26,319 nucleotides of DNA from an uncultured Methanomicrobiaceae archaeon (GTDB taxonomy: Archaea > Halobacteriota > Methanomicrobia > Methanomicrobiales > Methanoculleaceae): positions 1 through 26,319 of the forward strand of contig CAWGXH010000006.1 in assembly GCA_963826525.1 (NCBI GenBank). Reading direction: 5' to 3'. This document shows, in pieces, positions 1 to 26,319 of this stretch. The first letter of the stretch is position 1, and every line of letters starts with the position of its first letter. Position numbers and translations under genes: made by a program. A model generated the notes under the pieces. The model had not been told where the DNA came from. It did not search any database and was given only the letters and a program-made list of their open reading frames with translations.

Positions 1-147
1 TTGGAGATCCATGAACGACGGGGCGATACCGATGATTACGCCGCTTTCGGCGCCCACAGTCTCGGCAGCGGCAGCAATACGGTGAGCCCGTGCGCCGATG
101 CCCTCCTGATACGTTTTCAGGTTGATCAGAATCAGAGGTGACTCCAT
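1..147 (-). CDS. tpiA: Triosephosphate isomerase, archaeal type (5' part; runs off the window edge)
   Basis: Manual translation from ATG at 147 gives [49 protein letters not shown], the archaeal TIM N-terminus with the catalytic N-x-K motif. Not in the ORF track. Confidence 0.9.
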
Positions 148-177
148 TTCAATCACTTCTGACTGATAGGGCACTCA

Positions 178-187
178 TTTTAATAAA
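178..187 (-). promoter_or_regulatory. Putative TATA box for tpiA
   Basis: The minus strand reads TTTATTAAA about 30 nt upstream of the tpiA ATG, in an otherwise GC-rich context. Confidence 0.5.
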
Positions 188-210
188 CGATAGCCCTCGG
201 GAGAAGGGTG

Positions 211-2751
211 TCACTCATCGGGGGTGCCCCGGAGGAAGTGGCCGGCGGTGATCCCCCCGCACGAACGCTGCTTCACCGCATCTTTCAGGCGAGGCGTGAC
301 GGCGCCCGACTCGATCGCCGTGCGGTAAAATCCAGCCATCTCACGGGCATACCGCTCGCCCCTGCCGCGGCCATCGATCGCGAGCGAATCAAGACCGGCT
401 CCGATAAGGGCGGGAAGGTGATCGATCAGGGATGTCTCGACCGCGTTCGAAAGGTACGCCCTCCCTTCACCGTCGGTTCTGATCGGAAAGATATGACGGG
501 TCGTATCCCGGAGGCCGTAGAAGGTATCCCCCGTCCCTGTCCCCGCAAGCAGGAGAAGGCGATCTTCGGTGACCATCGCCTCGAGGGTGCCCTGAACGAT
601 GAACCCGAAGAGTGTGCCGGAGTTGTTCTGCCGCGACCGTGCGACGAGGCCTGCAAGATCGGAGGCGGGGAGCTCCGGGGAGAGCGTAAGATACCGAAAG
701 AGCGGGCTCATCCCGGCGACCGCGCGGTGGTTCCAGATGTTGATGCCCGCCGCACCGTAAAGAGGGAGACTCGGGCGCGGCCATTACTACTGCTGCCGCT
801 GCCCCGGTGCCACTCACCATAACCCCGCCGACTCCTGCCCCGGCAAGCGAGGGGAGGAGGGGGACGGCCGAATCGAGAAATCCGCGGGGGGTGATCGGCG
901 GCCACTTCCAGACAAGTTCCGCCCCTTCGCTTCGGCAGACTGCCGCTGCTTCGGAGAGAAGGGCGAGGAGATCCCCGGCATCTATCCTGACCTGTGGCTC
1001 GAAGAAGACGGTAGCGGCACCGCCTGCCGCCCCGCCCCGCACTTCGTCGAGCGTCGCGGCATAGACGGCGACGGCGGGGTGCCGCGGCTCTCCCGGCGGC
1101 GCAGGATCTGCGGTCAGTGCGGGGAGGAGCGATTCGAGCCGCTCCTCGGCCGCTCCGACCGCTGCATCGTCAGGCCTGTACGCGGCGGCGAGCGCCGAAG
1201 CGGCGCGGTCGAGAAACGACCTTCGCATTCTATTCAGCTCACCGATGGGTGCGAAGAGCCCACCCGGGTAGTCAAGCTGAAGGTTCCGGACCGTGAACAC
1301 CGTTCCACCTGTCTTCGTCAGCTCGGGTCGCTATCCGATCCTCGGTAAGCGGTCGGCTCCGTGCCGGCTCCATCCGGAGGTCCGGGCGGTAGCGCACCCG
1401 GAGCGGTTCGCCGCCGTGCCGTGCGAGGACCGCCTCCAGACAGGGCGTGCCGTCCTCCCAGGTGACCGTTACGTCGAGCGGAAACGGCGGTTGGTGGGGC
1501 TCTCCATGACCCGTGCCCGCTCCTCAAGGTCCGCGCTCTTCGTCAGGAAGACCCGGGTTCCCTCTCCCACGGGCGCGGGGACGCTGAGTCGTACCGGCCG
1601 TCGCGGACGGCGGGGGTGCCCGGAGCACCAGTCCTGTTCGCCGCCGGGCGGTCGCAGAAGGCCAGCCCGTCGCCGGGCGGGGGACAACGTCGCCGGCAAG
1701 ACGCACGGTCGCCTCCTCTCTCCGGGGATCGTAGCCGGTGACCGTGCCGAGCAGGATACCCCGGTTCCCGGGACGGTCGCGGGCCATGATCCCGGGCGCC
1801 GAGGATGTAGCCCGCGGTAAAACCCCGGTTGAACGCGAGGGCGAGGTCACGCATATCCTCCGGAGAGGGCGACCAGGCCTCCCGGCGGCGATGGCGTCGA
1901 GAGCACGCCGGTAGATGCTCATCACCGTGGCGACGTACTCCGCCGAGCGCATCCTCCCCTCGATCTTGAGCGACGCCAGCGGCCGCGAGGAGGTCAAGGT
2001 GCGGGTATACCGCAAGTCGCGTGTCGAGAGGAGGTAACGGTCCTCTGCGGGCACGGCCCGGAGATCCTTCGGTCGCCCGTAATCGTCCTTTCGGCGACCA
2101 CGAGCCGGTAGGGTTTCCTGCACGGCTGGGCGCACATCCCCCGGTTCCCGCTCCGTCCCCCGATGACCGACGAGAGGAGGCACTGGCCCGAGTAGCAGTA
2201 GCAGAGAGCACCGTGGACAAAGACCTCGATGCCGACACCCGTGCCTCCGCGTCCTTGCCGGTCCCCTCGATCTCGGCGAGGGGCATCTCCCGCGCCAGCA
2301 CCACGCGGGAGAAACCCTCTCCGGCGGCAAACGCCACCCCTTCGCGGTTATGGACCGTCATCTGGGTGGAGGCATGAAGGGGGAGGTCCGGGACACCTCC
2401 CGGGCAAGCGCCGCCACGCCGGTATCCTGCACCAGGACGGCATCGACCCCGGTCTCATAGAGCCAGAGGAGGTAAGGCGCCACGTCGGGGAGTTCGGCAT
2501 CCCGGACCAGGACGTTTACCGTGACGTAGACAGAGACTCCCCGGAGGTGTGCGTAGTCGACGGCGGACCAGATCCTCGTCGGAGAAGTTCGCCGCGTAGC
2601 GTCTGGCACCGAAACGCCTCCCGGCCAGGTAGACGGCATCGGCTCCGGCGGCGACCGCTGCGGCCAGCGCGTCGAAAGAGCCTGCGGGGGCGAGGAGCTC
2701 CGGCAGCGATTCGATCCGTCGGGACTGTCTTTGCGAGATCTCCGTTCTCAT
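211..2751 (-). CDS. U32 'peptidase' family Fe-S protein with C-terminal DUF3656-like region (RlhA-like RNA hydroxylase candidate); multiple frameshifts
   Basis: GGAGA RBS, then ATG at 2751. N-terminus PELLAPAGSFDALAAAVAAGADAVYLAG..FGAR. Fe-S motif read manually at ~2110-2220: FVHGALCYCYSGQCLLSSVIGGRSGNRGMCAQPCRKPY. Also SLKIEGRMRSAEYV, FNRGFTAGY and a C-terminal GGITAGHFLRG. The protein is split across many frames. Confidence 0.85.
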
Positions 2752-2860
2752 AGTTTCTCCGGAAAGTATGCAGGTACGTGTGAGGGGCGGCACTATATGC
2801 GTATGCCCGACCGGAGAGGAGAGCAGGGCTTATGAGGGAGAGATACTCCACCTTTTACGT

Positions 2861-3695
2861 ATGCTTAACAGGCGGCCGCAGGTCGGTATCATCGGTGCAG
2901 GGCATATGGGGAGCATGATGGCGGAAGGGTTCCTCTCGTCCGGGGCGCTTGCGCCCGGCGAGCTCGCCATTGCCTCCCGGTCGCGGAGAGGAACCGACCC
3001 GCTCCGGGAACGCTGGCCGGATATCACGGTTCTCCCCGACAATCCAGGCCTCGCACGCCTCTGCAGCCTCATCTTCCTCTGCGTCAGGCCGCCGGATATC
3101 GACGGGGTGCTCGGCGAGATCCTCCCGGCGCTCTCCGGGAACGAACATATCGTCTCGATCGCGGCGGGAATACCTCTTGAGCACCTGGAGAGGCGGACCC
3201 GGCTCGCTTTCGCGTGCTATGCCGAGCATAACCTCCGAGGCCGGCCGCGGGATCACGCTCGTCTGTCACGGGCGGAAGGTATCCGGAGATGCGGCACACC
3301 GGGTGGAACGCCTCCTCTCCGCGCTCGGCAGGGCGATCGAGGTCAGCGAGGAGGATCTCCCCGCCGCCACCGTCGTCTCCGGCTGCGGACCTGCGCTGAT
3401 CGCGGCGATCCTGGAGGAACTCGCCGCTGCAGCCCGTCGGCAGAGCAGCCTCTCTGCCGAGGAGTCCGCAAGCCTCGCCCGGGAGACATTCATCGGAACT
3501 GCCGCGCTCCTGCAGAAGACGGATATGAGCGCCGCCTGCCTGATAGAACGGGTGGCGACGCCGGGCGGCATCACCGAGGTGGGGGTATCGTCGCTACGGG
3601 AAGACCTCCCGGCAGCCTTCGACCGCATGTTCGAGCGGGCACGTGCACGAAACGACGCCCTTGCGGCCGATCGAAAGAGCGCTCCCGGAGAATGA
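2861..3695 (+). CDS. proC: Pyrroline-5-carboxylate reductase (one frameshift near 3190-3215)
   Basis: VGIIGAGHMGSMMA Rossmann motif and IVSIAAGI in one frame; RAMPS, SGCGPA and VATPGGITEVG in the next frame. Confidence 0.88.
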
Positions 3696-3738
3696 ACAGA
3701 CTTAATACCGAATACCGACTGAATACCACCCGAGAGAT

Positions 3739-4367
3739 ATGAAGCTCGTCGCCTCCATTCACGATCCCGATACGCTTGACCTGGCCGTTTCAGCAGGTGT
3801 GAACTTCATCGAGCTCCGCCTGGACCTGATTGAAGGCGACCTTGCGGATACCGTCGAACTGATACGGGCGCGAACCATCATTCCAATAATCGCGACGCTT
3901 CGAAGCAGAGAGGAAGGGGGGCGGTTCACCGGGAACGCGGATGCGTGGTTCGAGATTGTGGGGCCGCTCATCAGGCATGTCGATATCGTCGACGTGGAGA
4001 TGAGATACCGGGAGCATGCGCCTGACATAAAAACACACGGCGTGCAGATCATCGCTTCGCATCACCGCCCGGAGATGCCGGAGATCCGATCTCGACGCAC
4101 TCGTGAGCGACCTGCGGTCGTTCGGCGATATCCCGAAGATCGCCGTCAGCCCAAAATCGCAAGCCGACGTGCTCGCGCTCCTTGCATTCACTGCTGAAGC
4201 GCAAAAACCGATCTGCGTCAGCATCGTGGGGGACGAGTACCGCTATACCCGTGCCCTCCTCCCGCTCTTCGGTTCGGAGTTAGCCTACTGCCACGCCGGA
4301 ACCCCGACGGCGAAGGGGCAGTGACCACGTCGAGGAACTCAAGCAACTCCTCGAGATGCTCCAGTAA
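3739..4367 (+). CDS. aroD: Type I 3-dehydroquinate dehydratase (frameshifts near 4080 and 4322)
   Basis: [23 protein letters not shown] and IIASHH, then DIPKIAV and TAKGQ(Y)[13 protein letters not shown] with TAA at 4365-4367. Adjacent to the aro cluster. Confidence 0.88.
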
Positions 4368-4369
4368 AC

Positions 4370-5377
4370 TCACTCTTTTCTCACGGCGAAACCGCGGTAC
4401 TTCTCCTGCTCGAGGAGAGCGTCGAGGATCACGAGCGCCAGCATGCACTCCGCGACCGGCACGACCCGCACCGCGATGCAGGGGTCGTGGCGGCCATGTA
4501 TCCGTATCCGCCGCTCATTTCCAGCCGTATCGATCGTCGTCTGCTCTTTTTCGATCGAGGGCGTGGGCTTGACGGCGATCCTGGCCACGATCGGCTGACC
4601 GGTGCTGATCCCGCCGAGGATGCCGCCGGCGTTATTGCCAGCGAATCCTTCGGGGGTGATCGGGTCGTTATTCTCGCTCCCGCGCATCCGTGCTACGGCG
4701 AAACCGGCTCCGATTTCGACGCCCTTCACCGCACCGATACCCATCAGGGCGGCGGCGATCATTGCGTCGAGTTTCCCGAAGACCGGGTCGCCGAGCCCCG
4801 ACGGACACCCGGAGACGACGACCTCCACGATCCCGCCGACGGAGTCGCCCTCCTGCCGTGCGGTGCGGATCGCCTCTTCCATTCCCTCGAGGGTGGTCTC
4901 TCCGCCGATCTCACAGATCCGCCCGGCAACACCGATGCCGTAGCGCTCGAGGCACTTCGCCGCAACCGCGCCTGCCGCGACGCGGGAGAGCGTCTCCCGG
5001 CCGGAACTCCGCCCGCCTCCACGGTGGTCGCGGATACCGTACTTCGCGGCATACGAGTAGTCGGCGTGACCGGGACGGAAGATGTCGCGGAGTGCATCGT
5101 AGTCGCCGGACTCCTGATTCCGGTTATAGACGACAAGAGCGATCGGCGTCCCGGTCGTGACGCCCTCGAAGGTGCCGGAGAGGATCTCGATCCTGTCCGC
5201 CTCTCTGCGGGGAGAGACGAGGCTGCTCGTGCCCGGCCTCCTCCTGTCGAGGTAGGGCTGGATATCCGCCTCGGTCAGCGCGATACCGGGAGGGCAGCCG
5301 TCGATGACGGCTCCGAGCGCCTTTCCATGGCTCTCTCCGAATGTCGTGACCCGAAAGTTTCTCCCAAACGTATTCAT
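4370..5377 (-). CDS. aroC: Chorismate synthase
   Basis: [55 protein letters not shown] overlap with the upstream gene. Confidence 0.97.
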
Positions 5378-6700
5378 TGCATCATCTCCCGCACGCTTTC
5401 TGCCTCCACGGCGATGCCGGTGATCAGGCGGAACTGCCAGGCGGCCTGGTGGACGAACATCTCGGTGCCGGGGATCGCCTCGCAGCCGGCAAGCCGCGCC
5501 TCCCGGATGAGTTTCGTCTCGGGGGGCGTGTAGATGAGGTCGAAGACGGTCATCCCCCGCTCGAGCCGGTCCGCCGGAAGAGGGCTCCGCCCCGCATCTT
5601 CCATCCCGACCGAGGTCGTATTGACGACGACGTCGGCGTCTCCTCCCCGGAAGTCGTCGAGCCCTCCCCACGCGCACCCGAACCGCTCCGCAAGGAGGCG
5701 GGCTCTCGAGGGAGTCCGGTTCAGCACGGTCACCGCCATATCGAGGTCGCGGAGTGCATAGACCGTCGCCGCCGCCGCACCTCCCGCACCGAGCACGACC
5801 GCCCGTGCTCCCCGCCGGTGCTCGAGCGGAATCTTCACCCCGAGCCAGTCGGTATTGAACCCATGCAGCCTTCCGCCGCACTGCACGACCGTATTTACCG
5901 CGCCGATGGCGGCCGCGTCCGCGTCGACCTCGTCCAGGAACGGGATGATATCCTGCTTGAACGGAATGGTGACGGAGAGTCCCCTGAACGTCGAGGGCGC
6001 GTGCGAGCCTGACGATGGGTTCTATTGCGGGCCACTCGAACCTCGTGTAATAGTAGTGTAAACCGTAGTGCTCAAAGAGCCTGTTGTAGAGAGCGGGGCT
6101 CCTGCTGTGCGAGCAGGGGTTGCCGGCGATGCCGCAGATCCGGATCTTCGGGTCGCGCTTTCGCACCGCCGCAAGATCATCGGGAACAAGGAGGTCGTCG
6201 GGCAGCGCCGTGAGCAGGGCTGCAATCTGTTCGACGGTCTCCTCCACGCTGCGCGAGCCGGTATCGATGCAGACGTCGGCACTACTCATGTAGGCAACCC
6301 GTCTCTGCCCGAGCATCTCCCGTATCTCGTCCCGAAGCGGGAGGGACGTGAGCCCCGGCCGGTCGCTGCCCCGGATACGCTCCTCGATGACCGCGGGGTC
6401 TGCCGTTAGCAGAATGACCGTCCCGTTCCGGCGAAGGCTCTCCACGTTTGCCGGGTCGATGACCGCCCCGCCGCCGGTGCTGACGACACCGTCACAGTCC
6501 CGGAGCGACGCGATAACCTCCCGCTCGAGACGCCGGAACGCCGCTTCGCCCCACCGCTCAAAGATCGCCGGGATGGCGATGCCCGCCTTCTCCTCGATTA
6601 CAGCGTCGGTATCGACAAACGGAAGACCGAAGCGGCCGGCAAGCCGTCGTCCGACGGCCGTCTTTCCGGTGCCCCGAAAACCGACGAGGACGATCTTCAT
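5374..6700 (-). CDS. aroK-aroE: Shikimate kinase (bacterial P-loop type) fused to shikimate dehydrogenase (frameshift near 5980)
   Basis: N-terminal [31 protein letters not shown] continues in frame into [10 protein letters not shown]. After the shift come SVTIPFK, GAVNT, NTDWLG, LGAGGAA, NRT, NTTSVGM, DLIYTP and QAAWQF. Confidence 0.9.
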
Positions 6701-7965
6701 AGCAGTCCCGCCTCTGTGAGGGCATCCCAGAACCCGGGGAACGACTTGCCGACGCACTCCGCATCCCGGATCGTCATTCCGCCGACCCCGAGGCCGAGGA
6801 CGGCGAAACTCATGGCGGTCCGGTGATCGTCGACCGGGTCGACGACCACGCCGTGGAGCGGGGCCGGGGTGATGGTGATCCGGTCGGTGCCGACCGAGAC
6901 ACTGGCTCCCATCCTCTGCAGGATCTCCGCCGTGATCCCGATCCGGTCGCTCTCCTTGTACTGCAGGTGCCCGACCCCGGTGATCGTCGTCGGCGTCGCT
7001 GCCGTGGCCGCAACGACCGCGAGCGTCTGCACCGTATCGGGGGCGGATGACATATCGATGGTGATGCCGGAGAGCTCGCCCTTCCGCGTGACGGTCACCG
7101 TATCGACCGATGACGCGACGAGACACCCCATCGCTTCGAGCGCGTCGAGGAACCGCCGGTCGCCCTGCACCGATGCGGGGCTTAAGTGGTTCACACGGAC
7201 GGTGCCGCCGCAGATTGCCGCCGCGGCAAAGAAGTAGGAGGCCGACGAGTAGTCGCCCTCGACGGTGTACTCCCTGCCGGTATAGCGAGTGCCGTGCCGC
7301 ACCCGGAAGCGGGTATACCCGTCACGTTCGACCCGTGCGCCGAACGCCTCCATGACGTCGACCGTCACGTCGAGGTACGACCGGGATGCGGGCATCTCAG
7401 GGATTTCGAGTTCGACATCCTCGTCGGCACAGGGAGCGGCCATCAGGATCGACGAGATGAACTGGCTGCTCATGCTCGCATCGACGACGGCAGTCCCGCC
7501 GGATAGCCGCCCCTCGACCCGGATCGGGGGAAAACCAGGTTTACCGAGGTAAACAGTCTCGCCGCCAAGGGCAAGGAGTGCCTCGACAAGCGGCCCGAGC
7601 GGCCGCTCCAGCATCCGCCGGTTCCCGGTGAGCACCACCGGACGCGGCGATACGAGGGCTATCGAGGAGAGGAGCCGGAGGCTCGTCCCTGAGTTGCCGA
7701 GATCGAGCGTGACCGGATCTCCGGTCGGGAGTTTCCCGCCGGTTCCGTCGACGATGATCTCGCTGCCCTGCCAGTCGACCGGAACACCGAGACTCCGGAG
7801 CGCCCGGGCGGTCAGCCGGGTATCGTCGGCATCGAGCGGGCGGCAGATCCGGCTCCGGCCCGAGGCGAGCGAGGCGGCGATCAGCGCCCGGTGCGTATAG
7901 CTCTTCGAGGGAGGTGCGGAGAACGTCAGGTCCACCGCAGGACTCCGGGGGATGGTTACGTCCAT
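6697..7965 (-). CDS. aroA: EPSP synthase (3-phosphoshikimate 1-carboxyvinyltransferase)
   Basis: [54 protein letters not shown]. Likely start is MDVTIP at 7965. Confidence 0.97.
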
Positions 7966-8753
7966 GCGGGCACCTCCCTCCTCGAGTAGCACCCAAGTTC
8001 CTTCACCGCGGTCATCCTCGCAAGTTCCTCCCTCGCCTCCTCCCACCCGGACGCGAGATCGAAGTCGATGAAGAAGACGTACCTCCCCATCCCCCGCCGG
8101 GACGGCCGCGACTCGATCCTCGTTAAGTTGATGGAGCGGACGGCAAAGACCCCGAGAATGTCGTGGAGCAGACCTGCCCGGTTCGTAGCGGGGTCGACGA
8201 GGATGCTGCACCTGGTGCAGCCCGCTTCGTCCCGCGGAGTCGCCGATATCCGGACGAACCGGGTGACGTTCTGCATGCTGTTCTGCACGTCCCGCCGGAT
8301 AACCGGAAGGCAGTAGATCTCCGCGGCACTCGAGGAGACGATCGCCCCGGCACGCTCACGCTCGAGCATGGCAAGCGCGCTCGCCGCGTTGCTGCTGGTA
8401 TGCACGACATCGACCCCGAGTCGGTCGAGAAACACGCTGCACTGCTCATGGGTCTGGGGGTGAGCATAGATCACGGCAAGGTCTCCGGGATCGCACCGGG
8501 CTGCGAAATGGTGACGGATCGGCATGTACGCCTCCTCGACGATGAAGACGTTGGCGTCCTGGAGCCCCCGGAGGGTCGAGCCGACACCGCCCGCTTCGCT
8601 GTTCTCGATCGGCACGAGGCCGTCCGCTGTGCCGGAGGCGACCGACCCGATGATCTTTCCGATCGTCGGGAGAAACTCGATATCGTCGCCGTAGAGCCGC
8701 AGGGCGAGCTCGTGGCTGAAGGTTCCGGCAGGCCCGAGTGTCAGGAGGGTCAT
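7956..8753 (-). CDS. pheA: Prephenate dehydratase with C-terminal ACT domain (no chorismate mutase domain)
   Basis: LGPAGTFSH, VPIENS, HPQ, NVTRF (TRF motif) and INLTRIESRP. Confidence 0.95.
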   Translation of the reverse strand: MTLLTLGPAGTFSHELALRLYGDDIEFLPTIGKIIGSVASGTADGLVPIENSEAGGVGSTLRGLQDANVFIVEEAYMPIRHHFAARCDPGDLAVIYAHPQTHEQCSVFLDRLGVDVVHTSSNAASALAMLERERAGAIVSSSAAEIYCLPVIRRDVQNSMQNVTRFVRISATPRDEAGCTRCSILVDPATNRAGLLHDILGVFAVRSINLTRIESRPSRRGMGRYVFFIDFDLASGWEEAREELARMTAVKELGCYSRREVPAWT

Positions 8754-9574
8754 CGCGTCACCATATATCTGATAAGATCGTCGGTCTCTTCCGTGGCCGT
8801 TTTCCCGTAGGAGGCATAGTGATCGGTGTTCTTCGCGAAAAAATCGCGGAAGGCAGCAAGGTCGCCCGTCTCCACGATCGTGCGGAGACTCTTTGCGGCA
8901 TCCTCGAACGCGGCCAGCACCTCGGGCACGGCAGGGTTCAGCCGGAGCATATCGCCGTAGAGGTCGGCGTCCTGGGCGAGCAGCCGCCCGATCAGCCCCA
9001 TCTGGATACGGTAGATGGGGCTCGTGAACGCGAGCGACTCCTCGACGTCCACCCCGGCACGCCGGATCGTATCGGCCGCACAGAGCGTCGCAAAGTGGGT
9101 CAGCCCCTGGATGACCGCCATCATCCGGTCGTGCTCTTCGGGCGTGGCGAAGGTCAGCACCGCCCCCTGCTCGCGGAAGATACCGAGCAGGCGGTCGAGC
9201 GCCGCCCCGTCGCAGCGTGCGGGGGTGACGATGATCGTCTGGTTCAAAAGCGACTCCGCGCCCGGGCCGAACATCGGGTGCAGCCCCACGACACCGGCCT
9301 TCGAGGCGAGCATGGCGCGGACGGGCTCCACCTTCAGCGAGGTGATGTCGCAGAGGATCTGCTCCTCCGCAAGCACCGGGGCGATCTCGTCGATGACGGC
9401 TATCGTCCTTCCTATCGGCACCGCGACCATCACCACGTCCGCTCGCTCTGCGACCTCGCAGTTGGAGAGAGGCGTATCACGCCCCGATACGATGACGTCC
9501 CATCCGGCGGCTGAAAAGACGGACGCAAAGAACCTCCCCATCTTTCCGGTGCCGCCGACGATCCCTGCCAGCAT
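8750..9574 (-). CDS. tyrA: Prephenate/arogenate dehydrogenase
   Basis: GIVGGTGKMG, DITSLK, HPMFGP and EEHDRMMAVIQGLTH. ATG at 9574 is preferred over the upstream TTG. Confidence 0.94.
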   Translation of the reverse strand: MLAGIVGGTGKMGRFFASVFSAAGWDVIVSGRDTPLSNCEVAERADVVMVAVPIGRTIAVIDEIAPVLAEEQILCDITSLKVEPVRAMLASKAGVVGLHPMFGPGAESLLNQTIIVTPARCDGAALDRLLGIFREQGAVLTFATPEEHDRMMAVIQGLTHFATLCAADTIRRAGVDVEESLAFTSPIYRIQMGLIGRLLAQDADLYGDMLRLNPAVPEVLAAFEDAAKSLRTIVETGDLAAFRDFFAKNTDHYASYGKTATEETDDLIRYMVTR

Positions 9575-9578
9575 GCGC

Positions 9579-10565
9579 TCACTTCTCAAGGATCGTCTCC
9601 TTCACCGCGATCCCGAAGTGGCGGCCACCTTCCGTTGCAGCCCCGAGTATCCGGTCACCCTCTTTGAGGTCGACGACCGAGATCGCGCCGCCGTCCTCGC
9701 CCACGAGGCGTATCGTCTCCGCATTCTGGAGGATCAGGCTGACGCGGGCGCTGCCGGCCTTTGCCTCGACGAGGAGGAGCGGCCGGCGTTCGATCTTCAC
9801 CCTTCCGACCACCGCATCGGTCGTCCTGCCGTCGCTTTCCGCGACCGCGACGTGGTCTCCGACCTTCAGGTCGGCGAGGTAGGCCGTCTTCCCGCCCGGG
9901 AGCATGATGTAGGCATGGACGGCACCGGCATTGACGCGGAACGGCCGGGGAGCCACGTAGGGGTTCTCCAGCGTCTCCGGGTGCACGAGCAGGAAGGCCG
10001 AGGAGGTGTTGCCGACGAGCATCCCCTGTCCGTCCGCGAGGAGCGAACAGGTATCGACGCAGACCCTATCTCCCATCCCGACCGGCCGGATGCCGGTGAC
10101 GGTGAAGGGAATGAGATCGGTGCTCCCGCCGGAGGATGCGATCAGCGACGCAACCTCACGGACGACGGCCGGATCGCCGGTCTTCAGCAGAATCCCGGCG
10201 ACGCCACGCTCAAGGACGGTCAGTGCGAGTTCCGCCTCCGCGCGGTTCGTCACCGTCGCGATGATACGGTCGGACGCCGCGACCAGGTTCTCGAGCGGGA
10301 TCACCGTCCAGTCGCTGGTGCTGACGATCACGTATCCCTTCCGCGAAAGCCTGACCGCCTCCTCTTCGCTCTCCTTATCCTCGATCGCCACCTCGAAGAT
10401 ATCCTCTCCGGGAACGAGATCCCCATCGGGCGCAATGACCGTCGTCCGGGCAAGTTCACGGAGGTCATCAGCACGGCCGACCATCAGCGCATCCGCACCG
10501 CTCTCGATGGCGGTCGTGGCGAGGTCTTTATCCCACGGCCGGATATCGACCCAGAAGACCTTCAT
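9579..10565 (-). CDS. aroB': 3-dehydroquinate synthase type II (archaeal alternative pathway)
   Basis: MKVFWVD.., DWTVIPLENL, GDRVCVDTCS, RPFRVNAGAVHAY, KIERRPL, LQNAETIRL and GRHFG. In this assembly it is in frame with the upstream aldolase. Confidence 0.93.
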   Translation of the reverse strand: MKVFWVDIRPWDKDLATTAIESGADALMVGRADDLRELARTTVIAPDGDLVPGEDIFEVAIEDKESEEEAVRLSRKGYVIVSTSDWTVIPLENLVAASDRIIATVTNRAEAELALTVLERGVAGILLKTGDPAVVREVASLIASSGGSTDLIPFTVTGIRPVGMGDRVCVDTCSLLADGQGMLVGNTSSAFLLVHPETLENPYVAPRPFRVNAGAVHAYIMLPGGKTAYLADLKVGDHVAVAESDGRTTDAVVGRVKIERRPLLLVEAKAGSARVSLILQNAETIRLVGEDGGAISVVDLKEGDRILGAATEGGRHFGIAVKETILEK

Positions 10566-11348
10566 CCTTCCAGTCTCCAGCGCCCGGGCAGGGTCGGTTT
10601 CGTCATGCACTACCCGGCAGATCGCCCGGATGAACTGGCGCGGATTATCGCGCTGGAACGCGTTCCTGCCCATGCAGACGCCGGCGGATCCGGCCGCCAC
10701 GGCCTCCCCGAGGGTCGTCAGCGTCTCGATATCGCCGCCCTTCTCGCCGCCCGCGACCATCACGGGAACCGAGCATGCATCGGTGATCCGGCGGAACGAT
10801 GCCGCATCCCCGGTGTAGTTCGTCTTGATCAGGTCGGCGCCGAGTCCTTCCGCCACCCGGACACAGTGCCCGATCGCCTTCGGGGACGTGGGATCGATCC
10901 CTTCGCCGCGGGGGTAGATCATAATGAGCAGCGGCATTCCCCAGCAGTTGCACTCTTTCGATACCTGCCCCGCCGACTCGAGCATCCGTGATTCGTTCGG
11001 CGCCCCGAGATTGATGTGGATCGAGACCGCATCCGCACCGAGGGCGACCGCCTCCTCGACGGTGCAGACGAGCACTTTGTCGTTCGGGTCGGGGTTCATC
11101 GAGGTGCTCGCCGAGAGATGGACGATGAGCCCGATATCCCGCCCATGCTTCCGGTGGCCGCCCTTCACCATCCCCTTATGGAGGACGATGGCATTTGCAC
11201 CCGCTTCGCTGACCTCGGAGACAATCTCCGTCATGTTGCGGAGCCCCTCGATCTGTCCGAGCGTAAACCCGTGATCCATGGGGATGATCACCGATCGTCC
11301 CGTATTCCGGTTCATGATTCGTTCAAGACGTATCTCTTTTCCTATCAT
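10562..11348 (-). CDS. aroA': ADH synthase (class I DhnA-type aldolase, MJ0400/AroA' family), paralog 2
   Basis: MIGKEIRLERIMNRNTG, PMDHG, HLSASTS, ADAVSIHINLG, YPRG, GADLIKTNYTGD, AGG and GRNAFQ. The 3' end is uncertain: either a fusion to aroB' or an ATGA overlap. Confidence 0.88.
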
Positions 11349-11353
11349 CTCTT

Positions 11354-12145
11354 TCACGCCCTCAGGATCTCGATTGCTTCGTGTGCCGGTTTTCCTTCGT
11401 GTACGATGAGCGCCGCTGCCCTTATCAGTTTCTCCGGAGCGGGATGCTGGAACGCATTCCTCCCGATGGAGATGCCGGCAGCACCGCCCTCCATCGCCCC
11501 CTCGATCAGTTCGAGGATGGCCATATCGTCGGTCTTCGACCCGCCGGCGACGACCACCGGGACCGGGCACCCCCGCGTGACCTCGCGGAAACTGTCGGGG
11601 TCGCCGGTGTAGACGGTCTTGACGATATCGGCGCCGAGCTCCGCCGCCACCCGGGCGGCGAGTTTGACGTGTTCGACGTCGTGCTCGTCCGCGATCTTGG
11701 CACCGCGGGGGTACATCATCGCAAGCAGCGGCATCCCCCACTCCATGCACTCGATCGCCACCCGTCCGAGGTCTTCGAGCATCTTGGCCTCCGAGTTCGC
11801 ACCGACATTGATGTGCACCGAGACACCGTCCGCCCCCATTTTGAGGGCGTTCGTGACGGTATTGACGAGCACCTTATCGTTCGGGTCGGGTCCGACGGCG
11901 GTGCTCGCCGAGAGGTGGAGGATGAGCCCGACATCTCTGCCGTGCCGCCGGTGACCATGCAGGGCAAGCCCCATATGCCCGATCACCACGTTTGCCCCGC
12001 CCCCCGCCACGAGGTCGATGGTCTTTCCTAGATCTATCAGTCCCGGGATTGGCCCGACCGTTACACCGTGATCCATCGGTACGATGATGGTCTTTCCGGT
12101 ATTACGATCCATGATACGTTCCATGCGAATTTCTTTTCCTCTCAT
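11354..12145 (-). CDS. aroA': ADH synthase (AroA' family), paralog 1; first gene of the operon
   Basis: MRGKEIRMERIMDRNTG, PMDHG, HLSAST, GADIVKTVYTGD (Schiff-base Lys) and GRNAFQH. GAGGAG RBS upstream. Confidence 0.92.
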   Translation of the reverse strand: MRGKEIRMERIMDRNTGKTIIVPMDHGVTVGPIPGLIDLGKTIDLVAGGGANVVIGHMGLALHGHRRHGRDVGLILHLSASTAVGPDPNDKVLVNTVTNALKMGADGVSVHINVGANSEAKMLEDLGRVAIECMEWGMPLLAMMYPRGAKIADEHDVEHVKLAARVAAELGADIVKTVYTGDPDSFREVTRGCPVPVVVAGGSKTDDMAILELIEGAMEGGAAGISIGRNAFQHPAPEKLIRAAALIVHEGKPAHEAIEILRA

Positions 12146-12196
12146 AATCAGAACTCCTCATCCGGCACGTCAGCGATTCTGGTGTAGAATTACGCT

Positions 12197-12373
12197 TCAG
12201 TTCCAGGGATAATAACTAAAAGTGCCAAAAAAGCGGAAATAACTGCAAATAGGCAGGCACCATCCGGTAGTGGAGCGAACCTGCGGAAGAAGTGCGTTGT
12301 TCAGGCCTGCACGGCGGATGGATCCTTCGCTACCAGTGATAAAAGCATTCACCGGCGAAAAAACATTCACCAC
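12197..12373 (-). CDS. Putative aromatic-rich leader peptide of the aro operon (58 aa, GTG start)
   Basis: Manual translation gives (M)VNVFSPVNAFITGSEGSIRRAGLNNALLPQVRSTTGWCLPICSYFRFFGTFSYYPWN*. Nine of the last 21 residues are F/Y/W. It stops 51 nt before aroA'. Confidence 0.45.
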   Translation of the reverse strand: MVNVFSPVNAFITGSEGSIRRAGLNNALLPQVRSTTGWCLPICSYFRFFGTFSYYPWN

Positions 12374-12377
12374 GCAT
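12330..12377 (-). CDS. Alternative leaderless uORF MRGECFFAGECFYHW
   Basis: The ATG lies about 25 nt downstream of the TATA box, near the expected TSS. Five of 15 residues are aromatic. Confidence 0.35.
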   Translation of the reverse strand: MRGECFFAGECFYHW

Positions 12378-12401
12378 TGGTACTATCATATTTCGTCCAT
12401 C

Positions 12402-12410
12402 TATAAAAAG
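12402..12410 (-). promoter_or_regulatory. Putative TATA box of the aro operon
   Basis: The minus strand reads CTTTTTATA(G). It is the best TATA match between aMBF1 and aroA' and implies a ~230-nt 5' leader. Confidence 0.6.
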
Positions 12411-12517
12411 GTAAGCACGCAGGATGAGAAATGGCGAGGGGAAAAGGGACACAACCCTTTCCCGATAACGATCGACGCTACTCCATTGTTTCCGGAAAAA
12501 GACTCTGTTTCTGCCGG

Positions 12518-13015
12518 TTACTTCCGGATCTTCTTAAAGGAGATGACATCCCCGACGGTCGTCGTCATTCTGCCGCCGCCGCGGGACTCGGTCTCGTCGG
12601 CAGCGGAGTCGATCAACTTGATGCCGAGCGCCTGCTCGAGCTTTTTCCGAACGGCGTCCTCCGGAATGAGATCGCCCTTCTCGATCTTCTTGATCAGGAT
12701 CTCACGCTCTTTCGTCGCGTGAGCAAGATCCAGTGTAGACCATCCCTTCTCCTCCCGGGCAGCGCGAATCCGCTCGCGGTAGTCGTCGACGATATCGCCC
12801 TCGATCAGGTCGAAGACATCCCTCGGCCTTCTCCGGGGCTGCGGCGTCGAGACCGCCGGTGTTCCCGGCCTTCGCACAGGAGCACCGCCTCGCCGTGCTT
12901 GCTGGACTTCCTTACCGTATTTTGCACATTTGATGCATACACAGAGTTCTGCACCTTCAACCTGGACTGTCTTTGACGGTCCGTGGATAGGAGCGCCGCA
13001 TAATTCACATTGCAT
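12518..13015 (-). CDS. mbf1: Archaeal multiprotein bridging factor aMBF1 (Zn ribbon + HTH)
   Basis: [23 protein letters not shown] Zn ribbon, [26 protein letters not shown], and a C-terminal TVGD motif. Divergent from pan. Confidence 0.93.
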
Positions 13016-13072
13016 GATTCTCGCAAAGAACTTTATATCCATTTTACCCTATATAATTATTCGAGGAGACCT
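13016..13072. promoter_or_regulatory. Compact divergent promoter region mbf1/pan
   Basis: 57-bp AT-rich spacer with CTTTATAT (13031-13038) and TATATAAT (13050-13057), and a GAGGAG RBS before pan. Confidence 0.6.
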
Positions 13073-14311
13073 ATGGGAGATATTGCTCGGCAAGCGCCAG
13101 ACAAGGATACCGGTGAAGATCTTTACCAGTACCTGCTTGAACGGATAACCAACCTCGAAAACCGAAATCTGGAACTGCGGGAGCAGTTCAGGCAGATGGA
13201 GTCTGAAAAACGCTATATCGAAACCCAGAAGATCCGGTACCAGCGGGAGCTCCGGAAGCTCAAGAGCGAGATCGAGCAGCTCAGGAGCCCCCCCCTCGTA
13301 ATCGGAACGGTCACCGACGTCGTTGACAACAACCGGGTCATCGTGCGGAGCAGTGCAGGCCCGCGGTTCCTCGTCCGCACATCGCAGCTCATCGATCCCG
13401 ATCTCCTCAAGCCGGGTGTGCGGTGTACCTTAAACCAGCAGTCCCTTGCCATCGTCGACATCCTCCCCACGAGTTACGACTCGCAGGTCTACGGCATGGA
13501 ACTTATCGAATCCCCTGAAGAGCGCTACGAGAGTATCGGCGGCCTCGAGCCGCAGATCATAGAGATCCAGGAGGCAGTCGAGCTCCCGCTCACAAAGCCC
13601 CATCTCTTCGAGCAGATCGGCATCGCGCCGCCGAAGGGCGTCCTCCTCTACGGCCCTCCCGGAACCGGGAAGACGCTGCTCGCGCGGGCGGTCGCGCACC
13701 ATACGAACGCGCACTTCCTCCGTGTCGTCGGTTCGGAGCTCGTGCAGAAGTACATCGGCGAGGGGGCGCGGCTCGTGCGCGAACTCTTCGAACTTGCCAA
13801 ACAGAAAGCCCCGTCGATCATCTTCATCGACGAGATCGACGCGATCGGTGCCCACCGGAGCGATTCGACGACCTCGGGAGACCGCGAGGTGCAGCGGACG
13901 CTCATGCAGCTCCTCGCCGAGATGGACGGCTTTGAGAACCGCGGCGATGTCAAGATCATCGGCGCCACCAACCGGATCGATATCCTGGATCGCGCCCTCC
14001 TCCGGCCGGGACGGTTCGACCGGATCATCGAGATTCCGCTCCCCGACCCCCAGGGACGGCTGTCTATCATGAAGATCCACACGAAGGGCATGAACCTCGG
14101 CGAGAACGTCGATCTTGCGGAGGTCGCCCGCCTCACCGAGGGAAAGAACGGTGCCGACCTTCGGGCGGTCTGCATGGAGGCAGGTATGTTCGCGATTCGG
14201 AGCGAGCACGAGACCGTCACGCAGGACGACTTCATGAAAGCGATCGACAAGCTCGCGCTGGACTTCGACAAGCATCACATCAACACCTCGTACGGTGCGA
14301 TGTTTGCCTGA
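13073..14311 (+). CDS. pan: Proteasome-activating nucleotidase, paralog 1
   Basis: Coiled coil, SPPL..OB domain, [42 protein letters not shown]. The C-terminus is AMFA. Confidence 0.96.
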
Positions 14312-14319
14312 AGAGATCC

Positions 14320-14326
14320 TTTTTTT
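14320..14326 (+). terminator. Oligo-T terminator after pan
   Basis: A T7 tract begins 8 nt after the stop codon. Confidence 0.55.
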
Positions 14327-14458
14327 CTCCCTATACCTTTTCCAGAGTGCGATACCCGAAAGCTCGCCATACTCACGACCCGGCTCTGTCTGCAGCCTCT
14401 ATCGAGGAATGCCGTCGGGGGCATGAGTGACGTTTATCCGAACCGCAACAGGGGTTTG

Positions 14459-14750
14459 ATCACGAGCACGGCCGTTACCGGCTAATCACATACCAGGGGA
14501 GGGCTCGGGAGGGAGTCTCCCCCGGGGCAGAGGGCTTTGGGACGACCTCATTCGCCACGGGCGACAGGGGGACTCTCGACCCCTCCCGTCGAGGGAGAAC
14601 ACCCCGCAGGTGCGATGCCCGCAAAAGCGTCGAACGTATCGGAGATATGTCGAGGTTGGGAAAAGATTCTGCCGTACAGGCAGAATCACGAGCACGGCGG
14701 CCGTTACCGGCAATCGCATCGCGGGGGAGGGTGCAGAGCCCCCTCCTGCC
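14459..14750. repeat. Two diverged copies of a GC-rich intergenic repeat (REP/MITE-like)
   Basis: ATCACGAGCACG(GCG)GCCGTTACCGGC(T)AATCRCAT occurs at 14459 and 14685. Each copy is followed by GGGGAGGG..CCCCC hairpin-like sequence. Confidence 0.7.
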
Positions 14751-14790
14751 AGAGAGTTTCCGGACGAAACCCGCCCGGAAGAGGAGGCGG

Positions 14791-15234
14791 CTAAAGCTCG
14801 GCGTGCTCGCTCTCCGAGCACCAGACCTCGAGGACGTCGTCCATACCCTCGAGGGAGTCGGCATAACCGTCCCGGTCTCTGCCCGCATCCATCTTCACCG
14901 ACTGGACGAGCCGTCCGTCCTGGATACCGTAGAGCAGGCGATACTCCCAGGGAGCGGCAAGTTTCGTATCCCGCTCATAGACCTGCTTTGCGAGCTCGAA
15001 CGAACAGTACGTCTCCTCAGATAACCGGAAGAGCACCACCTCGACGTAGCGTCGGATATACCAGCGGATCTCCGAGATAATGGAGAGACTGCTGGCGAGG
15101 GATGCCGTCCGGATGAGCACGCCGAACTCAAGACGCGAGGGGTGATAGAACCGGAGCACCCCGCGGCTGGTCTCGGATTTCAAAAGGGTGGCGTAGAGGT
15201 CGACCCCATCTGCCTGAACCAGCAGCACGTCCAT
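14791..15234 (-). CDS. Conserved archaeal protein of unknown function, DUF5804-like
   Basis: VDLYATLLKSETSR..LRFY..TASLASSLSIISEIRWYIRRYV. It starts 1 nt after the stop of pan paralog 2. The family name is from recall, not a search. Confidence 0.7.
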   Translation of the reverse strand: MDVLLVQADGVDLYATLLKSETSRGVLRFYHPSRLEFGVLIRTASLASSLSIISEIRWYIRRYVEVVLFRLSEETYCSFELAKQVYERDTKLAAPWEYRLLYGIQDGRLVQSVKMDAGRDRDGYADSLEGMDDVLEVWCSESEHAEL

Positions 15235-15235
15235 A

Positions 15236-16414
15236 TCAGATATACATCCGGGTATCCTGGGGGGACGCCTTATGCTCCTCGCGTTTTACCTTTTTGATCG
15301 CAGCGGCGAAGTCATGCTGCTCCACCGCTTCAGCATCGCGGCGGACTGCTATCATGCCGGCTTCGCGGGCGACTGCCTGCAGTTCCGCACCGGTGGTCTT
15401 CTCGGTCTGGCCGACGATCGCTTCGAGGTCCACATCCTTCATCGTCATCTTTGCCGTGTGGATCTTTAAGATCTCGCGCCGTGAATCCGCATCGGGGAGA
15501 GGCACCTGTATGATCCGGTCGAACCGTCCCGGCCGGAGGAGGGCAGGGTCGAGCATATCGATCCGGTTGGTCGCAGCCATGATCCGCACGTTTCCGCGGT
15601 TGCCGAACCCGTCCATCTCGGCGAGGAGCTGCATGAGCGTCCGCTGCACCTCTGCGCTTCCGCTCGTTCCGTCGTGCATCCGCATGCTGCCGATAGCATC
15701 GATCTCGTCGATGAAGACGATCGACGGTGCACGTTCCCGTGCAAGGATGAAGAGCTCGCGCACGAGCTGTGCCCCTTCACCGATGTACTTGTGCACGAGT
15801 TCACTCCCGGACATCCTGATGAACCGGGCATTCGAGTTGTGGGCGACCGCCTTTGCGATCAGCGTCTTTCCGGTTCCGGGCGGGCCGTAGAGGAGGATGC
15901 CTTTCGGGGGCTCGACGCCGATCCGCTCATAGATCTCGGGCTTTGTCAGCGGATACTCGACCGCCTCGCGAACCTCTTCGATCTCTTCCTTGAGGCCGCC
16001 GACCTGCTCGAACGTGACGTCCGGCTGCTCTTCGAGCTCCATGACGCGGATCCGGGAGTCGAAGACGTTCCCGATGATCTTGACGATGGAGAGCGTGTTA
16101 TTGACGGCAACCTTTGTGCCCGGTTTGAGGGTGCGGTGCAGTTTCTCATTCACCGACGTGACGTATTCCTGATTGTTGCCCTGCTGCCGGAGATATACTT
16201 CACCTTTGTCCAGTACATCGACCACAACGGCAACAAACAGCGGCACACGTTTCAGCTGGCCGTTCTCTTTCCGGAGCTGGACGAGTTCCTTCTCGGCCAG
16301 CTCGTTCTTGAGTTTGAAATCCAGGAGCTGCGCCTTCAGATCCTGAATCTGGAGTGCGAACATGTCGTGCTCGCTGCCAGGGTTGTTGCCAATGGTTTCG
16401 TCCATGGTACTCAT
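15236..16414 (-). CDS. pan: Proteasome-activating nucleotidase, paralog 2
   Basis: Coiled coil plus OB domain, [27 protein letters not shown] and RPGRFDR. Canonical HbYX tail MYI. GGAGA RBS. Confidence 0.95.
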   Translation of the reverse strand: MSTMDETIGNNPGSEHDMFALQIQDLKAQLLDFKLKNELAEKELVQLRKENGQLKRVPLFVAVVVDVLDKGEVYLRQQGNNQEYVTSVNEKLHRTLKPGTKVAVNNTLSIVKIIGNVFDSRIRVMELEEQPDVTFEQVGGLKEEIEEVREAVEYPLTKPEIYERIGVEPPKGILLYGPPGTGKTLIAKAVAHNSNARFIRMSGSELVHKYIGEGAQLVRELFILARERAPSIVFIDEIDAIGSMRMHDGTSGSAEVQRTLMQLLAEMDGFGNRGNVRIMAATNRIDMLDPALLRPGRFDRIIQVPLPDADSRREILKIHTAKMTMKDVDLEAIVGQTEKTTGAELQAVAREAGMIAVRRDAEAVEQHDFAAAIKKVKREEHKASPQDTRMYI

Positions 16415-16450
16415 ATAGTTGTTTCTCCAACCACTTATTAGTGTGGTCGC

Positions 16451-16855
16451 ATGATTCTGAAGGGAAGAGCTATTTCGAAAGGGTCAGGCAGGGGAGAACT
16501 CCTGGTCAGTCCTGAACCGATCTCATTTCTCTCCGGTGTCGACCCGGAGACAGGCGTCGTCATCGAGAAAGGTCATCCGCTCGAGGGCGAGAGTGTTGCC
16601 GGTCGTGTCCTTGCATTCCCGTACGGGAAGGGATCGACGGTCGGTTCGTACGTCATCTATGCGCTGGCGCGAAGCGGCCGGGCTCCCGCTGCTATCATCA
16701 ATACGGAGGCTGAAACGATCATCGCCGTCGGAGCAATCATCGCAGGGATTCCTATGATCGACAGCCTTCCAATGGACATCTGCGATCTTCCGGGCGGCAG
16801 CGTCGTGACGGTCGACGGCGATACCGGCGAGCTCGCCTGCGGCGATGCGACGTGA
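16451..16855 (+). CDS. DUF126/AcnX swivel-domain protein (probable phosphomevalonate dehydratase small subunit)
   Basis: ISFLSGVDPETG..HPLEGESVAGRVLAFP.GKGSTVGSYV..PAAII..VDG motifs. Confidence 0.85.
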   Translation: MILKGRAISKGSGRGELLVSPEPISFLSGVDPETGVVIEKGHPLEGESVAGRVLAFPYGKGSTVGSYVIYALARSGRAPAAIINTEAETIIAVGAIIAGIPMIDSLPMDICDLPGGSVVTVDGDTGELACGDAT

Positions 16856-16907
16856 GAGGTACCGGGCGAAAAACTGATACCATCATGGGTGTCACCGAAG
16901 GATCACG

Positions 16908-17396
16908 ATGAATACGTACCGGCCGAAGACTGCCGAGACCTACTACGACGTCCTGGGCATCACCCGTGAAGCGAGCGCGGGTGAAATTAAAGCCGCATAC
17001 CGGAGCCTCGCCAAACAATATCACCCCGATATCAGCACCGCCCCGGGCGCACAGGAGATCTTCCTGAAGGTTCAGGAGGCGTATGATACCCTCTCCGATC
17101 CCGAGAAGAGGGCGGAGTATGACAGGCTCCTTGCGGCCGGCACTGCCTATTCGGCATACCGCACTCCGGGTGGGGGTGCGTCCGCCGCGTATCGGCAGGC
17201 GAAAGCCCGAACCTACTACTACCACTACTCTCCAGGCGGAGGCTTTTCATCCTCGGAAAACCCTGGAGGAGCCGTCCCCGTCAGTAGGTTCTCCCTCGCA
17301 TGGATTCTGCTCGGCGGCATCCTGATGATCGTCGTGCTCGTCCTGCGGGTGCTGCTCGGGATCCTCTTTGCCGGGAGTATGAAAAAAGAGCGGTAA
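16908..17396 (+). CDS. J-domain (DnaJ-like, class C) protein with C-terminal transmembrane helix
   Basis: [36 protein letters not shown], a G/Y/S-rich linker, and hydrophobic [26 protein letters not shown] followed by KKER. Confidence 0.9.
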
Positions 17397-17398
17397 CT

Positions 17399-18690
17399 TC
17401 AGGGGATCCGCTTCATCGGGCTGACGCTTGAGCCCTCCATGTTGCCGCCCGCAAAGGCATACCGCTCCCGGATTGTGGGCGGCAGTTCCCGCTCGCCGAT
17501 GGGTGTAAAGCCGAAGGATGCATAGAATGGGACGAGATCGCTTGTCGAATGCATATACAGCACATCATTCCCGCAGGCAGAGACGAGGGCTGCAACTGCT
17601 CTCTTCGCGTACCCCCGCCCTCTGAATTCTTCGGGTGTGAAGACACCGTCGACCTCCTTCCCGTCCGGGTGCCGTCTGCACCGGGCGACGCTGACGAGGT
17701 TGCCGTCAAGGAAAACGCCGAAGATACGGTCGGTCTCGCTATTCGCCTTCTGTTGGTGATACCCCTTCCAGATCCTCTCTGCCTTCGGAAGCTCTGCCGG
17801 CAGAAAGCTCCCGGGCTTCCACCGCCAGTGACAGAATGGGATATTTCACGAGGACCGGACGACGGGCCCGCTTTGCCACATCGGCCACCGTACTTCCGAG
17901 GGGAATATCCCTGAAGTAGTCCTGCTCGCCATATCGGGAGATGAGAATCAGGGAGACATCCTCTTCCTCGGCGAGATCGGTGATCTCCTGACTCGGGTTT
18001 CCAAACCGCACGAACGTCCTGATAGAGAGACCTTCGCGCGAGAGTTCCGTCGCGAGCTCGTGGAGCCTTCTTTCCGCCTCCTCGATCCCCGCTACCAGTT
18101 CCTCTTTTGTCTCCGCGCTCTTGATGACGTGAACGAGGATCAGTTCCGGGATATTCCCCATCCGTCCGACAAAATCGATCACCATTCGGGAAGGCCTCGA
18201 GAAATCGACCGGACAGAGCACCCGTGAAAAGATACTCATCCGGCACGCCTCCGTGGCCGCACCCCGGTAACGGGTGATCAGGATATCGACAGTGCTTCTG
18301 CGAAGCACGTCTGACGAGACGCTGCCGAGGAAGTATCCCTGGATGATCCCCTTTCCCCGCGCGCCGATGACGATCAGCGGGATCTGTTCGTCGGCAGCAC
18401 GCACGACGACTGCTCCGGCGAGGTCGCCGTCCCGGACGATCTCAAGGATCGCTATCGGCTTGAGCCCGAGTTCCTCTACCCGTTCACTCTGCATCGCCAG
18501 GTGGCGTTCTGCGTACTCGGCAGGCGTTTCAAACGTCTGACCGGAGATCCATGCCCGCATCGACGCATGGTCCGCATCAAGTGCATGGAGCAGAATCACC
18601 TCCCGGACTCCCGGAATCTGTCCGAGACACTCTATAGTTCTCCCCGAGTACTCGGAGAAATCGGTCGGTACACATTACCCTCTCAAACAT
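17399..18690 (-). CDS. Tandem universal stress protein domains fused to a C-terminal GNAT acetyltransferase (frameshifts near 18672 and 17799)
   Basis: MFERV..VPTDFS..GARGKG..LGSVS; second USP VLCPVDFS..LGST..PVLV. In a shifted frame that is absent from the ORF track: ARCRRHPDGKEVDGVFTPEEFRGRGYAK..YMHS..FYASFGF..MKRIP*. Confidence 0.82.
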
Positions 18691-18732
18691 GATGATATCC
18701 GCACCAGGTAGCTGTTCATAGGGCGGTTACTC

Positions 18733-18743
18733 ATTAATATATA
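18733..18743. promoter_or_regulatory. Putative TATA box, probably for the USP-GNAT gene
   Basis: ATTAATATATA lies about 45 nt upstream of the ATG at 18690. Confidence 0.45.
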
Positions 18744-19042
18744 CCCATTTCAACCGTCGCGGCATTCCGCCCCGGAGGATGCCATCCGCGGCCGGAGGTG
18801 CGGTGTTCTCTCCCAGCGCATCGACACGTGCACATTTGCCGCGAAATAGGCGGCAAATCAACTCTTAAAGGCAGTATAATCGACAACTTCCCTATAGAGC
18901 AATAACTACTTAATGCGCAATAACGATAGTATAAAGAATAGATTGATGTATATATCCGATTTTTTGAGGGATAGGCCGATGATGCGTCCCGATGGACAGA
19001 GCGTGACAGATGGTTTTTTTTGGAAATAGGCCGGGAGCAACG

Positions 19043-21338
19043 ATGCTGATATCAGTGCTGCTGGTGGATGACGAGCCCCCCATGCTCGAGGTCACCCGCC
19101 TCTTCCTTGAACGGAAAGAGGGTTTCTCCATCAGAACAGCAGCCTCAGCACGGGAAGCGCTCGAGGCCGTCAGGGGGACCCGTTTCGACGTCATCGTCTC
19201 CGATTACGAGATGCCGGAGAGCACCGGAATAGATCTGCTCAAGGCACTTCGTGCGCGGGGGGATGAGACCCCGTTTATACTATTCACCGGCAAGGGCAGA
19301 GAGCACGTCGCAATCGAAGCCCTCAACAACGGAGCAGACTTTTATCTTCAGAAAGACGCCGATCTTCCGGCCGTCTTCGCCGAACTCGAGCAGATGCTTC
19401 AGAAGGCAGCCCAGCGCGGGTGGACCGAGGCTGCTCTCAAAACGAGCGAGGAGCGGTACCGTGCCGTCGTCGAGAGCCAGACGGAGCTTATCACCCGGTT
19501 CAGCCCCGACTGGATCGTCCTCTTCGTTAACGAGGCCTACTGCAGATACTTCGGAAAGAAGTGCAACGAGATCATCGGGCACCGGTTCAGGCCGGTGATC
19601 CCGAGGGAAGAGCAGGCGCTGGTCCGGGATCACTTCGCCTCGCTCACCCCCGGCAATCCCGTTGCCTCCCTCGAACACCGCATCATCATGCCGGACGGAG
19701 AGATCCGCTGGCAGCAGTGGAGCGATCGGGCCATCTTCGATTGCCAGGACCGGCTTCTTGAGTATCAGTCGGTCGGTCGCGACGTAACGGAACGTAAATT
19801 GGCAGAGGAGGCACTCAGGCAGTCCGAAGAGCGTCTTTCGAACATCATCAACCATCTGCCGGAAGCAACGTTTGCAATCGACAGGGACGCACGGGTTATC
19901 GCCTGGAACAGGGCGATTGAGGATCTGACCGGTGTAGCGGCCGGAGAGATGGTCGGTACTGGCAGCTATGCAGTACGCAGTTCCCTTTTACGGAGAGAAG
20001 CGGCCGGCACTGGCCGATTGCATCCTCGAGCCCGATGCAGCAGCCCTACAGCGGTACACGTTGATCACGGAGAAAGAAGACGAACTGGTAGCGGAGGTGA
20101 CGTTCCCGCTTCCCCAGTGGGGGAACCGCATCTTCCGGATCAAGGCGACGCCTCTCTATGATCACAACGGCTCGATCACCGGTGCAATCGAGTCAGTCCG
20201 CGACGTTACCGACATGAAACACGCGGAGGTCGAGCGAGAGCGGTTAATTGCTGAGATTGAAAAGCGAAAGCGCCTCCTCGATACGATCTTCGACGTGACG
20301 CCCGTCCAGTTTTACGTCTACGATAAAGAGCTCAAATACCTCTACGTCTGCTCGAAAGGCGCCGAAGAGCGCAACTTAAAGCCGGAAGAGATGATTGGAA
20401 AGACCTGGCGTGAACTCGGGCTGCCGACAGGGATCATGGAGCCGATCGAACGGCAGCTCCATACCGTACTCTCGACCGGCTGTCATCTGCAGGGAGAGTA
20501 TACCTATCCGACCGTGAGCGGCGACAAGGAATACCTGTACGAGCTGACACCGATCTACGCCAGCGAAGGAGGTGTCGAAGCGGTGGTCTCGACGGTGATC
20601 GATATCACCGAGAGAAAGAGAGCCGAAGAGGCACTTTTGCAGACCAACAGGAAGTTAAACCTCCTCAATAGCGTCACACGGCACGATGTCCACAATCAGC
20701 TCACCATCCTGATCGGTTTCCTGCACCTCTCATGCGAGCATACCGCCGATCCGCTTCTGCTGGATTTTATAGGAAAGATGCAGGGGGCGGCAAAAACAAT
20801 TCACCGCCAGATTGCCTTCACCACCGACTATCAGGATATCGGCGTGCAGTTCCCCGCCTGGCAGAACCTCCCTGACGCCGTCGCCCGTGCAACGACCCTG
20901 CTTGATACGGGGGCGGTCTCGGTATTCGTAAACGTAAGCAGTATCGAGATCTTTGCCGATCCTCTCCTCGAGAAGGTATTCTACAACCTTCTCGACAATG
21001 CAACCAGACACAGCGGCCCGATCACCCGGATTCGCATATACGACCGGATAACCGAGAACGGGCTGAAGATCGTCTGCGAGGACGACGGGTGCGGAGTACC
21101 CGCGCATAAAAAGGAGAGGATCTTCAAGCGCGGTTTCGGGAACAACACAGGATATGGATTATTTTTGGCGCGCGAGATACTCTCCATCACCCATCTTACC
21201 ATTGAAGAGACCGGGACGCCCGGGGTCGGTGCGCATTTCGAGATCCTTGTACCACACGGATCGTATCGTACCGCCATTCCCGATGACGCCTGGGTATCGG
21301 CACACCCATCGGAGTACGATCACGCCGGTTCTCATTGA
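19043..21338 (+). CDS. Hybrid sensor kinase: REC-PAS-PAS-PAS-HisKA-like/HATPase (frameshift near 19970)
   Basis: LLVDDE..VIVSDYEMP..FTGKG..LQK receiver domain; three PAS/PAC units ending RDVTERK, RDVTDMK and DITERK; RHDVHNQL H-box, NLLDNA, DDGCG and NTGYGLF. Confidence 0.9.
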
Positions 21339-21445
21339 TTACCCGGCCTCCCGGATAACCCCCTTCCGCCTCGCCGAGCAGGGCAGGGGCAAGAGTTATG
21401 TGGTGAGAGAGCGTGTATGCCGCGATCGCACGCGAAGGTGACACG

Positions 21446-21832
21446 ATGGAAAATGTGAAACGGTATCGGTGCAGGATATGCAACTACATCTACTCCCCCA
21501 TCCGGGGCGAACCGCACCGGGGCATAGCGGCCGGTACGGCATTCGAAGACCTGCCTGACGATTACACCTGCCCGGTCTGCGGGGCGACGGGAAAAGGCCC
21601 CATCGGGAAATGGGGTTTTGTTCCCTGGGAGCCGACGAAGTATGTCTGCAAGATCTGCGGGTATATCTACAACCAGAAACGAGGTGAGCCCCGCCGGGGC
21701 ATTCCGGCAGGTACGGCCTTCGAAGATCTCCCGGAAGACTACACCTGCCCGGTCTGCGGCATGGATCCGAGGATATCCGAGTTCTACGGCCCGGTCGGCA
21801 AAGCGCAGTTTGAACCGATCCTTGACGTATGA
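21446..21832 (+). CDS. Tandem (two-domain) rubredoxin
   Basis: [25 protein letters not shown] and [34 protein letters not shown] before the ATG at 21446. Confidence 0.92.
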
Positions 21833-22189
21833 AGGAGGGCTGCGGGTGACACCGCCCCTTGACCCTCCACTTCTCGAGACGCACCATGGTACGGCTCTTT
21901 TGAATAGTTCAGGAACGGGCTTTGCAGAAAACCTCGTGCGAGTGAATGGCAGGTTTCGCCTCCCGGACTCCCTCTCCGAAAACGTCACCGTGAACCCGGT
22001 AGACCCTCGGGCGGCGCTGCCATTCGCGTGACCCTTCCGGCGGCACTCCAGGATTTCGCGGGCGAAAGGCCACCCGGCGGAAATTACGGTTGGGTAGCGA
22101 ACCTTTCGCGCTGTCAGACAAAGTGAGAGAACTCATTAAGGAGCAGGTGTACCCATGTACTAGCAATCGCTCAGGGGTATGCGTGTCAT

Positions 22190-25100
22190 ATGGATATATT
22201 CGGTAATATTCTCGGGCAGGGAAAGAATCCAAATCCATGGATTAATAAAGGAAATTCCCAGATAGAAGCAGGCAACTATCTCGAAGCCGCCAAAAGTTTT
22301 GAAAAAGCTCTCAAAATCGATTCTGAAAACGCACCCATCTGGTAACTCGCTCGGAACGGCACTCTTCTGCCTCGGGAGGTATGAGGAAGCGGCTGTATGC
22401 CTCCGGAGAGCCGCCGAGAAGAACCCGGAGGATCTCTGGGGCGCTGCGAACTCTGGGTCACGTCCTTACCAGGCTCGGCGCCTATCAGGAGGCCGCGGAC
22501 TGTTTTGGCAGCGTCGTCGAGCGCGAACCCTCCGACACCGCGGCGTGGTACGAGCGGGGGGAGATGCTCGAACGGCTTGCCCGATACCGGGAGGCGAAGG
22601 AGGCCTTTGAAAGAGTGCTCGACAGCCACCCGGAGAACACTACCGCACGGCGCCGCCTTGCCCTGCTGCTCGAGCGGAACGGGGAGTTTGCTCCGGCGGC
22701 GGAAGAGTACGACCGGCTCGTGAAAGCGGACCCGGGTGATATCGATGCGCTCGCAAGACGAGGTGCCGCGCTTGAACGGTCGGGCGATCATAACGGCGCT
22801 ATTGCCTGTCTCGATCGCGTGCTCGAGAAGAAACCTGAAGATACGGATGCCCTGTACCTGAAGGCCCGTGCATACGAAGGTGCAGGTCGGTTCCGTGAGG
22901 CTGCAGACTGTTATGGGGCTATCACTTCACTGCGCCCCGAAGACGTGCCCGCCTGGTACCAGCAGGGTGTCAACCTCACCAGAGACGGCGATTACCGTGA
23001 GGCGGCCGCCTGCTTTGATAAGGTCGCCCTGCACGACCCCGATCAGGTTCTTGTCCGCTATACGATGGGGCTCGCCTATGATACCCTCGGCCAGTACGAC
23101 CGCGCCGTCAAGGCATTCGACCAGGTCCTGAAACACGATCAGACCAGGTTCCATGTCTGGTACAATCGCGGCATCTCGCTCTTCAGGCTCGGCCATTACG
23201 CCGAAGCAGTACGGTCGTTCGACCGGGTGATGGAGAAGAGAAGAGACGGAAGCGTGAAATGGGTCGGCACCGGCAGTGATCTGAGCCTCTTTGAGCGGGA
23301 TGAATCCGCCGCGGCGCAGAAGAAACCCGCAACCTACGACGCACGGGACAGGGTTATGCTGTACCATCGCGGCGTGGCACTCCTGCATCTCGGCCGCTAC
23401 GAGGAAGCCCAGGAGAATTTCGTCCGCCTGCTCGAGATCGAACCGGAGAACGTTCGCGTCCTGGTGAACAGCGGCATCGCGCTTCTCCATCTCGGACGGT
23501 ACGAGGCGGCGGATGAGTGTTTCAGGGCCGCCCTTACACACGAGCCACATAACGCCGTCGCGAGAGCGATGCGGGCGGATGCCCTCATGAACCTCGGCAG
23601 ATACGAGGATGCGCTCGAGTGCCTCGATCACGTCCTGAAAGAGGACGGCGAGAGCGTGATTGCACTCCAGGAGCGTGGAACGGCACTGATGCATCGCTCC
23701 AGGTACGGCGAAGCCGCCGAGACCTTCGATCTGCTCCTCCGCATCAATCCGGGCGACGGTGCGGTGCTGAAGAGCAAAGGAAAAGCTCTCCTTCAACTCG
23801 GGCGGTATGCAGACGCACTCCTCTGCTTCGAGCAGGTTCTGGAGAAGAGTCCCGACGATCTCGGAAGTCTCCTTGAGATGGGAACGGCGCTCGAGAGGCT
23901 CGGCAGGTACGACGATGCCCTCACATGCATCGATCGGGTGCTGGCGGTAGATGCCGACGATGACGGGACACTCCTCCGGAAGGCCAGAATCTGTGAGGAG
24001 CAGGGGCGGCTTCTCGAGGCGTGCGACTGCTACAGGCGCCTCTCCGCAGAATCTCCGTCGGACTCGGGGTTCCTGCTGAACCTGGGGATGGTACTTGCGG
24101 CCCTCGGGCGATTCACGGAGGCATCGAACTGCTTTACGGAAGTTACAAAAGTTGAACCCGAAAACCTCTTCGCCTGGCTCCACCGGGGATTCGCGCTGTT
24201 GCACCTCGGCAGTTACGCAGAAGCGGCAGCGTCGTTCGAGCGGATTGTGCGGGAGAATCCGGGCGACATAGGTGCAACCTTCGCCCTCGCGACGGCGCTC
24301 CACCGGCTCGGCATGGACCAGCGCACCATCGAGTGCTGCGATCGGGTGCTCGCGGCCGACCCGGCGAACGCGGCAGCGTTGAAGATACGAGCAGGTTCGC
24401 TCGAGCAGGCTCGGAAAGCACGAAGAGGCGGCGGCCGGATTCGAACGCTACCTTGCCGCAACACCGGACGACCTGCGTGCCCGAATGGCGTACGGCATGG
24501 CGCTCGAGAAGACCGGGAAGTATAACGACGCCATCAAATGTTACGCACAGGTGCTCCAGGAAGACGACACGAATAACGAGGCATGGCATATGCTGGCGAA
24601 CGCACTCGTTCATATGGGGCGCTACGAGGATGCCTTAGAGTGTTCGGACAGCATTCTTGAGATCAACGCCGAGGATCGGGCGGCATGGCAGCAGCGGGGA
24701 GAGATCTACTCCTGGCTCGGCAGGTACGGCGACTCGGAGCAGTGTTACGGGAAGGTGCTCGCCGCCGACCCCGGGGATCTGGCCTCGCGACGCGGCCTCG
24801 CCGATGCCCTCGAGAAGGCGGGGAAATACAGAGAGGCGCTGACCGAGTATACGACAATCCTCGAGCAGGAGCCGACGAATATCGATATGCTCTACGCTAA
24901 GAGCACGGCACTCATCCGCCTCGGCCAGTACGCCGATGCGATCAAGCCGGTCGACAAGATTGTCGTGCTCCAGCCCGAGAGTGCAGCGGCTCTCTTCATA
25001 CGGGGGACGGTTTGTGAGAAGATCGGCAGGTTCGACGATGCCCTGAGGAGTTATGAGACCGCGCTCCAGGTCGATCCGGAGAACGCCGTCATCTGGAATG

Positions 25101-25390
25101 CAAAAGGGATGCTCCTCGATACGTTCGGGAGGTATGCCGATGCGGTGGCGGCTTACGACCGTGCGGCCGCTCTCTCCAGCGACGATCTCAACATTCTCTT
25201 CAACAAAGCGATCGCCCTTGCGCACCTCGGCGAGAACGATGCCGCACTCGGCTGTCTCGACCGGGTGCTTACAGCAAATCCGAACCATGCACAGGCGCTG
25301 TACCGCAAAGGCAGGGTGCTCGATCGTCTCGGCAAGTATCGCGAGGCGGCGGACTGTTTCAGTCGTGCCGTCGAGATTAACGGTTATTAG
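22190..25390 (+). CDS. Large tetratricopeptide-repeat protein (~1,060 aa; frameshifts near 22343, 22440 and 24410)
   Basis: Manual start MDIFGNILGQGKNPNPWINKGNSQIEAGNYLEAAKSFEKAL. Continuous 34-aa W..G..L..LGRY.EA..F..L..P repeats run through the ORFs 22381-24525 and 24485-25390. Confidence 0.88.
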
Positions 25391-25411
25391 TGATAGAAGG
25401 AAGCGTTTAGA

Positions 25412-25935
25412 ATGGAATGGAAGAATCCGATAACGGCAGCATTTCTGGTCTGCTGTATGGTTTTGCTCGCAATGGTGAGCGGCTGCACGGCAGGTGCAGC
25501 GAGAGCGGCAACAGCCACAGAACGGAGATCTCGTGCAAAGTGCACTATACCGGCACCCTTGCAGACGGCACGGTCTTTGACACCTCTGAGGGACGAGGGC
25601 CTTCGCAGTTCACCGTCGGTGCCGGGGAGATGATCTCCGGCTTTGACCGGGCGGTTCTCGGCATGCGTGTCGGGGAATCAAAGACCGTCACTATCCCGGC
25701 AGACCAGGCGTACGGCGCATACCGCGAGGATCTGCTCGCCGACCTCGATCGCGAGCAGTTCGGGAACACTTCAGTCCCCGAAGTCGGCCAGGAGATAACG
25801 ATCAGCACACCCTACGGCCAGACGATGACCGTCCCGGTGATCAACGTTACCGACTCGGCAGTCACCGTCGATGTCAACCACCCGCTGGCGGGAAAGGATC
25901 TGACGTTTGCGATCACGCTGGTCGAGATCGCCTGA
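25412..25935 (+). CDS. FKBP-type (SlyD-like) peptidyl-prolyl isomerase with lipoprotein-like signal peptide (frameshift near 25500)
   Basis: MEWKNPITAAFLVCCMVLLAMVSGC in one frame; VHYTGTLADGTVFDTS..GFD..AYG..IF domain..DVNHPLAGKDLTF in the next. Confidence 0.88.
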
Positions 25936-25950
25936 TCCTTTCGGGCACCT

Positions 25951-25964
25951 ATTTTTCTCCTTTC
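25951..25964 (+). terminator. Oligo-T/pyrimidine terminator after the FKBP gene
   Basis: ATTTTTCTCCTTTC begins about 16 nt after the stop codon. Confidence 0.4.
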
Positions 25965-26154
25965 GGGAGAGCATTTTCTGGTCTGTCGAACCCGACAAGT
26001 TCGCTCGAAGAGTGATGGATGGTACATGGCCTTGAGATAGAGGAGAGATCCCAAAGGTATCGGGGAAGTGTTGTTCCCTGCAATGAAGCACTATTATTCA
26101 AGGTATCGATGATCGGAACTGCAATCGAAACAGGATCGCGAAGTGCGGCTTTTG

Positions 26155-26240
26155 CCCTCCCTATCGCATGAGGGAGGGGAGGTTCGGGATGGGAGCGAGT
26201 CCCCGCACGGGAGACGGGTTGTAGGACGATCTCGAATGCC
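26155..26240. repeat. Third diverged copy of the GC-rich intergenic repeat
   Basis: CCCTCCCT-ATCGCATG-AGGGAGGG hairpin, then GGGGAGGTTCGGGATGGGAG..CCCC..GGACGATCTC, resembling 14495-14550 (GGGGAGGGCTCGGGAGGGAG..CCCCC..GGACGACCTC). Confidence 0.5.
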
Positions 26241-26319
26241 CGCTACACAGGAATCGGGCCTGCTGCTCCGACAGCCGGAGGAGGTTAAGAATATATTAGT
26301 ACCATAATTTCCACCTCAA

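Follow-up and report, generated by a model that had tools for sequence, protein, structure and literature searches.

A conserved aromatic leader ORF ahead of the aro operon of Methanomicrobiales, with a putative +1 shift site at a Phe codon

Leader-peptide attenuation is a textbook bacterial mechanism, and it depends on translation closely trailing transcription. In the E. coli examples, pheL-pheA as well as trpL, hisL, thrL and leuL, a short ORF enriched in codons for the end product stands before a biosynthetic operon, and the 15 codons of pheL are followed by a structured spacer ahead of the first gene. A reading frame can also carry the signal: prfB (RF2) combines a slippery YUU-U codon in the P site, an SD-like run upstream, lineages in which the gene is in frame, and A-site decoding as the sensor. 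The +1 frameshift of antizyme is described as a sensor in section 7 of a 2021 review (PMC8211752), and the same section gives, as the sole -1 PRF so far reported from Archaea, the enzyme gene fucA1 of Saccharolobus solfataricus, which is shifted on A-AAA-AAT and whose relatives have the gene in frame with a homopolymer run that differs by one base. Frameshifting by +1 in pheL is noted in another review (PMC5009743); it takes place at the last codon (CCC_UGA) and was judged incidental. In ermC and cat, which are translational attenuators, and in tnaC, arrest near the end of the leader, beside a hairpin or factor-entry site, alters expression of the next gene. In the open-access literature we found no archaeal leader-peptide attenuator, and nothing comparable to the leader described here.

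This leader lies in a window of 26,319 nucleotides from an uncultured Methanomicrobiaceae archaeon, between the promoter of the aro operon and aroA' (Table 1). The aroA' product scored 336.9 bits against the ADH synthase equivalog TIGR01949 (cut-off 299.45). The gene order is aroA'-aroB'-tyrA-pheA-EPSP synthase and then more genes, and the products encoded further along the operon are DHQ synthase II, prephenate dehydrogenase, prephenate dehydratase, EPSP synthase and chorismate synthase. The start ATG of aroA', at 12145 on the minus strand, is 257 nt past the TATA box, and 51 nt separate the gene from the end of the leader ORF. The upstream neighbour, aMBF1 (TIGR00270), has its stop at 12520-12518, and the T5 tract 3' of it is likely to mark the end of the upstream transcript. 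A preliminary description of the window had listed the TATA box, a 58-codon ORF at 12373-12197, a tail with 9 F/Y/W in its final 21 residues (WCLPICSYFRFFGTFSYYPWN) and a T6 tract, and all were found there. We refer to the frame of the ATG at 12377 as frame A, and to that of the 58-codon ORF as frame B.

The likeness to pheL-pheA lies in the short ORF before a biosynthetic operon, in its enrichment in end-product codons, and in the structured spacer ahead of the first gene; the frame-A mini-ORF also has the same length as pheL. Unlike the pheL class, the leader belongs to Archaea, its mRNA is predicted to be leaderless, its aromatic codons are at the C-terminal end of an ORF of 41-64 codons, and no hairpin-plus-U-tract terminator and no clear antiterminator pairing were found.

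Table 1. Features of the aro leader region, in window coordinates.
Feature	Position	Strand	Basis
T5 tract 3' of the upstream aMBF1 gene	12496..12500	-	sequence reading
TATA box TTTTTATA of the aro operon promoter	12402..12409	-	sequence reading
Invariant ATG at the predicted transcription start; proposed true leader start	12375..12377	-	conserved in every aligned locus; following three bases vary
Frame-A mini-ORF, 15 codons MRGECFFAGECFYHW + TAG	12330..12377	-	translation; pN/pS
Frame-B ORF, 58 codons, GTG 12373 to TGA 12199-12197	12197..12373	-	sequence; open in relatives
Conserved 5' block, two 18-nt tandem units GGTGAATGTTTTTTCGCC + GGTGAATGCTTTTATCAC	12336..12371	-	alignment; unique to the aro locus in the genome
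Putative +1 shift site T TTT TTC (frame-A P-site TTT, A-site Phe TTC, +1 codon TCG)	12357..12363	-	conservation
Aromatic tail, last 15 codons SYFRFFGTFSYYPWN, 8 F/Y/W, with T6 tract 12232-12227 inside	12200..12244	-	sequence reading
Hairpin directly after the leader stop (AGCG-UA-AUUCU-loop-AGAAU-CGCU)	12172..12196	-	folding
Shine-Dalgarno-like GAGGAG of aroA'	12154..12159	-	sequence reading
aroA' (ADH synthase), first aro operon gene	11354..12145	-	Pfam DeoC; NCBIfam TIGR01949

The ORF was followed in 42 sequences: that of the window, two more copies from the same assembly, and 39 from relatives in 6 families. All 42 had an aromatic-tailed ORF upstream of aroA', ending 32-206 nt ahead of the gene and carrying 4-11 F/Y/W (median 7) in its last 15 codons. 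Later, 92 distinct Methanomicrobiales loci with such an ORF were classified, and aromatic leaders were found at a further 10 of 10 loci in Methanospirillum. Two loci were off pattern, one having two stops inside the ORF (L118) and the other a shifted tail (L164). The leader ORF with end-product codons that the preliminary description placed between promoter and aroA' is thus supported, and it is conserved across Methanomicrobiales.

The aromatic residues are specific to one frame. Over the 42 sequences, the last 15 codons contained a mean of 7.0 F/Y/W in the frame of the ORF. The two remaining forward frames averaged 1.6 and 2.6, no reverse-strand mean exceeded 1.0, and dinucleotide-shuffled versions of these 45 nt averaged 3.3. 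The check on relatives that the preliminary description had suggested gave a positive outcome: a conserved aromatic-rich frame is found across the order, with synonymous variation (TTT/TTC and TAT/TAC). There was a strong lean toward one codon of each pair: Phe was encoded by TTT 227 times and by TTC 52 times (81% TTT, compared with 27% in the long ORFs of this genome), and Tyr by TAT 109 times and by TAC 6 times (95% TAT, compared with 32%). The aromatic codons reach within 1-5 codons of the leader stop. When all six-frame ORFs of at least 40 codons on the three main contigs of the window's assembly were ranked, only 3 of 40,471 had 7 or more F/Y/W in their last 15 codons, and the aro leader was one of these. 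The T6 tract, which the preliminary description treated as a feature, did not hold up in the same way, since a run of T5 or longer was found near the tail in 48 of 92 loci and is not conserved. The probability of an open frame, given the shuffle, was 0.03-0.32 per sequence, and products of these values would overstate the case because the relatives are not independent of each other. Upstream of the tail, the middle of the ORF diverges almost neutrally (pN/pS 0.73; pS 0.27, compared with 0.34 in aroA') and stays in frame through 3-nt indels. The ORF with its aromatic tail is not a product of chance.

The 5' end of the leader has a different character. A TATA-like box is located 22-27 nt (mode 24) ahead of the conserved ATG in relatives, and because the TATA box is ∼24 nt before the invariant ATG in the window, we predict that transcription starts at or 1-2 nt before the ATG at 12377, giving a leaderless mRNA. 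This constant spacing fits the start near 12380 given by the preliminary description. Its choice of the GTG at 12373 as the translation start is probably wrong, since the start-like codon that never varies is the ATG, which lies in the -1 frame with respect to the ORF, and the coding signature at the 5' end of the ORF sits in the ATG frame and not in the frame that had been proposed. Across 26 unique blocks (first 14 codons), pN/pS was 0.47 in frame A, compared with 1.13 in frame B and 1.45 in frame C; within genus g6 it was 0.27 in frame A, and pS in frame B was 0. Within the 5' block, codon-position counts were indecisive on their own, and some low-frequency substitutions are synonymous in frame B and nonsynonymous in frame A; the pN/pS values speak against frame B as the coding frame there.

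The frame of the aromatic tail in the window is +1 relative to frame A, and among relatives this offset is tied to the T-run block (YUU-UUY). In loci with the block, the tail was at +1 in 68 of 68, and in loci lacking it, the ATG was in frame with the tail in 24 of 24; none of the 92 had the tail at +2. The 24 distinct in-frame loci span at least 5 genera, and their peptides begin M-x-G-E/D as frame A does, and then run like frame B, as judged by eye from the colinearity of in-frame examples (L068, L109 and L107) with frame B of L099 and L070. A YTT-TTY pair was present in frame A at all 68 distinct +1-form loci, with Phe always as the A-site codon, and a GGTGA-type SD-like run, complementary to the 3' end of the organism's own 16S, ends 4 nt upstream of the shift site. 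Past the frame-A stop, frame B of the window contains no ATG, GTG or TTG, and its GTGs occur only 4, 7 and 25 nt after the ATG. The arrangement is that of prfB/antizyme-type shifts: an upstream ORF with a start, a downstream ORF at +1 without a usable start, a slippery site, and in-frame homologues. We propose that the frame-B ORF is entered by recoding rather than from its GTG, and a +1 ribosomal frameshift at a Phe codon, inferred from these frame relations, seems to be needed in most lineages. Altogether, we assign a probability of roughly 0.6 to the reading in which the aromatic amino acid operon has a ribosome-sensed leader peptide whose long frame is reached by slipping +1 at a hungry Phe codon.

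The putative shift resembles those of prfB and antizyme in its overlapping frames, with the downstream frame at +1, and in its YUU-U-type P-site codon, and it is like prfB in that the A-site decoding rate would report the sensed molecule, in the SD-like run upstream, and in the in-frame versions of some lineages. It differs from both in that the quantity sensed would be charged tRNA-Phe at a sense codon, and not release factor or polyamines, in that the product would be a leader peptide instead of a regulated protein, and in its archaeal host; the shift here is also a predicted one. Unlike the shift in pheL, the archaeal offset is conserved and would be needed for reaching the tail. As with fucA1, this would be a recoded cellular gene in an archaeon with in-frame relatives, although the fucA1 shift is -1 and occurs in an enzyme gene without a known sensing role.

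The best-surviving alternative, which we nevertheless consider unlikely, requires no recoding: the long ORF would be translated from its own GTG (12373 or 12370), the ATG mini-ORF would be a second leader peptide or untranslated, and regulation would come from stalling in the tail, perhaps in the mini-ORF too. Consistent with this, the second-position GTG is kept in almost all +1-form loci (it is ATG in L027), the frame-B residues V-F-S-P-V-N are conserved through synonymous changes such as TCG/TCC/TCA and CCG/CCA/CCC, and gene callers predict proteins of this kind, 21 hypothetical proteins of 46-81 aa having been recovered by a protein search with a profile of 35 leaders (a search with the window peptide alone gave no homologue). 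However, leaderless initiation uses the terminal codon, and a GTG 5-8 nt from the 5' end, which here also lacks an SD, is not one. The frame-B ratio within the block and the absence of synonymous change within g6 also argue against translation from the GTG, and this explanation accounts neither for the invariance of an out-of-frame ATG nor for the in-frame relation of ATG and tail in every block-free locus, with none at +2.

We regard it as quite improbable that the product of the ORF is a small protein with a function of its own, such as a hydrophobic or aromatic micropeptide that acts on an aro enzyme or the membrane and is co-transcribed without being a sensor. Conservation of the N-terminal residues, retention of the ORF throughout the order, and the hypothetical proteins of this kind in public protein sets would fit, but the nearly neutral middle of the ORF and its variable length (41-64 codons) are not what such a protein would predict. 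Moreover, the tail is conserved in F/Y/W composition and not in sequence, no Pfam family was found for the leader peptide, and the preference for rare wobble codons is the opposite of that expected for efficient expression.

The extent of conservation in the 5' block raises another possibility. A 20-mer from the block (up to 3 mismatches) was found in 270 of 401 genomes of the class, with exact copies in five families, and since this identity exceeds what the peptide would need, the block could instead be a protein-binding or RNA element. That the block is a repressor operator in DNA, or a riboswitch-like RNA aptamer just past the start site, with the reading frames being secondary, is in our estimation very improbable. 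The 18-nt tandem repeat occupies +5 to +42, which is a typical position for archaeal repressors, and a small hairpin is possible in each 18-nt unit. Against this, the genome carries the block at the aro locus only, and hence no regulon. Rfam returned 0 matches for the whole window at the gathering threshold, and just two C/D-box matches (E 1.9 and 4.5) for 12100-12520 at E up to 10, and RNAalifold on the first 80 nt of 19 representatives, run for a structured 5' domain, gave one 6-bp hairpin with no compensatory change. An operator or aptamer would also leave unexplained the open frame with an aromatic tail 100-170 nt downstream and the strict association of the block with the +1 offset. Such an element could, however, coexist with the leader mechanism. 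Finally, it is scarcely credible that the tail reads as aromatic by accident, as T-rich intergenic DNA with promoter or terminator signals; archaeal terminators are T-rich and the 42 tails are 31-58% T, but the excess is frame-specific and above dinucleotide shuffles, 31 TGG codons are present in the 42 leaders, the frame is open in all lineages, and the leader is among the 3 top-ranking ORFs genome-wide.

The spacer that follows the leader ORF is structured. In 88 of 92 loci a hairpin began no more than 6 nt from the stop, compared with 68-82 in 15 shuffled sets, and the mean MFE of the spacer was -20.2, compared with -15.5 to -16.6 in shuffles. With the aromatic codons near the stop and the hairpin adjoining it, the stall site is placed such that a ribosome there would overlap the 5' arm of the hairpin, given the established size of the ribosome footprint. 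No U run follows the hairpin at 12196-12172, in contrast to the intrinsic terminators of the trpL/pheL class, and no bacterial-type terminator site was found on the minus strand between 11900 and 12800. In a consensus fold of 18 sequences by RNAalifold, 4 of the 39 pairs have compensatory changes, and this non-systematic look at alternative folds revealed no clear alternative pairing.

Sequestration of the aroA' SD was considered as a general read-out and rejected because shuffled spacers pair the SD more often than real ones do: SD pairing exceeded 0.5 in 60 of 92 loci, compared with 68-82 of 92 in 15 shuffled sets. Altered access to the aroA' RBS, which the preliminary description had offered as one outcome of ribosome pausing, is not favored by this comparison, and the masking of a U-tract, its other proposal, likewise gained no support. 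The SD pairing probability in the window was 0.26, and the hairpin stays clear of the SD in the genus to which the window belongs; anti-SD:SD helices are present in individual lineages (g6, L024, L027 and L030). The read-out could instead be melting of the hairpin, protection of the mRNA, or the screening of U-rich RNA against termination by oligo-U or FttA. As in ermC/cat and tnaC, arrest near the leader end beside a hairpin or factor-entry site would alter expression of the next gene, although the trigger would be hungry codons and not a drug or free Trp, and, unlike in ermC, SD sequestration is not above chance. The part played by Rho would fall in Archaea to FttA/aCPSF1, a putative player at this leader.

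A leader that relies on +1 slippage at a hungry Phe codon might work as follows. Some 24 nt past the TATA box, transcription would begin on the ATG at 12377 or 1-2 nt ahead of it, and the leaderless mRNA would be translated from this ATG in frame A. With sufficient Phe-tRNA, the ribosome would stop at the frame-A stop after 15 codons, leaving ∼185 nt of U-rich leader and the hairpin untranslated, and expression of the operon would be low. When Phe-tRNA is short, the ribosome would wait with UUU (or CUU) in the P site and the Phe codon in the A site, and the waiting ribosome would slip +1 and read the long frame. It would then slow again on the wobble-decoded F/Y/W codons of the tail, beside the hairpin, and aroA' expression would rise. 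In lineages whose ATG already shares a frame with the tail, only the tail would act. Only tentatively do we extend this to a two-stage sensor of aromatic tRNA charging, in which a prfB-like +1 shift at a hungry Phe codon of the leaderless mRNA would determine whether translation continues, and would be followed by a ribosome parked in the tail, on U-rich RNA and the adjacent hairpin, that blocks premature termination (oligo-U or FttA). If true, no frameshift attenuator that senses amino acids would precede it, and archaeal cellular genes would gain their first conserved +1 recoding site; the leader would also serve as a natural reporter of archaeal transcription-translation coupling.

An order-wide leader ahead of a defined operon offers a test system for transcription-translation coupling, for which functional evidence in Archaea is described as still scarce in a 2025 perspective (PMC13681488), as well as for regulated termination by oligo-U tracts or FttA/aCPSF1, and for leaderless initiation. 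Should the offset prove to be a programmed +1 shift at a Phe codon, it would represent a new logic for sensing amino acid supply, and would extend archaeal cellular recoding beyond the single -1 case given in section 7 of the 2021 review (PMC8211752). The leader also accounts for a long intergenic region that is conserved but unannotated, and marks small ORFs that annotation pipelines overlook or label hypothetical.

No tRNA was found by ARAGORN, and no Trp-rich leader precedes the trp operon in this genome (C4, about 801447). Two metatranscriptome runs, which shared 6-7% of words, gave contigs on 11800-11970 and 12502-12700 only, at 85-99% likeness; these are coding parts of relatives, and the leader region is outside their coverage. 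Elsewhere in the phylum, at 17 aroA' loci belonging to other classes, where aroA' may not be the first gene of the operon, no aromatic-tail ORF was found within 450 nt, and none when the search was extended to 1.5 kb, which gave 6 weak same-strand matches, compared with 16 on the opposite strand. Among bacterial aroA' homologs, at least 10 of the 30 examined have short aromatic-rich leader ORFs.

The preliminary description had proposed that a short ORF rich in aromatic codons ahead of aroA' (ADH synthase) is a leader-peptide attenuator, with a GTG start and with ribosome pausing on Phe, Tyr and Trp codons near a U-tract. Every feature it listed was found in place (a TATA box, 12409-12402; the ORF, 12373-12197, of whose last 21 codons 9 are F/Y/W; and a T6 tract, 12232-12227), and the leader-peptide idea itself is well supported by comparative data, but the start codon and the mechanism as proposed need revising. 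From these comparisons, we put the probability that the element would be a translated regulatory leader at roughly 85%.

A six-frame scan of the window's assembly (G000), covering its three main contigs, gave 40,471 ORFs of 40 codons or longer; seven or more of the final 15 codons are aromatic in only 3 of these, and this leader is one of the three. An aroA' ortholog was found in 40 of 41 genomes; the exception, G004, is 81% complete and gave a weak match only. We then compared 42 upstream regions, comprising the window, two further copies in G000 and 39 relatives from six families. An ORF with an aromatic tail was present in all 42, ending 32-206 nt before aroA' and carrying 4-11 F/Y/W (median 7) in its last 15 codons. 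The ORF frame averages 7.0, the two remaining forward frames 1.6 and 2.6, and the reverse frames no more than 1.0; dinucleotide-shuffled versions of these 45 nt average 3.3, so that relatives do hold the conserved, F/Y/W-enriched frame that the preliminary description had suggested seeking against shuffled sequence. A shuffled leader stays open with a chance of 0.03-0.32 per sequence, and because the relatives are not independent, the product of these values was not relied on. In 12 equal-length leaders from one genus, the middle of the ORF had a pN/pS of 0.73 and a pS of 0.27, near the synonymous divergence of aroA' in the same-genus comparison (0.34, with pN/pS of 0.05), suggesting almost no constraint on the peptide sequence. 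Such freedom, combined with a kept frame and aromatic tail, is the sequence pattern expected of a leader peptide. The Phe and Tyr codons of the 42 leaders are overwhelmingly T-ending and wobble-read (TTT 227 and TTC 52; TAT 109 and TAC 6), while the T-ending share in long ORFs of the window's genome is 27% for Phe and 32% for Tyr.

The revision of the start codon follows from the 5' end of the leader. In relatives, an ATG corresponding to position 12377 is invariant, although the three bases after it are variable, and it is preceded at 22-27 nt (mode 24) by a TATA-like box. With the usual archaeal spacing between TATA box and transcription start, transcription would begin at this ATG or 1-2 nt before it, and the mRNA is predicted to be leaderless. 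The ATG opens a short ORF (frame A), and the aromatic-tail ORF occupies frame B, +1 to frame A. Just 3' of the ATG, two 18-nt tandem units that include a T-run form a block, and a 20-mer from it, allowing up to three mismatches, matched 270 of 401 genomes from this class, with exact copies in five families; a reversed control pattern gave only sporadic matches. Copies of the block in the window's genome are confined to the aro locus. Over all pairs of 26 unique blocks, pN/pS was 0.47 in frame A, 1.13 in frame B and 1.45 in the third frame, C, which, together with the invariant ATG, argues against a GTG start in frame B. A few substitutions had suggested frame B as the coding frame of the block, but this reading was overturned by the all-pairs values and by counts within genus g6, where frame B shows zero synonymous differences in the block. 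Since frame B of the window contains no ATG, GTG or TTG after the frame A stop, ribosome entry to frame B must fall in the first 45 nt. Each 18-nt unit (12336-12371, minus strand) also holds GGTGA followed directly by an ATG in the third frame, the first opening a 5-codon and the second a 15-codon ORF.

The relation between ATG and tail was examined in a survey widened to families f2, f4 and f6, in which the anchor for each locus was the ATG with a restricted choice of codons 2 and 3 and, 20-28 nt before it, a TATA-like box. The tail was at +1 to the ATG in 68 of 92 distinct loci, and all 68 carried the T-run block; it was in frame in the other 24, none of which carried the block, and a tail at +2 was not found among the 92. 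The in-frame form is known from at least five genera, spread over three families, and from Methanospirillum. Their peptides start M-x-G-E/D, as frame A does, and then run like frame B of relatives (for example, loci L068 and L073 compared with L070, and L107 and L109 compared with L099), the layout expected if a +1 shift took place inside the T-run. Every +1 form has YTT followed by TTY in frame A, with TTT (59) or CTT (9) as candidate P-site codon, Phe always as candidate A-site codon (TTC 61, TTT 7), and TCG as the +1 codon in 58. Ending 4 nt upstream of the candidate shift site is a GGTGA-type run with complementarity to the 3' end of the organism's own 16S (...GGATCACCTCCT), a geometry resembling that of prfB. 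Slippage by RNA polymerase at the T-run would yield the same product as a ribosomal +1 shift, but is less plausible in the nine CTT forms, where the run is just four T long. On balance, we lean slightly toward a +1 recoding event being needed to read the leader in most lineages. Two loci are exceptions: L118, in which two in-frame stops break the leader ORF and which was left out of the 92 together with L070 (upstream flank too short), and L164, with its tail out of frame beside a T-run. In both, the element could be decaying, or a homopolymer error could have entered a long-read assembly.

As a putative recoding element, the leader agreed with prfB- and antizyme-type +1 sites in every sequence-level test applied. 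For E. coli pheL, a review records +1 frameshifting and judges it incidental (PMC5009743). A review of archaeal recoding names fucA1 as the only reported case of -1 frameshifting in Archaea and Mg chelatase as a suspected frameshift (PMC8211752). In the open-access literature, no description of an archaeal leader-peptide attenuator was found.

Although the proposed working resembles that of pheL/trpL-type leaders, the structure departs from that family: no bacterial-type terminator was found on the minus strand at the leader, and RNAalifold on 18 sequences showed no clear antiterminator pairing. Of the 92 loci, 88 have a hairpin beginning no more than 6 nt from the leader stop (15 shuffled sets gave 68-82), and spacer folding is more stable than in shuffles (mean -20.2 versus -15.5 to -16.6 kcal/mol). 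In several lineages the aroA' SD sits within the 3' arm of the hairpin, with lineage-specific complementary extensions; over all loci, the SD is paired in 60 of 92, below the 68-82 of shuffled sets, and the hairpin in the window's own genus falls short of it. Near the tail, 48 of the 92 loci have a T run of five or more. A ribosome paused at the final aromatic codons would overlap the hairpin, melting it, and shield the U-rich tail, and if the ribosome had left or never arrived, the hairpin would stay unopened and the tail bare. The effect might pass through termination (oligo-U, FttA/aCPSF1), aroA' translation or mRNA decay; any one specific read-out is doubtful. A distinct leader sub-type is seen in L098, L111, L113 and relatives (genera g16 and g19), where a long hairpin, common to two different families, with arms CUGCACCAG and CUGGUGCAG, lies directly 3' of the stop of an ...FWFRQ peptide, and an A/U-rich spacer of 120-230 nt extends to aroA'.

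Among named records, the +1 form was found in Methanoculleus, Methanofollis, Methanolinea, Methanoregula and Methanoregulaceae, Methanocalculus, and two family-level MAGs, and the in-frame form in Methanospirillum. No similar leader was found within 1.5 kb upstream of aroA' itself, whether or not that gene opens its operon, in 17 loci from other classes of the phylum. Upstream of bacterial aroA' homologues (57-69% identity), short aromatic-rich ORFs were present in at least 10 of 30 loci, in Desulfobacterales, Syntrophobacteraceae and other carriers of the archaeal-type ADH synthase. In bacterial loci L182-L202 (e.g., L185 and L201), ORFs packed with F/Y/W, 24-33 codons long and 130-275 nt upstream, are frequent. 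These ORFs are ordinary bacterial-looking leaders, and probably act as attenuators of the classical kind on this pathway.

Features of the leader and the aromatic amino acid operon
Feature	Position	Strand	Details
aMBF1 gene	13042-12518	-	TIGR00270
T5 tract, then 372-nt intergenic region	3' of aMBF1 gene	-	
Frame A ORF	ATG 12377, stop 12332-12330	-	15 codons, MRGECFFAGECFYHW
aroA'	12145-11354	-	passes ADH synthase equivalog TIGR01949
Second ADH synthase paralog fused to DHQ synthase II	9579-11348	-	TIGR01949, 343.9 bits; NF002627
Prephenate dehydrogenase	downstream of aroA'	-	
Prephenate dehydratase	downstream of aroA'	-	with ACT domain
EPSP synthase	downstream of aroA'	-	
918-codon open frame	4370-7126	-	shikimate kinase, shikimate dehydrogenase N-terminal domain, chorismate synthase

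The mbf1-leader-aroA' locus occurs in three near-identical copies in G000 (contig C5, 198230-199244; C6, the window; C7, 11359-12371), which look like assembly redundancy or a strain mixture (contamination 5.3%). In the C7 copy, aroA' is frameshifted, and one base fewer after the T6 run places the ATG in frame with the tail; given the likely origin of the copies, this in-frame ATG was left out of the evidence. The fused frame of the ADH synthase paralog runs for ∼590 residues without an internal stop, and at the same position the C5 and C7 copies and most relatives have a much shorter open frame (268-436 aa); the two genes could be naturally fused, or the difference could lie in the assembly. 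A fragment of a type I dehydroquinase lies at 3739-4197, on the strand opposite to the 918-codon frame, and the gene order around 3739-7126 looks unusual, unless part of the contig is mis-assembled. The trp operon of the same genome (a trpB2-like gene, then trpE; contig C4, ∼801300-801447) is without a Trp-rich leader, and TGTATA/TGTACA-like palindromes adjoin its start, which we take to resemble the TrpY boxes of Methanothermobacter.
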